The notes under the pieces were generated by a model. The model made no database searches, was not told the origin of the DNA, and saw only the letters and a program-made list of their open reading frames with translations. Source: Rubripirellula sp. (GTDB taxonomy: Bacteria; Planctomycetota; Planctomycetia; Pirellulales; Pirellulaceae). From it: a stretch of DNA of 64,000 bases. This document shows, in pieces, positions 1 to 64,000 of this stretch (position 1 is the stretch's first letter; every line of letters begins with the position of its first letter). Made by a program: the position numbers and the translations under genes. The DNA lies in assembly GCA_965216875.1 (NCBI GenBank), contig OZ244207.1, positions 6,112,001 through 6,176,000 of the forward strand, in the 5' to 3' direction.

Positions 1-164
1 GGATCGATCGCGCCTGCCAAATACCGGTCATGGTGCCGCAACAAAATGCGGGCCAAGCGTTTCCCAGCGTCGGTCTGCACCAACGGAATCGCGTCGACGG
101 CAAAGAACTGATGCGTGCTGAAGCAATGCGAATTGCGTAAGACTTTGACCAATGGCCACAACAT
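1..164 (-). CDS. 5' part of a gene truncated by the window edge; N-terminus resembles the zinc-dependent phospholipase C-like/DUF4332-associated family
   Basis: Not in the ORF track. ATG at 164 with GAGGTG RBS at 174-179. Reads MLWPLVKVLRNSHCFSTHQFFAVDAIPLVQTDAGKRLARILLRHHDRYLAGAID, open to the edge. The HCxSTH...D-A...YLxGA pattern was recognised from memory. Confidence 0.55.
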   Translation of the reverse strand, partial: MLWPLVKVLRNSHCFSTHQFFAVDAIPLVQTDAGKRLARILLRHHDRYLAGAID

Positions 165-182
165 GAACACGTTCACCTCAAA

Positions 183-485
183 TCAAGCCGCGTATCGAAT
201 GCGCGACAACTCTTCGTGAACATCCACCTCGTAGGCGGCGGCTTGTCGGGCCAATCGGTTACGCATCATCGCTTCGCCACCCACAAGGGTCCGTGCACAT
301 TCCATCCGATCTGCGAACTGATCAATCGAAAGCGGACGAAAAGCAAAGTGGTCTGATGGAGCACCTGATTGCCCGAACATCGTTCGCTCGCGCCACCGAT
401 GGTCGGCGACCGCGATCGCCAAGTACACGGCGTAAAGCTCGCGTGTGTTCAGATCCGACAGATCATGAAGTGAATCGATTGCCAT
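183..485 (-). CDS. hypothetical protein (100 aa)
   Basis: ATG start with AAGGA RBS; co-oriented with its neighbours; protein-like composition. Confidence 0.7.
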   Translation of the reverse strand: MAIDSLHDLSDLNTRELYAVYLAIAVADHRWRERTMFGQSGAPSDHFAFRPLSIDQFADRMECARTLVGGEAMMRNRLARQAAAYEVDVHEELSRIRYAA

Positions 486-665
486 TGGACGCTTCCTTGC
501 GTAGGCGACTTGTCAAACGAACGTGCAAGACTGCGCGAGACAACTTTCACAGCCAAAGCGACGATCGAGGTTATGCACCAAGTTCGACTGCGAAGACAAC
601 CTCAATCGACGGAGAACTGACGCGCATTCCGCTCATTCCACGGCGGACGTCAACATAAAACTTTC

Positions 666-1379
666 TTAACGTGGTTTGGCTCGCACAATATCGCGAGTCT
701 CTTCGGCTAGCCGAAACACTTCCTCGGGTCGCGGATCGGGTGCAACACGCGTGAAATAGTCTTCGTCGATCCCTAGAAGGCGACGGCGATGCCGTGAAAC
801 ACCTGGGTCGGCATCCAAAAAGCCTTCAGCCATCTCGAAATCTCGATCCCAAAGAATGGCGTCGGTCAAATTGTGGATCAGCTTTTCCCACCGGGTGATG
901 TCGATCGACGTTTCGTGAGGGACATCTGCGGCATCGTCAACCTGTTCTTGTTCGCTGTCAAACTCGCGGAGACGTCGCGTTTGAAACACCTCCTCGTAAG
1001 CAGCGAGCACAAGTCCGCGCCAAGTACGTTGTTGCTCGTCACTTGCGTCGGCCGGAAACAGATCGATTTCGATCGCGACTTGATCACGAATCTCGACGTA
1101 GACGGCTGCAACCGTCGCCTCAACCATTGCTGAAAGCGGCATTGCCGATTCGGTCTGGGTTAACAGATGCTCGGCAACATCATGCAGAAGCCCGACTTGC
1201 TGTGTTGCGGACAGCAAATCGTATACAGCGATTCCCGATTGGCAGTCAGCTGCCATCGGATCTTCAAATGCATCATCAATGTGAACGAGCAGCGCATCGA
1301 TCATCGTCTCGATCGCTGTTCCCACGAGCACAGCTTCTGCGCCACGTAGTGTTCGGTCACCTCGACTGGTATGCCACAT
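666..1379 (-). CDS. hypothetical acidic protein (237 aa)
   Basis: ATG with GGAG RBS; long ORF with ILWDRDFE and LLGIDEDYF blocks typical of conserved planctomycete hypotheticals. Confidence 0.8.
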   Translation of the reverse strand: MWHTSRGDRTLRGAEAVLVGTAIETMIDALLVHIDDAFEDPMAADCQSGIAVYDLLSATQQVGLLHDVAEHLLTQTESAMPLSAMVEATVAAVYVEIRDQVAIEIDLFPADASDEQQRTWRGLVLAAYEEVFQTRRLREFDSEQEQVDDAADVPHETSIDITRWEKLIHNLTDAILWDRDFEMAEGFLDADPGVSRHRRRLLGIDEDYFTRVAPDPRPEEVFRLAEETRDIVRAKPR

Positions 1380-1711
1380 CCGTAATAGCTCCCCCCGGTC
1401 CTATATGCTCGCACACTCAAGAAAAGACGCTAAAGCGTGCGAGGAAACAATGCTGCTTCTCGGATAAGTCGCCGACATGATAGTCGCTTCACATGCCAAC
1501 GTGAGTGGTTGCGGAACCTTTTTTTTTGAGCGCGCAAAACGGCTCGCAAAATCAAGTTCTTACTCACCTTTTTGTGAAGGTTTTTGGCGGATTGCGCGAT
1601 TCAACAGATTTTGGATGTCACGGTTCAAACTCGCCGCAAAAGACTCCACAGCGGCGGGGTTGTAATGACATCTCGTCCGCTCAGCGAACGGGCATGGGTG
1701 ACAGATGCGCA

Positions 1712-2758
1712 CTAGCCCGCTTGGTTGATCGATTCGTCCGTATCGCCTCGTCGCACAGGGCGCACTCGTGGGCGCTGACGAACCGAATCGTCCGCGAGAT
1801 CAACTCGGTCAAGATGAATGTCAAGCTGCGGGAAGGGAATTCCAATCTTGGCCGCATCGAGTTGACGCTTCACTTCAGCGGTCAAGTTTTCAAGCATCGA
1901 CCAGTAGTCGGCAGCGTCGACCCAGATTCGCACTTTCCATTCGACCGCGCTATCACCAAGATTGCTCAAGACGACAGCTGATCCGCGTCCTTCACCCTGA
2001 ATGGTTTGATCAGCAAACGTTTCAGCCGCCGTCTCAAGAACTTTGCGAGTGTCAGTGATGTCGGCGGAGTAGTCGACGCCAACGACCACTTCAATGCGCC
2101 GATGAGGGTGGTAGCTAATGTTCTCGATGGTGCCGCCGGAAATCGCACTGTTTGGCACGATGATGCGACGATTGTCGGGCGTGTCAAAGGTGGTTGTGAA
2201 CAAATCGATTTCGTTGATCTTGCCCGTGACCCCCGCGGCGCTCACGACATCGCCCACTTTGAACGGACGAAAGACCAACATCAACACGCCAGCAGCAAAG
2301 TTGCTAAGCGTTCCTTGGAACGCAAGGCCGACAGCGAAACCCGCTGCTGCCAACATTGCGGCGAGACCGCCAAGGGGTGCGCCCAGTTTCGAGAGAACAG
2401 CGGCGATCACTCCAAAGGTAACGCCATAAAAGATCATTTTCTCGACGAACTTGCCAAGCGTTTCGTCAACACGTCGGCGCACCGGCTTGCTAATCACCCG
2501 CGACAAATACTTGCCGACGAGGTAGCCGATAAAGACCACGGCCAAGCCACCTGCAGCGTAAACAACTGCCGGTCCAAGATGCTTGGATGCATATTCGGAA
2601 AGGAAATCGTAGTTTCCCCGTGACACCTCGCTAATCGCCGTCTGAGTTGCCTGCCCTAGGCCTACGGTTGGTGGAACATCGGCGACGGTAGTGATCGTCT
2701 CGACGGCATCTTGAGTTCCAGGAGTCGTCGGATTGATTTCGTTGGCCACAACAGGCAT
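1712..2758 (-). CDS. mscS: small-conductance mechanosensitive channel (MscS family)
   Basis: Three TM segments, GFAVGLAFQGTLSNFAAGV, RPFKVGDVV, IIVPNS and IPFPQ motifs. Confidence 0.93.
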   Translation of the reverse strand: MPVVANEINPTTPGTQDAVETITTVADVPPTVGLGQATQTAISEVSRGNYDFLSEYASKHLGPAVVYAAGGLAVVFIGYLVGKYLSRVISKPVRRRVDETLGKFVEKMIFYGVTFGVIAAVLSKLGAPLGGLAAMLAAAGFAVGLAFQGTLSNFAAGVLMLVFRPFKVGDVVSAAGVTGKINEIDLFTTTFDTPDNRRIIVPNSAISGGTIENISYHPHRRIEVVVGVDYSADITDTRKVLETAAETFADQTIQGEGRGSAVVLSNLGDSAVEWKVRIWVDAADYWSMLENLTAEVKRQLDAAKIGIPFPQLDIHLDRVDLADDSVRQRPRVRPVRRGDTDESINQAG

Positions 2759-2883
2759 CCCTTGGCGAAGTACGGAAGTTCACCAAAGGCGTATAGAGAA
2801 ACTGGCCATCCAAGTAAAGAGAATCCGGGGCCAGTGAGGTCGAGACCGCGGAACGGGTAAAAACAGGCTAGGAAGCAACGGGC

Positions 2884-4155
2884 TCAATTCACGATGGGCA
2901 GCTGACTCTCGTTGTTGCTGTCAATTGCATCGGGATCGCGATAGCTTCCGGTGTTGAAGTGTTTTGAGTAGGTTCCGAAATCGTTGAAGGCGTACTTCTT
3001 CGCCCAACGATAGACGAGACTTCGTTCCGGGATTTCGTCGCCTGGTTGGTATTGGCTCCGTCGCGGCTCCACATGTTTGAGTTCTTCGATCACATGACTT
3101 CTCGCGGTCGTATCGCGGGCACCGTGTTTTTCGGCCAGTTCAACCAGAATGTCGGGTCTTTCCATGATGACGCAGCCGCGCGTGTTCTCGGCGGTGAGCT
3201 CACGGAACTCGCGAAGGAACTCGGAGTTGTTAAAGGTCTCCGCAAGCGGTCGATCGTCGTGGATCGAATCGGTCGCGAGTTGGATGACCGGGCAAGGCTC
3301 GATGTCGCCCCACGGTCCGACATGGTGAGTGAAGCCGGTAGCGGCAGGACAGAGTGCGTTGCCAGCGTCGTCGTGGTAGGCATCGATGACGATGATTGGC
3401 TTTGTTGCGCGTGTGTCGACAACGAATTGTCGAACGCGTCGCTGCTGTTCGCTGGTCAGCGCCAATTGCGGGTTGGGTTCGGGCCCAACGGGACGATAGA
3501 TGTGATACCAACAATACATCACGCCCATTTCGATCAAACGGTCGACCCATTTATTGGTGACAAGGTCGTCAATGTTGGTTTTGCAAACGCTGGTGCAGAC
3601 GCCGACGAGCAATTTGTTCTTGATTGCGTTCTCGATACCCTGCATCGTTTGGTTCAACACGCCGTCTCGACCACGACGGGTATCGCTGATGATTTCGGTA
3701 CCTTCGACACTGATGAGCGGAGTGACATTGCCAAGGCGACGAAGTTCCTTGGCGACTTCGTCGGTGATGAAGTGCCCGTTGGTGAAGACTTGAAAATAGA
3801 CGTCGCGATTGGCTTCGAAGATTTTCAGCAGATCGCGGTGCATGAAGGGTTCGCCACCGAGGATCCCAAAGAAGCTATTCCCCATCGCTTTGGCTTGGGC
3901 GATGGTTTTGTTCGCTGCTTCCAGTTCGATGCGGTGTTGTTTCGAACCAACGTCGACCCAACATCCCTGGCATCGCAGATTGCAGCTATTGATGACCGAA
4001 AGGTAGAGGAACGGCGGGAAGAACTCGCCCTTCTTGAGCCGTCGTTTGTGTTTGTGAACGCTCAGAAGGCCGCGAACGCCGAGCGTCCAGCCAGCTTTCA
4101 AGAGGAGGCGTTTATCGGTTTCGACTAAGAATCGGCGAGCCAGGCGGAGATACAT
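2884..4155 (-). CDS. radical SAM protein with SPASM/twitch-like C-terminus
   Basis: CNLRCQGC (CxxxCxxC), GGEP and FTNG motifs; C-terminal CPAA...GDIEPCP. Confidence 0.9.
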   Translation of the reverse strand: MYLRLARRFLVETDKRLLLKAGWTLGVRGLLSVHKHKRRLKKGEFFPPFLYLSVINSCNLRCQGCWVDVGSKQHRIELEAANKTIAQAKAMGNSFFGILGGEPFMHRDLLKIFEANRDVYFQVFTNGHFITDEVAKELRRLGNVTPLISVEGTEIISDTRRGRDGVLNQTMQGIENAIKNKLLVGVCTSVCKTNIDDLVTNKWVDRLIEMGVMYCWYHIYRPVGPEPNPQLALTSEQQRRVRQFVVDTRATKPIIVIDAYHDDAGNALCPAATGFTHHVGPWGDIEPCPVIQLATDSIHDDRPLAETFNNSEFLREFRELTAENTRGCVIMERPDILVELAEKHGARDTTARSHVIEELKHVEPRRSQYQPGDEIPERSLVYRWAKKYAFNDFGTYSKHFNTGSYRDPDAIDSNNESQLPIVN

Positions 4156-4229
4156 CGAGCTGAACTTTCTCTGAATTGTGAACCTTCACTATTATGTCAA
4201 CAAACGCCCCCCAAAACAGGCCCGCGCGA

Positions 4230-4601
4230 AGGGACAGGCATATGCCAGCGGGTCGTTTCCGGGGACATGTCTCCGGGGACAGGCATTTTGTAGGCCTCCT
4301 CACCAAATTGGATTCTCCTCGGGGGACAGGCACACGCTGGCGTTGCTGACCGCGGATCGCGCCTCGGGGACAGGCATCAGTTGGAGGCGTAGGGGACAGG
4401 CACTGGTCAACGGCTCGTCGGGGAGAGCAAATCGGAATTCGCCCCCGCGACGATCATCTGTTAGACACCCCACCCGCGCCCAAGACGGGGACAGGCAACT
4501 CGCTTATGCCTGTCCCCCGTCATTACAGCAGCAAGTCAATCGGGCCGTCCTCTTGGACAGACATCTCAGGCCATGACACCACGAAACTCTTGCCTGTCCC
4601 C
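4230..4601. repeat. GGGGACAGGCA motif cluster 1 (six forward, two reverse copies)
   Basis: Forward copies at 4230 (1 mismatch), 4275, 4322, 4366, 4392 and 4487; reverse TGCCTGTCCCC at 4507 and 4591; degenerate copies at about 4261 and 4420. Confidence 0.92.
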
Positions 4602-4696
4602 CGAATGCGCGACCGAGTCCACACGCACGTGAATGTTAAACGAGGCAAGATCAGACGCACGAATTCGACGGCTACCGGACTTTTCGCTCCTGGTGA

Positions 4697-4726
4697 TTGC
4701 TTTGCCTGCATAAACACTGGTAGCAT
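4697..4726 (+). promoter_or_regulatory. putative sigma70-type promoter for a small RNA
   Basis: TTGCTT (4697-4702), 18-nt spacer, TG-n-TAGCAT extended -10 (TG at 4718, hexamer 4721-4726); the structured region begins 7 nt downstream. Confidence 0.45.
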
Positions 4727-4732
4727 TCTTGC

Positions 4733-4875
4733 GGTCGTGGTGGTCGACGGTTTGATACAAACCGTTGATCACGGTAGGAAGCCGGATAGGAGGCACACAC
4801 GACCCTCGAGTGCGGACAACTCGATTTGGAGACAGCCTGGTGAGCATCTCGCTTCACCGGGCTGTCGTTTTTTTT
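4733..4875 (+). ncRNA. candidate ~140-nt small RNA (multi-hairpin, GGA-rich, own terminator)
   Basis: P1 pairs 4733-4739 with 4798-4804. A 15-bp hairpin with 2 GU pairs spans 4740-4772. Small hairpins at 4773-4783 and 4806-4824 have GGA in their loops. Terminator stem plus T8 follows. No credible + strand CDS here. Confidence 0.55.
4831..4875 (+). terminator. intrinsic terminator on + strand
   Basis: GACAGCCTGGTGA (4831-4843) pairs with TCACCGGGCTGTC (4854-4866) and is followed by G plus 8 T. No A-tract upstream, so it is not oriented for the minus-strand gene. Confidence 0.8.
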
Positions 4876-4926
4876 GCATCGTCCTGACTCTCGCGACTCT
4901 ACTCTGTTTGTCTCACCGAAGTGCTC

Positions 4927-5697
4927 TCAACCCGACACCGATGTCCAGAGAAGCTTGGCACCCGTCGCGACCATGACGACGATCAAGAAGGTAAACACAA
5001 ATCGATTTCCCTTCTTGATCACCAACTTGGCTCCGATGACCCCACCAACAACGTTGCCAGCCGCCATCGTCAAGCCAACGCGATAGTCAACGAGGCCGGA
5101 CATCGCATAAATGGCTGCGGCCGACAAAGTGACGATGCCACCAACAAGATTCTTGATTGCGTTGGAACGAACAAGGTCGCCACAGTGAATTCCCAATAGG
5201 TGCATCGCCAACAGGAGCAAGACGCCAAGTCCAGCCTGTATAAAACCAACGTAGATCCCGATAAACAAAAAGACGACAGAGGCCCATCTATTTGGCGTCT
5301 CCTCTGAACTCGTATGCCGCCGCACGATTTGGCTGGGATTCGCAATGAGCAGACATGCCATACACAAGAACAGGAGGCCGAACGCACCCTCAAACGCTTT
5401 GCCCGGAAGGTAGATCGCAAGCATCGCACCCAATGGAACACCAGCAAGCGTCGGAAGAAGCAGCCGCCGTGTGTTTTCTCGATCAAGAAGCCCTTGCCGT
5501 GAAAACGTTACCGTCGCAGAAACACTGGACAGTGCTACGGCAATTCGGTTGGTGCCATTGGCGAGTTTCGGATCGAGCCCAAACAACATCAAAGCGGGAA
5601 GCGTTAAGAAAGACCCGCCTCCTGCGATTGTGTTGACGATGCCAGCAACGAAACCTGCCACAACCAACACGAAATACCAACCCAGCTCCCCCAACAC
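4927..5697 (-). CDS. sulfite exporter TauE/SafE (TSUP) family membrane protein
   Basis: GFVAGIVNTIAGGGSFLTLPAL, ANGTN and GIYVGFIQAGLG motifs, about 8 TM segments; probable GTG start at 5697 after GAAAGG. Confidence 0.9.
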   Translation of the reverse strand: MLGELGWYFVLVVAGFVAGIVNTIAGGGSFLTLPALMLFGLDPKLANGTNRIAVALSSVSATVTFSRQGLLDRENTRRLLLPTLAGVPLGAMLAIYLPGKAFEGAFGLLFLCMACLLIANPSQIVRRHTSSEETPNRWASVVFLFIGIYVGFIQAGLGVLLLLAMHLLGIHCGDLVRSNAIKNLVGGIVTLSAAAIYAMSGLVDYRVGLTMAAGNVVGGVIGAKLVIKKGNRFVFTFLIVVMVATGAKLLWTSVSG

Positions 5698-5865
5698 AGA
5701 CCTTTCAAAACCGCAGGCTTGTCGAACACACACCACCGCCTATTGAGACATCAATCGCGGTGAGAAGTTCGGAGCAGATTACTCTCGGAACTGATTGGAC
5801 GATAGCCGGCCGAGACTAACGCCGAAAACGACAGAACGTAATGCTGATGGGGAAGATGGCTAATC

Positions 5866-6939
5866 TCATGCCACTGCTCGGAGCGGATTCCCATCAGCAC
5901 GCAGCCATTTCTGGCCGCGCCGCACAGCTTCTTTGGACAAGCTTTCCTTCGTGCCTGCAGCTCGTCGAAAAATCCTTCCGAAGCCGTTTATTAGGCGGCA
6001 CCAAGTTCGATCATCGATCCCAATTCGTTTAAGTATCGGCGCAAGGCACGATGGAATCACGCCATCGTACTTGGCATGAAGTTGTCGCCCCGTCCAATCC
6101 AAGAGCTGAATATATTGAGTTAACCCGATATACAAGAAACCACGTTCGCTCGCGCGCCTTGGAGACACAGTCTTGCTTGTGGTTCCGTTATGGTCTGCAG
6201 CCTCATTCAGTTGAATCGGACTCATCCAGCCGCTGTGTTTTCGTTCGACGTCCCTTTCCCAATCGTGGGTATCCCTCGGCACTGCCGCGTCGCTGACCAA
6301 GTCATCGATGCGATCCTTAGCACCTGTGAACTTGCTTGTTTCCGGTGTTTCTGCCAACGAAGCTCGGACGGGATTCAGATCAACATAAACAGCACAAGCG
6401 AGCAGACTACTTTCGTCTAACAAGGGCTGGGCATGATAGCGGCCTTCCCAGAAATGGCCTGTGACCTCGTCCTCGCTGTTGGCCAGGCGAGCAATATGCT
6501 CGCTGAAATACCGCATCCACCAACTCATGTCGCTCAACCGACTGCGAATCACAGCCGTGCGTTGCTCGTTGTTGGCAATCATGTCGGTTTCTGGCTGAGA
6601 AATCTCACCAGAAGAAGCGTCGTCACTGCGTTTCTTCGGGCCAAGTCTCAGCCATCGAACCGCCACTTCTTCATCAGACCAAGACTGCACGACGTCGGGA
6701 CGGCTTCTCAGAATCATATGGGTATGGTTGTGCATGACCGAATAGGTCAAACACTCAATCCCAAATATTGAAGCCAAGAACTCCAATCGCCGCTTGATCC
6801 ATTCACGGCGATGTTCGAAGCTCTTTCCGGACACGGCATCGTTGCCGCAAAGAAAGGCACGTCGAACACAACGTTGTGTGCAATGAACAATCTCAACCTG
6901 CGAGGGATCAATGATCTCTCGCCGCGCTTGCCGAGGCAT
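5866..6939 (-). mobile_element. stand-alone Y1/HUH transposase-like nuclease (IS200-like fold, long RAYT-like type), 357 aa
   Basis: HUH motif MHNHTHMILR, FWEGRY, catalytic-Tyr motif YVDLNPVRA and C-terminal YIQLLDWTGR. No tnpB partner and no terminal inverted repeats. Surrounded by short palindromic repeats. Confidence 0.88.
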
Positions 6940-6984
6940 ATCTGCCCTCCCCCGACGAATTGTTGACTCACCCGATCGGTCCCG

Positions 6985-7013
6985 ATTATTGCGAGAAAGT
7001 GAACACTTGTCAA
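6985..7013 (-). promoter_or_regulatory. sigma70-type promoter of the Y1 nuclease gene
   Basis: Minus strand TTGACA (7013-7008), 17 nt, AATAAT (6990-6985); GGAGG RBS ahead of ATG 6939. Confidence 0.6.
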
Positions 7014-7043
7014 CCTATTAGATTTGAGTAGTGAAGTAGCTTC

Positions 7044-7163
7044 GGGGACAGGCATTTGCTTGGTGCCTGTCCCGTATTTCCCTGTGTGCCTGTCCCCTGT
7101 GTCCCTTTTGGTATTGTGCCAATCCCCTGAACCTGGCCCGCGTAAAAAGACATACCTGTCCCC
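7044..7163. repeat. GGGGACAGGCA motif cluster 2
   Basis: Forward copy at 7044; reverse copies at 7064, 7087, 7117 (degenerate) and 7153 (1 mismatch). Confidence 0.9.
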
Positions 7164-7306
7164 ACCGTGCCAATCCAGATGCTCATCCGCAGCTAACGCT
7201 GCTCCCGTGTGAGTCTCTTCACTTCAAGCGATGAGCGTGAATGTTTCTGATAGAGTGTTTCCCGCGCTTTCGAATTTCAACTTTCCACAATCTTTGGCCT
7301 CGTCGA

Positions 7307-8554
7307 ATGATTCGCCGATTTCTAACTTGTCTCACGGCTCTCGTTTTCACGTCACTCCCTGGAGCTGCCGACGATGATTGGCGAGTTTGGCGCGGCCCCA
7401 ATGCCAACGGCGTCGCGAACAGCGATCAACGTCCTCCGACTCAATGGAGCAAAACCTCCAACATCGTGTGGAAATCGCCAGTCCCTGGTCGTGGACACTC
7501 TTCGCCAATAGTCGTTGGTAATCGAATCTTCTTGACAACAGCGGACGAGTCGAACCAAGTTCAATCTGTCCTTTGCTACGACCGCACGACTGGCCAGCAG
7601 GTGTGGAAAGTCGATGCCAACCGCGGTGGATTCAGTCCGAAAATCCACAACAAGAATACACATGCTAGTCCGACGATTGCGTCCGATGGCGAACGTGTGT
7701 TTGCTGTCTTCAATAACAATCAAGCAGCCCAACTCACCGCGTTGACTGTCGAGGGCGATCAACTTTGGCAGAAAAACGCGGGCGGATTCGTACCCCGTGC
7801 TTATCAGTTCGGCTACGCCCCCTCACCACTCCTCTTTGATGACACCGTGATCGTCGCATCCGAGTTTGAATCGGCTGGTTTCCTCGCAGCGTTCGACGTT
7901 GAATCAGGAAACGAGGTCTGGCGACGACGACGTCCTCCTACGATTAGCTATTCATCACCGATCGTCGGCGATGTCGCTGGCCGCCAGCAACTGCTCATCA
8001 GCGGATGCAAACAAGTCGCCGCCTTTGACCCAAGTACCGGCACACCACTCTGGTCCACCCCAGGGATTTGGACGGTCACATGTGCGACCGTCGTTTGGAA
8101 TGATGACATGGTGTTTGCAAGTGGAGGCTATCCAGACAAGGGCACGATGGCCGTTCGGGCAGATGGCTCAGGCGAAGTCGTTTGGCAAAACCGAGTGAAG
8201 TGCTACGAGCAATCCATGCTTGTTCACAACGGCTTTCTCTATGGGGTCGATGACGGCGGTGTCGCTTATTGCTGGCGCTGCAATGATGGCAAAGAAATGT
8301 GGAAACGGCGGCTTGGTGGAAACGTTAGCTCGTCACCCATCTTGGCTCGGGGCAATATCTATCTTGCAAATGAAGGTGGTACGACCTTCGTTTTCCGAGC
8401 CGATCCCGATCGTTTCGAACCGGTCGCCAAGAACCAACTCGGAACTGAAACTTTTGCAACGCCCGCTTTTTGTGGAAACCAGATTTTCACCCGCGTCGCA
8501 ACTCGAGACTCCGGTAAGCGACAAGAGTTCCTCGTCTGTATCGGAAACGAATAG
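7307..8554 (+). CDS. PQQ-binding-like beta-propeller protein (BamB-like, planctomycete-expanded family)
   Basis: Signal peptide, DWRVWRGP motif, and repeated SSPIV and G..VW blade motifs; probable ATG at 7307. Confidence 0.9.
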   Translation: MIRRFLTCLTALVFTSLPGAADDDWRVWRGPNANGVANSDQRPPTQWSKTSNIVWKSPVPGRGHSSPIVVGNRIFLTTADESNQVQSVLCYDRTTGQQVWKVDANRGGFSPKIHNKNTHASPTIASDGERVFAVFNNNQAAQLTALTVEGDQLWQKNAGGFVPRAYQFGYAPSPLLFDDTVIVASEFESAGFLAAFDVESGNEVWRRRRPPTISYSSPIVGDVAGRQQLLISGCKQVAAFDPSTGTPLWSTPGIWTVTCATVVWNDDMVFASGGYPDKGTMAVRADGSGEVVWQNRVKCYEQSMLVHNGFLYGVDDGGVAYCWRCNDGKEMWKRRLGGNVSSSPILARGNIYLANEGGTTFVFRADPDRFEPVAKNQLGTETFATPAFCGNQIFTRVATRDSGKRQEFLVCIGNE

Positions 8555-8594
8555 CCTCCCTTTCCAACACTCGCCGTTCGTTGCTCGCTCTGCA

Positions 8595-8843
8595 GGGGAC
8601 AGGCACAAAGCGGGGCACAAAACGGGCAAAACGGGGGACAGGCATGAAGTTGATGCCTGTCCCCGCTTTCAGATCGGCCGCGCTTCTGATGAAGCATCAC
8701 CTTGCTAGCATTCCGATGCGTGGATTGCGGGGACAGGCATTCAGATTGACGGGACAGGCATTGACGAAATGCCTGTCCCCCGTTCGCTGGGCTGTCCCCA
8801 CGTTGCCCTACGCGCGCCTGTCCCCCTTCGCGCGCCTGTCCCC
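8595..8843. repeat. GGGGACAGGCA motif cluster 3 (two nested units)
   Basis: Unit 1: forward 8595 and 8634, reverse 8654. Unit 2: forward 8729 and 8751 (10-nt core), reverse 8770, 8789, 8815 and 8833 (the last three slightly degenerate). Confidence 0.92.
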
Positions 8844-8984
8844 TGGTTGGCGGTACCCGATTTGGCGCGGGTTGTCGCTTAATCTTGGGGTTGCTTTAAG
8901 CCGATAGGAACCGAGTGTTGCCTCTGCTTCCACATTGCGCGTACGGCCTTCGTCAGACACCCGACTCTTTCACATGATCCTGCA

Positions 8985-10424
8985 ATGACGTGGAGCCGAT
9001 TCAGCTTTTGGGTGTTTGCTATCACATGTGGGCTCAACGCCTTCGCGCAGCCCCCATCTGACCCCTCCGGCTCACTCGATCGGCTTGAACACCTCGAGGC
9101 AACCGTTCAGCTGCTGCAGCTAGAGCTCGAGCGACTCCACGAAGATCGTTCTGTAACTCAGGTGCTCGGCCACGATCGCGTCGAAATCCCTCATCCTTGC
9201 GACGCACCCGCCTGCGACGGAGCCGATCCCACCCACTCAAGAACCCACTACGTCACCTACGACGATGGCTGGGTGCTGCGTCCGTTCGATCGTGTTACGA
9301 CACCGTTCGAATTGAAGTTCAACCTTCACAACCAGTTTCGTTACACCGGCTTTAATCGCTCCGTCCGAACATTCACCAACAGCGCTGGCACGACCACACC
9401 CATCCGCAGTCGAAACGACTTTGACGTCAACCGCGGCCGGCTTGTCTTTTCGGGATACGCGTTTGATCCGCGTTTCACCTTCTACACCAACATTGACTAC
9501 AACACCGTCGCCCAAAACCCCGTGCTTCTGCTGCTCTCTTGGATCTCGTTTCGCCACAGTGACGCGTTGACGATTAGTGCAGGGCTTGGCAAGGTTCCGG
9601 GCACCTGGGAATGGATCGAAACTTCGCGCCGAACACTCGGATCAGAACGAACGATGGCAACAACCTTCTTTCGTCCTTCAATCACCGCAGGGATCTGGGC
9701 CAACGGCGAACTCTTCGAAAACATCTACTACGAAGCTCTCGTTGGCGACGGATTCAATACCTTCACGCTTCGCGCCAGCGAACTCGATACCAACCTCGCG
9801 TATTCAGCCAGCGTGTGGGCGGAACCGCTTGGCGATTTTGGCGTCGGCTTTTCTGACCTGGAAGAACACGCGTGCTTGGCGATGCGAATTGGCCATGGCT
9901 TCACCTTCGCCAGCAACGATAGCGAACCGACGGGCGAACCCGGCCCGGAACAGACCGTCATTCGACTCTCAGATGGAACACGGCTCGTCGAACCAGGCGC
10001 TCTCGCCCCCGGGGTCACCGTCAATCAGTTCGACATCTCACTCTACGCCGTCCACCTCGGCCTCAAATATCGTGGCGCAAGTTTCGCAACCGAGTACTTC
10101 TTTCGATGGCTCACATCACTCGAAGGAAACGGGCCTCTTCCGGTCAACTCGCTGTTTGATCACGGCTTCTATGTCCAGGGAGGCCTGTTTGTCATCCCGA
10201 AGCGGCTCGAACTTTACTCGATTGGATCCCACGTTACAGGTGACTACGGTTCAGGCCACGAGATCGCCGCAGGCTTCAACTACTACGTTGGCGGCCGACG
10301 AGGATCGCGCATTACCTTCGATGTGTCGCACATCAACGATTCACCTGCCGACCAGAGTCGCACCGGCTTTGTCGCTGGCGCAAGCGGCACACTTTTTCGC
10401 GCTCAGATGTGGACGTTCTTTTAG
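8985..10424 (+). CDS. outer-membrane porin, OprO/OprP-like
   Basis: Signal peptide, N-terminal coiled coil, QFRYT and FDVNRGRLVFSG motifs, alternating beta-strands, C-terminal Phe. Confidence 0.75.
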   Translation: MTWSRFSFWVFAITCGLNAFAQPPSDPSGSLDRLEHLEATVQLLQLELERLHEDRSVTQVLGHDRVEIPHPCDAPACDGADPTHSRTHYVTYDDGWVLRPFDRVTTPFELKFNLHNQFRYTGFNRSVRTFTNSAGTTTPIRSRNDFDVNRGRLVFSGYAFDPRFTFYTNIDYNTVAQNPVLLLLSWISFRHSDALTISAGLGKVPGTWEWIETSRRTLGSERTMATTFFRPSITAGIWANGELFENIYYEALVGDGFNTFTLRASELDTNLAYSASVWAEPLGDFGVGFSDLEEHACLAMRIGHGFTFASNDSEPTGEPGPEQTVIRLSDGTRLVEPGALAPGVTVNQFDISLYAVHLGLKYRGASFATEYFFRWLTSLEGNGPLPVNSLFDHGFYVQGGLFVIPKRLELYSIGSHVTGDYGSGHEIAAGFNYYVGGRRGSRITFDVSHINDSPADQSRTGFVAGASGTLFRAQMWTFF

Positions 10425-10450
10425 CCGGTCGCGAAAGCTACGCAAGCCAT

Positions 10451-10726
10451 TCAAAGAACGCCAACACGCTCCAGCAGCCGCTTAAAGAACCCGCGACCCG
10501 ATTGAACATCCTGAGCCGAATCAACACGTTCGAACTCACCCTCACTGCCTGAACCAACACTCGGCTTTTTGCTCACCGCCGCTTCGCAGTCGCTTTCACA
10601 GCTCGCGTGATTCTCTAGCCAATCCTGCTTGGCGTAATCCCAGCCGACATCGTAGCCAGCCTTCTCGCTTAGGAAGTACTTGTGCGTTTCTACTTCAGCG
10701 ACTTCTTGCTCTGTCAAATCTCTCAT
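10451..10726 (-). CDS. small DUF4032-like protein
   Basis: EVETHKYFLSEKAGYDVGWDYAKQDW resembles the HKW(F/Y)xSExAGxDVG motif; probable ATG at 10726. Confidence 0.7.
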   Translation of the reverse strand: MRDLTEQEVAEVETHKYFLSEKAGYDVGWDYAKQDWLENHASCESDCEAAVSKKPSVGSGSEGEFERVDSAQDVQSGRGFFKRLLERVGVL

Positions 10727-10959
10727 CCGTTGATCCCCCGCGAAATGATCGGGCAAAGACTCCTTCAACACGCGTCGATTTTAGGGCCAGCTCGGAACTC
10801 TCAAAGGATCCAATCTCGCAGCCTCCATCAGCAGCGACTCGATCGCCCTAAACCGGTCGCTGCGAGGGATCATCACGCCCTAGAAAACGCATCGGCGAAT
10901 TGCAAGCTTTCATGCGCCCAACTGTCCATCTCGCCACCGCACGATCAACCTGGCACTAG

Positions 10960-11481
10960 CTAGCCTGACGCAACCTTTTCCAGAACCTGATGTATCACTT
11001 CCGCGAGCCGACCGTTGGTTGTGACGAGCGTGACAGTCTCGAGCTCGCGGTATCGACTCAAAAAGAGTTCCCGGGAAACCGCAGCAAATTCCTTCTCACT
11101 GACCCGGCCGTAACCACAACCAAGGCAAGCCGCAGCGATCGACTTACAACCAACCTCAGCAAGTTGCTTGATCGCTCCGTCATAGGTTCGCAGTATCGTC
11201 TCGACATCCGTGTCGTAAAACCCATCGATCGACACCGCGTGGGCCACCGCCTTGAAAGTCGAACCGCATGGCGGCGCAACGACCGATTGGCCAGGTGAAA
11301 GAAAAGGAACACCACGCTCACGAAAGACGCCATGCAAGAATGTCTGCATTTCATCTCCGTAGCGAAGCCCAAACGCTCCGCCGACGCCACCCGACAGATT
11401 CAAGTGTGGGTTCGCCGAACAAATCAAACCCTCAGCGTTCGATTCAAGTAAATCACCCTGCTCTACCTTCCACCGCGTCAT
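10960..11481 (-). CDS. macro domain protein (ADP-ribose binding/hydrolase family)
   Basis: GDLL...ICSANPHLNLSGGVGGAF, HAV and LGCGYG loops; ATG at 11481 with GAGG RBS. Confidence 0.85.
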   Translation of the reverse strand: MTRWKVEQGDLLESNAEGLICSANPHLNLSGGVGGAFGLRYGDEMQTFLHGVFRERGVPFLSPGQSVVAPPCGSTFKAVAHAVSIDGFYDTDVETILRTYDGAIKQLAEVGCKSIAAACLGCGYGRVSEKEFAAVSRELFLSRYRELETVTLVTTNGRLAEVIHQVLEKVASG

Positions 11482-11503
11482 GCCGCCCTCGTGATCGCCA
11501 ACC

Positions 11504-13453
11504 TCAAACCGCTGCAACTTCTTTGATCTGCTTTGGCCAACTGAAGATGAACGAGGCACCCTGGCCAGGCTTCGACTCAAGTCGAATATCGCCACCATAT
11601 TCACGCACAAGTCGACGGATGATCGCCAACCCCATTCCGCTGCCTTCGACTTCGTCTTTCGTTCTTAGACTTTGGAACATCTCAAAGATCTTTTCGTGGT
11701 ACTGTTCCTCAATGCCGGGCCCATCATCCGACACGGTGAACCGCACCATGTCTTCGTCTTCCTCCGCGATGACCGACACCGTTCCACAGTCTTTGTCGTG
11801 ATGCTTGAAGGCGTTTCCGATCAGGTTCATCACCACTTGCCGCAACGGAGTCGCATAGGTTTCGAGCGATGAGACATTCGATTGGACAACCACACGAAAC
11901 CCTTCTGGTGGAGACAACAATTCGACGGCGTCTTCCACGAATTCAACGACGTCGATGCTTTGCAGATTGCCGTTTTGCCGACCCACGCGTGAATACACCA
12001 GCAGATCATCAAGCAACGATTCCATCCGGTGAGCCCGCTGCTCGAGCTTGTCGAGATACTCGCGTGACAGCTCCGAAAGATTGTCCGCTTCGTCTTCGCG
12101 CAGAAAAGTCACCAAGTTCGAAATACCGCGCAACGGCGAACGCAGGTCGTGGGATGCAACGTACGCAAAGTGTTCGAGATCGGAATTGGCCTGTTTCAGT
12201 TCGCCAATCGACTTCTTGAGTGTGGTCGTATCAACGATGATCGCAACGAAGCACTCGTGCCCGTTGTAGTCCGTCCGCTGCAAATGCACTTCGACGTTGT
12301 AAAGACTCGTGTCTTTGCGTTGGTGGACCGTCTCAAAGCTCAAGTAATCCTGCTGTCCGTTTCTCAGCGGTTCAACGAGCTTGACGAACATCGGCAACTC
12401 GAATTCAGGCTTGATATCCAGTGGCGTCATCGCCTTGAGTTCTTCAAGCGTGTAGCCAAGGTTCTTCGTCGCGCCTTGGTTGACGTATTCAAAATGAAGG
12501 GTATCCCGTCTGAAGATAAAGATCTCGTTTCGCGATCGATCAACGATTTCACCCAAACGTTTGAGGGTCACTTCCACCCGTTTGATGTCGGTGATGTCAC
12601 GGCTCGTCGCCAAGACGATTTCTTCGTCACCAAGAGCGACCTTTTGGTGGCGTGTCGAGACGGTGATGTTGCGGCCATCCTTCGTTTCGTAGTGAACTTC
12701 CCCTGTCCATTCGCCTCGTGATGCAATTCCCTCGTCGATCTCTTGCCAAGAAGTCGGTCGGATCTCCCCTAGCAACTCTTTGGTGTCCGTTCCGATTGCA
12801 ACTTCTTTGGAATAACCAAACAATTGTTCGGCGCCGCGATTCCAACTTTTCACTCCATCGCGACGCGTCCAAGAATAGATCGCGTCGTGGCTCAATTCGA
12901 TCAACTGAGAGTTCTTGTGGAGCGCAACGCCCGCCGCTAGCTTCGCTTGCTCGGCAGCGCGCAGTGCAAAGATTTGCTCAACTTGTTCCGACAAAACGCG
13001 CAGCGCCGCAATCTGTTTTTCGGTGATCTGGCGCGGCTGACGATCGATCAGGCAAAGAGTGCCTACTGGCAGTGAGTCTTCTCCTGGCGCACGCAGAGGC
13101 ATTCCAGCATAAAAGCGAATCAACGGATCGGTCAGCACCAGCGGATTGTCGGCAAATCGAGGATCCAACGTCGCGTCTTCGACAATCAACGGGTGATCGC
13201 GATCAAGAATCGCGTGTGAACAAAACGATTGACTGCGAGGCGTTTCGCACGCATCGATACCTACTTTTGACTTAAACCACTGCCGATCGTTGTCCACCAG
13301 ACTAAGAAGTGCAATCGGAACTTCAGCGATCTGAGCAGCAAGATCGACCAACCCGTCATACAAACTCTCCGCCGCCGTATCGAGAATCTCCAAATCGTAG
13401 AGAGCCTTGATCCGCCGCGATTCTTCTGGATGCTTTGCAGAAGCAGGCATCAA
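11504..13453 (-). CDS. cytoplasmic GAF-PAS-PAS sensor histidine kinase
   Basis: GAF (SFCSHAI, DPRFADNPLV, RFYAGMPL), two PAS domains, H-box FAYVASHDLRSPL, N-box NLIGNAFKH, DDGPGI, GSGMGL; no TM segment. Confidence 0.93.
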   Translation of the reverse strand: MMPASAKHPEESRRIKALYDLEILDTAAESLYDGLVDLAAQIAEVPIALLSLVDNDRQWFKSKVGIDACETPRSQSFCSHAILDRDHPLIVEDATLDPRFADNPLVLTDPLIRFYAGMPLRAPGEDSLPVGTLCLIDRQPRQITEKQIAALRVLSEQVEQIFALRAAEQAKLAAGVALHKNSQLIELSHDAIYSWTRRDGVKSWNRGAEQLFGYSKEVAIGTDTKELLGEIRPTSWQEIDEGIASRGEWTGEVHYETKDGRNITVSTRHQKVALGDEEIVLATSRDITDIKRVEVTLKRLGEIVDRSRNEIFIFRRDTLHFEYVNQGATKNLGYTLEELKAMTPLDIKPEFELPMFVKLVEPLRNGQQDYLSFETVHQRKDTSLYNVEVHLQRTDYNGHECFVAIIVDTTTLKKSIGELKQANSDLEHFAYVASHDLRSPLRGISNLVTFLREDEADNLSELSREYLDKLEQRAHRMESLLDDLLVYSRVGRQNGNLQSIDVVEFVEDAVELLSPPEGFRVVVQSNVSSLETYATPLRQVVMNLIGNAFKHHDKDCGTVSVIAEEDEDMVRFTVSDDGPGIEEQYHEKIFEMFQSLRTKDEVEGSGMGLAIIRRLVREYGGDIRLESKPGQGASFIFSWPKQIKEVAAV

Positions 13454-13634
13454 TCACCCCAAAACACGTGTGCAAGCTGAACAGCAATCTCAGAAAAGAC
13501 CGCCACCCACCATTGTTCCACGTCGACCAGAGCCGATCGATACCAATCCGTGTCACGGTGACAGAATTACTGAACGTTTGCGTGTGTCGATCACGCGACG
13601 TGCTGGCCGCCGGAGGTGCTTATCGAAGGCAACG

Positions 13635-13787
13635 TCACGACGCACCGATCGAGTACCAAACGACAATCATCCCCATGATCAAGGCCGTGACAACGCAAAC
13701 GATCACGCCGACAAAGAGCAAGATCACGTTACGAGACAACCAACCCGACTTTCTTTGTTGTTCGTTTGGTGGGTCGTAGGGGTTCAT
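13635..13787 (-). CDS. small single-pass membrane protein (50 aa), below the ORF-track cutoff
   Basis: MNPYDPPNEQQRKSGWLSRNVILLFVGVIVCVVTALIMGMIVVWYSIGAS*. Starts 5 nt after the upstream stop; NPYxxP N-terminus is typical of planctomycete membrane proteins. Confidence 0.65.
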   Translation of the reverse strand: MNPYDPPNEQQRKSGWLSRNVILLFVGVIVCVVTALIMGMIVVWYSIGAS

Positions 13788-13792
13788 TCTCT

Positions 13793-14122
13793 CTAGGGCT
13801 CCACGATCAGACCACCAAACGGTTCCTGGGCGTCTCGCGGATAGCCTTCAGGAGGCCAAGTCGGGGACTCTTCCACCAAATCACCAGAGATGACGTCGTA
13901 TTCATCGGGATGCACACCTGGAAGGACACTTTCATCGAGATGCGCACCTGGAAGGACACTCGGTACTGGAGCGATCAAGTCCGAAGCTTCGTGTGCCCGA
14001 TGTGCGAAGACTTGGTAGAGAACGATCGACGCCGTCCCTCCAACTGCAATGAGCGTTCCGAAGAACGCAGTCACCGTGCAGCAGACGATCAACGTCTTCT
14101 TAATAAGCTCGCCGTTTGTCAT
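13793..14122 (-). CDS. hypothetical membrane-anchored protein with acidic, Pro-rich tail
   Basis: Probable ATG at 14122 after GAGG; one hydrophobic segment; internal 10-aa duplication. Confidence 0.55.
   Translation of the reverse strand: MTNGELIKKTLIVCCTVTAFFGTLIAVGGTASIVLYQVFAHRAHEASDLIAPVPSVLPGAHLDESVLPGVHPDEYDVISGDLVEESPTWPPEGYPRDAQEPFGGLIVEP
13901..13960. repeat. 30-bp tandem duplication (2 units, 28/30 identical)
   Basis: TTCATCGGGATGCACACCTGGAAGGACACT followed by TTCATCGAGATGCGCACCTGGAAGGACACT. Confidence 0.9.
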
Positions 14123-14538
14123 CACCGCACCCTCATCAGCGTCAAAAGAAAAGCCACGTGACCCAAGCAACGGATCACGTGGCGATTGTGTTTGATGATG
14201 CCAATCGCTGCCGCAGCCGACCTCTAGGAAAAGCTGAGACAGCGACTTCGATTGAGCCCACAGACTCGTTCGATCGCCTGATGCTATTGCGTTTCGGACC
14301 ACAATGCAAACAAAAACAGCCGCACAACCTGCTGGCAGGCGCGGGCAGTGCAAAAGAAAAGCACCCACGTGGTCTTTAAGCGAGCCCTCATTCGATCAGC
14401 GCCAACACGGTTCGCAAGGAATCTTGACGAACCACCGGGCACTTGCAATCGTATTGCATCAGCGATGACGCATCGGGTGTCGTCGATTGGCGGGGACTCT
14501 ACGCTACTTTCCTCTTCAACGATTCAAGGAGCACGCTT

Positions 14539-14985
14539 GTGAGGACGCCAACGATACTCATGATTGCGATCGCCACCTTCGCCGGTTGTTCCAGCGACGA
14601 AGGTGCGAAACAGGATCAGCTCCTGCCTTCACTGCAGGTTGTGCGAGGAGCCGAGTTGCAGGACTTTGTGTCCTCTTGCGACACACCCGTCCTTGTCGAA
14701 TTTGGCGTTGACTACCAATGCGAGCGTTGTCGCCAAATGAAGGGCGGTGTCGAGGAACTTGCTGACAAATTCTCTGGCAAAGCAGAAGTTGTTCGGGTGG
14801 ACTTCAATTCCAATGCTCCACTGGTCGCTCAGTTCGGTGGAACCATCTGCCCAACCTATGTCTTCTTTCAAGATGGACAACCGGTTAGGACAGAGAGCTT
14901 TCCTGTGTCCGCCGACATTTTGGAGTCGCAACTAACTGATCTGACGCAATCCTCGCCTTTCGCTCCGCGTGGAGACGCTTTGTAG
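14539..14985 (+). CDS. thioredoxin-family lipoprotein
   Basis: GTG at 14539 after AAGGAG; lipobox FAGC; PVLVEF...CERC; cis-Pro motif CPT. Confidence 0.75.
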   Translation: MRTPTILMIAIATFAGCSSDEGAKQDQLLPSLQVVRGAELQDFVSSCDTPVLVEFGVDYQCERCRQMKGGVEELADKFSGKAEVVRVDFNSNAPLVAQFGGTICPTYVFFQDGQPVRTESFPVSADILESQLTDLTQSSPFAPRGDAL

Positions 14986-15255
14986 GTCATGCTCCGCATG
15001 ACGAACGTTTCCATTGCGTGTAATGGAACGCAAGGCGCGGCGCACTGGTGAGCGGCTGTGGATTATGTGAGCCGAACGCGCTAGCGTCGGGCCCTCAGGT
15101 TGGCTGTTGAAACACGGTGGGCTAGCGTCTTGCCGCTGCCTGGTCACCTTTTGTAGTCCCGCCTTCAGGCGGATCGCGAGAAAATTCCGGCTAAAGCCGG
15201 TACTACGAACGGTGCGCCGCTCTCCGCAGTACCACGCTCTTGCGAGCGTAGCTAC
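14982..15255. repeat. intergenic stack of several different REP/REPIN-like elements
   Basis: GTAGGTCATGCTCCGCATGAC at 14982; TGAGCCGAACGCGCTAGCGTCGGGCCC at 15068-15094; GTAGTCCCGCCTTCAGGCGG...CCGGCTAAAGCCGGTACTAC at 15152-15206; ACCACGCTCTTGCGAGCGTAGCTAC at 15231-15255. Confidence 0.85.
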
Positions 15256-15310
15256 GGGATTCTTTGAAGTCGCCGATCCAATGCCCGCTCGTTCCCAGTA
15301 AGATGGTGGA

Positions 15311-15574
15311 ATGTCACTCACATTCACCAGCGCAAGCCAGTTAGATCGTTTCGTCGAACGATTCATTGCGCGGCTCGAACTCACGGACGAACACTGCCAA
15401 CTTCGACCAAGTATCTTTCCGGCGGGCCGCTACCCAGAAGAAGCGTACGGCGTTTGGGCTGACTGGTGGGAAGAGGCTGGCGACAATGAAAGGGCGGCTG
15501 CCTGTCGCCAACGACTCGAAGTGCTCATGCCGCCATCGACACGCCATCTTCAGCACGACACACCACATTCATAG
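15311..15574 (+). CDS. small protein with a TIGR02996-like (repeat-companion) motif
   Basis: YGVWADWWEEAGDNERAAACR resembles the vyADWLeExGdxxRAxxiR motif. Confidence 0.55.
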   Translation: MSLTFTSASQLDRFVERFIARLELTDEHCQLRPSIFPAGRYPEEAYGVWADWWEEAGDNERAAACRQRLEVLMPPSTRHLQHDTPHS

Positions 15575-15672
15575 TTTGCACACGTAAACTCGATCGGCCA
15601 TTGGCGATACGGTCGGTGCGCGATGCAACGCTTTCGGTCCTCGCCAGTCTCACCGTCGTCGGACACCGAATC

Positions 15673-16053
15673 ATGAAGCGTCTCCCCGATACCTCTGCCG
15701 GCGTTCCCAAGCAGAACAGCGATGCTGGCCAAATCACAACGACGCCCAATCGGAAACGTGAGATCGGTTTTGCGGCGTCGATGCTTGGCTATGGTCTAAC
15801 GCTGTTTGTCGCGGCTGTCTTTTTCGCGCGATCGCCACCAGGCCTCGACCCAACGCTTGACGGCACCGAACGGTTTGCTGAGGAGATTGGTCACGGATTC
15901 ATTGGGCTGTTACTGATACTCGCTGGAATCGCGGCAAGCTTGGTGTTTGGTGGAATCGGGGCGATGCTTGGAAGCAGAGCGGGAAAGACGCTCGTGTTGA
16001 TCGGATGCGCGTTTTTGGTGCTATCGGCAGGTTTTGCCCTGATCGCAAACTAG
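15673..16053 (+). CDS. hypothetical membrane protein (3 TM)
   Basis: Three hydrophobic segments; probable ATG at 15673. Confidence 0.6.
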   Translation: MKRLPDTSAGVPKQNSDAGQITTTPNRKREIGFAASMLGYGLTLFVAAVFFARSPPGLDPTLDGTERFAEEIGHGFIGLLLILAGIAASLVFGGIGAMLGSRAGKTLVLIGCAFLVLSAGFALIAN

Positions 16054-16065
16054 ACAACGCAAATA

Positions 16066-16097
16066 CCGCCTGCCCGCGTGCGCTCGCGGGCAGGCGG
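16066..16097. terminator. 13-bp perfect GC hairpin just after the membrane-protein gene
   Basis: CCGCCTGCCCGCG / CGCGGGCAGGCGG with a 6-nt loop; U-tract is weak. Confidence 0.5.
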
Positions 16098-16187
16098 CTT
16101 ACACAACATGGCATTGCAAAAGGCACAGTGCCATGGCGGCGAAGATAGCCGAGCGTCATGTGCGCGGTGTTAAGATTGCCGCGAACG

Positions 16188-16229
16188 CAAAAGAAAACCC
16201 GCCCGAACGCTCAAAGGCACTCGGGCGGG
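16188..16229 (-). terminator. intrinsic terminator downstream of tRNA-Arg
   Basis: CCCGCCCGA / TCGGGCGGG stem, preceded on + by an A-rich tract that gives a U-tract on the minus strand. Confidence 0.7.
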
Positions 16230-16369
16230 CGATTTGGAGACGAACTGAAGAGGCAGCATCAGCCCGCCAGTAATGCTGATAGCGCGGGGCACTGTGCTAT
16301 CAGCATTGACCTCAACGAGGTGATGTCCGTCTGGACGTTGCATCCGTCAACGCAACGAAGAAAATTCAA

Positions 16370-16446
<77 letters not shown>

Positions 16447-16593
16447 CGATGCGTGTGGGCATCTTATTCTCTCCCCGCCGTTGCTGGGAAGGATGGTCGT
16501 TTCGCTTCACGCATGTCGCCAAAACACGCGCATCGCAATACCCTCGCACCACTACGGCTGGGACACTGCGAACGGCGTGGGTGTTCGCACCGG

Positions 16594-17325
16594 CTATTTC
16601 GCCAATGCAGCGCGGACGCTCTTTGCAACCTGCTCGGCGAGTTTGGCCGATCCGTCTTGCGTGTAGTGAACATTGGCCGGTCGCTGCTCGGCGTGCTTGA
16701 GCGCGAATTCGAAGAGCGGATTGATTTCGATTCCACCCACTTCTTCGATCGCTTTCCTTGCCGCTTCGTTGTATCGCTTGGAATCACCCACGACGCGGCC
16801 TTTGGCCCCTTTGGGCACCGGTGTCGTTTCGCAAAAAATGACCTTCGCGCCGGTCTTCTTCAGCCGATTGGCAATCTTCTTGATGTTCTTGGCGTATTGG
16901 TCGAGCGGAACCTGTTGGTGGCTACCAGCCGCATCGGGCTCGGCAAGGTTTTCGCCGTTTGGCCCGAGGTACTTCAGATCGTGCAGCCCGTGATTGAAAT
17001 GAATCACATCCCACTTGCGGTCGCCAATCCAATTTTCGAGTGATTCCAAACCTCGCGTGGTTGGTCCACAATTGGTCGCGGGTCGCCAAACATTGGCCTG
17101 ACCCGAAAGCGCTTCGCGAGCTGGCAGCATGTAGCCGATCGAGATCGAATCGCCGATCAGCAAGACGTTCGGCAATCCTTGCACCACTTCCGGGGGCTGG
17201 AATTGGGCGGGGATTTTTCTGACCGGTTTTTTCGGCTTCGCTTTATCCTGTGCGTATGTTTCCAAAGAAACTCCGGCCAAGACCAACAGAGCAACGAGCC
17301 AACGGCAAGCGAAAAGCTTTGTCAT
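16594..17325 (-). CDS. SGNH/GDSL hydrolase, exported
   Basis: IGDSIS, NHGLHD and NVHY blocks; signal peptide from ATG 17325 (the ORF-track extension overlaps thiE). Confidence 0.9.
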   Translation of the reverse strand: MTKLFACRWLVALLVLAGVSLETYAQDKAKPKKPVRKIPAQFQPPEVVQGLPNVLLIGDSISIGYMLPAREALSGQANVWRPATNCGPTTRGLESLENWIGDRKWDVIHFNHGLHDLKYLGPNGENLAEPDAAGSHQQVPLDQYAKNIKKIANRLKKTGAKVIFCETTPVPKGAKGRVVGDSKRYNEAARKAIEEVGGIEINPLFEFALKHAEQRPANVHYTQDGSAKLAEQVAKSVRAALAK

Positions 17326-17364
17326 TTGAGATACCCAACGATTGTCTTTTGAGACGAATGATTT

Positions 17365-18453
17365 ATGTCGGAAGCTGAACTTCGAGCCACCTATCGTATT
17401 CTCGACGCCTCCTCGAATCGAGCCTCGGAGGGACTCCGCACACTCGAAGAGTTTGCACGATTCCTGCTGGATGATGCCGAAGCGACCGCCGACCTGAAAG
17501 CGGCCCGTCACGAACTGGCAGCCGCGTTGACGCGATTTCCGCGTACTTTGCTGCTGTCTTCGCGCGACACCGACTCGGATGTGGGCACGGAAATCTCGCA
17601 GCCGAGCGAATGGGTGCGCCAAAACGTTGGCGAAGTGGTCGCCGCCGCCGCTTCGCGAACAGCCCAATCGCTTCGCGTGCTCGAAGAATACGGAAAAACG
17701 ATCGACGCCGAGGTTGCCGCGCGGATCGAACAATTGCGTTACCGCTGCTACACGATCTTCGCCAACCTCGAATTGAAACTCTCTCGAAACGTCCGGCGTC
17801 AACGACTTGCCGAATCCCATCTTTACGCGTTAGTCGAAGCAGGCGAAGACGCAAACCAATTCGCCGATCTGGTTCGCCTGCTCTTCACGAGTGGCGTCGA
17901 CATCATTCAACTTCGTGACCACAACCACGACGATCGAACGCTCATCGAACGCGCGAAACTTGCAATGGCGATTCGCCACGAAGTGGGCGGGCTGTTTATC
18001 GTCAACGATCGCGCCGACCTTGCACTTGCCGCCGATGCCGATGGTGTGCATGTCGGGCAAGAAGAGTTGCCGGTTGATGTGGCTCGGCAGATCCTTGGTC
18101 CTGAACGTCTGATCGGACTTTCGACCCACGACATCCATCAAGCGCGTCAGGCTCAACTCGCCGGCGCCGACTACATCGGCTGTGGGCCGGTTTTTCCCGG
18201 ACAGACCAAATCGTTTGACGACTACGTTGGTCCCGACTTCCTTCGCCAAGTTGCATCCAACATCGAGCTTCCCTCGTTCGCAATTGGAGGGATTGATGAA
18301 TCAAACGTCGACCAAGTGATCGATGCGGGTTTTCATCGAATCGCCGTGACGGGCGTGTTGAGAGACACCGACGATCCAGCCTCAACGTCGCGTGCCCTCA
18401 AGAACCAACTTGCCGCTGCTAGCGATCACACTGTGCCATCAGGTGATCGGTGA
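17365..18453 (+). CDS. thiE: thiamine-phosphate synthase, long form with N-terminal helical extension
   Basis: RILDASSNRASEGLRTLEE N-domain; IQLR, VNDRADLA, GVHVGQEE, GLSTH, DYIGCGPVF and AIGGI motifs. Confidence 0.93.
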   Translation: MSEAELRATYRILDASSNRASEGLRTLEEFARFLLDDAEATADLKAARHELAAALTRFPRTLLLSSRDTDSDVGTEISQPSEWVRQNVGEVVAAAASRTAQSLRVLEEYGKTIDAEVAARIEQLRYRCYTIFANLELKLSRNVRRQRLAESHLYALVEAGEDANQFADLVRLLFTSGVDIIQLRDHNHDDRTLIERAKLAMAIRHEVGGLFIVNDRADLALAADADGVHVGQEELPVDVARQILGPERLIGLSTHDIHQARQAQLAGADYIGCGPVFPGQTKSFDDYVGPDFLRQVASNIELPSFAIGGIDESNVDQVIDAGFHRIAVTGVLRDTDDPASTSRALKNQLAAASDHTVPSGDR

Positions 18454-19069
18454 CGTTACGAATTTGATTCACCGCAGACGGAGTGTAACCTTCCCACACT
18501 CCTGCGATGTTCCCCTCGCCATCGACGAGAACCGAAGTTGGATAGTAAAGGTTCGGTCTCTCAAGTCGATCTAACAAACTGGTGCGAGTGACTCCGCGCG
18601 GGTCGGCGTAAACCATCTGGTCCGTGATCGCGTTTTGGCTGAAATAGTCCTTTGTCTTCAGCCAAAGGCCATTGAACGTTTCCCTGTTGTTGCTTTCACA
18701 CGAAACGGAAATGAACCGAAAACGACGGTCATCACTCAGCTGAGCTGTCATTTCCGAAAGATGCGGGTATTCCATGCGACATGGACCGCACCACGTCCCC
18801 CAAAAATGAACGAGCGTGACTTGGCCATCTTGTAGAGGTGCGGCCTGGTCCCATGTCGCATCGTCGGAGAGGCGAACCAGATCAACCTCAGGTCCCGGTT
18901 TGCCAACCGCTGGACTATCTTGAATCGCGTAGGTGGGCATCGCCGATCGAATGATCAAAGCGACGGGAATGACCAACACGAGCGGCACAAGTAGCCACCA
19001 TCGAAACCCTGCACCACCAGACGTGGTTGGCAATTCGCGATCGTTCGGCTGGTTGGTCGTTTCGTCCAA
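18419..19069 (-). CDS. TlpA/ResA-like membrane-anchored thiol-disulfide oxidoreductase
   Basis: N-terminal TM, HFWGTWCGPCRMEYP, YPTSVLVD. Confidence 0.88.
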   Translation of the reverse strand: MDETTNQPNDRELPTTSGGAGFRWWLLVPLVLVIPVALIIRSAMPTYAIQDSPAVGKPGPEVDLVRLSDDATWDQAAPLQDGQVTLVHFWGTWCGPCRMEYPHLSEMTAQLSDDRRFRFISVSCESNNRETFNGLWLKTKDYFSQNAITDQMVYADPRGVTRTSLLDRLERPNLYYPTSVLVDGEGNIAGVWEGYTPSAVNQIRNVTDHLMAQCDR

Positions 19070-19264
19070 AAAGCTATCTCGTCAGTGTCCGTGTGTACCG
19101 AGAGTTATGTGTCCTGCGTTGCTTGCCCCAGCGCCGAAGAGCGCTATCACTATACCGTTCGACTCAGATTGACCAAGTCGAACCTGAATGACGAATTGCG
19201 CAAGTAGCTATGATCGTGATTGCTACGAGAGGAACACCCAACCGAGGATCAAGAAAACGAGTTG

Positions 19265-20173
19265 ATGCGAAACACCGCCCCCACTGTCGGCTTCATCCTC
19301 GCCTATGTCTTAATGTCTGCGCATGGACTGACGTCCGCCAGCGCTCAATCAACCTCTGACGATCAACGCCAAACGTTAGAGCTTGACGACCAGCGTGTTA
19401 ACGAAAGCAGCGGTCTGGCCATTTCGAATCGAACCGCGAACCGACTGTGGACTCACAATGATTCCGGCGGAAAACCGCAACTCTATTGTTTCGACACCAA
19501 CGGCAAACGAAAGGGTAAGTGCGATTTGCCATCGATTCGTCCTAACGATTGGGAAGACATGGCGTCCTTTGTTGACGACGGTGTTGCCCGGCTGCTTGTT
19601 GCGGACTGTGGCGACAACAATTCTCGGCACAGCAGTATCGAGTTGCATCTTTTTGACGAGCCGAAAACCGACAAATCGACAACGATACAAACTGAGACGA
19701 TTCAAACGATTCGCGTGCGATACTCGGATGGTCCCCGCGACTGCGAAGCCGTTGCGGTCGATTCAACGCGCCGAATCATTGTGCTGATAGGGAAAAGCCG
19801 ATTTGGCATCGCAGGTGTCTACACCCTTCCATTGCCTCGACGCGACGAGCCCAAAACGATTCGGCAGACTGCTAAGCGGATCGGATCGATTCCGATCCCA
19901 ATGATCACGGCCGCTGACTTCAATGCCGCGAGCGGCGACCTTTGGGTGATCAACTACTTCATCGCCGTCGAATTCCCCTGTGAGACGCGTGACGAGCCAC
20001 TCAGCAGCCAGATTCCACGAATGGGCCGGAAGCTCGAGCTACCGCGTTTTCGTCAGATCGAAGCGATGGCGATCGACTCAAATCAGGGGATGTGGGTCAC
20101 CAGCGAAGGGGTTCCCGCACCACTGGCCAAGTTGAATGTGGCCAAGGCGGAGTCCGGCTTCGGGTCAAAATAG
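19265..20173 (+). CDS. exported hypothetical protein (probable beta-propeller)
   Basis: Signal peptide; ESSGL, WTHNDSG, DWEDMA, DCGDN, DCEAV and QIEAM motifs. Confidence 0.8.
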   Translation: MRNTAPTVGFILAYVLMSAHGLTSASAQSTSDDQRQTLELDDQRVNESSGLAISNRTANRLWTHNDSGGKPQLYCFDTNGKRKGKCDLPSIRPNDWEDMASFVDDGVARLLVADCGDNNSRHSSIELHLFDEPKTDKSTTIQTETIQTIRVRYSDGPRDCEAVAVDSTRRIIVLIGKSRFGIAGVYTLPLPRRDEPKTIRQTAKRIGSIPIPMITAADFNAASGDLWVINYFIAVEFPCETRDEPLSSQIPRMGRKLELPRFRQIEAMAIDSNQGMWVTSEGVPAPLAKLNVAKAESGFGSK

Positions 20174-20464
20174 CCTTCCGGATCAGAAACTTTCTCACCG
20201 AGTGCCATTGCCACCCGGCGACGTGGCAAGCTATTTGACCATTACCTACTGTTCGATAGTCTCTGCAATGAAAGGTTCTGGGATCTCTGAATCGAGATTC
20301 TCTGGCCTCCGCGTCGCGTGAGACTACGATGAGGTGCTCAAATGATCACCAAGAGTATTAAATTGACGCAGCACCCCAAGGCTGCCTATGCTCTATGGTT
20401 CTCGTAACCGGACGGATCGAAACCCTTCGACATTTTGTCCCACTCAACTCTCGGAGCTTCGAGT

Positions 20465-20908
20465 ATGAAAAAGTTTGCAAGTTTCATGGCCGTCCTTTTG
20501 GTGGCCAGCGCTACCGTCGTCGCGGGCGACGTTGATCTTGATGGCGTCAAATGCGTGGTTGCTCCAAAGGCTGCCAACGCAAGCAAGTCGGCTGACTACA
20601 AAGACGGCAAAGTCTACTTCTGCTGTGGCGGATGTGCCGGCAAGTTCGCCAAAGATTCAAAGAAGTTTGCTGTGAAGGCAAACCACCAATTGGTCGCCAC
20701 AAAACAATACGAACAAAAGGGTTGCCCTTTCTCGGGTGGCAAAGTCAATGCTGACACCGCCGTCAAACTTGCTGGCACCAGCGTTGCTTTCTGCTGCAAC
20801 AACTGCAAAGGCAAAGTCGTCGCTGAGAAAGACGAAGCCAAGCAACTGAAGATGGTCTTCTCGGACAAAGCATTCGGCAAAGGCTTCGCCAAGAAGAGCG
20901 AAGGTTAA
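20465..20908 (+). CDS. exported protein with two YHS/TRASH-like Cys motifs
   Basis: Signal peptide; C...VYFCCGGC and CP...VAFCCNNC. Confidence 0.85.
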   Translation: MKKFASFMAVLLVASATVVAGDVDLDGVKCVVAPKAANASKSADYKDGKVYFCCGGCAGKFAKDSKKFAVKANHQLVATKQYEQKGCPFSGGKVNADTAVKLAGTSVAFCCNNCKGKVVAEKDEAKQLKMVFSDKAFGKGFAKKSEG

Positions 20909-20937
20909 TCTTCATTTGCCCGATTGGAAAATCAATG

Positions 20938-20969
20938 AAGCCGGTTGCTCTCGAGTGGCCGGCTTTTTT
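20938..20969 (+). terminator. intrinsic terminator
   Basis: AAGCCGGTTGCTC-TC-GAGTGGCCGGCTT stem ending in a T-run, between convergent genes. Confidence 0.8.
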
Positions 20970-20993
20970 CATGCGCGGACGGAACGACGAAAG

Positions 20994-22175
20994 CTACTGC
21001 ATTTGCTTTTCGCAAACTTGCAACACCGAATCGATGACTAACTCAACTTGCTCGTCCGTCAGCTTGTCGTAAATCGGTAAATGCACCAGTTGACCAACCA
21101 CTTTCTCTGCGACGGTGCAAGTCACGTTTGATCGCTTCGAAACCTGGTCGTCCAAATGCATCGGGCGCCAATAGGTTCGCGTATCGATGCCAAGGGTCTT
21201 GAGCTCGGCGATGATCTCTTTTGCGTGGTTTACGTTGAGCCGCTCAAGATCGAAGAGGACGGGAAAGAGTTGCCACGTTGCGATTCGATTCGCATCCAAT
21301 CCTGGCAGCGTCAACACGCTGGAAGATTCCAGTCGCTCGACATAGCGTTGTGCAATCGATTGCCGCCGAAGTCTTGCTCTTTCTGCTGAGGCAACATGGG
21401 TTTGCAGCATGGATGCTTCGAGGTCGGTCATTGCATGGGTTTCACGAACATCGCGGGCGACATTCCCCCGTGCTCGGACCGCTCGGCTTGCGATTGCCCT
21501 CAGCTCAGTGGCCAACACTTCGCTGGCCGTGGCGATCATGCCGCCTTCGCCCGAGGTGAGGACCTTCGCTGGATCGAGTGCAAAGCAAGTCATGTCCGCA
21601 GTATCGTTTCCGCAATGACGCCATGGTTGCTCTGACGAAAAACGGATTGCCGCTCCAAACGCGTGCGCCCCATTTTCGATCACCCACAAGTCAAACTCGG
21701 AAGCCAAACCTGCCAGCGACAACGAATCTGCCATTCGCCCACCAACGTGCATCGGCAACATTCCGACCGCTTTGAAACGTGTGGACAACAGTTTTGAGCG
21801 TAGGTCATGCACGTCCCAGTTGAGCGTTGACGGCTCACAATCGACATAGATTGGGATTGCACCACGCTTCGTCAAAGCACCGATTGTCGCGCGGTCGGTT
21901 AACGTTGGCACAAGCACTCCTTCGCCCTCGCTCACCCCGATCGCTTCGAGTGCAAACGCCAGAGCATCAGCGCAGGTGCTTACACCGACACAGTGAACGG
22001 CTCCGATCTGGGCAGCCACGCTCGCTTCGAGATCCGTGACCAAAGGCCCGGGTTGAAGTGGATCTTGGGCGAGTGTGTCGACAGCAAGACCAATCTCGAC
22101 TTCCGAGAGGTTGGGTTGCAGAAACGGTACTTTGACCTCAGCAAGCTCAGCGGTTTTATGATCTTGGCTATTCAT
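20994..22175 (-). CDS. DegT/DnrJ/EryC1/StrS family aminotransferase-like protein (divergent active site)
   Basis: Overall motif order conserved (PIYVD, PMHVGG, KVLTSGEGG, HLPIY), but several PLP-binding positions are altered. Confidence 0.85.
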   Translation of the reverse strand: MNSQDHKTAELAEVKVPFLQPNLSEVEIGLAVDTLAQDPLQPGPLVTDLEASVAAQIGAVHCVGVSTCADALAFALEAIGVSEGEGVLVPTLTDRATIGALTKRGAIPIYVDCEPSTLNWDVHDLRSKLLSTRFKAVGMLPMHVGGRMADSLSLAGLASEFDLWVIENGAHAFGAAIRFSSEQPWRHCGNDTADMTCFALDPAKVLTSGEGGMIATASEVLATELRAIASRAVRARGNVARDVRETHAMTDLEASMLQTHVASAERARLRRQSIAQRYVERLESSSVLTLPGLDANRIATWQLFPVLFDLERLNVNHAKEIIAELKTLGIDTRTYWRPMHLDDQVSKRSNVTCTVAEKVVGQLVHLPIYDKLTDEQVELVIDSVLQVCEKQMQ

Positions 22176-22550
22176 GACCGGCTCGGCTTGAACTCGCACC
22201 ACAAGATGCAAGTGTCAAATCGCAAGGGGTCGCCCCAACATCTGTTTTTCTAAGTTTGCCATCGTGCGGCCTCTGGCTTCGCCCTCACCCGGCAAGCCGG
22301 ACCGCGAACAAGCAAAGACAGCTGGCAGAAATCTGTCTTCATCAATGACTTTGTGGACAAGCGGCGGCGAACGGGAGTGCCCCATCGCAGGCACCGCCTC
22401 GCCAACCTCTGGCATACTACCCCCCCGGTCGGCGATGTCAAGCTTCGCCCCGCATGCTGTGCGACTTTCATTGCCGCAAACGAAATGGGTGCTTGAGCCA
22501 AAATGCGGCGTTAAGATATTGCCTTTTCTCTGCCCACCATCAAATGGACG

Positions 22551-25500
22551 ATGGCTTCGCAATTCCAAAATAACATCCGCAGGACAATCGGGAGTCTGGT
22601 CAGTGCCGTCGCGGTCATTGCGATTGGCGGAACTGCCCGAGCGGAAGAGCCTGCGCGCGAGTTTTTAGACGGCCTTCGCGCTCGCGGATTGCACGATGTT
22701 GCAATCGATTATCTCGACCAGATGTCGACCAGCCCGCTTGCGCCCGCTGAAATTCGAGAGACCGTACTTTACGAAAAGGCCCTCACCTTCATCGCGGCCG
22801 CGCGCACCCAGCGAGACCCGCAAAAGAATGAACGTTTTCTCAACGACGCCAGACGCCTGCTTGAAAGCTTTGTCACCGAGTACCCCGATCACGAAAAGGC
22901 CAATGCTGCCCAAAGCCAACTTGGCAGCTTGATCTTTGAACGTGCCCGCGCCAAAGTCGCGAGCGCAAAGAGCAACAACTCAAAACAACAGTTGACTCAG
23001 GCGCGAAAGCTTTACGAAGAAGCCTTTGCCGTCTTTGGAAAACTCCAATTGTCGGTCGCCAGCGAGCTTGACCAGATCCCCAAGGTGCTCGACACACGCG
23101 ATCGCAAACAAGCCCAGCTTGCCACACGCCGCACGCGACTGCGCGCCGACAACCTGCAAACCGAATTGTTGGCCGCCGCGGCGCGTGAGGAAATGGCGGA
23201 TACCTTTCCAGCCGGCTCCACCGAAGAAGCCAAATACTTGACCGAAGCCGCGTCGCTGTACGACGGCATCTACAAAAACTATCGCAGTCGGCTGGCCGGG
23301 TTTTACGCGCGGATGTATCAGGGTCGCTGCAACCAGAGAATGGGCAAGCTTCGAGACGCACTCGGCTACTACGGCGAACTGCTTGACCAGCCCAATGCAT
23401 CCGATGGCATGTTCAAGCTAAAGACCGAAACCCTGCGCCTGGCGATGGAATGCTGGCTTGCGCCGAGCGAGCGAAAGTACATCGAAACGATCAAACGCGG
23501 TTCTCAGTGGCTCGATCTCGCGCCGCCCAATCAAGATCGACAACCCGATTGGCTCGCGATTCGCCTTAGCCTCGCCAAAGCACTGAAGATGCAGGCCGAT
23601 GCCGCAAAGAACGAAACGCCGCCTGACACCAAACTCTTTCGCCAATCAATCGCCGAAGCCGTTGGGCATGCCAAGTTCGTTGCCGGCGAAAGTGGCCCCT
23701 TGCAAGAACCTGCTCGTGAATTGGTCACCGCACTTGGTGGTATCGCAGACATTGATGAAAAGCTTGAGCCAACCACATTCACTCAGGCTCAATTGGTTGC
23801 CAAAGAAGCACTCGACGCGATCCAACCTACAAGCCAAACCGTCGCAACGTTGACGGCAAAAATTGCGAGTGAACAAGACCAAGCCGCGGTCGCAGCGCTC
23901 AAAGAGCAACTCGAAGCAGCACAGCAAGATCACCTTACCGCCCGTCAGGACGCACTGCGTTACTACAAACTCGCTTTGCAACTTGTCGACGAAAGTACGC
24001 CGCAAAGTGATGTGAATCTGGTTCGGTACTTTCTCTGCTACCTCTACTATCTCGGCAAAGACTACCGCGAAGCAGCCCTTGTCGGCGATTTTGTCTGCAT
24101 GCGTTTTCCCGACAGCGCGGGCGCGAGGCAGTGTGCTCAGATTTCGCTGGCGTGCTACCTGTTGCTCTTCACCACTGCCGAAGAATCAGATCGCCGCTTT
24201 GAAACACGGCGTCTTTTTCGCATCGCCAATCACATCGCTGATCGTTGGCCAGGAACTCCTGACGCAGCAAATTCTCTGTTCACGGTGATCCCTCACTTCG
24301 TCAATGCAGGAAATTGGCAGGATGCCCACTCACTCACGCGGCGCATTCCCGAATCGTCTCCACATCGGCAAGCTGCCGAATTCATCACCGGCCAATCGAT
24401 TTGGGCGTCCGCCGTTCAACAATCAACGCAAATCAAACAATGGGAACTCGATGGATCCGCCGACGGAATCGATCTTCCGAAGCAACGAGCACTCCTGCAA
24501 TCGACTCAACAGACTGCTCGGGAAACACTCGAGGCGGGCTATCGACGGCTCCCTTCACAGCCCGCCGTCACCGCATCCAATGCAACCGCCATGCTGTCGC
24601 TTGCCCAGGTTGCTCACGCGGAACTTGATGATGAATTTGCAATCGAAGTCCTCGAACACGACGTGATCGGCCCACTTGTTTTGGTCGAAAACGGATCGAG
24701 CGAGGTACAGAGCCCCGTCTTCATCGAAGCAACGTACCGCACCGCGCTCGAGGCCTACGTTGCGCTCCTTTCAAGCGGTGACGACGAGATCCTTGCCAAA
24801 GCGAAGTCTGCCATGACCGGGTTGCAAGCGTCGGTTGGTTCCGACACGGCGGCTCAGCAGCGGATGCTCGCCGTGTACGTGAACTTGGCGCGCAGCGTCG
24901 AAGAACAAATGAAATCGGCGCCACCCGCGTCGCGGGCAACCATGGCCGAAGCCTTCGAATCTTTCCTCGGCCAACTTTCCGAAGGCTCGAGTGACGTTGG
25001 AACCTTGAACTGGGTCGCCGAAACGTTTGCGGCCATCGCCACAGGATTCGAAGGGAACGGAATCGAGGGCCCGACGACCTCATCCGACCCTTCCGCCAAA
25101 CGCTACTACGAAGAAGCGAACAAGGCGTTTGTCAATCTCTTGCAACTGCCCAACGTTCCCCCCAAAACGAGAACGCAGATTCGCGTTCGGCAAGCGGCCG
25201 TGTTGACCAAGTCAGGGCAATACGAAGCCGCGCTTAAGATTCTTGAAGAAGTCCTGGCGGAAAACCCAAAAGCGATCAACGTCCAGGTTGAAACGGCGCG
25301 GCTGTTACAAATATGGGGCAAACGTGATCCGGGGATCTACAATCAAGCGATCAGCGGAATCGGGGCCCCAAATTCAAACGCGTGGGGTTGGGGAAAAATT
25401 GCAACGGCCACCCAACCACACAAACTGTTCCGCGAGACGTTCTACGAAGCACGTTATGAACTTGCGAGGTGTCAACTCGAACTCGCGTTAACGAAAGCTG

Positions 25501-25679
25501 CCGCCGACAAAGAGAAACTGCTCGCCGCTGCGTATCGCACGGCGACGCAAACCAAAAAACTCTACCCAACCTTGGGCGGCGTTGGCTGGACAAACAAGTA
25601 CAACGAACTGATTAACCGAATCCTGGTTGCTCAAGGCAAGCAGCCGACCGAACCGATCAACATCGCCGCCCCAAACTAA
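22551..25679 (+). CDS. large exported alpha-helical/TPR-like protein
   Basis: 1042 aa, signal peptide, Ala/Leu/Tyr helical repeats; C-terminal WGWG...FYEARY block. Confidence 0.85.
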   Translation: MASQFQNNIRRTIGSLVSAVAVIAIGGTARAEEPAREFLDGLRARGLHDVAIDYLDQMSTSPLAPAEIRETVLYEKALTFIAAARTQRDPQKNERFLNDARRLLESFVTEYPDHEKANAAQSQLGSLIFERARAKVASAKSNNSKQQLTQARKLYEEAFAVFGKLQLSVASELDQIPKVLDTRDRKQAQLATRRTRLRADNLQTELLAAAAREEMADTFPAGSTEEAKYLTEAASLYDGIYKNYRSRLAGFYARMYQGRCNQRMGKLRDALGYYGELLDQPNASDGMFKLKTETLRLAMECWLAPSERKYIETIKRGSQWLDLAPPNQDRQPDWLAIRLSLAKALKMQADAAKNETPPDTKLFRQSIAEAVGHAKFVAGESGPLQEPARELVTALGGIADIDEKLEPTTFTQAQLVAKEALDAIQPTSQTVATLTAKIASEQDQAAVAALKEQLEAAQQDHLTARQDALRYYKLALQLVDESTPQSDVNLVRYFLCYLYYLGKDYREAALVGDFVCMRFPDSAGARQCAQISLACYLLLFTTAEESDRRFETRRLFRIANHIADRWPGTPDAANSLFTVIPHFVNAGNWQDAHSLTRRIPESSPHRQAAEFITGQSIWASAVQQSTQIKQWELDGSADGIDLPKQRALLQSTQQTARETLEAGYRRLPSQPAVTASNATAMLSLAQVAHAELDDEFAIEVLEHDVIGPLVLVENGSSEVQSPVFIEATYRTALEAYVALLSSGDDEILAKAKSAMTGLQASVGSDTAAQQRMLAVYVNLARSVEEQMKSAPPASRATMAEAFESFLGQLSEGSSDVGTLNWVAETFAAIATGFEGNGIEGPTTSSDPSAKRYYEEANKAFVNLLQLPNVPPKTRTQIRVRQAAVLTKSGQYEAALKILEEVLAENPKAINVQVETARLLQIWGKRDPGIYNQAISGIGAPNSNAWGWGKIATATQPHKLFRETFYEARYELARCQLELALTKAAADKEKLLAAAYRTATQTKKLYPTLGGVGWTNKYNELINRILVAQGKQPTEPINIAAPN

Positions 25680-25691
25680 GCTTCACCATCT

Positions 25692-26717
25692 ATGTTTCGA
25701 GTTTGTCACACGTTTGCAATCGCGTTTGTGTTGACCACGATCGCAACCGCTCAATCAGACCAAGTGTTTGTCAAAGGCGGCTCGTCGATCAGCGGCCGAG
25801 TCGTAGCCTCGACCCAGGCCGAGATCAGCATCGACATGCGCGGCACACCGCGAAAAATCAAAGTCAACCAACTTCGCCGAGTCTCGTTCGCGGGCGAACC
25901 CACCGAATTGAATGCTGGCCGTGGCAAAGCGCTCGCGGGAAAATACCGTTCTGCACTTAGCGACCTTAGCCGAATCGACCCCGCTTCGATTAAGAGTGAA
26001 CTGATCAAACGCGACTTGCAGTTCTTTCTTGCCTTTTGCGAGGGCAAGATCGCGCTCTCGACGGGCGGCGACAAACAGGCAGCATCCGACAAGATGCTCG
26101 CCTTTGTTCGAAGTGTGCCTCAGAGTTTTCACTTTTACAGAGCAGCTCAACTACTGGGCGATCTGGCGGTTGCTCAAGGCGATTACGACAAAGCAGTCAG
26201 CTACTATGGCGCGATCGCAAAGAGCCCGTTCCCCGAATACCAACTCGGCGCAACTCTATCCCAGGCGCGAGCGTTTGTCGGCAAGGCTGACTTTGCAAAG
26301 GCTCAACAAGCGTTCCAGTCGGTACTTGATTCGAAATCCGACGACACCGAATCGAAAAGGCTCAAACGATTTGCAGAAGTCGGGCTGGGACGTTGCATGG
26401 CGGAAACCTCGAGTCCCGCGCAGGGCGTTTCCGTCATCGAAAAAATCATCGCCAACAACGACTCAACCGACGGCGAACTCTTTGCGCGTGCCTACAACGC
26501 TCTAGGCGACTGTCTTCGCAAAGCAGACAATCCGAAAGAAGCTTTGATGGCTTACCTGCATGTCGATGTGCTTTTCTATTCCGACGCCGACGCCCATGCC
26601 GAAGCGTTGTACCACCTGAGTCAACTCTGGGACGCTGCAAAAAAACCTGATCGCGCCGTGGCTGCGAAGAATCTGTTGCAAGAGCGTTACGCGGGAAGCG
26701 TTTGGGCGAATCGGTAG
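25692..26717 (+). CDS. exported tetratricopeptide-repeat protein
   Basis: Signal peptide; TPR-like ARAYNALGDC and ALMAYLHVDVLF...AEALY; starts 12 nt after the previous gene. Confidence 0.85.
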   Translation: MFRVCHTFAIAFVLTTIATAQSDQVFVKGGSSISGRVVASTQAEISIDMRGTPRKIKVNQLRRVSFAGEPTELNAGRGKALAGKYRSALSDLSRIDPASIKSELIKRDLQFFLAFCEGKIALSTGGDKQAASDKMLAFVRSVPQSFHFYRAAQLLGDLAVAQGDYDKAVSYYGAIAKSPFPEYQLGATLSQARAFVGKADFAKAQQAFQSVLDSKSDDTESKRLKRFAEVGLGRCMAETSSPAQGVSVIEKIIANNDSTDGELFARAYNALGDCLRKADNPKEALMAYLHVDVLFYSDADAHAEALYHLSQLWDAAKKPDRAVAAKNLLQERYAGSVWANR

Positions 26718-26743
26718 GGTACCGACCACTGACGGTGTTCTTT

Positions 26744-26820
26744 GTAGCTACCTTCGCCAGAAGGTGGGAATTGTTGGTGGGTGACTTACCATCACACCAC
26801 GCTCTGGCGAGCGTAGCTAC
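26744..26820. repeat. GTAG-type REP doublet (REPIN-like)
   Basis: GTAGCTACCTTCGCCAGAAGGTGG ... CCACGCTCTGGCGAGCGTAGCTAC in inverted orientation; the right half matches 15231-15255 at 24/25. Confidence 0.85.
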
Positions 26821-26890
26821 GAAGGTCAAACGCCCGGCATCGGAAGCGGCTGAAAATCCCGGCGAATGCTGGTACGACGGACGGTGCCTG

Positions 26891-28798
26891 CTACAGCTTT
26901 GGCGGCTTCATTGGGTTCTTGACCTGGACATACGGCACTCGATAGTCCGGTCCAAGATCGACACCAAAACCACGGCGCAACTCCCAACTGGCCCTTGCTG
27001 CCCATGGCGAACCGGGGTGGTTCTTTTGCACGTCGGCAAACAGCGTCCGCGCTCGCTCGATGTAGGGCTTTGCCTCTTCCGTCCGTGTCTTTTTGGTTGT
27101 GCGAATGTCCCAATGAACCAGCTTGCGATTGTTTCGCATCGCAGGTGCTGTTTTGGGATTGTTGATAAACGCATCCAAGGCAACACCATATTCGTAGGTG
27201 CGAGCTTGGTAAGCGACCAATTGAGCAAGAATCAAGTCATAGTTCGCTTGCCACCTTGGATCGACTTCTTGTTCACGCAGTTTGGCACCTGCGATGAGTC
27301 TTCGTTCCGCTTCAGCCATGTATTGCAAATGCATCTTTGCTTTGGCCTGTTCCTGGCGAGTCTGCGCGACAAACTGCTGTGGATTCAGCGAAAACTCCAT
27401 CCGCAACTCAACCGCCTTTTTGGCTTCCTTGTTATGGGGATTTAAATCCTGGATGACTTGCCAAATCAATGTCCGCATCGGGTATTGGTCACGATCGGCG
27501 AGCACTTCGATTCGTGCCCTCAGGTCGGGTCGATAAGGTCGCAACGCCTCCATGTCGTACTTCTGTTTGTTTGCGCCGACGAGGTTCGTTTCAACGCTCG
27601 GCAGCATGAAAAAGATACCGTTCGTCTCACGAGCCATTCGTGTTTGCTCATAAGGCCCAAACCCGCTGCTGAATGCATCGTGTCGTCGTCGAAACCCGTT
27701 GGTTTGCAATTGTTCGGGAAAGCCCGTCTCGGGACCTCGGTCAACCGGCAACCAATGAACTCGCTTTGTTTGCGGGTGTGGCCACCGGATATAGGCATAC
27801 GGGTAACCAAAAACCGATTCGCGTCCAAGCACATAGATTTTGCACTTGTTCGCTTTTGCAATTCGAATCGCTTCTTCTAGATAGGTGTCGTTGTTCTTTC
27901 GATCACCACTCTCGTCGGTAACCAAAATCAATGCCATTTGCCGACCACGCTTGGTCAAGTCCCGGTACGTGCCGATCGCCGTGCCAACGGCGCCACACAT
28001 CATCTCGGTGCCTGAGTCATCAACAGGTACCGAGTCGATCGCTTGGCGAATTTGGCTTCGGTCGGCGGTCGGGTTGTGCAAGGTGTGGTCGATAAATTGG
28101 TCGCCATAACTCGTCACTGCGGTCAACAACGCTTTGTTATTGGTGCGACCGAGTAGGCCCAGTTGTTCGTAGACCGTTTCGATGCGATCACGAATCTCTT
28201 TCTGGTCGTCTTTCATGCTTTCGGATTGGTCAAAGCACCAGACCGCCAGAACGGGCCCCTTGTCGAGCATCCAGACCAATTCCTGAGCCAACCGATCGAG
28301 CGCCTGTTGGTAGCTGTCGACAATATCGCGAGCTTCGCCCTTCACTTCGCCATCGGGCACAGCTGCAATCAGCGAAAGTGCATCGGGAATCCCAATTGTG
28401 GGTGCTGCAATCGGAACGAGAGCCGTGTCTGCCTTTGCGACCAAGGTGGGATCAAGCACCGGCGTGTTGGATGCTGCGGCCGCGGCAGGTGCAGGAGCGG
28501 CGTTGAAGAGTGCCACGTTCTCAACCACCACATCGATCTCTGGATCGAGCTCGACTTCGACCGGCGGATCTTCCTCTTTTTCGGGCGGCGGCACCGCAAT
28601 CATCCGCACCAAGTCGGTCGTTTTGTCTTCCAACGTGACGAGGGCCAAGAACATTAGCACGAGGGTGTGCACGAGAAGTGAAATCACACCTGGTGCCGCC
28701 CCTTTCACGGTGTCAACGACCGACGACTCAATCTCGATCTCGTTGGCTTCGACCGTCACCTTCGCCGATGTCGGTTTCTGTTTTTCGTCGCGCAGCAT
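26891..28798 (-). CDS. membrane-anchored von Willebrand factor A domain protein
   Basis: TM segment SLLVHTLVLMFLAL, Pro/Glu linker, MIDAS DQSESM and VTDE; probable ATG at 28798. Confidence 0.85.
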   Translation of the reverse strand: MLRDEKQKPTSAKVTVEANEIEIESSVVDTVKGAAPGVISLLVHTLVLMFLALVTLEDKTTDLVRMIAVPPPEKEEDPPVEVELDPEIDVVVENVALFNAAPAPAAAAASNTPVLDPTLVAKADTALVPIAAPTIGIPDALSLIAAVPDGEVKGEARDIVDSYQQALDRLAQELVWMLDKGPVLAVWCFDQSESMKDDQKEIRDRIETVYEQLGLLGRTNNKALLTAVTSYGDQFIDHTLHNPTADRSQIRQAIDSVPVDDSGTEMMCGAVGTAIGTYRDLTKRGRQMALILVTDESGDRKNNDTYLEEAIRIAKANKCKIYVLGRESVFGYPYAYIRWPHPQTKRVHWLPVDRGPETGFPEQLQTNGFRRRHDAFSSGFGPYEQTRMARETNGIFFMLPSVETNLVGANKQKYDMEALRPYRPDLRARIEVLADRDQYPMRTLIWQVIQDLNPHNKEAKKAVELRMEFSLNPQQFVAQTRQEQAKAKMHLQYMAEAERRLIAGAKLREQEVDPRWQANYDLILAQLVAYQARTYEYGVALDAFINNPKTAPAMRNNRKLVHWDIRTTKKTRTEEAKPYIERARTLFADVQKNHPGSPWAARASWELRRGFGVDLGPDYRVPYVQVKNPMKPPKL

Positions 28799-29026
28799 AA
28801 GGAATTCCTCGGTTGGCCTTATTGTAGACCCAGGCAGCTCGAATCTCGAAGAGAAATTCTTGCCGACGCCTACTGAACCATCCCCACAACCAATCCATAC
28901 CCAAGAAAAGGGAGAATACGCCCTTCCCCTGTATCGCTTGATCAAATCGCCGATCGAGCACTGCTAAGATGACATTTCTTCCGCTCGGCATCGTGGCCGA
29001 AACTGACCATTTATTGAGGGCAACTT

Positions 29027-32000
29027 ATGCACGGGCCGCAGGGCAAACGGTTATTGGTTCCGGACGGATTCACTCAACCACCATCGTCGTATCGTTTCCG
29101 CGCGTGGCTGGCGATGATCGGGCTACTGGTCTTCATCGCACTGTACATCAGTTTGGCGTGCTGGTTCAGCTACACCGCCTATCGGATGATTGCAGGCGTA
29201 TTCGCTGGCGGAAACGGCGCCGTGGCAGGCTTCTTTGCCGCCATCCCGTCTGCTTTCCTGGCCATCTTCATGTGGAAGGCGTTGTTCTTTGTTCGGCAAG
29301 GATCCAATCAACATGGCATCGAAATCAACGATGGAAACCAACCCGAACTGCATCGCTTTTTGCGTGAACTGGCCGACGAAATTGGCGCCCCGCGTCCACA
29401 TCGCGTCTTTCTTGCGCCCAACGTCAATGCTGCCGTTTTCTATGACCTCTCCATCCTAAACCTCATCATCCCCACCAAGAAGAATCTGATCATTGGATTG
29501 GGCTTGGTCAATTCCTTGAACCGTTCCGAGTTCAAGGCCGTGCTTGCGCATGAGTTTGGCCATTTTGCCCAGCGATCGATGGCCGTCGGCCGATGGGTCT
29601 ACGTTGGCGAACAAATTGCTTCGCACATCATTTCGAAACGCGACCTCCTTGATAAGTCGCTCGACTTCCTTTCCACGATCGATCTACGTGTCGCCTGGAT
29701 CGGTTGGATCATGCGGCTAATCGTTTGGTCGATCCGTTCATTGATGGAGACGGTCTTTCAGTTAGTCGTTCTTGCTCACCGCGCGCTCGCGCGTGAAATG
29801 GAGTTTCAGGCTGACCTTGTTGCCGTCTCGGTCACGGGCAGCGATCCGCTTGTACATGCGTTGCATCGGCTTCAAACCGCCGAGGAGGATTGGGACCAAA
29901 GCCTCGAGTTTGCCACAACCCAATTCGCCAACAAACGAGTCGTCCCCAATCTTTACGCCGTACAGTCGCGGATCGGCGAGCACATGCGACGCATCCTCGA
30001 CGACCCCGACTACGGAACGGCGCCAGACCTCCCTCCGACCGACCGCCCTAATCACCGAGTCTTTTCTCAACAAATCGCGCAACCACCGCGAATGTGGTCC
30101 ACTCATCCGCCCAACAACGAGCGTGAAGAGAATGCCAAAAAGACCTACATCGCTTCGGCTATTGATAACACGCCTGCTTGGAGTCTTTTCTCGCAGCCTG
30201 AGCAACTCAAAGAATCGGTCACTGACTACATCTTCGAAGATGCTCCAATCGACGAAACCTACCAAAAGATTTCCGTCGAGGATTCGCTGCAACTCGTTGA
30301 TGAGATGTATGCCGAAGCAAGCTACGATCCCAAGTACCGAGGAGCCTACTTGGGACGCGCCATCACCATCGCGAGTGACTCGGTCGATACGCTTCGCAGC
30401 GAACCTGTCCCGCGAGATCACCTCGCCGATTCTCTGATTCAGCTGTATCCACAAGACTTGCATACTGCGGTTGGCGATCTGAGACAACTCAACGAACGTC
30501 TCACGCTATTGGAAGCGGTACAAGATGGACACTTTGATGCATCTGAAGCAAAGGGAGAATCCGACACTCAAGATCGAATCAATCGGCGCGAGCTTCCGGA
30601 ATTGATCGCGACGACGAAAGGACAACGTGATGAAGCACTCGCCATCATAGAAACGCATGATCGCGCCTGCCGAACGTTGCATCACAGCGCCGCGCGTTAC
30701 GTCGCCCATGGCTGGCAAGAATACCTCGATGGAATAACCCAACTGCTCCACTATGCCGAACACACCGAAGCCGAGTTGAATGATGCCTACGGGCACCTTG
30801 CCAACGTCACCAACATCGCTCTTGCTGCCGGTCGACCGGGACAGGCAAAAGTCAATCGCGTGGTTGAATCGGCAAATGATCTACAACGAATCTTGGCGGC
30901 CATCGACAGCGATTCGGATAAGGTTGTGCTCCCACCAAGAGTGCTCAAGGATCTCGAGGTCGAGAACTGGCGTGCCGCAATCGACAAGCTAGAACTTCCG
31001 CCTGCGGATGTCACGAATATCGGACAATGGTTGGAGGTCGTCGAATCGTGGGTCGAACCGGTCCGCCGCCGACTCGCGGACTTGCGAAAAGCCTCCCTGA
31101 GTGAACTCCTCCGCGCCGAGGCGGCCGTTGGTGAAATGTATTCCGGAAACGCGGAAGCCACAGCGGCTCCCAAAGTCGCGATTGTGCCCGACGCCTATCG
31201 AACGCGTCGGCGCGGCACGGAGCGCGAGCGGCAGAAGAAATATGACTGGTGGACTCGCTTTACGCGTGCCGACGGTTTCGGACATGCCGTGATGAGATTC
31301 GCGGTGGCTGCCTGCATCGTCTCAGCGGTGGTGGTTGGCGCCGCTTTTGTTGGCGGGTCCGACTTGGTGGTTTACAACGGACTGTCCGTCCCCGTTGTCG
31401 TTAGCGTTAACGGAAAGAAGTTGGTTGTCAGCCCTCATCGCTATCGCAAAACCCAACTCAATGCGCGTCACGGTTCAATCGAGGCACGAACCAAAGAAGA
31501 CAAGCGTTTGATCGAGTCCTTTGAAATCACTGCCGACAAGGCCTTTGCATCATACGTCTACAACGTTGCCGGTGCGGCGCCGATGGTCGAATGGACGGCG
31601 GTCTACGGAAACGTCGCCGCTCCCCTGCCGATCAACCTTGGCTGCCCGAGATGGCGGACGACCAGCGCCGACTTTCTTTTTGTACAACCGCCCGCACAGA
31701 TCAAATCATCGGGTAGCGGAGGAACTCGCAAAGTCCTTTCAAGTGACTCCGACATCCCAGCCGGCGCGATTGTCGACTCGATCGAGGACCCAAGTGAAAA
31801 AGATCGGGTCGTTCGAACGCACGCACTATGGGATGCGCCCAACGCAACCTACTTGGAAAGCTGGTTGAACTACGCAACCGATCTTCCCGACTTCGACCAG
31901 ATCGTTCGCACGCGGCTTGACGTGCATCCTTGCGATGTTGTCGCTCTCCGCGCCCAACAGGATGCGAGTGACATCGAGGAAAGACCTGTCGTCTTTGAGA

Positions 32001-32845
32001 CCCATCGAAAACTCGCACAACAACATCCAGATGACCCCGATTGGCAATACATTCGTGCTCGCGCTCAAGTCAGCGGCAAAGAACAAGATCTCGACTTTAT
32101 CGCAGGAGCAAAGAAATGGCCGCTTCACCCCTGGTTCAATTATGCGGCGGGCAGATCCTATATGCGTCTCTCTGATTGGGAGCGAGCGACGGACTGCTTT
32201 GAACTTTGCTCAAGAGAGGGTGGCGCGGCGATGTTCAACCGCGTTGCTGTTTCGGTAGCACGCTTGCGCCGCCAAACCAGTCACAATGAAAATGCAGACC
32301 TGAGCGATCTGAAGCGGTCACCCGAAATCGAACTGATGTTGCGATTGGAAAACGGAACCGACTTGGCCGGTTCGCCTTACCGCGCCTACATGCGACTAAA
32401 AGAGGGACGACTCTCCGAAGCCTACCGTGTCGCGGGTGGCAAAGATGCCGATGCTCGAATTCTGATCTTGCTCGCGGCATCCAAAGACGCCGAGCCAGAA
32501 TGGACTGACCAAGCACTCGCGGTACCTACCGAACAAATCGATGACCCCGCACTCCTTCTGTACTGCATCGCCCTGGCAACCCGCGAGGGCAAGCCAACCG
32601 ACAAGCACTTTCAAGCTTTGACAAAACTGTACGAAGGTGAATCAACCAACGTGATCGAGATAGCCCGCAACTTGATGTCGGCTCGACCTTCGGATGACAT
32701 TGAATCAACTCTCGAAGGACTTGACCTGCGAGAACGCGGGATGCTCCTCACAGCCGGTATCATTCTGTTCGAAGACACCACACCGCCGCCTTGGCGTCCG
32801 TCGTCAAGGCAGATCCTGTTTGTCGCCGAGCGACCGCATCTCTAA
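29027..32845 (+). CDS. M48 (HtpX/Ste24-like) zinc metallopeptidase with very long C-terminal extension
   Basis: N-terminal TMs, VNAAV, AVLAHEFGH (HExxH), REMEFQAD and STHPP motifs; an internal TM near residue 760 and a TPR-like tail. Confidence 0.88.
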   Translation: MHGPQGKRLLVPDGFTQPPSSYRFRAWLAMIGLLVFIALYISLACWFSYTAYRMIAGVFAGGNGAVAGFFAAIPSAFLAIFMWKALFFVRQGSNQHGIEINDGNQPELHRFLRELADEIGAPRPHRVFLAPNVNAAVFYDLSILNLIIPTKKNLIIGLGLVNSLNRSEFKAVLAHEFGHFAQRSMAVGRWVYVGEQIASHIISKRDLLDKSLDFLSTIDLRVAWIGWIMRLIVWSIRSLMETVFQLVVLAHRALAREMEFQADLVAVSVTGSDPLVHALHRLQTAEEDWDQSLEFATTQFANKRVVPNLYAVQSRIGEHMRRILDDPDYGTAPDLPPTDRPNHRVFSQQIAQPPRMWSTHPPNNEREENAKKTYIASAIDNTPAWSLFSQPEQLKESVTDYIFEDAPIDETYQKISVEDSLQLVDEMYAEASYDPKYRGAYLGRAITIASDSVDTLRSEPVPRDHLADSLIQLYPQDLHTAVGDLRQLNERLTLLEAVQDGHFDASEAKGESDTQDRINRRELPELIATTKGQRDEALAIIETHDRACRTLHHSAARYVAHGWQEYLDGITQLLHYAEHTEAELNDAYGHLANVTNIALAAGRPGQAKVNRVVESANDLQRILAAIDSDSDKVVLPPRVLKDLEVENWRAAIDKLELPPADVTNIGQWLEVVESWVEPVRRRLADLRKASLSELLRAEAAVGEMYSGNAEATAAPKVAIVPDAYRTRRRGTERERQKKYDWWTRFTRADGFGHAVMRFAVAACIVSAVVVGAAFVGGSDLVVYNGLSVPVVVSVNGKKLVVSPHRYRKTQLNARHGSIEARTKEDKRLIESFEITADKAFASYVYNVAGAAPMVEWTAVYGNVAAPLPINLGCPRWRTTSADFLFVQPPAQIKSSGSGGTRKVLSSDSDIPAGAIVDSIEDPSEKDRVVRTHALWDAPNATYLESWLNYATDLPDFDQIVRTRLDVHPCDVVALRAQQDASDIEERPVVFETHRKLAQQHPDDPDWQYIRARAQVSGKEQDLDFIAGAKKWPLHPWFNYAAGRSYMRLSDWERATDCFELCSREGGAAMFNRVAVSVARLRRQTSHNENADLSDLKRSPEIELMLRLENGTDLAGSPYRAYMRLKEGRLSEAYRVAGGKDADARILILLAASKDAEPEWTDQALAVPTEQIDDPALLLYCIALATREGKPTDKHFQALTKLYEGESTNVIEIARNLMSARPSDDIESTLEGLDLRERGMLLTAGIILFEDTTPPPWRPSSRQILFVAERPHL

Positions 32846-32908
32846 GACTCGCGTGTTCCCAGTTCCACCTTTGTCGGCCCCACGAACCGCCCTCACGTTC
32901 ACCGCGCC

Positions 32909-34453
32909 CTACAAGCTCGGCCGAACCTCGTTGCCCGAATCATCAATCGGGTATTGGGCGTCGTGTCGCTCGAGCTGTTCGATCAATCCCGACATCATCC
33001 TTTTCAAGACTTCGGGATGCTTCTTGGCAAGATTCACCGACTCGAAGGGATCATCGGCCAAATTAAACAGCTCGTGGTTGCCACCTTTGAATTGAATGTC
33101 ACCCGTGTTCGTCGGTTTGTCGGGGAGAGCGTGAAAAACCACCTTCCAATCACCGTCGCGCCAACAAGTGAAATAATTGCTTCGGTGGCGGCCATGCGGG
33201 TAGTGCATCAGGAATTGCTCGGGTCGCCCCGGATCCTCTTTTCCGACCATCAATGTGCTTAGATCATAGCCATCAACAACGTGATTTTTTGGCGGCGTCG
33301 CACCGACCAAATTCAACAAGGTCGGAAACAAATCGTTGACCGACGCTACCTGTGATTGGATCTTGCCAGCCGGGATCGGCAGGCTCTTTTGCAGTTTGTT
33401 GTCGCTGTTCGGTTTCGCCCAAGCTGCGATAAAGGGAACTCGCATGCCCCCTTCGTAGTGCGCTCCCTTTTTGCCTCTCAGTGGCGCCGCGCATGCGACT
33501 TGATGTTGTTGTCCAAGGGGTGCGTCGGAACCATTGTCGCCGAGAAAGATCACGAGTGTGTTCTCGGCCACGCCGATGGCCTCGAGATGATCCAGCATGT
33601 CGTCAAGCGACTTGTCCATGCCTTCGATCAATGTCGCGAACGCCTGAGCCTTCGCGGGTTTACCAGAGTCTGTGTAGTGATCGGCAAATCGCGGATCTGA
33701 ATCAAACGGTCCATGAACGGCATAGTGGGCAAAATACAAATAGAACGGATCGCCATGTTCGACCGCTTCGGACACTCGCTCCTTGGCTTCGATGGTCAAT
33801 GCTTCGGAAAGAAACGTGTCGCTGCCGTGATAGGCATCGAGATGGGGAACGGCATGGTGCTCACGTTTGGTTCCCTTGCCATAGTTCTTTTCCCCGTAGT
33901 AACTTCCTGGTGCGCCAAACGACGCGCCGCCAACGTTGACATCGAATCCCAAATTCAGTGGTTCCGCACCTTCGTAATCGTTGGGACCAAAATGACCTTT
34001 GCCAACATGGATGGTTCGGTAGCCCTGCTCGCGTAAGACGCCTGGCAATGTGACGTCACCTTTCTTCAAACCAGCCCAGTTCCAATCTTGCGCGCCATTT
34101 GTACCCGCGTTGTTGGTTCGGGGGTTGATCCAGTTGGTGGCATGATGTCGCGCTGCATTTTGACCAGTCATGATCGAAATACGCGTCGGCGAACAAACAC
34201 TCATCGCATAAAACTGATTGAAGCGAATCCCCTGCTCTGCCAATCGCTGCATCCCTGGAGTGCGGTAGTAGTCATTCAGCGGGTATCGCTTTGGCGAACC
34301 ACTTTCGTCGGTAAGAAATGGCACCGAAGTATCCATCATTCCCATGTCGTCAATAAGAAAGACGACGACGTTGGGAGTTTCGGCAGCAGAAAGGTGACCG
34401 GGGGATCCTTGGACCAGTGTCGCAACCAGAATTGCGAAAAAGAGTCGTTGCAT
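32909..34453 (-). CDS. formylglycine-dependent sulfatase (S1)
   Basis: Signal peptide from ATG 34453; PNVVVFLIDDMG, CSPTR, GKGH, GDNG and GGMRVP motifs. Confidence 0.93.
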   Translation of the reverse strand: MQRLFFAILVATLVQGSPGHLSAAETPNVVVFLIDDMGMMDTSVPFLTDESGSPKRYPLNDYYRTPGMQRLAEQGIRFNQFYAMSVCSPTRISIMTGQNAARHHATNWINPRTNNAGTNGAQDWNWAGLKKGDVTLPGVLREQGYRTIHVGKGHFGPNDYEGAEPLNLGFDVNVGGASFGAPGSYYGEKNYGKGTKREHHAVPHLDAYHGSDTFLSEALTIEAKERVSEAVEHGDPFYLYFAHYAVHGPFDSDPRFADHYTDSGKPAKAQAFATLIEGMDKSLDDMLDHLEAIGVAENTLVIFLGDNGSDAPLGQQHQVACAAPLRGKKGAHYEGGMRVPFIAAWAKPNSDNKLQKSLPIPAGKIQSQVASVNDLFPTLLNLVGATPPKNHVVDGYDLSTLMVGKEDPGRPEQFLMHYPHGRHRSNYFTCWRDGDWKVVFHALPDKPTNTGDIQFKGGNHELFNLADDPFESVNLAKKHPEVLKRMMSGLIEQLERHDAQYPIDDSGNEVRPSL

Positions 34454-34535
34454 GGCAGTTTTCTCGTGGTGGTGGCGTGACTTCCAAGTGAACCTCAACT
34501 TGGATGAACCCCACCATGATAACCTCAGCAACAGG

Positions 34536-37526
34536 TCAAAATGAGGCGTTGTACAGACCCGCGTCGTACAAACCTTGCCCCTGAACACAGACATAGTGGT
34601 GTCCCGGCTCGAGCGGAGGCAACGTTTGAGTTTGGCCGTTTGCCCATTGCACCGTCGTTTCCTTCGCATTCGGTGCATCGCCAAATGCGAACACCAGCAT
34701 CCTTGGTGTAGAAACCTGGTATCCATTGCCGCCCAACAGCTGTTTGCTGATAACCGCGATCCCCTGGTCCGTCTCAAGGCTTAGCGAAACGATCGATCCC
34801 ACGGCGCTGCGTTCGCTCGTCTTTCCGACAAGCTGCAACGTAGCGATCGGATGCGTGACCTGCGTTTCGTTCACGACGAGTGATGGGGGCTCGGTCATGT
34901 GGGTGACCAATAGATCGAGTCGGCCGTCTCGATTCGCATCCATTGGAATCAAGCAGCGGCCCACGTGCGATTGTTGAAAGTAGTCCGTGTCTCGCTCGAC
35001 AACCTTGATCGCTTCGTACACCCCTGTCTTCGATTCACGCCACAAATCTGCCGGCTGGGCATAGGGAGCACCGCTCGCACTGCCACCGCTGACATGACCA
35101 TTGGTGACGAACAATTCCGAGAACCCGTCGTTGTCAAAGTCGATCGCCTTGGCGGCGAACCCGACGCGATTCATTGTCGGCGTCACCAATCGCGCTCGTG
35201 TGGTTTGATCGACCCAAAGCCCTGGCGTCTCTTGCCGGTAGAGAACGTGATACTCATCTTCAAAGCCGGTCACGAAAAAGTCGAGATCGCCATCATGATC
35301 GAAGTCGTCGGCCGCCATCCCCATCGAAGCCTGGGTCCGCCCGCGGCCGTCCACGGCCAGACCGCTCAAGAAACTCTGGTCGACGAATTCAAACGTCGCG
35401 CGGTCGCTCTGCTTTGGCGAGACCAAGACGACATTAGACGACATGTCATTGGCGACAAATAAGCCCATGTCGCTTCCATTCAATCGTCCGGCAAGCACCG
35501 CAAGACTTCGCCCTGGTTCGGGATCGGCCCTCCAACTTTCCGTGACGTCCTCGAACGATCCATCAGGCATTCCTGCATAGCAGCGGTTTGCGGCTGCAGA
35601 AAAATCGAGTGGTGAACAGGGCGCGGGCTTGCCCGAGGAATCAAAACAGACCTTGGCGACTTGATCGTCATCGTCGATGTAGTTGCAAACGAACAGGTCA
35701 AGGTAACCGTCGCCGTTGAAATCGGCCCACGCCCCACTCGTACTCCATTGCGGCGATGAAAGTGCGGACGTGCCAACCACCCGTTGAAAGGTCCCGTCGC
35801 CATTGTTTCGGTAGAGTCGGTTTTCGCCGAAATTCAAAACGTAGACATCGTCAAATCCATCTTGGTTGTAGTCGGCAACCGCAACGCCTTGGCCAAACCC
35901 CGAATCACTCAATCCACTTAGCCGAGTCACGTCGGCTAGCCGCGTGTCGGTCATGCGCAGCAGTGCACCTTGATCACTGTTGTTTTCGTTGATCGTGCCA
36001 CCAGCGGCTGCCAGATACAGATCGGTCTGACCGTCGAGATCAAAGTCCAAAGCACCCGCGCCGCAACCGAGTGAATCGGACAGTGGCACCATCGGCCCGA
36101 ATCGAAGCGGGCCAGTATGCCCGTTGTAGGTGAGCCCAAACTCTTCACTCGATTCGCGAAGCTGGACCGGTTCCTCGCGGGATCGAACCAGGGCTTCGCG
36201 TGTTTCCGGCACCGTGCGAAGCGATTTCGAGACCTGGATTCTCGGCATCGGTAGCAAGTCATCCACTTCCGATTGCCAAGGCGTATCCAAAGACAGACTT
36301 GCAACAATCGCCTTTCGCGTTGCGTCAAACTTTCCGAGCGTTTCTTCGTCAACGCCAGAAGCCTCTACCAACGCGACCGCAACGGCCGACCATGCCTCGG
36401 CTTCCCAACGACGCCCAAGTCGGTCAAGAGTGCGCGCGACTGCCATCGCCTTGATCGGGTCATCATGCCCATCGTGCGAGAAGCTCGTTGCCTCGACCAA
36501 GAGCTTCGCCAACTGCTCTCTTCGATCCTCAAGCGACTTGAGAGTTCGTGTGACCTGTTCGTGCTCATCGACGTCGGCGTCCATCTGTTTCAATAGCATC
36601 GTCATCTCAGCCAACAACGTGGGATCGTTCGGTCGAAACTCGATGGCTTTGGCGGTGGCCTCGACTGACAAGGCAAGCTGCTGGCGTTCTTGGTAGTAAC
36701 GACTCAGGGCGAAGTAGCCGTCCGCGGACAGTTCCGTTTGGCCAATGGACTTGCGCCACTTGGCAAGTTGCTTTTCTTGCCCCAGCATGGCCAGCGACCG
36801 ACCATACAAACCGCTTGCCGGCTTGAATTGAGGATGCTGATCGACAATCGGCTTGGTAATTCTCACTGTCTGTTCGAAATCGACCGCATCAAACGCAACC
36901 GCTGCTTCGGCAATCTTCAGACGCAAATCGCCAGGGTTTCGATTTGAGAGTTCGTTCATTTGTTCGACCGAAAAGCGCCGTCCCGGCAAGACAACCGTCT
37001 CGAGTAGAAACACGTCGAACTTTCGAGCTCGAATGAGCGGCAAGAGATGCGTTGGGATCTCGTCGGTCATCTGTGCCTCACCCAGAAACCCGATCAGTGT
37101 GCGGCGCAGCGCCACATCGTCCGGGCTCTGTTCGATCGCGGCTTGCAGCAGCTCAATCGATTCAAAAAGTCTCCCAACTTCCAAATTGGCTCGGATCGCA
37201 AGATTGATCGTCGAGGCATCCTTGCAACCCTCATGCACTGCACTGCAAAGCATCTCGGCCGCTTTCTCACTCTGCCCCTGTTTTCCGTAGACGAACGCAG
37301 CCGTATGCAGGTAGCTCACGTTGTCGGGATCTTGGATAAGCATCGCCTCGACGATCCTTTCCGCTCGTACATAGTCTTGTTGATTGACGGCTTTGTTGAG
37401 CAGCACCGCCGATGCCTGACTCTCTTCGACGGCAACCGAATCCGGTTCTTGGTGGCCCAGATCCTTGGTTGCACAGCCACCGATCAACGATGCGAGGGCG
37501 ATCACGAGTGGTCTGACGCGCTTCAT
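34536..37526 (-). CDS. TPR + FG-GAP + ASPIC/UnbV (CRTAC1-like) lipoprotein
   Basis: Lipobox IGGC; TPRs; repeated DxDxDG loops (DFDLDG, DYNQDG, DFNGDG); C-terminal SAVGS...GGNGY; ATG overlaps the upstream TGA (ATGA). Confidence 0.9.
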   Translation of the reverse strand: MKRVRPLVIALASLIGGCATKDLGHQEPDSVAVEESQASAVLLNKAVNQQDYVRAERIVEAMLIQDPDNVSYLHTAAFVYGKQGQSEKAAEMLCSAVHEGCKDASTINLAIRANLEVGRLFESIELLQAAIEQSPDDVALRRTLIGFLGEAQMTDEIPTHLLPLIRARKFDVFLLETVVLPGRRFSVEQMNELSNRNPGDLRLKIAEAAVAFDAVDFEQTVRITKPIVDQHPQFKPASGLYGRSLAMLGQEKQLAKWRKSIGQTELSADGYFALSRYYQERQQLALSVEATAKAIEFRPNDPTLLAEMTMLLKQMDADVDEHEQVTRTLKSLEDRREQLAKLLVEATSFSHDGHDDPIKAMAVARTLDRLGRRWEAEAWSAVAVALVEASGVDEETLGKFDATRKAIVASLSLDTPWQSEVDDLLPMPRIQVSKSLRTVPETREALVRSREEPVQLRESSEEFGLTYNGHTGPLRFGPMVPLSDSLGCGAGALDFDLDGQTDLYLAAAGGTINENNSDQGALLRMTDTRLADVTRLSGLSDSGFGQGVAVADYNQDGFDDVYVLNFGENRLYRNNGDGTFQRVVGTSALSSPQWSTSGAWADFNGDGYLDLFVCNYIDDDDQVAKVCFDSSGKPAPCSPLDFSAAANRCYAGMPDGSFEDVTESWRADPEPGRSLAVLAGRLNGSDMGLFVANDMSSNVVLVSPKQSDRATFEFVDQSFLSGLAVDGRGRTQASMGMAADDFDHDGDLDFFVTGFEDEYHVLYRQETPGLWVDQTTRARLVTPTMNRVGFAAKAIDFDNDGFSELFVTNGHVSGGSASGAPYAQPADLWRESKTGVYEAIKVVERDTDYFQQSHVGRCLIPMDANRDGRLDLLVTHMTEPPSLVVNETQVTHPIATLQLVGKTSERSAVGSIVSLSLETDQGIAVISKQLLGGNGYQVSTPRMLVFAFGDAPNAKETTVQWANGQTQTLPPLEPGHHYVCVQGQGLYDAGLYNASF

Positions 37527-40369
37527 TGCTGTTTCTCCTCGAAGAACCATGGTTCCTCTTCACCCTCAACCACCAACAGGTTTGCCGTTGCTGGCAACCC
37601 CGAGAACGTTTGCACGTATCGACCGTCTGCACCAACTCGGGTTGGCCACGTGATCGTCACATCGACCAGGCCATCGAATCCTCCAAAACGAATCACCGGC
37701 TCGTTGCGTCCCAGATACCCGCCGCCGCCGATCACAAGGGCTGCTGTTTCCTTTTGGCTCGAACGAACCACCACCTTTGTTCCGATCGCTGACCGCTCCG
37801 ATTCGCTTCCAACCATCGCGACGGAAAGTTGATTCCCAACGGGATCCGACTCGTTGCGAAAAATGCGTGTTGGTTCGAGCGCGTCGGTGATCACTACATC
37901 CGTTCGGCGGTCGGCATCAAAGTCGGCGATCGCGACCGCGCGACCAAGATGGCTGTCGCTCCAATACGAATCACCAAGATCGCTCACCTCGGCGTACTTG
38001 CCCGTTGGAGCCAACCGCAACACCTGTGTTGGCATTCGAAACGGCTTCGTCGGGTCGTCAAAGTCCTCGATGTGTCCGTTGGCGATGATGAGTTCGGAAA
38101 ACGAGTCGTTGTTAAGGTCGACCGCTTGGCAGCCAAAACCAACCATGGCCGCAGTCGCATCAGCGATCCCCGACGCAACCGATCGATCGGCGAATTGCCC
38201 CGGCCGCTGTTGCAAATAGTGGTTCGACCATTCATCGGAAAAGTTGGTGACGTGAAGATCCGCCAAACCGTTCGCATCAAAATCGTCAACCGCGACCCCC
38301 ATCGAAGCCAAAGGGCGGCCACTCGAACCAAAGGCGAGGCCTCGGATGGTCGCCGTGTCCAAAAAGGCTTCGCCTTCCGAAAGACTCCACAGTTGGTTTG
38401 CCATCTGGTCGTTGGTAATGAAGATTTCGTTCGATCCGTTGCCAAGCAAGTCGGTAACCACCACACCCATTCCCGTGCTCGCCTCTGAAAGCTCATGCGT
38501 GAAAACAGAACCATTGGGCAAGCACTGGTGGATGCGATCCGAACCAGGTTGAAAGTGCGTTGGTGCGGGCAGATTGATCGGTGCACCGTCCTCTGCAAAT
38601 CGAATCGCTTCAAACACGTTTTTGTCAGCGACGTAATTCACCTCAATCACCTCTGGCAGTGCATCGCCATGAACATCGGCCATGGCCAGCGATAGAGTGA
38701 CCGTGTCACCACCTTGCTTGAGCATTGGCCCAGGCTGAAAGGTTCCATCGCCTTGATTGATCCAGATTTGGTTCGACCCGATGTTGCCAACGACGATGTC
38801 TTCCCAACCATCCTGGTTCCAATCACCGGCTGTCGCACCGTGACCATAAGCCGATTCGTTGATCCCACAGGACTGCGAAACATCAGCAAAACGAATCGTG
38901 CCCCGACTCTGATTCCGAAACAAGCGATCGCTCTGCTTCGACGGCGTCTTGTGCGGATCACCACCGGCTTGAACGAGAAACAGATCCACTTTGCCATCGC
39001 GATCAAAATCGGTCACAACCGCACCGCCACCCAGGGGTTCAAAAAGCCGAAAGTGTTTTTCCCGGGGCTGATCGTGGTTTTTCCACGTAAACCGCACTCC
39101 CGCAGATTCGCTTACGTCTCGCAGGCGAAGGCGTGTTTGCGATGGAGACCTTTCTGAACTGTTCCGAATCGGTTTGGCGCTCGCCGATTGTTCGGCCTCG
39201 ATGGTGATCGAGTGGACCAGCCGATCCGCAAGTGCGTGCGTTGCCTCCTGATCAAGCGGCCCCAAAATCTGGTTCCAATCGTAGCCATCCTCAAACCGCC
39301 GAAGCAGGCTTGTGCGCGCTGCCTCGAGTTGTGGCAACTGCGTGTTCGATGCAGACGTTTGCGAAACGTACAACATTTGCCATCCAATCGACTCGATGGG
39401 TCGACCACTTTGGTTCAACGTTTCGGCAAGCTTCCCAATCAGTCGGCTTGGATCGACCGACTGACCTGCGATGTCGTTGACAAGCGATTGAATGGTCAGA
39501 ATGTGCTCGGCTGTGTCGCTCAGCTTCGCCCGAAGTGAAACCTCAGCTGAATCATGTAGCACCGACTCGGCGGCCCGGCACGCTTCGAGGTGATTGGGTT
39601 CCAGACGCAGAGCCATGCGGTAGAAGTCGGCCGCCTCCCGCTTTGAAAAGGGAGCATCATGCGATGTGTGATGGACTGCAAGATTGCCCGCGGCAACCCA
39701 ATACGATGGGAATCGCCGACATTCGCGGGGAAGATCTTTGAAGAGCTTGGCCAGGTCTTCGTTGCGTTGGCAACGGGAAAGCAGCCAAGCAATCGTCGCC
39801 AAAGTCTCAGGATCGCCGCGTCGAAATTGCTCGCAAGTTCGTGCTTGGTCAATCGCTCCGCAAGCATCGCCATGCATCTGAAGCGCGTACAGGATATTCA
39901 GTAAACCGTAGCGATTCACCGTCGCTCGATCACCGATGTCGGGCTTGTCCGCGAAGTCGACACCGGGGCGCGTGGGGTGAGTGATTCCGACCAAGTGTTT
40001 CAGTTGTGGAATGCTCGATAGAAGTGAGTCCCGAACCAAACGATTCCCACTTTGCCGCAGCCCGACGCGATCGCAGAACCGAATACGACTGGCCGCGTCC
40101 GCTTTACTGCTGTCACGCTGCGAAAACCGCTCAATCGCCTCGGCGTGGTGTCCCGACTCGAATAGCGCCTTTGGTGTCGCGTTCTTACTTGCTGCGCCGG
40201 CTGGTGATACCGATGCGACTGGCTGGCGTTGCTTCGAATGGACGTCGGCCGTCTCGCGGGTCGGATTGCACCCGGCGGATGCCAGGCCGAGGGCAATCAG
40301 GAGACAACAACGCTTCAAATGACTGGCAGCGGAGTTGAACAAAATGGGTGCGGTCGCAAGCACGTTCAT
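37523..40369 (-). CDS. TPR + FG-GAP + ASPIC/UnbV (CRTAC1-like) lipoprotein, paralog
   Basis: Lipobox SAGC; DFDRDG, DWNQDG and DFDANG loops; SAIGT...GGGGY. Confidence 0.9.
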   Translation of the reverse strand: MNVLATAPILFNSAASHLKRCCLLIALGLASAGCNPTRETADVHSKQRQPVASVSPAGAASKNATPKALFESGHHAEAIERFSQRDSSKADAASRIRFCDRVGLRQSGNRLVRDSLLSSIPQLKHLVGITHPTRPGVDFADKPDIGDRATVNRYGLLNILYALQMHGDACGAIDQARTCEQFRRGDPETLATIAWLLSRCQRNEDLAKLFKDLPRECRRFPSYWVAAGNLAVHHTSHDAPFSKREAADFYRMALRLEPNHLEACRAAESVLHDSAEVSLRAKLSDTAEHILTIQSLVNDIAGQSVDPSRLIGKLAETLNQSGRPIESIGWQMLYVSQTSASNTQLPQLEAARTSLLRRFEDGYDWNQILGPLDQEATHALADRLVHSITIEAEQSASAKPIRNSSERSPSQTRLRLRDVSESAGVRFTWKNHDQPREKHFRLFEPLGGGAVVTDFDRDGKVDLFLVQAGGDPHKTPSKQSDRLFRNQSRGTIRFADVSQSCGINESAYGHGATAGDWNQDGWEDIVVGNIGSNQIWINQGDGTFQPGPMLKQGGDTVTLSLAMADVHGDALPEVIEVNYVADKNVFEAIRFAEDGAPINLPAPTHFQPGSDRIHQCLPNGSVFTHELSEASTGMGVVVTDLLGNGSNEIFITNDQMANQLWSLSEGEAFLDTATIRGLAFGSSGRPLASMGVAVDDFDANGLADLHVTNFSDEWSNHYLQQRPGQFADRSVASGIADATAAMVGFGCQAVDLNNDSFSELIIANGHIEDFDDPTKPFRMPTQVLRLAPTGKYAEVSDLGDSYWSDSHLGRAVAIADFDADRRTDVVITDALEPTRIFRNESDPVGNQLSVAMVGSESERSAIGTKVVVRSSQKETAALVIGGGGYLGRNEPVIRFGGFDGLVDVTITWPTRVGADGRYVQTFSGLPATANLLVVEGEEEPWFFEEKQQ

Positions 40370-40379
40370 TTGGTTCAGA

Positions 40380-41288
40380 TCAATCGGTTTGTTTGTCAGG
40401 TTCCAACTTCCAAGTCACAAACATTTTGAGATCCTGGCCCGGATCAAGCTCGACAAAGCTGCCCTGGTTTTCGACCTCGGCGAACCTGGAATCGGGGGCA
40501 AGATAAATTTCGATCGCAGCTTGATTGGGCGCAACGCGATCTGGCATCTTTCTCGTCGTCGTCAGCACCAGTCCGTTGTTGCGATACCGACTCCAAAGAA
40601 TGCCGTCGCGAGGTGATGGTGGCGTGTAGAAGACTTTTTGCGCGTTTGGTTGCTTCTGATTGAAAGGAATACGCAGCGTCGCGCCGACTTTCTCGGTCAC
40701 GGCGCCGCGCGAGTTGTCTCGAAAACGAAACGTACCGCCACTAGGAAATTCGACCTGCCCGGACCAATCAACTCGAATGTTCTCCCACAGCGCGACGGCA
40801 CACGAGCGGTCGCCTTGATTGACCACCTGATAGGTCATTCGCAATTGTGGCAATTCACCCGGATCGTTCTCGAAGCGTGCCTCCTTGAACATTTGCAGTC
40901 GGGTTCGCGGATCGACACGACTAGCCAGTTTGATGTTCCGTTGACCATGCGCAACGACTTCAAATGCATCTTTGTCAAAGGTGTCGATCGGAGGCCATCC
41001 CCAGTCTTCCTGCGGGCTGGTCCAGAGCGTGCTGCCCCAATGCCAATTGTTTGCATCACGCTCTACACGCAGCGCTTCTTTACCGTCCAATGTGAACGAA
41101 GCAAATCGTCCGCCAAGGGTTGGATCCACCGAAAGCTTCAGCGGCCCCGAAGAAATTGACAGATACTGATCGCCTTGCTCTCGCTTGTCATCAGCTGCGA
41201 CCGGAGACGACAAGACAATCACAAGAGCGACCAGTAACTGCCATAGCTTCAAGGATTTTTTTACGATCGACACGTCAGGCAACCTCAA
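40380..41288 (-). CDS. exported DUF4380/galactose-mutarotase-like protein
   Basis: Signal peptide; LGGR...WGSTLWTSPQEDWGWPP and EVENQG motifs; start overlaps the upstream stop. Confidence 0.7.
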   Translation of the reverse strand: MRLPDVSIVKKSLKLWQLLVALVIVLSSPVAADDKREQGDQYLSISSGPLKLSVDPTLGGRFASFTLDGKEALRVERDANNWHWGSTLWTSPQEDWGWPPIDTFDKDAFEVVAHGQRNIKLASRVDPRTRLQMFKEARFENDPGELPQLRMTYQVVNQGDRSCAVALWENIRVDWSGQVEFPSGGTFRFRDNSRGAVTEKVGATLRIPFNQKQPNAQKVFYTPPSPRDGILWSRYRNNGLVLTTTRKMPDRVAPNQAAIEIYLAPDSRFAEVENQGSFVELDPGQDLKMFVTWKLEPDKQTD

Positions 41289-42640
41289 GCCATCGCCGGA
41301 TGGGTGTAGGGTTTGCGGTAGGGACGCATCAGCATCTCGGTCGCCTCATCATCGCCAACGATCGTATGGGTGCTCGGATCGAACTGCAGTGTTCTTCCCA
41401 ATGCCATTGCGTTGTTGGCCATGATGCACGACGCACTGCTGATGTGGCCTTCTTCGATATCAGCGATGGGTTTGTCACGCTGATCGACGGCATCGAGAAA
41501 GTCTCGCATGTGTTGGCGAATTGCCGGCGCGACCTTGACGTCCATTCGCCATTTCTCGCGATCGCCTTGGTCACTGGGGAATTGATCGAACTCGGCGATC
41601 GCCTCGCCAGTCAAATTTGGACCGCCACCGCGCGGCGAAAACTCATATCGATCAACACTCAGTTTCAGCGTGCCTTTGTCACCGTAGATGAACGCGGCCC
41701 AAGGAAAACGAGGGTCCGGAGGATCGCCCCAACTACGGTGCGTCCAAACCACTTTGAGTTTTTCGAAGTCAAAGACAGCAGTTTGCGTATCAGTGATATT
41801 TGCCTTCGACGCGTGGTCGACAAGGATGCCGCCGGAACTGCTGATGCGTGTTGGCCAACCGAGCCCCAGTTGCCAACGCACCATGTCCAACATGTGAACA
41901 CACATGTCGCCAACGATCCCGTTGCCGTATTCCATGAATGCGCGCCACGATCGTGGGTGCACAAGCGAATTGTAGGGGCGCATCGGCGCCGGTCCCGTCC
42001 AGGCTTCGTAATCAAAGTGGGCTGGCGGATTCGATTGTGGTGGGTTCGCTCGCGCCCGCATGTGGTAGTAGCAACAGATGTCGACGTGCGCGATGTTGCC
42101 AAGCAACCCTGCGTCGACGATCTTTTCCTTTGCCTCCATCAAGTGAGGCGTACTACGGCGTTGAGTCCCAACCTGAACAACGCGCCCCGTTTTCCGAGCC
42201 GCGTCGAGCATCGCTTTGCTCTCCAACACATCGACACCGGTTGGCTTTTGGACGTAAACGTCGGCTCCCGCGTTGACTGCATCGATGGTCGGCAAAGCAT
42301 GCCAATGATCGGGAGTTCCGATGACGACGATGTCGAGATCTTTTTCAGCCAACATTTCTTTGTAGTTGGCGTAAGTTCGCGGACGTTCTTTGCTGACTTG
42401 ACGCTGCGAAAACAAATCGGCAGCCTCGGCGAGCATTTTTGCATCGACGTCGCACAACGAAACAACGTTGACGCGTTCGACATTCAGAAGCTGAAGCAAG
42501 TCGCACTTGCCATACCATCCACATCCAATCAGCCCCACTCGGCGAGCGGCCCCGGATGTGACGTTTGCGTGAGCCGAGCGACTGACCGCCGCGATCGATG
42601 CGGCTGCTGCAGATGAACGAATGAAATTTCGGCGATCCAT
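41285..42640 (-). CDS. Tat-exported Gfo/Idh/MocA oxidoreductase
   Basis: MDRRNF Tat motif at ATG 42640; IGCGWYG, TPDHWH, VQKP, QVGTQRRS and DMCVH motifs. Confidence 0.93.
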   Translation of the reverse strand: MDRRNFIRSSAAAASIAAVSRSAHANVTSGAARRVGLIGCGWYGKCDLLQLLNVERVNVVSLCDVDAKMLAEAADLFSQRQVSKERPRTYANYKEMLAEKDLDIVVIGTPDHWHALPTIDAVNAGADVYVQKPTGVDVLESKAMLDAARKTGRVVQVGTQRRSTPHLMEAKEKIVDAGLLGNIAHVDICCYYHMRARANPPQSNPPAHFDYEAWTGPAPMRPYNSLVHPRSWRAFMEYGNGIVGDMCVHMLDMVRWQLGLGWPTRISSSGGILVDHASKANITDTQTAVFDFEKLKVVWTHRSWGDPPDPRFPWAAFIYGDKGTLKLSVDRYEFSPRGGGPNLTGEAIAEFDQFPSDQGDREKWRMDVKVAPAIRQHMRDFLDAVDQRDKPIADIEEGHISSASCIMANNAMALGRTLQFDPSTHTIVGDDEATEMLMRPYRKPYTHPAMA

Positions 42641-42699
42641 GGTGTGCAATTCGTTTGATGAACTCGTAATGAAGCGTTCTGCCCGTACTTTGGATCGAC

Positions 42700-42725
42700 G
42701 CCCCTTCGGTCTAGACCGAAGGGGC
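42700..42725. terminator. perfect 26-bp palindrome downstream of the DUF1559 gene (terminator or mRNA-stabilising hairpin)
   Basis: GCCCCTTCGGTCT-AGACCGAAGGGGC; no U-tract. Confidence 0.55.
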
Positions 42726-42750
42726 ATCGCTAACTCCAAACCAATCTCCG

Positions 42751-43980
42751 TTACTGGTTAAGTTCTTCCTCGATCACTTCCTTGTTCGCACGTGTGCCCA
42801 ACGCTCCCCACAATCCGTAAGGGCTTTTGACACCCGCTTCGATACTGATGTAGGGAAATTCGCTGTTGCCGGCTTCGATCGAATCCGAGATGAAGACGAC
42901 CGCACCGTCGGCCATCAAGATGTGGACGCCACCGTTGTGTCGGCTTGACGCAGAATAGGCGCCTTCGGTCCATTCATCAAAGTTACGCAAGCAAACGGCC
43001 GTGTTTGGCGGCAGCAAGGTTGTGAAACCGGTGTGCAACGGAGCCCAATGAGCCCAGATGTATCCACGACGGTTTCGGTCATCAAGCAAGCCACCGGCGA
43101 CCAAAGTGGCATCGTAAAACTGAGGTCGTGTTGGATCGACATAATCGACCGAACAATGCTTTGAACTCGATGGTGGGCTTTCGACATCGTGTCCCAGCTG
43201 GTTCGCAGCAACCGAAGTTGTCTTGACGTCCAAGTCTCCGAGGTCCGTTGCAATTTCACCCATCGCGATCGTGTTGCTGGCACCATCAAGGATGTCACGC
43301 ATGCGGATGAACTTGCGCGAAGCGGCAAATCCGCGGATATAGCGTCGTGATGCGATGAACTGGCCTTGGTCGCCTGGACAGTGCTGGTCATCGAAATGAC
43401 GCCAACTCTTGTGCCCAATCCACACGTTCTTGGCGTTGTCACCAATGCAGCTGGCATAGTTCGATCGCCCATGCGCAGGCAAACCGACACCTGGATCGGA
43501 TGGACATCGGAAGGTCGGAACCTCCGTCACCCAAGGCTCATAGGTGTAGTCGCCCCAGTGGGGCTTTGGCCCCATCGCAGGCCAAACGGCAGGGGTTCCA
43601 CCGTTGTTGTCCAGCGGGTTGGAAATGGTTTCCCACAATGCCTGCTGCTCGACGAAGGGTAACAACCCAACAAACTGACTCAGCTGCTTTTGGTTGGTTG
43701 CCATTGAAACGTTCGACAACCCGTTGCTCCACGCACACGGTGCGTTCAGCTGAGAATCGAGTCCGCTACCGCCGCCGTACTCGGGGAATTTCTTGTAGGC
43801 ACTGTGGTAGTTGTGCAACGCCAATCCGATTTGCTTGAAGTTGTTCGAGCAACTCATTCGACGTGCTGCTTCACGCGCCGCCTGCACTGCTGGCAGAAGC
43901 AATCCGACGAGTACGCCGATGATTGCAATCACGACCAGAAGTTCGACTAGCGTGAAGCCAGCCTTCGATTTTCTTGACAC
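42751..43980 (-). CDS. DUF1559 prepilin-type N-terminal cleavage/methylation protein with H-X9-DG motif
   Basis: [70 protein letters not shown]. Confidence 0.95.
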
Positions 43981-44113
43981 TATCTCGCTCCTGAAACGAG
44001 CCTGACCTTATTCGTCAGACGAGACAAAGAAATAAAAAGAACAACCGCGGTTGCTCCGAAGTCGAGCAAACAAAAACCGGCGACACCAAAATTGGAGTTC
44101 GCCAAAGTGACCG

Positions 44114-44299
44114 TTAAGGAGCACCCTTGTTTGCTTGCGACTTCGCCGCGCCCTCGGCGTTGTACTTCGCGATTTCTTCAGGCGTTTGCTGATAAGGATT
44201 CGACTCAGGAATTTCGATCGCAGTTGGCTTCTCACTCCCGCATCCGGTCAGTACGAAACTGAAAGTGCCAACACAAATCATCAATAAGAAATTCCTCAC
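44114..44299 (-). CDS. small lipoprotein (61 aa)
   Basis: GTG start with GGAG RBS; lipobox LTGC; low-complexity tail; typical neighbour of DUF1559 genes. Confidence 0.75.
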   Translation of the reverse strand: MRNFLLMICVGTFSFVLTGCGSEKPTAIEIPESNPYQQTPEEIAKYNAEGAAKSQANKGAP

Positions 44300-44700
44300 A
44301 GCCCTCGGCTCCTGTCATCAAAAAACACCAACGAAGTACCAAACTGAAGCCGATTATTTGTGCTTTGCCTGACAGAACAACTGGCAAATGGTATTGGTGT
44401 ACAGATGTCCCCAAGGGGACCTAGACTGTCGCAGCGCGTCCAATTGTGGCGAGATGACCGCCATCAGGAGACATTTCGAAGTCGGTTCGAATCGGGGGCA
44501 GCGCGGTCAAAACGGGCATTGGTTTGCGACCGTCATGGCCGCGCGTTGCGCACGCACGAACCGCTTCCGTTCGATCCAACGCACAACACCATCCGCTCAA
44601 AACGAGCGCAAGAATCTTTTGTCAATCGACGACAAACATCACCGCCGGCAGTATTAGACTGATTCGTTCCCCGTTGATCTTTTCACATACAGATCATGTC

Positions 44701-46860
44701 ATGAGAGCATCGCTGATACGCGAACTCGTACAACTGCAAAGCAGAATGAAAGCTCACCTCTTTCTTTTACGTCTGATCGTCGTTGCGCTCATTGCCTACG
44801 CCCACCACGCAACCGCGCAAGACTTACCGCTTACCAAGATGGATGAGATTCGCCATCTCTCGGTCGAGCGTGCAGACGAAAACTTGCCAGTGAAGGTGCG
44901 CGGTGTCATCACGTACTTTGATCGCCCGTCCCACATCGCGTTCATTCAAGACGAAACGGGTGGCGTTTACTTTTCGCCGAAAGACACAACACTCAATTCG
45001 ATTGACCCACAAGGCTCGCTCGTTCCGGGAACCGAAGTCGAAATGACGGGCCTTACCATTCCTGGCGGTTTCGCACCTTGTATCGGATTGGAAATCGTTG
45101 CGACACCGTACGGCCCCGTCGATTTTCCCAAGCCGCTCTATCCGGTACGCAGTCGACTGGTTGACCCCAAGTTTGACAGCCAGTGGATTGAACTCGAAGC
45201 GACAGTTTGCGATGCCGAAATCGTTAACCGCCAACTGCTCTTGAAGATCGCGTTCGATGGCCAACAGTACGAGGCCGTTGTCACGGGAGACTGGACGAAC
45301 AAACCTGTCCCTGAAGACTTGGTCAACTCCGATGTTCGCATGCGAGGCGTTTTTGGATCGGTATACAACCAACAAAGACAACTCGTTCAGATGCGTGTCT
45401 TCATTCCGTCGATCGAATTCATTTCGGTCATCGACTCAGGCTATGAGCAAGCGTTCGCTCAACCGTCGCGTGCTATTCCAGACGTCATGAAATTCAACCC
45501 GAAGTTGCTCGGTCGCGTGCGTGTCCAAGGCACCGTACTTGCCAACTTTTCTTCCGAGAGCATCTTTGTACGCGGCCCGGGTGGTGCCATTCAGGTCCAG
45601 ACGTTGTCACCCGAACCGATCAAGCCTGGCGAAAGAGTCGATATCGTTGGCTTCCCCACACCTGGCGATATTACCCCGAGCCTGAAGGACGCCGTCATTC
45701 GACCCGACACGTCGGCGACAACCAAGCCGATCAGCCTCGATCCGATCGACGTCCAACGCGGTCGCCTCGATGGGGCACACCTGCACGGTGAATTGATTCG
45801 CACCGAAGCACGCGTCGTCGATCACTTTCATCGACCTTACGATTCGATGATTGTTCTTGAATCGGTCGGTGGTCGATTCTATGCACGCGTTCCTCATGGC
45901 GGCGAACCACTGGAACGATCAAGTTGGATTTCACTGACAGGCATTTGCATTTTGCAGCCCAACATTGGAGCGCCAAACACCATCGTCGATAACGCGGGGT
46001 CGGCGGATCTTGCGACCCAGTATTCGATGAGCATGATCGTTCGCTCAGACGATGACATCGTCGTTTTGCAACTTCCCTCCTGGTGGACTCCACAGCGGAT
46101 TGCAACCATCGCGATCGTGCTGGGCGCCATTTTGATCGCTGCCGTTGTTTGGGTGATCATGCTTGGCCAGAAGGTTCGAGTGCAAACCAAGGTGATCGAA
46201 ACGAGAATCGAAAAACAACGCGTCGCCGAGGAGCGTGCCAGAATCGCCCGCGAACTACACGACACTCTCGAGCAAGAGCTTGTCGGGATCACCATGCAAC
46301 TTGATCATGCTGCGTCGCGACTCACCTCAGCGCCCGTTCGTGCACAGGAATCGATCGATCTGGCGCGTGCAATGTTGCGACACAGTCAAGCGGAAGCGAG
46401 ACGATCCGTTTGGGACCTGCATGCCCCATCGGTTAGTGGTGATTACCTGGCCAAAGCGCTCGACGAAATGGTCGCGCAATTGAGTTTGCCCGATGGCCCC
46501 GTCATCGAACTCAGTGTTGACGACGGCGTTTCACAGCTGCGCGGCCGGTTTGCCAATCACATCCTGCGGATTGCTCAAGAAGCACTCACCAACGCGGTCA
46601 AACATGCTCGACCGACGCGGATTTCGATCAAGATCACCAGCAATGGCGATGACTTTCGTTTGAGCGTTTCGGATGACGGTTGCGGGTTCGACATCGCCGA
46701 TCGACCCAGCACGGCCGACGGCCACTTTGGACTTTCGGGGATGCAAGAACGAGCCGGAAAAGTTCACGGCGTATTGGATCTCGATAGCCAACCCGATGCC
46801 GGCACGACGCTGACATTGACCGTTCCGATTGCCGCAACCAACTCGGAAACGCTCTCCTAA
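44701..46860 (+). CDS. membrane sensor histidine kinase (NarX/HisKA_3 type) with large periplasmic region
   Basis: ERARIARELHDTLEQ, QEALTNAVKHA, DDGCGF and GHFGLSGMQER motifs; TM after PSWWT. Start is 44701 or 44746. Confidence 0.92.
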   Translation: MRASLIRELVQLQSRMKAHLFLLRLIVVALIAYAHHATAQDLPLTKMDEIRHLSVERADENLPVKVRGVITYFDRPSHIAFIQDETGGVYFSPKDTTLNSIDPQGSLVPGTEVEMTGLTIPGGFAPCIGLEIVATPYGPVDFPKPLYPVRSRLVDPKFDSQWIELEATVCDAEIVNRQLLLKIAFDGQQYEAVVTGDWTNKPVPEDLVNSDVRMRGVFGSVYNQQRQLVQMRVFIPSIEFISVIDSGYEQAFAQPSRAIPDVMKFNPKLLGRVRVQGTVLANFSSESIFVRGPGGAIQVQTLSPEPIKPGERVDIVGFPTPGDITPSLKDAVIRPDTSATTKPISLDPIDVQRGRLDGAHLHGELIRTEARVVDHFHRPYDSMIVLESVGGRFYARVPHGGEPLERSSWISLTGICILQPNIGAPNTIVDNAGSADLATQYSMSMIVRSDDDIVVLQLPSWWTPQRIATIAIVLGAILIAAVVWVIMLGQKVRVQTKVIETRIEKQRVAEERARIARELHDTLEQELVGITMQLDHAASRLTSAPVRAQESIDLARAMLRHSQAEARRSVWDLHAPSVSGDYLAKALDEMVAQLSLPDGPVIELSVDDGVSQLRGRFANHILRIAQEALTNAVKHARPTRISIKITSNGDDFRLSVSDDGCGFDIADRPSTADGHFGLSGMQERAGKVHGVLDLDSQPDAGTTLTLTVPIAATNSETLS

Positions 46861-47492
46861 TCGAGGTGCACGATGCCTCGTTGAATGGCCGCCGTCACCG
46901 CCTGCGTTCGGTCCATCACCTCGAGTTTTTGAAAGAGGTGGCCGATATGCAATTTGACCGTCGCTTGTGAGATCTTCATCGCCGACGCAATCTCCTTGTT
47001 GCTGAAGCCTCCAACGAGGAACTCGAGGGCTTGAAGCTCGCGCGGAGTGAGGTTCGACCGATCACGCCGCAACTGAAGCTTCCTTTCAACGTCAGCCGGA
47101 AAATAGCTGCCGCCACCCGCAACCGTTTGGATCGCTCTGATCAGCTCGCTTCGATCGGTCGACTTAGGCAAGTACGCCGATGCACCCGCTTCCACACAGC
47201 GAAAAATGTCCTCTTCGCTCTCATTGACGGACAACATCAAGCACCGAAACGATTCGTCGCGCCGACTCAATTCGGTCAGAACTTCCGTCCCTCGCATGTC
47301 GGGAAGCAACAGGTCAAGAATCATCACGTCCGGCCGCAATTCGACGAACATCTCGATGGCTTGACCGCCGGAGGTCGCCTGTCCAACGACTTCAATCGAC
47401 CCTTCGTCGCGCAAGGAATCCGCCAATCCCATGCGTACAAAAAAGTGGTCATCGACGAGTAGAAGACGTAGCGGTTCGGTCGGTTCAATCAT
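46857..47492 (-). CDS. NarL/FixJ family response regulator (REC + LuxR HTH)
   Basis: LVDDH, ILDLLLP and YLPK motifs; LTPRE...SNKEIA...TVKLH. Confidence 0.95.
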   Translation of the reverse strand: MIEPTEPLRLLLVDDHFFVRMGLADSLRDEGSIEVVGQATSGGQAIEMFVELRPDVMILDLLLPDMRGTEVLTELSRRDESFRCLMLSVNESEEDIFRCVEAGASAYLPKSTDRSELIRAIQTVAGGGSYFPADVERKLQLRRDRSNLTPRELQALEFLVGGFSNKEIASAMKISQATVKLHIGHLFQKLEVMDRTQAVTAAIQRGIVHLD

Positions 47493-47593
47493 ACTTTTGC
47501 TGGTCGTTTGATTCGCGAAAGAGAACGGTCTTCCGGATTTGCGAACGTCACAACCTAGCGAAAGTTACCCTCGAATGCCAATTATTTACATCG

Positions 47594-47672
47594 TGAGCCG
47601 AACGCGCTAGCGTCGGGCCCTGCACTCGTCCTACGCCGCTGGGAGGGGCCCGACGCTAGCGCGTTCGGCTCA
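47594..47672. repeat. perfect 27-bp inverted repeat (REP doublet, TGAGCCG family)
   Basis: TGAGCCGAACGCGCTAGCGTCGGGCCC at 47594-47620 and its exact reverse complement at 47646-47672. Confidence 0.92.
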
Positions 47673-47728
47673 GGCCAAGAGGACACGGCGCGAAAGGCGG
47701 CATTGTGCGGACCTCAATGCAGATTCGA

Positions 47729-48619
47729 TCAGTCCTTCAACTCAACCTTGCCATCACCCTCGTAGGGCTTCAACAGATCCCCTCGGCGACGGGCAATCAC
47801 GCTTTGTGCATCACCCGGTGAAAGTGTCGCTGGACCTTCACTCGTAAGCTCGACCTCGACATCGACGCTCTTCGCCTCGCCTCCTTTGCGGGGCACGAGC
47901 TGGATCTTGAACAACTTCGTTGCCGGCGGATTTGAGGCAGCGGCTTCGATGTCCTTGATCTGATAAAGACGCTGCAATTGATTGGGGTACAACACGAGGT
48001 CGCCGCCAGAGGTGGACCATCCGCTGCCGCGGAAATTAGTTAGTCCGACGTTGCCCGATTGGGTCTCGAACGCTTCGCTGGACGATGTCAACTTCCACGA
48101 GACGTCGTCCCCGTCGCGATCCGTATCAAGATCAAACTGGTACGCTGCATCCCCGGGCAAGTCGACTTTCCAATCGAGATCGTCGTCCTCGGGCGTGACT
48201 CCGTTTTCATCGGGCAAATGCTTAACCCGCATCTTGATGATTAGCCGGTGATTCCCTGCGGGCAACCAAAGCGCGAGACCGTCGTCCCCTCGGTGATTGA
48301 GAAACAGGTGGCCGGTCGCGAATTTTGGCAAATCTTCAACAACGCGGCACTGACGCATCAAGCTCCACACGACCTGTTTGTTTTCTTGAATCTGTGATCG
48401 TGCGTCAGCAAGTTCCGAAGTGAGTGTGTTCAATTCATGCCGGCGAAGTTCCAACCATTCAATGCGCGCGTCGGTTTCCTCGATGCGTTGTCGGCTGTAC
48501 CAGATCGATCCCGCCAAGACGAACGCGATCCCACACATAACTGACAAAATCAGCGTGCTGATCGCGCGATCACGACGGCGGCGACTGCCTGTCTTACTAT
48601 CGGTGTCGAGCTCAATCAT
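47729..48619 (-). CDS. hypothetical membrane-anchored protein (TM + coiled coil + beta domain)
   Basis: 296 aa; ATGA overlap with the upstream gene. Confidence 0.75.
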   Translation of the reverse strand: MIELDTDSKTGSRRRRDRAISTLILSVMCGIAFVLAGSIWYSRQRIEETDARIEWLELRRHELNTLTSELADARSQIQENKQVVWSLMRQCRVVEDLPKFATGHLFLNHRGDDGLALWLPAGNHRLIIKMRVKHLPDENGVTPEDDDLDWKVDLPGDAAYQFDLDTDRDGDDVSWKLTSSSEAFETQSGNVGLTNFRGSGWSTSGGDLVLYPNQLQRLYQIKDIEAAASNPPATKLFKIQLVPRKGGEAKSVDVEVELTSEGPATLSPGDAQSVIARRRGDLLKPYEGDGKVELKD

Positions 48620-49434
48620 TGCATGGGGAACTCTTTAAAATTGCCGTCGTTCTCGCTTAACCAAATCGAAAAGCCAAACGACTTGGGCGGCCGGTTCCCG
48701 CTTTCATCCTGCAGACTCATGTTGCCCGTAAAAAGATTAGGAAGCTTGCGGTCGGGACCGTAGTCGATTTGCTGCTTTCCCGACACATGCATTGAACCGG
48801 CGCCGGTGACATGTGGCGACCGAAATGCAGTTTCAAGCAACAATTGATCGTCAAGCTGAAGCTTCACCGGCAACAAACCGTCAACGGAACTCCCAACGCC
48901 AACGCGAACCAAGTGTTCGCCGGGTGCGAGCTCATAGGCGAAGGGGCCCGAATCGTCAAACGGCGACTCATCAAGCAGATCGCCTTCTTGTTCGCCGCCG
49001 CGCGCACTTTGGATACCCGATTTGGTTTCGTGCACGCCGTACTTGATCCAGACCTTTCGGTCTTCGGGGACCCAAACCCGAAAGACAACGGGAATGTCGC
49101 TCCCGTGAAGCCTGATCGTCGGCAACGTTCGCATCGAAACGATGTCCCGACCGGCTGGCTCGATCTTGCCGTACTTCTTGATCAGTGTCTCGACGTGCTG
49201 CTCGCACGTCTCGCGTGCCTTGCGCATCTGATCCGCTTCATCAAGCACGATCAACATCGACTTGTGAAGTTCAGGACTTTTGACCAACAGCGAAGCCTCT
49301 TTCGTATCGACTTCGCTCGCCAATTGCTCAAGCGTTATTTGCTTCGCCTTGACTTCGTTGTCGGCGCGCCACGCCACCATCGCCAAAGCGGCAACGAGCG
49401 CCAACGCCAACATTTCTCGGATCGAAAACCTCAT
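48616..49434 (-). CDS. hypothetical membrane-anchored protein
   Basis: MRFSIREMLALALVAAL N-terminus (planctomycete FSxR-type anchor) followed by a coiled coil. Confidence 0.75.
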   Translation of the reverse strand: MRFSIREMLALALVAALAMVAWRADNEVKAKQITLEQLASEVDTKEASLLVKSPELHKSMLIVLDEADQMRKARETCEQHVETLIKKYGKIEPAGRDIVSMRTLPTIRLHGSDIPVVFRVWVPEDRKVWIKYGVHETKSGIQSARGGEQEGDLLDESPFDDSGPFAYELAPGEHLVRVGVGSSVDGLLPVKLQLDDQLLLETAFRSPHVTGAGSMHVSGKQQIDYGPDRKLPNLFTGNMSLQDESGNRPPKSFGFSIWLSENDGNFKEFPMQ

Positions 49435-49488
49435 GCGACCACTTTAACCGATCCACCGTCGGTCGTTGTGGCACGTGCGGCCGGCGAT

Positions 49489-50919
49489 CTAGGAGATAAT
49501 GTCGTGCAAAATATGCCCATGAACGTCGGTCAAACGGAATCGACGTCCTTGATACTTGAACGTCAATCGTTCGTGATCGATGCCCATCAGGTGCAAGATG
49601 GTTGCGTTGAAATCGTGCACATGGACCCCTTTTTCGGCAACGTTGTAGCCGAATTCGTCGGTCACGCCGTAACTGATTCCGGGCTTGATTCCACCGCCAG
49701 CCATCCAGCTCGTAAAACATCGCGGATGGTGGTCGCGGCCATAGTTTTCTTTGGTCAGCGTACCCTGCGAATAGGGCGTACGCCCAAACTCGCCGCCCCA
49801 AATCACCAAGGTGTCGTCCAGGAGCCCGCGTTGTTTCAGATCGGCAACCAACGCCGCCGATGCTTGATCCGTTTCTTTTGCTTGACCGCGAATCTGTTTC
49901 GGCAGATTCGAATGCTGGTCCCAGCCTTGGTGGTACAGCTGAATAAAGCGAACATCCCGCTCGGCCAAACGGCGTGCGAGCAAGCAGTTCGCTGCGAACG
50001 TTCCTGGCTTCTTTGCATCTTCGCCGTAAAGCTCAAACGTCGACTCTGGCTCATCTGAAAAATCGGTCGCATCCGGCACACTCGTCTGCATGCGGTATGC
50101 CATTTCGTATTGCGCAATCCGCGATTCGATCTCGGGATCAAGTTCTTTTTCGAACTGATGTTGGTTGAGCTTGGCAATGGCATCCAATTGCACGCGCCGC
50201 CGCGCAGGCGTCACGCCACCAGGATTGGATAGGTAAAGCACGGGGTCGGCACCGCTTCGAAACTGAACTCCTTGGTGTTTCGAATCAAGGAATCCGTTGC
50301 CCCAAAGACGGGCATAAAGTGGTTGACCACCCTGGCCGGACGAAACCAACACAATGAACGCGGGCAAGTCTTGGTTTTCGCTTCCCAGCCCATACGACAA
50401 CCAAGCGCCAAGTGATGGCCGACCCGCGATCTGTGACCCCGTTTGAAAGAACGTGATCGCCGGGTCGTGGTTGATCGCTTCGGTGTACATCGATTTCACG
50501 AAGCAAACGTCGTCGGCAATCTTTTGGTGATGAGGCAAAAGATCACTCAGCCAAGCTCCAGACTCGCCGTGTTGCGAGAACTTGAAGTGCGATCCAGCCA
50601 GCGGCAGAGACGATTGATTGACCGACATTCCCGTCAAACGTTGACCGCCACGCACCGAGTCGGGAAGCTCTTCACCATTGAGCTGATTCAGCAGCGGCTT
50701 GTGATCAAATAGATCGACGTGCGCCGGGCCGCCCGATTGGAAGAGGTAAATGATCCGTTTGGCGCGAGGCTTGACGTATTGCGCATCGCCAAGCTCTGCA
50801 GCATTCGCTTCGCCAACCAAACTCGACAGCGCAGCCACACCAATGCCGGCGCTACTACGTTTAAAGAAGTGACGCCGATTCACCCCGAGCAAATCTTCTG
50901 TATGCATCGTCTTTCTCAT
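49489..50919 (-). CDS. DUF1501 domain protein (Tat signal)
   Basis: [38 protein letters not shown] overlap with the upstream gene. Confidence 0.93.
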
Positions 50920-53900
50920 CGTTTCCAAATCGTTGCGTCCAGGTTCAAAATCGCTTGACACACGGTTGTCAGAGCGGCCACTTCGGCGACGTTTTGATCG
51001 TCGCTCGACGGATGATCCCCCAGGGCGACAAAGCCCTTAGCAGCCTCGGGGTTCTCCTTGAAATACTCACGTTCTGAGTCGAGCAGATCGCTCAAGATGG
51101 TGAGTTCTTGTTGGTCAGGTTTCCGCGAAGCAAATCGCACAAACGCTGCGGTGATTCGCTGCTTGTCGCCATCAATCGCCATGACCGATTGAGCCATCGA
51201 ACGCGACGCTTCGACGAATTGCACGTCGTTCAAAAGCACAAGAGCTTGAAGCGGTGTGTTGGTGCGAGTGCGTTTGACCATGCACACTTCGCGAGTCGAC
51301 GTGTCGAACGCGAGCATGTTCGGAAGCGGCACCGTTCGTTTCCATACGGAATAGAGTGAGCGCCGGTAAAGTGACCGGCCAACCGACTGTTTGTAAGCGG
51401 GTGACATCGAGTTGGCTTCGCGCCAAAGGTCCTCGCCCGGCTGGTAGGGTGATACCGGAGGGCCACCCATCTTGTCGTTCATCAAGCCCGAAGCGGACAG
51501 CGCGAGATCGCGAATCTGTTCGGCCGTCAGTCGGTACGCTGGCCCACGAGCCAAGAATCGGTTGGTGGGGTCCGCGTCGATCTTTTCCTTTCCGGCAACC
51601 GAATCCTGTCGGTAGGTCGATGACAAAACAACCTGTTTGCAGAAACGTTTGACGTCCCAACCGTTGCTGACAAAATCGCGAGCCAACCAGTCGATCAACT
51701 TGGGGTGCGTCGGTAATTCGCCCTGTTGTCCAAAGTTCTCGGGAGTTCGCACCAAGGGCTCGGCAAAGAAGTTTGCCCAAAAATGATTCACAGCGACTCG
51801 AGCGGTCAACGGATTGTTGGGATCGGTCACCCACTTGGCCAAACCGAGGCGGTTGCGCGGTTGCCCCTCGGGAAAAGCGAGCGGAAGGTGTTCGAACACG
51901 TCGCGTTCAACGCGAGTTTCGTCGCTGGTCGGTGCATCGTATAAACCGCGAGCCAGAATGTGCGTTTCTCTTGGTTCGCCGTCTTCGATCATGATGGGCA
52001 CTTCGTCCATCACCTCTTCCGCCATGACCCAGTTATGACGTGCCGTACCGAGTGCTTCAAAAGCCTCGCGGCATTCTTTGTCAACTGCGGAAACGAAGTA
52101 CTCGAACGTCGGTTCCGCCGTCGTGTCGCCGGTCGCCATCGCCGTCAGCTCGAACTCCGACAGATTACGGTTGTAGAGACGCAAATCGTCAATCAACCCT
52201 CCAGCGAGGCCGCGTGCACGAAAACGTTGACCAACAACAAATTCGCCGCCGTGATCCACCTTGACGTTAGCACTCTTTTTCACGTTGTCACGAAGCACAA
52301 CGGTCTCAAGTGGTTTGCCGTTGAGATAGATCTTCAATCCAGCGGCTTTAGAAGATCCGTCGTAGGTTGCTGACAGTTGATGCCATACATCAAGAGGGAT
52401 CGGATCAACCGTACGCACACCGATTGCATTACCAGGCCAGACGCGCGCCATGCGTGATTCGACGTGACCGTCGATGATCGTCAGATCCCAACCGTTGTAA
52501 CCACAGTCCGTTCCGCGCGTGTGATGCACGATCAAACTACGGTGGGGAACGCGTTTCGTTTCTCGAAATCCAACCGTCACGGTGAAAGGCATCCAGCGGT
52601 CGATTGGCTCGATGCCGTGTGTCGTCACGCCGCGTTCACCATCGAGCGAAATCGCTCGACGTGGCTGAGTTTTTGGGTCACCCTCTGCCTTGTCCGACGC
52701 GATGGACTCGGGCATTCGCGCCAGTGTTGAATCTTTCACTTCAACCAAGGGCGACATCGATGACCATCCGCGATCGCTGACCGACGGGTGGTACACTTCC
52801 TTGATGGAGTTGTCGAAGTCTCGGTCGAACCCGAGTGCGAGTCGCAAATCGGGCAAGTTCGCCAACAACGTTTCGTCGGTCTTGTAAGACGACTTCCACG
52901 TTTCAAACCGCGTTTTTGCAGCTGCGACGGCCGCTTGATACTTCTTCTCGGCGTTACCGAGCTCTTGAAGTGATTGATCGAGCGCCGCCTGTTGCTCTTC
53001 GGTCGGCAACAGCATCGAAGGGCACGGGACTTTTGCCGTGCGGTCGTAGACTCCACTTTCGTCAATCGTGTTGAAGAACGCGCCCAACGAGTAGTAGTCG
53101 CGCATCGAGATTGGATCGTACTTGTGATCGTGACAGCGACTGCATTCCATCGTCAGCCCTAGGACGGCCGTTCCGAATGTATGGACCCGGTCCGCGACGT
53201 TCTCGATCCGCCACTCCTCGAAGACCGCTCCTCCTTCATTGTTCAATCGATGAATTCGGTTGAATGCCGTTGCAAGTCGCTGATCGCGCGTCGGATTCTC
53301 AAGCAAGTCGCCGGCAAGTTGCCATGTCAGAAACTTGTCATACGCCAAGTTGTCATTGAACGCGCGAACGACCCAATCGCGATAGGGCCACTGAGTGTTG
53401 AGTTTGTCCGATTGATATCCATACGAATCGGCGTACCGCGCCAGGTCCAACCAACCCACCGCCATGTGTTGGCCGAACGATTTTGATTGCAGCAGTTCAT
53501 CAACTGCATTCTCGTACGCCTGTTCGCCGCCGGCTTGCACAGCTTCGGAAAACGCTTTGACTTGTTCAGGTGATGGAGGCAGTCCCGTCAAATCAAGCGT
53601 GACGCGGCGGTACCAACGCAGTGGGTCGGCTGGTTTGGTAGGCGAAAATTGGTTGTCTCGCATCCTTTGCAAGACAAACTTGTCGATCGTCGTTTGACTC
53701 CAATCGTCATCGGCCGGTTCCGGTACAGCAACCGATTCAGGCAACAACTCAAACGCCCAATGGTCTTGGTAGGGTGCGCCTTGCTCAATCCAATCGGCGA
53801 GTAGCTTTTTCTCTTTGGCCGTTAGAGTTAGCTTGGTCGCGGGCGGCGGCATGAGCATGTCTTCGTCATCGCTGTTGATGCGATCGACCAACTCACCCGA

Positions 53901-54107
53901 TTCGAAGACGTACTCCGCTTCGTCGCGCACATCGAGCCGCAGCCCAGCCTCGCGTGTGTTCTCGTCGGGGCCGTGACAGTAGTTGCATTTGTCCGACAAG
54001 ATCGGGCGTATGTCACGATTGAAATCAATCTCGTCCGCAACCACCGTTGGACTCATCACCAACGCGACGGCCACGGCGATCTGTTTGGTAAGTGCTTGAG
54101 TGTTCAT
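50916..54107 (-). CDS. planctomycete cytochrome c / DUF1549 / LamG / DUF1553 protein
   Basis: [41 protein letters not shown] and [11 protein letters not shown] motifs; LamG-like insert [13 protein letters not shown] at 54107. Confidence 0.93.
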
Positions 54108-54176
54108 ACGCCTATTCTGGTTTGCAAAGCCCTTTGCGTCTTGCACAAACGCCCAGCGAATTTGTATAAAAACAGC

Positions 54177-54938
54177 ATGGAAAATACCAACATGCGTGAC
54201 ACATTCTTAAACAAACTTGATCCCCCGGATCAGCTTTTTCAGCTCCTGGACTGCTTGCCGGGGCTTTCGTTTTTCATGAAAGACCGCGACGGAAGGTTCA
54301 TCGCTCTGAATCAGCGCGGGTGCGAGTATTGCGGGGTTTCCAGCCAGGAAGAGGCGATCGGCATGACCGACCACGACTTCTTTCCCAAGCAACGCGCGGA
54401 TGAATATCGCGCGGACGATGTTGCGGTCATGGAATCGGGCGAAGCGATTGTCAACCGACTCGAAAGCGCACCCGAGTCGGAAGGGTCGCCACGACTTGTC
54501 GTCACCAGCAAGGTGCCGCTGCGCGACAAGCATGGCACGGTGATTGGCATCGCAGGCTTCTCGCGACAAGTCGATCAGATGCGTGCCGCTTCGGGTGACG
54601 TCGATGCATTTACGGAAGTCGTTCAGGTCATGCACGAACGTTACACCGAACGTCTTCCCTCTGAACAGCTCGCGGAAATGGCGGGGGTTTCGATCAGTCA
54701 ATTTGAACGGCGCTTTCGCCGCGCGTTTGGCATGTCGCCTCATCAATACCTAACGCGCATCCGCATCGAACATGCAGCGCGACTGTTGCGCGAATCGGAT
54801 CAATCGATCACCGACATCTCGCATGCAAGTGGCTTTTACGATCACGCGCACTTCAGTCGCACGTTTCGCAAGTTCATGAACTGCGCACCGTCCGCCTACC
54901 GAAGCCAACACAAGATCGCGCAGCACGACGACGACTGA
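54177..54938 (+). CDS. PAS-domain AraC family transcriptional regulator
   Basis: FFMKDRDGRF PAS domain; C-terminal double HTH (SQFERRF...SGFYDHAHFSRTF...PSAYR); divergent from the DUF1553 operon. Confidence 0.92.
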   Translation: MENTNMRDTFLNKLDPPDQLFQLLDCLPGLSFFMKDRDGRFIALNQRGCEYCGVSSQEEAIGMTDHDFFPKQRADEYRADDVAVMESGEAIVNRLESAPESEGSPRLVVTSKVPLRDKHGTVIGIAGFSRQVDQMRAASGDVDAFTEVVQVMHERYTERLPSEQLAEMAGVSISQFERRFRRAFGMSPHQYLTRIRIEHAARLLRESDQSITDISHASGFYDHAHFSRTFRKFMNCAPSAYRSQHKIAQHDDD

Positions 54939-54999
54939 GCGCGTTGTGCTGGCAGGCGGTAGGCAGAACACAAAGTCTTGGCGAGTGCGAGCTTGCACC

Positions 55000-55914
55000 C
55001 TACTCCGTTTTGCGATTGCGTCTTCTTTGGTAGAGCAATCCGAAAACGAAGACACCGGCCAAGGAGACAACGCTTGATGGTTCCGGCACTGCCGCGACGT
55101 TGTTGAACACGCCAACCCCGGCCGTGCTACCGTCGGAACCATCACCGAGGCGGAAATCGAATCCGCCACTTCCCGAGGTCAACCAAGTATCGAAAATCGG
55201 GTTTCCCATTTCATCGACAAACGATCCGTTGCCGGGAATATCAACCAGCCTTACATACTGGATATCATCAAGCGATAGGGCACCCGACGTCACCAACGGA
55301 TCAGCGGTCAAACTATCGAGGTCAAAAGGCGTGCCAAAGCCGCCAGCGTGTTTGCCTGCCAAATTGTGGACGTTGGAAGGATCGAGTCCCGCAAACGATC
55401 GGCCGAATGGGGTGTACAGTTCCGATTCCAGATTGGTCGCGGTCGATTCAAACCTTGCGAAGTCGATCCCGTTACTTGAAACTTCGACGTAGGCGAGCTC
55501 GGCAAACAAGAACTGCGACTCATCCTCGGGCGTTCCTCCATCATCAAAGAACGAAAACCCGTTCTCGAAAATCACGAAGTCGAATCCCGCACCATTGCGG
55601 ATTCCGCTCGGGAAGGTGACGGTCAAGAATCCGGGATTCACACCGGCAGCGATGTCTGCCGCATCGAGATCACCAAGGCTGTTGACTCCGCCGGTCTGAT
55701 CAATCGTCGTGCTGCCGCGTGGCCCAAAAATCGTTCGCGAAGCATCGATCAAATTCGCCCATTCGGCAAACCTCGGATCATCGATGACGATCGCCGGATC
55801 AATGCTGTGCGCGGTGTCGGAATGCCCCGAATAGATGCCGGCCTGGCTGATGTTTGGCGTTGACAAGGCCAACGCGAACAGCGCGAAACAACGTGTAAAA
55901 ACGTTCCTTTTCAT
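55000..55914 (-). CDS. PEP-CTERM surface protein under cobalamin riboswitch control
   Basis: Signal peptide; NGAGFDFVIFENGF...ELAYVEVSSNG; C-terminal VPEPSS + TM + RRR. Confidence 0.85.
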   Translation of the reverse strand: MKRNVFTRCFALFALALSTPNISQAGIYSGHSDTAHSIDPAIVIDDPRFAEWANLIDASRTIFGPRGSTTIDQTGGVNSLGDLDAADIAAGVNPGFLTVTFPSGIRNGAGFDFVIFENGFSFFDDGGTPEDESQFLFAELAYVEVSSNGIDFARFESTATNLESELYTPFGRSFAGLDPSNVHNLAGKHAGGFGTPFDLDSLTADPLVTSGALSLDDIQYVRLVDIPGNGSFVDEMGNPIFDTWLTSGSGGFDFRLGDGSDGSTAGVGVFNNVAAVPEPSSVVSLAGVFVFGLLYQRRRNRKTE

Positions 55915-56064
55915 GACAATACTCACGGAAGATGCGCAGCCGTCCTCACGTTCTTTTACGGAGGAATCTGTTGGTGCGCAATCGATAACAAAGCATCCGG
56001 CATCAACCCATTGGCTGACGCCGCAACGATCGCCCTAACCCTAGAGAGCACTCAATCGTCTAGC

Positions 56065-56265
56065 TTGAGGTAGGTCTTCTGACTCACTGCCCTGATTGCA
56101 CTCCACCTTCTCACTCGCGTTGGCAAGCAATGGCATGAAAGAACGTGCATCCAGCGACGCTTCGAAAGCGTCAAAAGCAGTTTACAGCGGCCGGACCGTC
56201 CCGGAATTTCACCGGAGTTCCCTGTTCATCCATCGCAAAGCTATGCGACGAATCACCACAAACTG
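56065..56265 (-). promoter_or_regulatory. cobalamin (B12) riboswitch
   Basis: Minus strand reads ...AACAGGGAACTCCGGTGAAATTCCGGGACGGTCCGGCCGCTGTAA...GCCATTG...GAGAAGG...GAGTCAGAAGACCTACC, with all conserved blocks in order. Confidence 0.93.
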
Positions 56266-56333
56266 ACCGAGATCATAGTCGGCCATTCGATCACCATCCA
56301 GGGACAAGTCATCAAATCGTCCCATTTGCCGAG

Positions 56334-57911
56334 TCATTCGAAATGGTCCCAATAATCGACGGCTTGCCCGGTGTTTTCGTTGTTGTCTTCAAGGCGTTTG
56401 GCTTGCTCACGCAACAGGCTGCGCATCGATTCGATGCGTTGGGCGTGTTCGCCGTGGATGGAAAGGTCAACGGTTTCCCAGGGGTCTTCATCCACATGAA
56501 ACAGCTGAGTCACTCGTGAACCGGAGACAAAGTCGCCTCGTTGTTTGTCGGCATCGGGGGCGCGAACGTATTCGATCAGCTTATAGCCGTCGTGTCGCAA
56601 CGCTCGTTGATGCTGTCGGTAGGCATGGTACGTGAAATCGCGAATTTGCGACTGCTTGCCTTGGATCACCGATTGCAAACTCTTTCCAGTCATCGACTTT
56701 GGCTTTTCGACACCCGCCAAATCACAGATCGTCGGGCTGATGTCGTGTGTGTAGCAGAGTGCGTCGACGACCTGCCCCCTCGAGTGAATATTGCCACCCG
56801 AAATGATGAAGGGAACATGAACGCCGTCCTCGTCGTAAACGTTCTGCTTGCCCATCAATCCATGGCATCCAACGGCCAAGCCGCTATCACCGGCCAAGAC
56901 GACCAGCGTGTTGTCGTATTGGCCCGTCGCTTTCAAACCTTCCACGACTCGCCCAATTTGTGCATCCAGGTGGGTGATGATCGAGTAATAGTCGGCAAGT
57001 TGTTGCTGGCGATCTTTGAGAGTGCGTGGAAAGGGCGCGAGTTGTTCGTCGCGGATCACCATGTGCCCATTGTCAAACGGATGCTGCGGCATGGTCGAAG
57101 GTGGTAATTTCATCTCATCGACCCGATACATGTCGCGATATTGCTTTGGCGCTTGCCGTGGATCGTGGGGCGCGTGAAACGCCAAGTACATGAAGAAAGG
57201 GTTTGTTGCTTTGTTCGATGCTTGGCGATCTTCAAAAAACTTGATCGCGCTATCGGCAAAGATCTCGGAAGTGTGCGGCCCCGTTGCTTCCGTCGCGATC
57301 GGTCCACGTTGATCGCTCTTGGAAAACGGGCGGCGTCTGACATTGCCATCCTCGTCATACTCCAAAAGGTACGCATCTTGTGGCCGGTACCGTTTTGGCT
57401 CCTCCGTCTTCCAATCCCAGAGCGGCATCCGAAAGTGATCGACCAGGTAGGCGCCGAGCCCCATCACGGTGCGTCCATCATCAAAGCAACGCGCCAGTGA
57501 AGCTTGGTCTTGATGCCACTTGCCAACGATCGCTGTGTCGTAACCGGCCGCCTTGAACGCTTGGCTGATGGTCGTGTGCTCGGCCGGAATCGTTCGACCA
57601 TCGCGATGTAGGTCAAACAAGTTGCGTCCGGTAAGCAGCATCGCCCGACTTGGTACGCACGTCGCCCCCAAGAACGACCCCATCAAATAGGTTCGGCGAA
57701 ACGTGATTCCCTCTTTGGCGAGCGAGTCAATGTTTGGCGTTTGGACTTGGTGACCGCCGAGCGCGCCAACTCCACTGGCACGATGGTCGTCGGTGTAGAT
57801 CAAGAGCACGTTTGGGCGGTCAACGGCGTGGGCCAGTTGCGCAGTGCTCGCGAGGATGGTGACCACGGCCGCCAAGAACGCCAATCGGCGGAGGCTTACT
57901 AAACGATTCAA
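56334..57911 (-). CDS. formylglycine-dependent sulfatase (S1)
   Basis: PNVLLIYTDDH, CVPSRAMLLTG, GKWH, APHDP and GKQN motifs; probable TTG start at 57911 after GAAAGGA. Confidence 0.92.
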   Translation of the reverse strand: MNRLVSLRRLAFLAAVVTILASTAQLAHAVDRPNVLLIYTDDHRASGVGALGGHQVQTPNIDSLAKEGITFRRTYLMGSFLGATCVPSRAMLLTGRNLFDLHRDGRTIPAEHTTISQAFKAAGYDTAIVGKWHQDQASLARCFDDGRTVMGLGAYLVDHFRMPLWDWKTEEPKRYRPQDAYLLEYDEDGNVRRRPFSKSDQRGPIATEATGPHTSEIFADSAIKFFEDRQASNKATNPFFMYLAFHAPHDPRQAPKQYRDMYRVDEMKLPPSTMPQHPFDNGHMVIRDEQLAPFPRTLKDRQQQLADYYSIITHLDAQIGRVVEGLKATGQYDNTLVVLAGDSGLAVGCHGLMGKQNVYDEDGVHVPFIISGGNIHSRGQVVDALCYTHDISPTICDLAGVEKPKSMTGKSLQSVIQGKQSQIRDFTYHAYRQHQRALRHDGYKLIEYVRAPDADKQRGDFVSGSRVTQLFHVDEDPWETVDLSIHGEHAQRIESMRSLLREQAKRLEDNNENTGQAVDYWDHFE

Positions 57912-57912
57912 G

Positions 57913-59526
57913 TTAGTTGTCCTTTCGAAGTGTCTTAAAGCTGTTCTTCGATTTCGCACGGTTGCTGTCCGATACAACAATGTCACGAGAATGCTCGCGA
58001 TCGACAAGAACGAACACATCGCTGTCGCCCGAAGCATGACAATTCCGAATCAAAGCCTCGGAAACGGCCTGCAGCCGGATATCGGACTCGGCGCCCTCGG
58101 CGACGCGCATGGAAACCGCGTTGATATCCAAATGTGCAACGTCGTCGCAAACGATCGCTGGACGTGCGTCGGGATCTTTGGATGAGATTTGCACGTTGTT
58201 CAACGTCAAACCATCGACATGACGAGCATAGATGCCGTGCGTGGGAACGGTTTTGCCAAACCGCACGTATTCGGGCCACCAACCTTCGAGAACTTCGGGC
58301 GTCATCTCATTCAATACGCGTTGCCCACCTGTTTCACTGTCGCCACCACCGCCCGTGACCAGTTGCAAATCACTGATGAGGACATCCTCGATCGAATGAC
58401 CTGGCATGCCGGTGATCATGATTGCCGAATCGGCGCCGCACATCGACGAGTCGACACGAATTCCGTCAAAAACGAACCCCTTCATTTGGTTCATTGGCAT
58501 GAGCTGGTCTTCGGGACTATCGACACACGCTCGCTGCTGGCAAAAGGTCATGAAGATTGGACGGGGAACGTTTTGCATGACGAGATTCGAAAACACCATG
58601 TTCTTCATCGCGCCTCCCTCGCACATTTGAATCTTCAACCCCGAGTCGTCGATATCGCGAAAGACACAGTCGCTGACGGTCACGTTGTTGAAATCGCCAA
58701 GCGACAACAAACCGATTCGAATCCCCGCCCACTTCGATATGAAGATACAGTTGGTGATCGTCACGTTTTCGCAAGGCTGGTCCTTGCGTGAGGCTTGCAA
58801 ACAAATCGAATCATCACTGGTGTCAAACGCGCTGTTGCTGACACGCACATTCTTGCAACCGTCGAAATCAAGCCCGTCGCCGTTGTGATTGACTCGGCTG
58901 CTAATCGTAATCCCGTCAACGACGATGTCGTCACAGTAAAGCCAAGCCGACGTCCACGCGGCGGGGTTCTTGAGCGTGATGTCTCGCATGCGAATCCGCG
59001 AACACTCGACAAAGCGAATCAACATCGGACGATACTTTTTGGGGTCGCCCTTGTTCGGAAAGAGATACTTGTGCCCTGGTTGTCCCAACCGCCCTTCACC
59101 GCCCCGACCATTGATGATCCCGTTACCTTCAATCGCGAAGCCCGTCGCGTTTTTGGCGAAGATCAGGCAACGATCCATGTGCGGCTCGTTCTTGTACATA
59201 TTCTTGTGCGTGCCGGCGGCGTAGTCGGCGATCTTTGTGCTGCCGAGCAGTTCGGCGCCCGCTTCGACCCGCAGTGTCACATGACTCTTCATGTGGATCG
59301 TTCCCGTGACGTATTGGCCGCCCGCAACGAGCACAACGCCGCCCCCTGTTCGACTGCATTGGTCAATTGCCTTTTGGATCGCCTCAGTGCAAACCGTTTC
59401 GCCGTCAGCTACAGCCCCGTAACGACGAATGTCATGCAGCGTCGGTTCATCGGCACTCACTGCGAGACATGCGAAGAGTAGCTGGGTCACAAAAGCAAGA
59501 ACGAGCGGTTGTCGTTTTGAATTCAT
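57913..59526 (-). CDS. glycoside hydrolase family 28-like beta-helix protein
   Basis: Signal peptide; YGAVADG...AIQKAID...GGGVV; NGDGLD and SDDSIC motifs. Confidence 0.88.
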   Translation of the reverse strand: MNSKRQPLVLAFVTQLLFACLAVSADEPTLHDIRRYGAVADGETVCTEAIQKAIDQCSRTGGGVVLVAGGQYVTGTIHMKSHVTLRVEAGAELLGSTKIADYAAGTHKNMYKNEPHMDRCLIFAKNATGFAIEGNGIINGRGGEGRLGQPGHKYLFPNKGDPKKYRPMLIRFVECSRIRMRDITLKNPAAWTSAWLYCDDIVVDGITISSRVNHNGDGLDFDGCKNVRVSNSAFDTSDDSICLQASRKDQPCENVTITNCIFISKWAGIRIGLLSLGDFNNVTVSDCVFRDIDDSGLKIQMCEGGAMKNMVFSNLVMQNVPRPIFMTFCQQRACVDSPEDQLMPMNQMKGFVFDGIRVDSSMCGADSAIMITGMPGHSIEDVLISDLQLVTGGGGDSETGGQRVLNEMTPEVLEGWWPEYVRFGKTVPTHGIYARHVDGLTLNNVQISSKDPDARPAIVCDDVAHLDINAVSMRVAEGAESDIRLQAVSEALIRNCHASGDSDVFVLVDREHSRDIVVSDSNRAKSKNSFKTLRKDN

Positions 59527-59573
59527 CAATTGGCTCGCAACATATGGAATAGCACTCTCTTGGTTACTCGATG

Positions 59574-59722
59574 TGAGCCGAACGCGCCAGCGTCGGGCCC
59601 TAATCCTAGCTGCCGGTAGGCAACAAGGGCACGAGGCCCCACGGCCAGCCGCTCACGCGCACGGCCGTCGCTGAGCAAGCAGTTGCTCTGGTGCACGCTG
59701 CTTTCGCGGAGCGAAAGGCGAC
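59574..59722. repeat. REP stack: TGAGCCG-family copy plus CTTTCGCGGAGCGAAAG hairpin
   Basis: 59574-59600 matches 47594-47620 at 26/27; palindrome CTTTCGC-GGA-GCGAAAG at 59701-59717. Confidence 0.75.
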
Positions 59723-59834
59723 GCTGTCGACCAACCCCAAGGAGAAGCTGACGATACCTGGAAAGTGCGCCAGTACCAGTGGGATCCCAAAATCGCTCTG
59801 CACCTCTGGAAAACAAAAAAGCGTCAAGAACCTC

Positions 59835-59862
59835 TTGACACATTCCGATAACGGCATATAAA
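59835..59862 (+). promoter_or_regulatory. sigma70 promoter with overlapping putative ArsR operator
   Basis: TTGACA at 59835, 16-nt spacer, TATAAA at 59857; imperfect palindrome ATTCCG-ATAA-CGGCAT between the boxes. Confidence 0.6.
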
Positions 59863-59868
59863 TAAGTC

Positions 59869-60255
59869 ATGGCAAGATCAGCGACGACAACCGATGCGTT
59901 TAACGCGATTTCTGAAGTACGACGGCGAGAAATCCTTGGGCTCTTGGCCCAGCAGGAGCAGTCGGTCGGCGATCTGGTCGACTCGATGGGACTCACTCAA
60001 CCGCAAGTCTCCAAGCACCTTCGGGTATTGCGCGAGGTTGGACTGGTGAAAGTTCGCGAAGAAGGGCGTCATCGTTGGTATCGCATCGATGCTCAACAGC
60101 TCAAACCGATCTACGACTGGGTTCGCACCTTTGAAGCGTTTTGGGATCACCAACTCTCGTCTGTCAAAGCGCGTGCCGAAGCAAAGGCGCGGTCTGCCAA
60201 CGATCGCGCAAAATCTGGGACTTCCTCACGAAAATCAACAAGAAAAGGGACCTAA
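59869..60255 (+). CDS. ArsR/SmtB family transcriptional regulator
   Basis: FNAISEVRRREILGLL...QPQVSKHLRVLREVGLV...GRHRWY. Confidence 0.93.
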   Translation: MARSATTTDAFNAISEVRRREILGLLAQQEQSVGDLVDSMGLTQPQVSKHLRVLREVGLVKVREEGRHRWYRIDAQQLKPIYDWVRTFEAFWDHQLSSVKARAEAKARSANDRAKSGTSSRKSTRKGT

Positions 60256-60258
60256 TCC

Positions 60259-60702
60259 ATGGTTGCTGCGGCCGAAACTTCACCCACGTCCTTGCGCATT
60301 GAGCGCACCATCGAAATCAACGCTCCCATCGGCATCACATACGAAGTGCTGCTGGCTCAGCTTGGACCTGATAATGAGATGCACGACGGAACGCCAATGC
60401 CGATGAAGTTTGAAGCCTTTCCCGGCGGTCGCTGGTTTCGCGATCTCGGTGATGGCGCCGGTCACTGGTGGGGTTCAGTGCAAGTGATCAAGCCACCTAA
60501 GTTGATTGAAATTCACGGCCCCATGTTCATGTCCTACCCGGCGCTTTCGCACATCCAATACCGGCTGGTCGAAGGTGACGGCCAAACCACGATCCAGTTC
60601 CTTCACCGCGCCATCGGTGAACTCGATCCCAACCATGTCGCTGGCGTCCATCAAGGCTGGGAACATCACCTCGGCAAAATCAAGACTTGCGCCGAGGCGT
60701 GA
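60259..60702 (+). CDS. SRPBCC/AHSA1 domain protein
   Basis: IERTIEINAP, PGGRW and C-terminal GWEHHL; directly follows ArsR. Confidence 0.88.
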   Translation: MVAAAETSPTSLRIERTIEINAPIGITYEVLLAQLGPDNEMHDGTPMPMKFEAFPGGRWFRDLGDGAGHWWGSVQVIKPPKLIEIHGPMFMSYPALSHIQYRLVEGDGQTTIQFLHRAIGELDPNHVAGVHQGWEHHLGKIKTCAEA

Positions 60703-60896
60703 TGTTGAGTTCTTGTGCCTTCGTCGAAGCAAAGCGAGCTGTCCTTTTATTGAAAAGGACGCGGGAAAAAAGGCCTCGTGCCTCATCCACCACTGCATGC
60801 TTCCCCCTTTTTTTGCATCAACACATGCCGTTATGGGCATCTCTTTAGTAACGACCACTTCCTTTTCATTGTTTCCCTGTTTGGAGGATTTGCACG

Positions 60897-61409
60897 ATGG
60901 CAACGCAAACTGCATTGTCGATTTCACAACTGGCCATTGAACAGCTCAACGGTTCGCGCCGATTTGTCTTAGGTTTGATCGAAACGCTCACCGACGAGCA
61001 ATTGATCGTTCGCGCAGCAGGTAGCACGGGCAACCATGCACTGTGGGTCATGGGACACCTCGCTCTTGGCGAAGACCGTTTCGTTTCGTCATTTCATGGC
61101 GTCGACGAAGTGCTACCGCAAGAGCACCGTGACCTATTCGATGTTGGTACCACACCAAAGGCTAACGCGGACGACTATCCAAGTCGCGGTGAACTGCTTC
61201 GGCGGCTCGACACGATGCGCGCTCGGACGATTGATTGGGTTGCTGCGATGAACTCTGATTCCCTTTGGCAGCCATCACCTGAATCGCTCGCCCATGTCGC
61301 TCCGAATGCGATTTCGGCCGCCTACACACTGGCCAACCACGACTTCCTGCACGCGGGTCAGCTGGCCACCATCCGAGCCTCACTCGGTATGAAACCGTTG
61401 ATGATGTAG
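60897..61409 (+). CDS. DinB family protein
   Basis: NHALWVMGHL and HDFLHAGQ His triad; GGAGG RBS. Confidence 0.88.
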   Translation: MATQTALSISQLAIEQLNGSRRFVLGLIETLTDEQLIVRAAGSTGNHALWVMGHLALGEDRFVSSFHGVDEVLPQEHRDLFDVGTTPKANADDYPSRGELLRRLDTMRARTIDWVAAMNSDSLWQPSPESLAHVAPNAISAAYTLANHDFLHAGQLATIRASLGMKPLMM

Positions 61410-61653
61410 CCCCCGGTTGCTGGTCCATGCGGGTGAAGCCTGAAAATGACGGGGCTCCACCCGCGAGCGACCTTGACAGATCGCTTTCTTGATTGCGAAC
61501 GCGTGATGATCGGAAGTGAGCAAAGCACGCCGTCATTGTTTATCTTAGATCAACAAGCTTTGGTATCCAACAACGAACACCTGACTGTTGATCTTCGGCT
61601 GCTCGCTTCGAGACGGCGAACTTCCCTCACAAACGCGAAAGCGATCTTTGTAA

Positions 61654-63039
61654 ATGAGTGCTGTGAACTTGCTCCGTCGTCACGTCGTCCATGCGGCAGT
61701 CGTCCTCTTGCTGGGACTTGCACCCGCCGCATTTGCAAACGCCCAAGAATCATCGGCCGCGCGGTCCGAACAGATCCGCCAGTATATCCGTCTTCTCGGC
61801 GAACACGACAAGTTCATGGGGGCCGTCACGATCTCAATCGACGGCAAGGAATTGGCAAGCGCTCAGACGGGCATCTACTCTCATAGCGATGCATCGTCGG
61901 CGGAATCAAATGCCGAAACAAAGTTTCGCGTCGGCTCGATCACCAAAACTTTCACTGCGGTGATGATTCTGCAGCTCGTCGAAGAAGACAAGCTCTCGCT
62001 CGACACACCGCTCGCAAAGTTCTTTCCCAACATCGGCGATGCTGAAAACATCACGATCGAACACCTGTTGCGACATCGCAGCGGCTTGGGAAGTGTGACC
62101 GACGATCCATCCTATCGAGTTTGGCACACCAAGGCACAAACCCGCGACAAGATGCTCGAACTCATCGCGGCGCAACCGAAACGCTTCGAGCCTGATGAGC
62201 GCACCCAATACAGCAACACAAACTATCTGTTGCTGGGCTACATCATCGAGGCGGTCTCCGAGAAAACTTACGGCGAGGAACTCAAGACTCGCATCGTCGA
62301 TCGACTTGGGCTGAAACACACTGGCTACGCGACCCTTGCCGATGCCGAGCGCAATGTTGCATGTTCGTTTCGATGGAATGGCAAACAGTGGACGCCAAGT
62401 AGCGAAACTCATCCCTCTGTTCCTCACGGCGCCGGTGCGATCATGTCGACGTCGTCCGACCTGGTCCGATTCATCGAAGGTTTGTTCGCGGGTGAATTGA
62501 TCTCGAAGCCAACACTCGACGAAATGACTTCGCTTGTGAATCGCGTTGGATTGGGAATCATGCGAATGCGAGCCGGCGAGACACCTGGGTTTGGACATCA
62601 CGGCGGCATCGACGGATTTCGTTCAACCGTTCAATACTATCCAGAGGATAAAATTGCGTTCGCCGTCGTCGGTAATGGATTCAATTACTCGTCGAACGAC
62701 ATCATTTCTGCGTTGGCCAGAATCGCCTTCGATCTCGAATTCGAAATGCCCTCGCTCGAAGCCTTCGATGTCCCGGTCGAGACCTTGAAAGGGTACGAAG
62801 GCAATTACGCATCGGACGAGATCCCTATGAAGATCACGATCAAGGTCGATGATCAAACACTCACCGCACAAGCCACAGGCCAACCCGCGATTCCCCTTAC
62901 CGCAAGCAGCTCGGTCGACTTTGCCTTCGACGCGGTCGGAGTGAAAATCAGCTTTGACGAATCGGCCAAAGAGTCCGGTGTCGACTCATTCACGCTTCGA
63001 CAGGCGGGCCGCGAGATTCGCTTCTCGAAAGAGAAGTAG
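61654..63039 (+). CDS. serine hydrolase, beta-lactamase class C / peptidase S12 family
   Basis: GSITK (SxxK), LLRHRSG, YSN and GHHGG motifs; signal peptide; C-terminal extension. Confidence 0.92.
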   Translation: MSAVNLLRRHVVHAAVVLLLGLAPAAFANAQESSAARSEQIRQYIRLLGEHDKFMGAVTISIDGKELASAQTGIYSHSDASSAESNAETKFRVGSITKTFTAVMILQLVEEDKLSLDTPLAKFFPNIGDAENITIEHLLRHRSGLGSVTDDPSYRVWHTKAQTRDKMLELIAAQPKRFEPDERTQYSNTNYLLLGYIIEAVSEKTYGEELKTRIVDRLGLKHTGYATLADAERNVACSFRWNGKQWTPSSETHPSVPHGAGAIMSTSSDLVRFIEGLFAGELISKPTLDEMTSLVNRVGLGIMRMRAGETPGFGHHGGIDGFRSTVQYYPEDKIAFAVVGNGFNYSSNDIISALARIAFDLEFEMPSLEAFDVPVETLKGYEGNYASDEIPMKITIKVDDQTLTAQATGQPAIPLTASSSVDFAFDAVGVKISFDESAKESGVDSFTLRQAGREIRFSKEK

Positions 63040-63070
63040 ACATCCTCTCGGAGAGGCCGTGAGTTTCTCC

Positions 63071-63214
63071 TGAGCCGAACGCGCTAGCGTCGGGCCTTAC
63101 AAGGCTCGGGCCTTTCTGGGTTGGTGTGACACAATACCGGTGGCTAGCGGCTTGCGAAAGAGAAGGACGCGGAGCGTCCCAAGAATGCGTTACCACGCAG
63201 AGCGTGGTAACGAG
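63071..63214. repeat. REP stack: TGAGCCG-family copy plus double-hairpin GGACGCGGAGCGTCC...CGTTACCACGCAGAGCGTGGTAACG
   Basis: 63071-63096 is identical to the first 26 nt of the 47594 repeat; hairpins at 63165-63179 and 63188-63212. Confidence 0.85.
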
Positions 63215-63489
63215 GTGGGCTGTTACCGAGCTTTAGCCGGAATCTTCTCCCAATCCGCGGAAAGGCGGGGCGACGAACGATACTGACGGCCTTTTCGAGG
63301 CCGCAATTCCCAAAATCGACAAACTCCGTTGTTTTAAGCGAATCCTGAATCAGACTGGTGGGGTTCAATTTCCCAATCCTTCCATTGGAAAATTGCCCCC
63401 ACATTCGGTCGAGGAAGTGCGAAGCGCGCTCCTGATCGTCCCACCTTTCGCGTCGATTTGACTGCCGCTGCTTCGGAGTATTCCTAGGT

Positions 63490-64000
63490 TTGTCTCGCCT
63501 GTTGTTCGTTTCCATTTGTGCGACCGTAGCCGTCGTTTTCACGGCAACCGCTGCGCACTCTCAGGAGGCGAAACCGGTTGTGATTGCCAACGTGACGGTC
63601 GCCGAAGTTCCTTCAGGTCGACGCGTCGTTGGCACGGTGAACCCACGACGCAGTAGCACGATCGGCAGTGCGATCGATGGCCGCGTCCAAGGTTTACTGG
63701 TCGATCAAGGCGACCGGGTTCAAGAGGGCGACGTGCTCTCTCGGCTGCGAACCCAGACGTTGGAAATCGAACGGTCTGCTGCGAAAGCGGAACTTGACTT
63801 GGCCGTCCACCAACTCGCGGAACTTGAAAACGGTGCCCTCCCGGAAGAAATCGCCCAGGCCGAGGCGAACATGCGAACCGCGAAAGCGGCACTCAAGAAC
63901 GCCGAAGGCGACTTGAAACGCATCGAGACCCTTTCCAGTCGCGCGGCCGCCAGCGTGGCCGAACTCGGTGACGCCCAAGAACAAGCTGACGTCGCCAAGT
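63490..64000 (+). CDS. RND efflux periplasmic adaptor (membrane fusion protein), 3' truncated by the window edge
   Basis: Not in the ORF track. Frame open from TTG 63490: signal anchor, then GTVNPRRSSTIGSAIDGRVQGLLVDQGDRVQEGDVL (lipoyl half-motif) and a coiled coil. Confidence 0.88.
   Translation, partial: MSRLLFVSICATVAVVFTATAAHSQEAKPVVIANVTVAEVPSGRRVVGTVNPRRSSTIGSAIDGRVQGLLVDQGDRVQEGDVLSRLRTQTLEIERSAAKAELDLAVHQLAELENGALPEEIAQAEANMRTAKAALKNAEGDLKRIETLSSRAAASVAELGDAQEQADVAK

Follow-up and report, generated by a model that had tools for sequence, protein, structure and literature searches.

Facing end-repeat pairs with a 9-nt spacer near a TIRYT-like HUH/Y1 transposase gene of Rubripirellula sp.

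The window, a 64,000-nt stretch of Rubripirellula sp. DNA, contains short palindromes whose arms face each other across 9 nt, raising the question of what these pairs are and why their spacing is constant when the sequence between the arms is not. A search for GGGACAGGCA-N9-TGCCTGTCCC allowing up to 2 mismatches gives four matches in the window, all with 0 mismatches, and none in dinucleotide-preserving shuffles (0/100 with any match; expected number 0). These facing end-repeat pairs, called cores here and assigned to neither strand, have exact arms and lie at 4488-4516 (core 1, spacer ACTCGCTTA), 7045-7073 (core 2, spacer TTTGCTTGG), 8635-8663 (core 3, spacer TGAAGTTGA) and 8751-8779 (core 4, spacer TTGACGAAA). 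The core coordinates of a first-pass annotation of this DNA take in one flanking base. The four spacers are identical to each other at no more than 4 of 9 positions in either orientation, confirming the view of that annotation that they are unrelated. The window holds 22 matches to GGGACAGGCA with at most 1 mismatch, against 3.4 expected, and the facing (+/-) transitions between adjacent copies are exactly the four cores.

The gene at 5866-6939 (minus strand) encodes a 357-aa protein assigned by its motifs and model fold to HUH/Y1 tyrosine transposase-like proteins of the TIRYT/RAYT type, close to TnpA_Y1 subclass 2.3. It has NHTH at residue 71, WEGR at residue 164 and YVDLNP at residue 185, with a HuH-to-Y distance of 113 aa; positions N71, H72, H74, Y185, D187, L188, N189 and P190 are invariant in an alignment of 26 homologues. 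Its profile scores lie under the curated cutoffs, both for Pfam Y1_Tnp (E 7e-4, 20.1 bits, cutoff 23) and for NCBIfam REP_Tyr_transpos (E 2e-9, 37.3 bits, cutoff 80). Foldseek matches the AlphaFold model (pLDDT 81.5) best to 4er8_A, the E. coli RAYT bound to REP, with probability 1.0 and an E-value of only 3e-3; the top 11 listed rows are RAYT 4er8, ISDra2 and IS200-type transposases (probability 0.98-1.00), followed by IS608 (0.85-0.97). The model has additional helices at 81-135, between strand 72-79 and helix 138-157, and the C-terminal region 262-357 is conserved. More than 7000 homologues were found at E <= 0.001 among 8000 candidates scored. The genome has four paralogues, each with its own motif variant in direct copies upstream and inverted copies downstream; the sister motif GGGGACAGAGCA, in 48 copies, flanks three paralogous genes. 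A TauE/SafE-family exporter gene (4927-5736, minus strand; Pfam TauE E 3e-47) separates the transposase gene from the downstream repeat array, and is possibly a passenger of the element or a mere neighbour. The five long neighbouring proteins scanned comprise the HUH protein, TauE, a PQQ-propeller protein, a radical SAM protein and one without family. None is a tyrosine recombinase or integrase, which speaks against the lox/dif/attC-like architecture considered in the first-pass annotation.

The terminal inverted repeats (TIRs) flanking TIRYT genes carry the consensus GGGGWSAS (Di Nocera 2013, BMC Genomics 14:522, PMC3733652; Quentin 2018, PMC6006769, in their cited portions), and R. baltica is named as rich in TIRYT genes and repeats (PMC3733652). 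Judged from its sequence, GGGACAGGCA, with the full form GGGGACAGGCA, represents the terminal inverted repeat of a HUH/Y1 transposase gene of TIRYT type, and the gene at 5866-6939 is its predicted cognate. That the repeats belong with the neighbouring HUH enzyme, as first proposed, is upheld by the fit of the motif to the published TIRYT end repeat and by the HUH/Y1 motifs of the gene. Like the TIRtrons of PMC3733652, as described in the sections cited, the locus has a RAYT-like Y1 gene between inverted repeats with GGGGWSAS, here GGGGACAG, a moderately abundant repeat family occurring as singles, dimers and groups, and several gene/repeat pairs in one genome. The sharp class of head-to-head dimers with 9 nt and the strain-level turnover of tandem units go beyond that account. 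The 26 TIRYTs of Di Nocera are TnpA_Y1 subclasses 2.1, 2.2 and 2.5 according to the relevant part of Quentin 2018 (PMC6006769), whereas the protein here has the signature of subclass 2.3. As that part describes it, subclass 2.3 has motifs NHYH / WE / YVDLNP, a median HuH-Y distance of 110 aa, a median length of 325 aa, an insertion of about 55 aa between beta3 and alphaC, and a long C-terminal tail (PMC6006769). WE and YVDLNP are exact in our protein, its HuH-Y distance (113) and length (357 aa) are similar, and it shares the large beta3-alphaC insertion, the specific C-terminal tail, the presence of more than one diverged copy per genome, and relatives in Alteromonadales, Vibrionales and sulfur-oxidising symbionts (Quentin, Siguier, Chandler, Fichant 2018, BMC Genomics 19:475, same portion). 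It differs in having NHTH in place of NHYH, which is found in gammaproteobacterial homologues of the same alignment. According to the portion of PMC6006769 cited, REP-like sequences were found for neither subclass 2.1 nor subclass 2.3; by contrast, motif-bearing inverted repeats accompany 31 of 64 homologous loci here.

Homologous loci indicate what a single copy of the motif stands for. One relative carries the gene as a multicopy insertion sequence (at least 10 copies, 95-98% identity, unit of about 1350 bp), and copy-to-copy homology starts exactly at GGGACACCCAAT and stops at ATTGGGTGTCCC plus about 9 nt. Since homology between these copies is bounded exactly by the motif, each end of the element corresponds to a single motif copy. 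The 31 loci (of 64 testable, by our reading) have an exact inverted motif pair of at least 9 nt; in most of them the ATG follows the upstream arm by about 82-96 nt and the stop precedes the downstream arm by about 170-310 nt. The end motif of some relatives is only GGGAC or GGAC, and a strict fit to GGGGWSAS is found at 0/64 loci. At the Rubripirellula locus, read in the orientation of the gene, upstream copies read GGGACAGGCA and downstream copies its complement. This + + + gene - - - order with GGGACAGGCA is also present in one other genome, and paralogues and relatives have the plain order of a gene between repeats. The downstream end of the unit of this gene is off its usual place, the TauE gene intervening before the array. 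The core 2 arm 7064-7073 aligns with the left-end motif of relatives, and the arm 7045-7054 is an additional inverted copy. No cores were found in the 9.5-Mb genome of the multicopy relative. Since genomes with related genes mostly lack short facing pairs, such pairs are not needed for mobility of the gene family.

The 8.26-Mb genome holds 41+41 exact copies of GGGACAGGCA on its two strands, against about 12 expected per strand, and 65 copies of the 11-mer GGGGACAG against 6.7 expected. The 82 exact 10-mers are spread over about 27 places, with clusters of 5-17, and 55 of them fall in 6.04-6.56 Mb. Facing transitions outnumber back-to-back ones (9 vs 3), and clusters have the pattern ++++----. 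With a looser motif, 7 of the 23 nearest facing pairs have a spacer of 9, the spike in the distance histogram that the first-pass annotation had anticipated for this genome. Under uniform spacing, at least 7 pairs would share one value with a probability of 5e-6; if the spacings of direct pairs are used instead, the probability is 0.003. Direct motif copies also gather at gaps of 8-11 nt. The spacing called invariant holds for 4/4 cores in the window but not genome-wide, where other facing pairs have spacers of 13 nt with exact arms, of 11, 11 and 15 nt with 1 mismatch, and twice of 22 nt. Neither does it extend to other genomes. An exact facing pair is found in only 4 of 400 other genomes of the family, with spacers of 24, 11, 27 and 13 and none of 9 nt; among 16 genomes with homologous genes, each searched with its own motif, a 9-nt pair is found in none and any facing pair of up to 30 nt is absent in 12. 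A broad spread of spacer lengths in other genomes, named beforehand as evidence against a fixed 9 nt, is in part what is found. A second lineage has a near-fixed spacing of its own: the extended arms next to its homologue are 15, 15 and 16 nt apart. A gap of 9 nt is peculiar to this genome and no rule of the family.

A REP unit forms an imperfect palindrome and carries a 5' GTAG (or GTGG) tag, and REPIN doublets are copies of one mobile unit with a conserved spacer, in tens to hundreds. Ends of IS200/IS605 elements have subterminal hairpins and no terminal inverted repeats. The locus resembles IS200/IS605 elements (IS608, ISDra2) in the HUH/Y1 catalytic core and in the insertion sequence of about 1350 bp formed by the gene of one relative; it differs in its ends, 10-12-nt inverted repeats without significant hairpins. 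It resembles REP/REPIN-RAYT systems (Bertels and Rainey 2011, PMC3116915, in the part cited; 4ER8) in its single-copy Y1 gene with a short repeat of its own on either side, in inverted doublets able to fold as hairpins with singlets beside them, and in the protein fold. Unlike theirs, the unit here is non-palindromic and has 82 copies, not hundreds. The 10-11-mer is not self-complementary, and the copies inspected have no GTAG beside them, the preceding bases varying, which rules against a REP/REPIN unit. Because the spacer sequences are unrelated (at most 6 of 9 positions alike among the seven 9-nt pairs of the genome), the doublets do not represent a single mobile REPIN in several copies. 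The origin of a rolling-circle Rep, with iterons and a hairpin whose conserved nonanucleotide loop includes the nick site, was discarded because the 9-mers are unrelated, and an intrinsic terminator because 0/5 terminator-like sites in 4100-9000 coincide with a core, their number equalling shuffle expectation. Rfam covariance models give no match at E<=1 over 3900-9200.

Single strands of the cores are predicted to fold stably: core 1 at -15.8 kcal/mol (z -5.8, loop of 9), core 2 at -11.7 kcal/mol (z -4.2), core 3 at -14.4 kcal/mol (loop of 7), and core 4 with a stem of 12 and a loop of 5. A core could accordingly be read as a REP-like hairpin with a measured loop, the true ssDNA substrate of the HUH enzyme, single copies being its decayed remnants. 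The stability of all four folds (-11.7 to -15.8 kcal/mol, z -4.2 to -5.8; 0/200 shuffles fold as well) agrees with this, as does the nearest solved structure, a RAYT bound to a REP hairpin; that REP singlets are decayed REPINs has been proposed already (PMC3116915; PMC3733652, in the parts cited). However, the constant loop, also a suggestion of the first-pass annotation, is absent: predicted loops measure 9, 9, 7 and 5 nt because the spacers pair internally to varying extent. Among five variant-arm pairs (three 9-nt, two 11-nt) the other arm carries no compensating change, the left ends of eight relatives have no significant hairpin (z -1.9 to +0.8), and cores are missing both from the genome of the multicopy relative and from the sister families of 48 and 17 copies. 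We hold the hairpin to be an unlikely account of the cores.

The motif copies flanking the cores vary in number. Left of core 1 is an array of five direct copies of GGGACAGGCA (4231-4402, plus strand; starts 4231, 4276, 4323, 4367 and 4393), adjacent copies being alike beyond the 10-mer, and right of it a single inverted copy (4591-4600, minus strand). Two more inverted copies follow core 2 within 7087-7162 (minus strand), one exact at 7087-7096 and one with 1 mismatch at 7153-7162; the 21-nt units 7063-7083 and 7086-7106 are 86% alike. A direct copy (8596-8605, plus strand) stands 29 nt before core 3. Two tandem 21-nt units, 89% alike, with motif copies at 8730 and 8751 form 8723-8764 (plus strand), and degenerate inverted copies at 8789 (2 mismatches), 8815 and 8833 (1 mismatch each) lie in 8789-8842 (minus strand), the last two forming tandem 18-nt units that are 94% alike. 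A strain diverged by about 1% shows three length changes at the edges of units (-21, -21 and +18 nt): 21 nt are deleted at 8607, which by arithmetic on the window would shrink the gap from 8605 to core 3 to about 8 nt; 21 nt are absent at 8730, leaving a single unit at 8723-8764; and 18 nt are inserted behind 8810 as a third 18-nt unit. Core 1 is identical in that strain, with no difference between 4472 and 4525. The idea that the core is the functional site and the half-sites are reaction scars does not survive these comparisons: single copies without cores bound the element of the multicopy relative, strains gain and lose half-sites as 18-21-nt tandem units, and the 48-copy family of GGGGACAGAGCA has no short facing pairs.

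Such turnover, seen directly between strains, also suits the reading that the 9-nt spacing has no selected function and stems from local duplication of one or a few ancestral pairs followed by divergence of the spacers, or is a by-product of the way in which the enzyme or replication slippage produces new end copies. No exact core is more than 2.4 kb from the gene, 55/82 exact copies fall in 6.04-6.56 Mb, a 34-nt stretch of core 3 and its flanks is 85% complementary to core 4 and its flanks, and two 1-mismatch pairs only 140 nt apart have 5 of 9 spacer positions in common. Yet the spacers are alike only at chance level while 20/20 arm bases are retained, so that a history of duplication would itself require strong selection on the arms; an inverted copy cannot arise by tandem duplication; and a search for duplicated 9-mers resembling target-site duplications found none. 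We rate this origin as very unlikely.

Constant length, free sequence and uncompensated arm variants are also what is predicted for independent half-sites of a duplex palindromic operator, bound by a dimeric protein (the C-terminal domain of the transposase or a host regulator) for which half-site spacing is critical and spacer sequence free, core 2 autoregulating the transposase promoter. A sigma-70-like promoter, TTGACA-17-AATAAT (6985-7013, minus strand; 11/12 positions, a consensus match only), sits between core 2 and the transposase ATG, the end of core 2 being 32 nt upstream of the -35 hexamer of this strong promoter-like site. Half-site centres are 19-20 bp apart, about two helical turns, and the clustering of direct copies at 8-11-nt gaps fits as well. 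The C-terminal domain model has its best structural matches, all weak, in helix-turn-helix domains (Z 4.0 ToxT, 3.3 NanR, 3.2 CdpR), but Z <=4 is the noise range for small helical domains and Foldseek returns no match to this model. Cores 1, 3 and 4 are away from the transposase promoter, and the relevant portion of PMC6006769 describes the subclass 2.3 C-terminal domain as subclass-specific and of unknown role. An operator seems improbable to us.

We privilege, at a probability of roughly 60%, the hypothesis that the cores are facing pairs of the end motif of the TIRYT-type transposase, gene-less end pairs whose 9 nt may be set by dimer geometry. The basic unit would be the single motif copy, the element end, and a core would combine a left-end and a right-end copy, oriented as the ends of a full element with only 9 nt between them. 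Such a minimal end pair without a gene would be to TIRs what a head-to-head dimer, or REPIN, is to REPs. Half-sites around the cores would be surplus end copies gained and lost locally as 18-21-nt tandem units. Nine nucleotides could be the distance at which two protomers of a dimeric transposase hold both ends, and in this lineage only pairs with that geometry may have been made or retained. A core could be read in two ways, as a 10-14-bp hairpin on ssDNA or as a palindrome on duplex DNA. Against this hypothesis, the geometry step would explain neither the value 9 nor the persistence of pairs with 11, 13, 15 and 22 nt in the genome. Nor do the seven 9-nt pairs count as seven independent events: every exact-arm core is found inside 2.4 kb around a single gene, and some of these cores may have arisen by local duplication and then diverged. 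Also counting against the hypothesis are the displaced downstream end of the gene's own unit and the scarcity of short facing pairs in genomes with related genes. More tentatively, and with doubt prevailing, a subclass 2.3 Y1 HUH enzyme could prefer the N9 palindrome, a mimic of synapsed ends, as its natural substrate, the arrays recording local end duplication promoted by the enzyme.

The palindromes are bacterial repeats of a kind already published, though little studied. Y1 enzymes of the TIRYT type occur widely, and the describing literature, in its cited parts, leaves TIRYT binding and cleavage assays to future work. New here are the tie between a subclass 2.3 gene and the GGGGWSAS end motif and the demonstration, from a relative, that a mobile unit is bounded exactly by this motif. 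For annotation, a set of intergenic palindromes is explained as transposase end repeats, neither terminators nor recombination sites. The locus offers a natural series of candidate substrates: single ends, end pairs with 9, 11, 13 and 22 nt, and strain-variable tandem arrays. Were the N9 palindrome the preferred substrate, the 9 nt, and the 15-16 nt elsewhere, would be a direct measure of how far apart the two active sites or DNA-binding domains of the dimer lie; a class presented in the cited literature as lacking REP-like partners would gain a DNA target, and the locus would be a ready substrate set for the first biochemistry of a TIRYT-type enzyme.

The arrangement GGGACAGGCA-N9-TGCCTGTCCC, two facing copies of a 10-mer separated by 9 nt, is present four times in the window, which covers 6,112,001-6,176,000 of one contig (8.26 Mb, 56% G+C). 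These cores are found at 4488-4516 (core 1), 7045-7073 (core 2), 8635-8663 (core 3) and 8751-8779 (core 4), none with a mismatch in a search tolerating up to two, and 100 shuffled controls gave no match. In neither orientation do any two of the four spacers agree at more than 4 of their 9 bases, which bears out the first-pass annotation of four N9 pairs with unrelated spacers. The 10-mer itself, allowing one mismatch, has 22 matches in the window against 3.4 expected, 20 of them within 4231-8842, where they are grouped into three intergenic clusters. Adjacent motif copies in the window change from + to - (facing) at the four cores and nowhere else. Target-site duplication was rejected as a reading of the 9-mers: within 12 kb none recurs save for one chance reverse match at 2461, and 7-mers taken from the spacers have dispersed matches in the same scan.

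Clusters 1 and 2 enclose a TauE/SafE exporter gene (4927-5736, minus strand) and the transposase gene (5866-6939, minus strand), while a PQQ-propeller gene lies between clusters 2 and 3. The 357-aa product of the transposase gene carries the HuH motif as NHTH (residue 71), WE (164) and YVDLNP (185), all invariant in 26 homologues with identity down to 36%. Its hits to Pfam Y1_Tnp and to the NCBIfam REP-associated tyrosine transposase are significant, yet under the curated cutoffs. More than 7000 of 8000 database candidates scored are homologues at E <= 0.001, some named at source 'REP element-mobilizing transposase RayT' or 'Transposase IS200-like domain'; a PDB sequence search gave no match at E <= 10. 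The AlphaFold model (pLDDT 81.5) has as top structural match the RAYT of E. coli in complex with a REP hairpin (4er8, probability 1.0, E 3e-3), followed by the ISDra2, IS200 and IS608 transposases. The source genome codes for four paralogues with 40-43% identity. Past cluster 3, a 479-aa ORF (8985-10424, plus strand) matches none of the Pfam families at E <= 0.001, and its N-terminus gives the impression of a signal peptide.

Flanking motifs accompany this gene family. The window gene is flanked by GGGGACAGGCA, and paralogues of the source chromosome at 8121029-8121991 (minus), 8046914-8047879 (plus) and 5871696-5872658 (plus) by the sister motif GGGGACAGAGCA, which in all three is direct on the upstream side and inverted on the downstream side; GGGGACAGAGCA has 48 copies genome-wide. 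A third variant, GGGGACAGACCA, has 17 copies and no obvious cognate gene. Another Pirellulaceae genome has four homologous genes each bracketed by GGGACAGGCA in the order + + + gene - - -. In a Pirellulaceae MAG with complete chromosomes (loci L011-L019 and L021) the homologue forms a multicopy unit of about 1350 bp whose copies are 95-98% identical. Homology between these copies starts exactly at (A/C)GGGACACCCAAT, 85 nt before the ATG, and stops about 9 nt past ATTGGGTGTCCC. Judged from these alignments, a mobile unit thus has this motif as its terminal inverted repeat, GGG and CCC lying outermost. Several copies of the unit are nested or truncated, and ACCTAAC stands directly outside the end motif in five of seven aligned left flanks; this heptamer may mark a preferred target or belong to the end as its outer portion.

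Among 77 homologous loci, 13 were left out for too little flank, and by our reading 31 of the other 64 have an exact inverted motif pair; in most of the 31, one arm is about 82-96 nt before the gene and the other about 170-310 nt after it. The window copy at 7064-7073 corresponds in alignment to the motif at the left end of the nearest relatives, and the cores have the orientation left end, then right end, with 9 nt between. The cores are minimal left-end/right-end pairs. In the window the TauE/SafE gene (4927-5736) separates the transposase gene from its downstream array, at the place where relatives have their right-end repeat 170-310 nt past the stop codon; it may be a passenger within the repeat-bounded unit, or the right end of the unit may have been lost. 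The same-genus genomes G016 and G137 have PQQ and TauE homologues (75% and 62% identity) in different surroundings, with neither transposase gene nor repeat clusters, and comparison with them as empty sites gave no legible insertion boundary.

The exact 10-mer occurs 41 times on each strand of the source genome against about 12 per strand expected, and 55 of the 82 copies lie within 6.04-6.56 Mb, a span of about 0.5 Mb (6% of the genome) that surrounds the cognate gene, a clustering that suggests local spread. Exact facing pairs at up to 60 nt are four at 9 nt, all in the window, one at 13 nt and one at 40 nt. One mismatch adds three pairs at 9 nt (5,514,872, 6,042,387 and 6,042,527), two at 11 nt and one at 15 nt. 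With a looser motif, the 23 nearest facing pairs genome-wide include 7 with a 9-nt and two with a 22-nt spacer; 14 back-to-back pairs have no favoured distance. The probability of at least seven pairs at one value is 5e-6 for uniform spacing and 0.003 for spacings drawn from direct pairs. The predicted spike at 9 nt exists in the source genome, but the spacing is invariant within the window only; elsewhere in the genome 11, 13, 15 and 22 nt occur too. Mixed-variant pairs GGGGACAGACC ... TGCCTGTCCCC, 22 nt apart, are found twice (6435799 and 6437114 of the source genome); a similar third copy has a degenerate arm, and because two of the spacers are clearly related these are copies of a longer repeat unit.

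The spike does not extend across genomes: it is absent among 400 other genomes of the family and 16 homologue-bearing genomes. Four of the 400 have an exact pair within 30 nt, with spacers of 24, 11, 27 and 13 nt, and in G016 and G137 the 10-mer is not enriched (13 and 14 copies versus 9 and 7 for the control). When each homologue-bearing genome was searched with its own motif, 12 of 16 had no facing pair at up to 30 nt, among the genomes so searched one with a multicopy, presumably active element having none; the remaining four have pairs at 24, 26 and 20 nt and a set at 29, 29 and 30 nt. That lineage has longer arms, and measured between these the pairs of the set, all beside the homologue, are at 15, 15 and 16 nt. 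At L032:4162-5190 (contig C507 of genome G416), four long palindromes AAAGGGGTCAGGWCTCTTT-N15/16-complement follow downstream of the homologous gene, and this lineage is a second one with a near-fixed arm distance and varied loops. The 9-nt class is genuine in the source genome, lineage-specific and not strict.

The cores may be hairpin substrates: as single-stranded DNA all four form stable hairpins (-11.7 to -15.8 kcal/mol) equalled by no shuffle. The hairpin with a measured loop proposed in the first-pass annotation is not supported, because the spacers pair internally to varying extent and the predicted loops are 9, 9, 7 and 5 nt; what is constant is the distance between arms. In the five pairs where one arm varies, three at 9 nt and two at 11 nt, there is no compensating change, the left ends of eight relatives give no significant hairpin when folded, and the sister families of 48 and 17 copies have no short facing pairs, so a hairpin is not a requirement of the family. 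Two related candidates were dropped: a conserved subterminal hairpin at the relatives' left end (none of the eight folded ends significant) and, in L001-L005, an inverted copy in degenerate form some 9 nt in from the left end, an alignment hint unsupported by folding. No core resembles an intrinsic terminator, and an Rfam search over their region gave no match. Between the TauE gene and cluster 1, at 4831-4866 (plus strand), a strong terminator-like hairpin of 14 pairs with T8 after it has no relation to the repeat family.

The two arms act independently of each other and stand at a fixed distance. We privilege the interpretation that the 9-nt class most likely reflects, as we infer, the geometry at which a dimeric enzyme would hold two ends. 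The cores may instead be duplex operators. Core 2 sits 32 nt upstream of a promoter-like site of the transposase gene (TTGACA-17-AATAAT, 7013-6985, minus strand). The conserved C-terminal 96 residues of the protein, folded alone (pLDDT 74), have many helix-turn-helix regulators among the top VIA-align rows, with a best Z of 4.0 that is within noise, and Foldseek finds nothing below E 1 for them.

The 9-nt class may also be a by-product of no function, and the arrays around the cores do turn over. Adjacent direct copies are similar outside the 10-mer too, as seen in the 21-nt units 8723/8744 (89%) and in the tandem units of 18 nt at 8806/8824 (94%) and of 21 nt at 7063/7086 (86%). Contigs from X5, a metagenome run with a strain about 1% diverged, span the whole stretch at about 99% identity (base differences compared up to 6769); two further runs, X6 and X7, reach it in short fragments that yielded no usable comparison. 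Relative to the window the X5 strain lacks 21 nt at 8607, which by our own arithmetic would leave about 8 nt instead of 29 between two direct copies, lacks 21 nt at 8730, equal to one motif-bearing unit, and has 18 nt more behind 8810, equal to one extra CGCCTGTCCC unit; core 1 is identical. Over short times the arrays therefore expand and contract by tandem units. Half-sites are ends amplified in tandem rather than the reaction scars once proposed, copies being gained and lost in X5 as 18-21-nt tandem units. Clusters read ++++----, with 9 facing to 3 back-to-back transitions, the pattern that a facing end pair would give on growing outward through duplication of either arm.

RAYT-like genes with flanking TIRs instead of REP hairpins were described by Di Nocera et al. 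(2013; PMC3733652), who named the genes TIRYTs and the units TIRtrons. They give GGGGWSAS as a motif common to many TIRs, report TIR families as singles, dimers and clusters, and list R. baltica among organisms rich in TIRYT genes and TIR repeats; GGGGACAG of the window agrees with this consensus. In the classification of Y1 proteins by Quentin et al. (2018; PMC6006769), subclass 2.3 is marked by the motifs NHYH, WE and YVDLNP, about 110 residues from HuH to Y, an insertion of 55 residues, a C-terminal tail specific to it and a median length of 325 aa. The window protein fits this signature with a HuH-Y distance of 113, but has NHTH instead of the NHYH found in gammaproteobacterial homologues. 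The paper places the published TIRYTs in subclasses 2.1, 2.2 and 2.5 and states that REP-like sequences were not found for subclasses 2.1 and 2.3. A literature search for the name TIRYT returned these two papers only. The window repeats belong, as its end repeats, to a Y1 transposase gene of the TIRYT type, a kind already known and little studied, to which the present locus makes a modest addition: a subclass 2.3 gene with GGGGWSAS-type ends.

Follow-up and report, generated by a model that had tools for sequence, protein, structure and literature searches.

The gene, repeat and comparative data suggest that positions 4230-8843 of the window (the whole 64-kb stretch of DNA analysed here) hold a TIRtron, i.e. 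a RAYT-like gene of the TIRYT type for an HUH/Y1 nuclease-transposase together with the end-repeat of its enzyme lineage, a reading to which we assign a probability of roughly 0.78. The arrangement at this locus is already known and little studied: TIRYTs and TIRtrons, with the terminal-repeat consensus GGGGWSAS, are set out in the TIRYT sections of Di Nocera, De Gregorio and Rocco (2013, BMC Genomics 14:522, PMC3733652). The features of the locus are as follows.

5866..6939, minus strand: Y1 gene, intact ORF of 357 aa (P0001), with HUH residues H72/H74 (NHTH), WE at 164-165 and Tyr185 in YVDLNP
6985..7013, minus strand: promoter-like site TTGACA-17-AATAAT for the Y1 gene, 11/12 consensus positions
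4230..4601, no strand: array 1, 8 copies, forward at 4230 (1 mismatch), 4275, 4322, 4366, 4392 and 4487, reverse at 4507 and 4591; central hairpin 4487-4517
7044..7163, no strand: array 2, 4 copies, forward at 7044, reverse at 7064, 7087 and 7153; central hairpin 7044-7074
8595..8664, no strand: array 3a, forward at 8595 and 8634, reverse at 8654; central hairpin 8634-8664
8729..8843, no strand: array 3b, forward at 8729 and 8750, reverse at 8770, 8815 and 8833; central hairpin 8750-8780

Allowing at most one mismatch, the 64-kb window contains 22 matches to GGGGACAGGCA, where 0.77 are expected and the maximum among 100 shuffles is 4. Twenty of these lie at 4230-8843 (14 exact), all in three gaps between predicted ORFs (4156-4926, 6940-7240 and 8555-8984), and the remaining two, at 15499 (-) and 30837 (+), have one mismatch each. 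The sequence-only reading had counted about 20 copies in three gaps around an intact Y1 gene, and this description stands, as does the polarised layout that it proposed: forward copies lie to the left and reverse copies to the right of a central head-to-head pair, with orientations of ++++++-- in gap 1, +--- in gap 2 and ++- followed by ++--- in gap 3. In each unit the central pair consists of a forward copy, 9 nt and a reverse copy; a loop of exactly this length is found in 7 of 27 adjacent forward-then-reverse pairs. Folding predicts hairpins of -11.7 to -15.6 kcal/mol for paired copies (array 1 as ssDNA, -15.6 kcal/mol, z -6.7; array 2, -11.7 kcal/mol, z -5.5; array 3a, -14.4 kcal/mol), and solo 11-mers are unfolded (0 and -1.1 kcal/mol). 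The motif sequence is kept perfect across the arrays whereas loops and spacers are wholly different. Start-to-start spacings of 18-23 bp recur among the copies, and the window has three tandem units, of 23 nt in array 2 (copies 7064 and 7087; TRF period 23, 1.9 copies, 85% matches) and of 21 nt (8723-8762) and 18 nt (8806-8843) in array 3b (TRF), which also holds an extra degenerate reverse copy near 8792.

Genome-wide there are 65 exact copies of GGGGACAGGCA, as against 1 of the reversed control word, in ~13 clusters, and a looser family pattern gives 21 arrays with at least three copies. The earlier idea of a motif confined to the locus is therefore not upheld, and its rarity elsewhere holds for the rest of the window and not for the genome. 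The three main motif variants total 130 exact copies, concentrated at 4.5-7.0 Mb, and the 6.0-6.5 Mb bin, which has 52 of them, also has the cumulative GC-skew minimum (~6.2 Mb). Beyond the gene-bearing loci, about a dozen intergenic clusters in this genome have been colonised by the repeat alone.

All four Y1 paralogs of the genome are bracketed by motif arrays. Three of them, 77-86% identical mutually and 39-45% identical to P0001, use the variant GGGGACAGAGCA (...AGCA) where P0001 uses ...GGCA. At the paralog at 5871696-5872667, four forward motif copies at -288 to -161 face, on the other side, seven reverse copies whose 8-nt core is exact (12 at no more than one mismatch) at +308 to +771. 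In the three paralogs, as in the units of the congener G001, inverted repeats flank the gene cleanly. At P0001 the start codon is 105-215 nt away from the upstream copies, the 129-nt gap directly 3' of the gene has no motif and the next 3'-side array lies past TauE; with arrays directly 5' only, this unit is therefore either incomplete or inclusive of TauE. Two further Y1 genes of the same genome, both shorter, have classical GTAG REPs at their flanks, and the two systems therefore coexist and are distinct.

Among the 31 genomes searched (source genome included), 15 have Y1 homologs, some as near-identical sets, i.e. in G001, G002 and G012. In G001 a 1371-bp unit, with copies 99.5% and 99.3% identical, ends at inverted A-AAAGGGACACCCA, and 11 of its 13 AGGGACACCCA copies are the ends of its four gene copies; another G001 family, whose units are 98% identical, differs from locus to locus in the copy number of GGGGTCAGTGC. 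No target-site duplication was seen at three G001 copies. The mobile units in relatives measure 1.37-1.46 kb and have the Y1 gene as their sole content. Judged at the level of sequence, these comparisons show that gene and ends moved recently as one unit in related genomes. For the genome studied here, current mobility is at the candidate stage, each paralog being single and diverged.

We extended the analysis across phyla to 61 loci with at least 300 nt on both sides, from 79 fetched. The pattern GGACA-N2-3-CA occurs forward on the left 62 times versus 4 times reverse, and reverse on the right 47 times versus 4 times forward; inward-facing pairs occur in 24 of the 61 loci, outward-facing pairs in none, and 37 loci are without an inward pair. 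The longest inverted match reaches at least 12 nt in 19 loci, versus 2 for direct matches. In 16 of the 24 loci with an inward pair the left and right words are the same (5000 partner permutations: mean 3.6, maximum 10), and strict GGGGWSAS faces inward in 7/62 loci and outward in 0. In one related family (G002, L011-L013) the motif points the same way to the left and right of the gene, and inverted ends are therefore not universal. Across the loci compared, these data establish the association of gene and motif and the co-variation of the motif with protein lineage, for which the flanks of homologs had been proposed as a place to look. That the arrays are sites for an unrelated host DNA-binding protein, with a coincidental Y1 neighbour, would agree with the recurrent 18-23 bp spacings and the enrichment near the skew minimum; it is close to refuted by the bracketing of 4/4 paralogs, by a motif variant that tracks protein lineage and matches at both ends of a locus, and by the 11/13 copies in G001 that are ends of gene units.

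The arrays also vary between strains. Using assembled contigs of one run rather than raw reads, we compared the locus with that of a ~99% identical strain (run X5), which keeps the Y1 gene and its arrays. The X5 sequence has a G at 4230, making this copy perfect, is without 21 nt at 8607 in the spacer of array 3a, and in array 3b is short of a single 21-nt unit at 8730 and has an extra 18-nt unit at 8810. Within the limits of assembled sequence, the comparison and the tandem units of the window show that arrays grow and shrink by whole units of 18-23 nt with one motif copy per unit. The gain or loss of units that was to be looked for between close strains was found, and what was seen is tandem duplication and loss rather than the nested growth by repeated strand transfer that had been proposed. 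Together with the bracketed paralogs and the lineage-dependent motif, the strain-variable arrays bear out the proposal that the motif is the cognate DNA of the Y1 protein.

P0001 belongs to the RAYT branch of HUH/Y1 enzymes, in agreement with the sequence-only reading: H72, H74 and Y185 are invariant in 29/29 aligned relatives, with Y-x-x-L-N in 29/29 and YVDLNP in 23/29. Pfam Y1_Tnp (PF01797) matches residues 46-83 (20.1 bits, cut-off 23) and NCBIfam REP_Tyr_transpos (NF047646) matches residues 139-201 (37.3 bits, cut-off 80); each profile matches only one half-domain because an insertion of ~55 aa splits the core into two halves, the gap between the half-matches being 55 residues. A ~95-aa C-terminal domain is conserved across phyla. 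The AF2 model (pLDDT 79.7, pTM 0.83) has E. coli TnpA-REP as its best structural match (4ER8_A, Z 11.9, rmsd 2.8, 156 residues aligned); IS608, ISDra2 and IS200 TnpA align at Z 7.4-8.5, with IS608 TnpA second after 4ER8 (Z 8.5), and the next unrelated fold is Thg1 (Z 5.8). The gene also appears to have the promoter and RBS of its own that had been proposed: the promoter-like site, read 7013-6985, sits between the start codon and the nearest motif copy, and a GGGGGAGGG stretch ends 5 nt upstream of the ATG. This site is the sole one in 4100-9000, where shuffles have a mean of 2.5, so that the count itself is not enriched.

With the class set by published words and spacing, the predicted architecture of P0001 matches TnpA-Y1 subclass 2.3 of Quentin, Siguier, Chandler and Fichant (2018, BMC Genomics 19:475, PMC6006769). 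In the subclass descriptions of that paper we find a long protein (median 325 aa; 357 here), the words WE and YVDLNP, a HuH-to-Y distance of ~110 residues (111 from H74 to Y185 in P0001), the ~55-aa insertion after the HuH strand, a subclass-specific C-terminal domain and several copies per genome. The same descriptions name Chromatiales and Alteromonadales, and full-length relatives of P0001 occur in Alteromonadales and in Chromatiales-type gammaproteobacteria; the P0001 branch is in contrast very large in Pirellulaceae (7022 matches). Two further differences concern the HuH word, NHYH as published (and in 9/29 aligned relatives) and NHTH in P0001, and the flanks, for which the subclass 2.3 entries of PMC6006769 give no REP-like structures or TIRs whereas 24/61 loci here have inward GGACA-N2-3-CA. 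PMC6006769 places the 26 published TIRYTs in subclasses 2.1, 2.2 and 2.5, unlike P0001 with its subclass 2.3 architecture.

The likeness to TIRtrons as portrayed in the TIRYT sections of PMC3733652 is threefold: (i) a RAYT-like Y1 gene has flanking inverted repeats and not GTAG REPs, (ii) GGGGACAG here and the G001 variant GGGGTCAG both fit GGGGWSAS, and (iii) gene-free repeats occur 'in dimers or clusters' in moderately abundant families, ~13 clusters in our case. The same sections do not describe ends stacked in several polarised copies around a fixed central 9-nt hairpin or gain and loss of unit lengths between strains. The contrast with classical REPs drawn by the sequence-only reading is accordingly real, but already published under the TIRYT/TIRtron name with its GGGGWSAS consensus (PMC3733652). 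Similarity to the REPtron (E. coli TnpA-REP with GTAG REPs and BIMEs) extends to the closest solved fold (4ER8, 156/165 residues aligned), the class-2 word Y-x-x-x-N-P and a cognate repeat that is inverted around the gene and also dispersed as clusters. The repeat unit here is however a non-palindromic 11-mer, present in ~65-130 copies rather than hundreds, and P0001 is twice as long. Classical REP units (20-40-nt imperfect palindromes with a GTAG/GTGG foot) are ruled out, solo 11-mers being unfolded, and in position counts no GTAG adjoins the motif copies, i.e. the REPtron foot is absent. The REP/RAYT trait of a single-copy gene with no near-identical duplicates holds in this genome and fails in G001, G002 and G012. 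IS200/IS605 elements carry no terminal inverted repeats, and their subterminal hairpins are directly oriented. The TnpA proteins of these elements (IS608, ISDra2) share the HUH/Y1 fold with P0001, and the lack of a target-site duplication at the G001 copies is a further likeness; membership is ruled out by the inverted ends and by the Y word YVDLNP, the IS200/IS605 word being the well-established Y-x-x-x-Q in a protein of ~130-155 aa (PMC6006769, Table 1).

A fully domesticated REP/RAYT-like system, with an immobile, host-kept gene and arrays that serve a host function such as organising DNA structure close to the origin of replication, stabilising transcripts or letting the hairpin 30 nt upstream of the Y1 -35 box autoregulate the Y1 promoter, is in our view unlikely. 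The single, diverged paralogs, the retention of gene and arrays in X5 and the perfect motifs amid divergent loops and spacers would all fit it. The concentration of copies at 4.5-7.0 Mb, with 52/130 in the bin of the GC-skew minimum, would fit as well but is equally explicable by short-range hops out of the gene's own site at 6.118 Mb, and in same-genus and same-family relatives near-identical gene-plus-ends units are present in several copies, as is typical of insertion sequences.

Even less probable, to the point of being far-fetched, is a gene-capture or cassette system in which nicking and strand transfer at the motif nest arrays and mobilise TauE and the beta-propeller gene as cargo. In gene orientation TauE does lie between upstream forward copies (7064-7153) and downstream reverse copies (4230-4487), and three consecutive gaps are colonised; yet each gap has its own central hairpin, and each array is therefore self-contained. 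We see no sign of the capture or shuffling of DNA that had been suggested, as array spacers are unique within the genome, except for a 46-nt, 83% match to another motif-bearing array, and the mobile units of relatives hold the Y1 gene alone. The orthologues of TauE in G001 and G012, at 58-59% identity, are without Y1 or other window neighbours within ~7-8 kb, their 16-kb loci each having at most one GGGGACAG, and the locus of the beta-propeller orthologue in G002 (75% identity) has 0/8 of the other window proteins tested and one GGGGACAG. Of the two roles offered for these genes, cargo or bystanders, the second is most likely, their intergenic gaps having been colonised.

Returning to the TIRtron reading, we infer that the Y1 protein binds and cleaves the motif; in the literature searched the term TIRYT occurs in just two works, and we found no biochemistry on P0001 or any TIRYT. 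In full elements the repeat, forward upstream and reverse downstream of the gene, serves as a terminal inverted repeat. Recognition could involve an 11-bp stem formed by a forward and a reverse copy in single-stranded DNA, of which the forward-9 nt-reverse hairpins would be the minimal form, or alternatively duplex motif sites bound by the extra domains of the enzyme. Tyr185 would then nick and rejoin one strand beside the motif, and the polarised stacks would arise as local duplications recur to the outside of the central hairpin. Other HUH proteins use iteron-plus-hairpin origins. As a speculative and rather doubtful extension, the stacks may be the enzyme's own products and the array a running record of its activity: with every abortive round of nicking and rejoining at an end, one motif-bearing unit of ~20 nt would be gained or lost, the extra subclass domains would bind duplex 11-mers while the HUH core cuts the extruded strand, and stack plus central 11-bp/9-nt hairpin would work like such origins. 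If true, this would be a terminal-repeat-dependent mode for a Y1 transposase, unlike the IS608 and REP mechanisms.

The locus and its relatives provide a clean test set for the handling of terminal inverted repeats by HUH/Y1 enzymes, combining a single enzyme subclass that has two unexplained extra domains, a lineage-dependent 11-nt cognate word, a candidate minimal hairpin substrate of 31 nt, near-identical active-looking copies in sister genomes and arrays in which strains differ by whole units. The data also correct a gap in the published classification, in which the entries for subclass 2.3 are without associated repeats (PMC6006769), and, for the annotation of Planctomycetota, they account for a recurring type of intergenic repeat cluster and of assembly break.

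P0001, the 357-aa HUH/Y1 protein encoded at 5866-6939 (-), has an intact Y1 active site and a cognate, lineage-specific end word; gene and ends move in sister genomes and the arrays of the word change unit by unit. The open reading frame is uninterrupted and is preceded by a promoter-like site and, 5 nt ahead of its ATG, by a GGAGG-type stretch. Two family models, Pfam Y1_Tnp (residues 46-83, 20.1 bits, cut-off 23) and the NCBIfam 'REP-associated tyrosine transposase' (residues 139-201, 37.3 bits, cut-off 80), each detect half of the domain, with an insertion of 55 residues separating the two matches. Across 29 aligned relatives, H72, H74, Y185 and N189 are invariant and the signature words are NH(T/L/Y/I)H, FWEG and YVDLNP. 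The P0001 sequence has no match at E <=10 among solved structures; its AlphaFold2 model (pLDDT 79.7, pTM 0.83) is closest to 4ER8, E. coli TnpA-REP with a bound REP hairpin (Foldseek E 2e-3; Z 11.9, rmsd 2.8, 156/165 residues), followed by the IS608, ISDra2 and IS200 transposases (Z 7.4-8.5). A helical domain made up of the C-terminal ~95 residues is conserved from Planctomycetota to Gammaproteobacteria. Modelled alone (pLDDT 75.5), this domain matches no Pfam family and no structure above Z 4.1; its weak top matches are helix-turn-helix DNA-binding domains of the AraC and TetR type, and the best of these (AraC-type, Z 4.1) gives a hint that the predicted fold may be akin to an AraC-type DNA-binding domain.

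The gene is embedded in arrays of GGGGACAGGCA. At <=1 mismatch the 64-kb window contains 22 matches, compared with 0.77 in shuffled sequence (largest 4); 20 of them, 14 exact, lie at 4230-8843, and the other two, each with 1 mismatch, are at 15499 and 30837. The 20 clustered copies are all intergenic and fall in three gaps.

Features of the Y1 locus (window positions; + forward copy, - reverse copy in the orientation strings)
4156-4926, gap 1, orientation ++++++--
4487-4517, central forward-9 nt-reverse pair, gap 1
5866-6939 (-), Y1 gene
6940-7240, gap 2, orientation +---
7013-6985, promoter-like site TTGACA-17-AATAAT of the Y1 gene
7044-7074, central forward-9 nt-reverse pair, gap 2
7063-7106, tandem unit of 23 nt
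8555-8984, gap 3, orientation ++- / ++---
8634-8664, central forward-9 nt-reverse pair, gap 3
8723-8762, tandem unit of 21 nt
8750-8780, central forward-9 nt-reverse pair, gap 3
8806-8843, tandem unit of 18 nt

The central pairs mark the switch from forward to reverse copies in each unit. As single-stranded DNA all four fold into hairpins of 10-14 bp (-11.7 to -15.6 kcal/mol, z -5.5 to -6.9), and solo motif copies do not fold. Motif search and ORF reading thus bear out the sequence-only reading in its description of three gaps with polarised motif stacks around an intact Y1 gene. Gap 1 also holds a ~200-nt motif-free non-coding stretch (4640-4876) that ends in a strong terminator-like hairpin at 4831-4876 (+), a 14-bp stem followed by T8 and opposite to the flanking genes; this stretch may be a small RNA or leader, and a search of 3500-9500 against Rfam returned no known RNA family at E <=1.

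The motif had been taken to be local to the Y1 locus; a genome-wide count and map show that it is not. The 8.26-Mb genome (one contig, 56% G+C) carries 65 exact copies (33 forward, 32 reverse) versus 1 for the reversed control word, in ~13 clusters mostly between 4.9 and 6.8 Mb. One-mismatch singletons are background genome-wide, scrambled 11-mers yielding 52-333 such matches. Two sister words share a common core with the motif, GGGGACAGAGCA with 48 copies and GGGGACAGACCA with 17, and a looser family pattern yields 21 arrays of at least 3 copies (164 copies in total). Perfectly polarised arrays include +++++----- at 6428108 and ++++++--------- at 6555387, and arrays that mix variants are less orderly. 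Using the looser pattern genome-wide, the loop is exactly 9 nt in 7/27 adjacent forward-then-reverse pairs, and the other three orientation classes have no preferred spacing. The three main variants together have 130 exact copies, 106 of which map to 4.5-7.0 Mb and 52 to 6.0-6.5 Mb; the latter bin includes the minimum of the cumulative GC skew at ~6.2 Mb (maximum at 2.05 Mb), which is likely the replication origin. The Y1 gene, at 6.118 Mb, is close to this minimum where the copies cluster.

Two further arrangements occur in the genome (G000, contig C1). In mixed doublets, a forward GGGGACAGACCAC faces a reverse GGGGACAGGCA across 21 nt (G000:C1:6435798-6435851, 6437113-6437166 and ~6437240-6437282), one of the three reading GGGAACAGACCAC in place of GGGGACAGACCAC; these pairs are predicted to form an imperfect, bulged hairpin and would constitute a distinct doublet subfamily. 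In some clusters (G000:C1:6428108-6428580 and 5519881-5520052) a second box, ATTGCTAGC, which contains the palindrome GCTAGC, lies 2-3 nt to the inner side of the motif in both orientations, and because it adjoins the motif the repeat unit there is ~26 nt.

The link between gene and motif recurs within the genome. Three paralogs, which share 39-41% identity with P0001 and 77-86% with one another, are likewise bracketed by arrays, in this case of the AGCA variant as opposed to the ...GGCA form at P0001. The clearest, at 5871696-5872667, has 4 forward copies 161-288 nt upstream and, 308-771 nt downstream, 7 reverse copies whose 8-nt core is exact (12 when 1 mismatch is allowed). The 129 nt between the P0001 stop codon and TauE carry no motif and, therefore, the downstream array of P0001 is the one beyond TauE. 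Single, diverged paralogs together with motif copies clustered at the skew minimum at ~6.2 Mb are compatible with local hopping or with a host role.

P0001 belongs to a very large family, at least 7022 of the 8000 candidates scored having E <=1e-5; named relatives come from Rubripirellula, Rhodopirellula, Crateriforma and kin and are labelled 'IS200-like' or 'RayT'. Many relatives sit on contigs of just 1.2-1.6 kb, as expected for a repeated element. We fetched 79 loci from Planctomycetota, Verrucomicrobiota, Acidobacteriota and Gammaproteobacteria (e.g. Pseudoalteromonas, Marinomonas and Thiodiazotropha) and analyzed the flanks of the 61 with at least 300 nt on either side of the gene. The strict word GGGGWSAS, inward-facing in just 7/62 loci, proved too narrow as a family-wide test, and an unbiased search for inverted matches was used instead. 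The longest flank-to-flank inverted match was >=12 nt in 19/61 loci versus 2/61 for direct matches, and the words were variations on GGACA-NN-CA. For GGACA-N2-3-CA, forward copies outnumber reverse copies 62 to 4 on the left and reverse copies outnumber forward copies 47 to 4 on the right; inward-facing pairs are present in 24 of the 61 loci, outward-facing pairs in 0, and 37 loci lack an inward pair. The left word equals the right word in 16 of the 24, whereas permuting the partners gave on average 3.6 and at most 10 such loci (0/5000 permutations reached 16). The sequence-only reading proposed to look for co-evolving motifs in homolog flanks, and the motif there changes with protein lineage. 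A different layout is seen in one family of the related genome G002 (L011, L012 and L013), in which the arrays upstream and downstream of the gene point the same way, unlike the inverted layout elsewhere, and the upstream word aaggtgCCACCCACc differs slightly from the downstream word aaagtgCCACCCACc.

Homologs at E <=1e-10 are present in 15 of 31 genomes (source genome counted), with 22 matches in G001, 10 in G002 and 9 in G012, including sets with near-identical scores. Three copies in G001 have in common a 1371-bp unit (99.5% and 99.3% identity). They cease to be similar a few bases beyond inverted copies of A-AAAGGGACACCCA and show no evident duplication of flanking sequence. Among these copies (L001, L002 and L003; 99.3-99.5% identical) the 13 variable columns cluster near the ends: 2 sit inside the left end word by 2-3 nt and another 6 within ~70 nt before the right end word, and 1058 nt in between have none. 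AGGGACACCCA occurs 13 times in G001, 11 of these being the ends of four gene copies, and G001 has no gene-less forward-N3-25-reverse site of its motif; thus, the end repeat travels with the gene. On the same observations we rejected a scenario in which the hairpin is a pre-existing target and the gene a cassette. A second G001 family consists of 98% identical units in which GGGGTCAGTGC is present in 2-8 forward and 2-10 reverse copies, the number differing per locus. At the G001 locus L016, the complete unit is directly followed (~4340-5230) by another copy of its Y1 gene, cut at the 5' end and equipped with end repeats of its own, and a truncated left end lies outside the complete left end; elements of this family thus pile up beside or inside one another.

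Within the window, three neighbouring same-orientation copy pairs are whole-unit tandem duplications (Tandem Repeats Finder, 85-95% matches). A near-identical strain, represented by assembled contigs from the single sequencing run X5, has the same locus at ~99% identity (24 differences/2147 nt and 31/2867 nt) and over 7.7 kb differs, besides a 1-nt deletion, by three indels.

Indels in the X5 contigs relative to the window
8607, 21 nt missing, in a spacer made up of a short tandem repeat
8730, 21-nt unit missing, one forward copy fewer
8810, 18-nt unit added, one reverse copy more

The gain and loss of units looked for between close strains is thus found in these contigs, and X5 also has G at 4230, which makes the one-mismatch copy there perfect. 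The proposal that nested arrays are built with capture of DNA is not borne out: with the motif masked, the array spacers do not recur elsewhere in the genome, for which reason captured DNA was rejected as their source, and unmasked their sole genome match is 46 nt (83%) to another array. Given the whole-unit duplications and indels and these spacers, our reading is that the stacks grew outward from a central hairpin by tandem duplication, after which the spacers drifted and the motif was kept.

The two ordinary genes bracketed by the arrays, TauE (PF01925, E 3e-47) and a PQQ-type beta-propeller (PF13360, E 9e-35), had been considered either cargo or bystanders. The propeller has an orthologue in G002 (75% identical) and TauE has orthologues in G001 and G012 (58-59%). 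In the 16-18-kb loci fetched, none of 8 other window proteins tested adjoin the propeller in G002 and none of the other window proteins tested accompany TauE in G001 or G012; since these loci have no common neighbours, no empty site can be defined by synteny, and each contains at most one GGGGACAG. TauE lies between the upstream and downstream motif copies of the Y1 gene, and on this ground it could conceivably be cargo of the Y1 element, whereas the mobile units of relatives contain the Y1 gene alone and the orthologues of both genes reside in other contexts. Both genes are more likely bystanders.

With regard to mechanism, we suggest that the enzyme would recognise the 11-bp stem that arises when a forward and a reverse copy pair in single-stranded DNA. 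This stem would correspond to the REP hairpin bound in 4ER8, and the 31-nt hairpin would be the minimal substrate. Alternatively, the extra domains may recognise motif copies in duplex DNA. One strand would be cut and rejoined through Tyr185, and gene-less arrays may have been seeded in trans.

This kind of system is already known. RAYT-like genes with flanking inverted repeats have been described as 'TIRYT' and the units as 'TIRtrons' (Di Nocera et al. 2013, PMC3733652); that description gives the TIR consensus as GGGGWSAS, which GGGGACAG fits, and the repeats as moderately abundant families in dimers or clusters. According to the classification of Quentin et al. (2018, PMC6006769), 26 published TIRYTs fall in subclasses 2.1, 2.2 and 2.5, and subclass 2.3 has a median length of 325 aa, NHYH, WE and YVDLNP words, a HuH-Y distance of ~110, an insertion of 55 aa and a C-terminal domain of its own; that paper lists no REP-like structures beside genes of subclass 2.3 and mentions no TIRs for them. 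As far as that subclass description goes, P0001 matches all features of TnpA-Y1 subclass 2.3 except the middle residue of HuH. Quentin et al. state that this subclass was not recovered by Bertels et al. 2017 (PMC5581495). Taking the subclass description (PMC6006769) together with our cross-phylum flank searches, we propose a link between subclass 2.3 and putative GGACACCCA ends. The suggested difference from classical REPs can be seen directly in the same genome, in which two shorter Y1 genes (G000:C1:4787954-4788313 and 1539106-1539471; open frames of 217 and 236 aa, scoring above the cut-off of Pfam Y1_Tnp) have GTAG-footed palindromes of 23 and 39 nt in inverted orientation on their two sides; hence classical REP/RAYT units coexist with the GGGGACAG system. 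Titles and abstracts from 2014 onward yielded no biochemical study of a TIR-flanked RAYT-like tyrosine transposase. To the known systems the locus adds a well-resolved example from Planctomycetota, with four cognate gene-array pairs in one genome that use two motif variants, a central hairpin of fixed 9-nt spacing, and unit-length array differences between near-identical strains.
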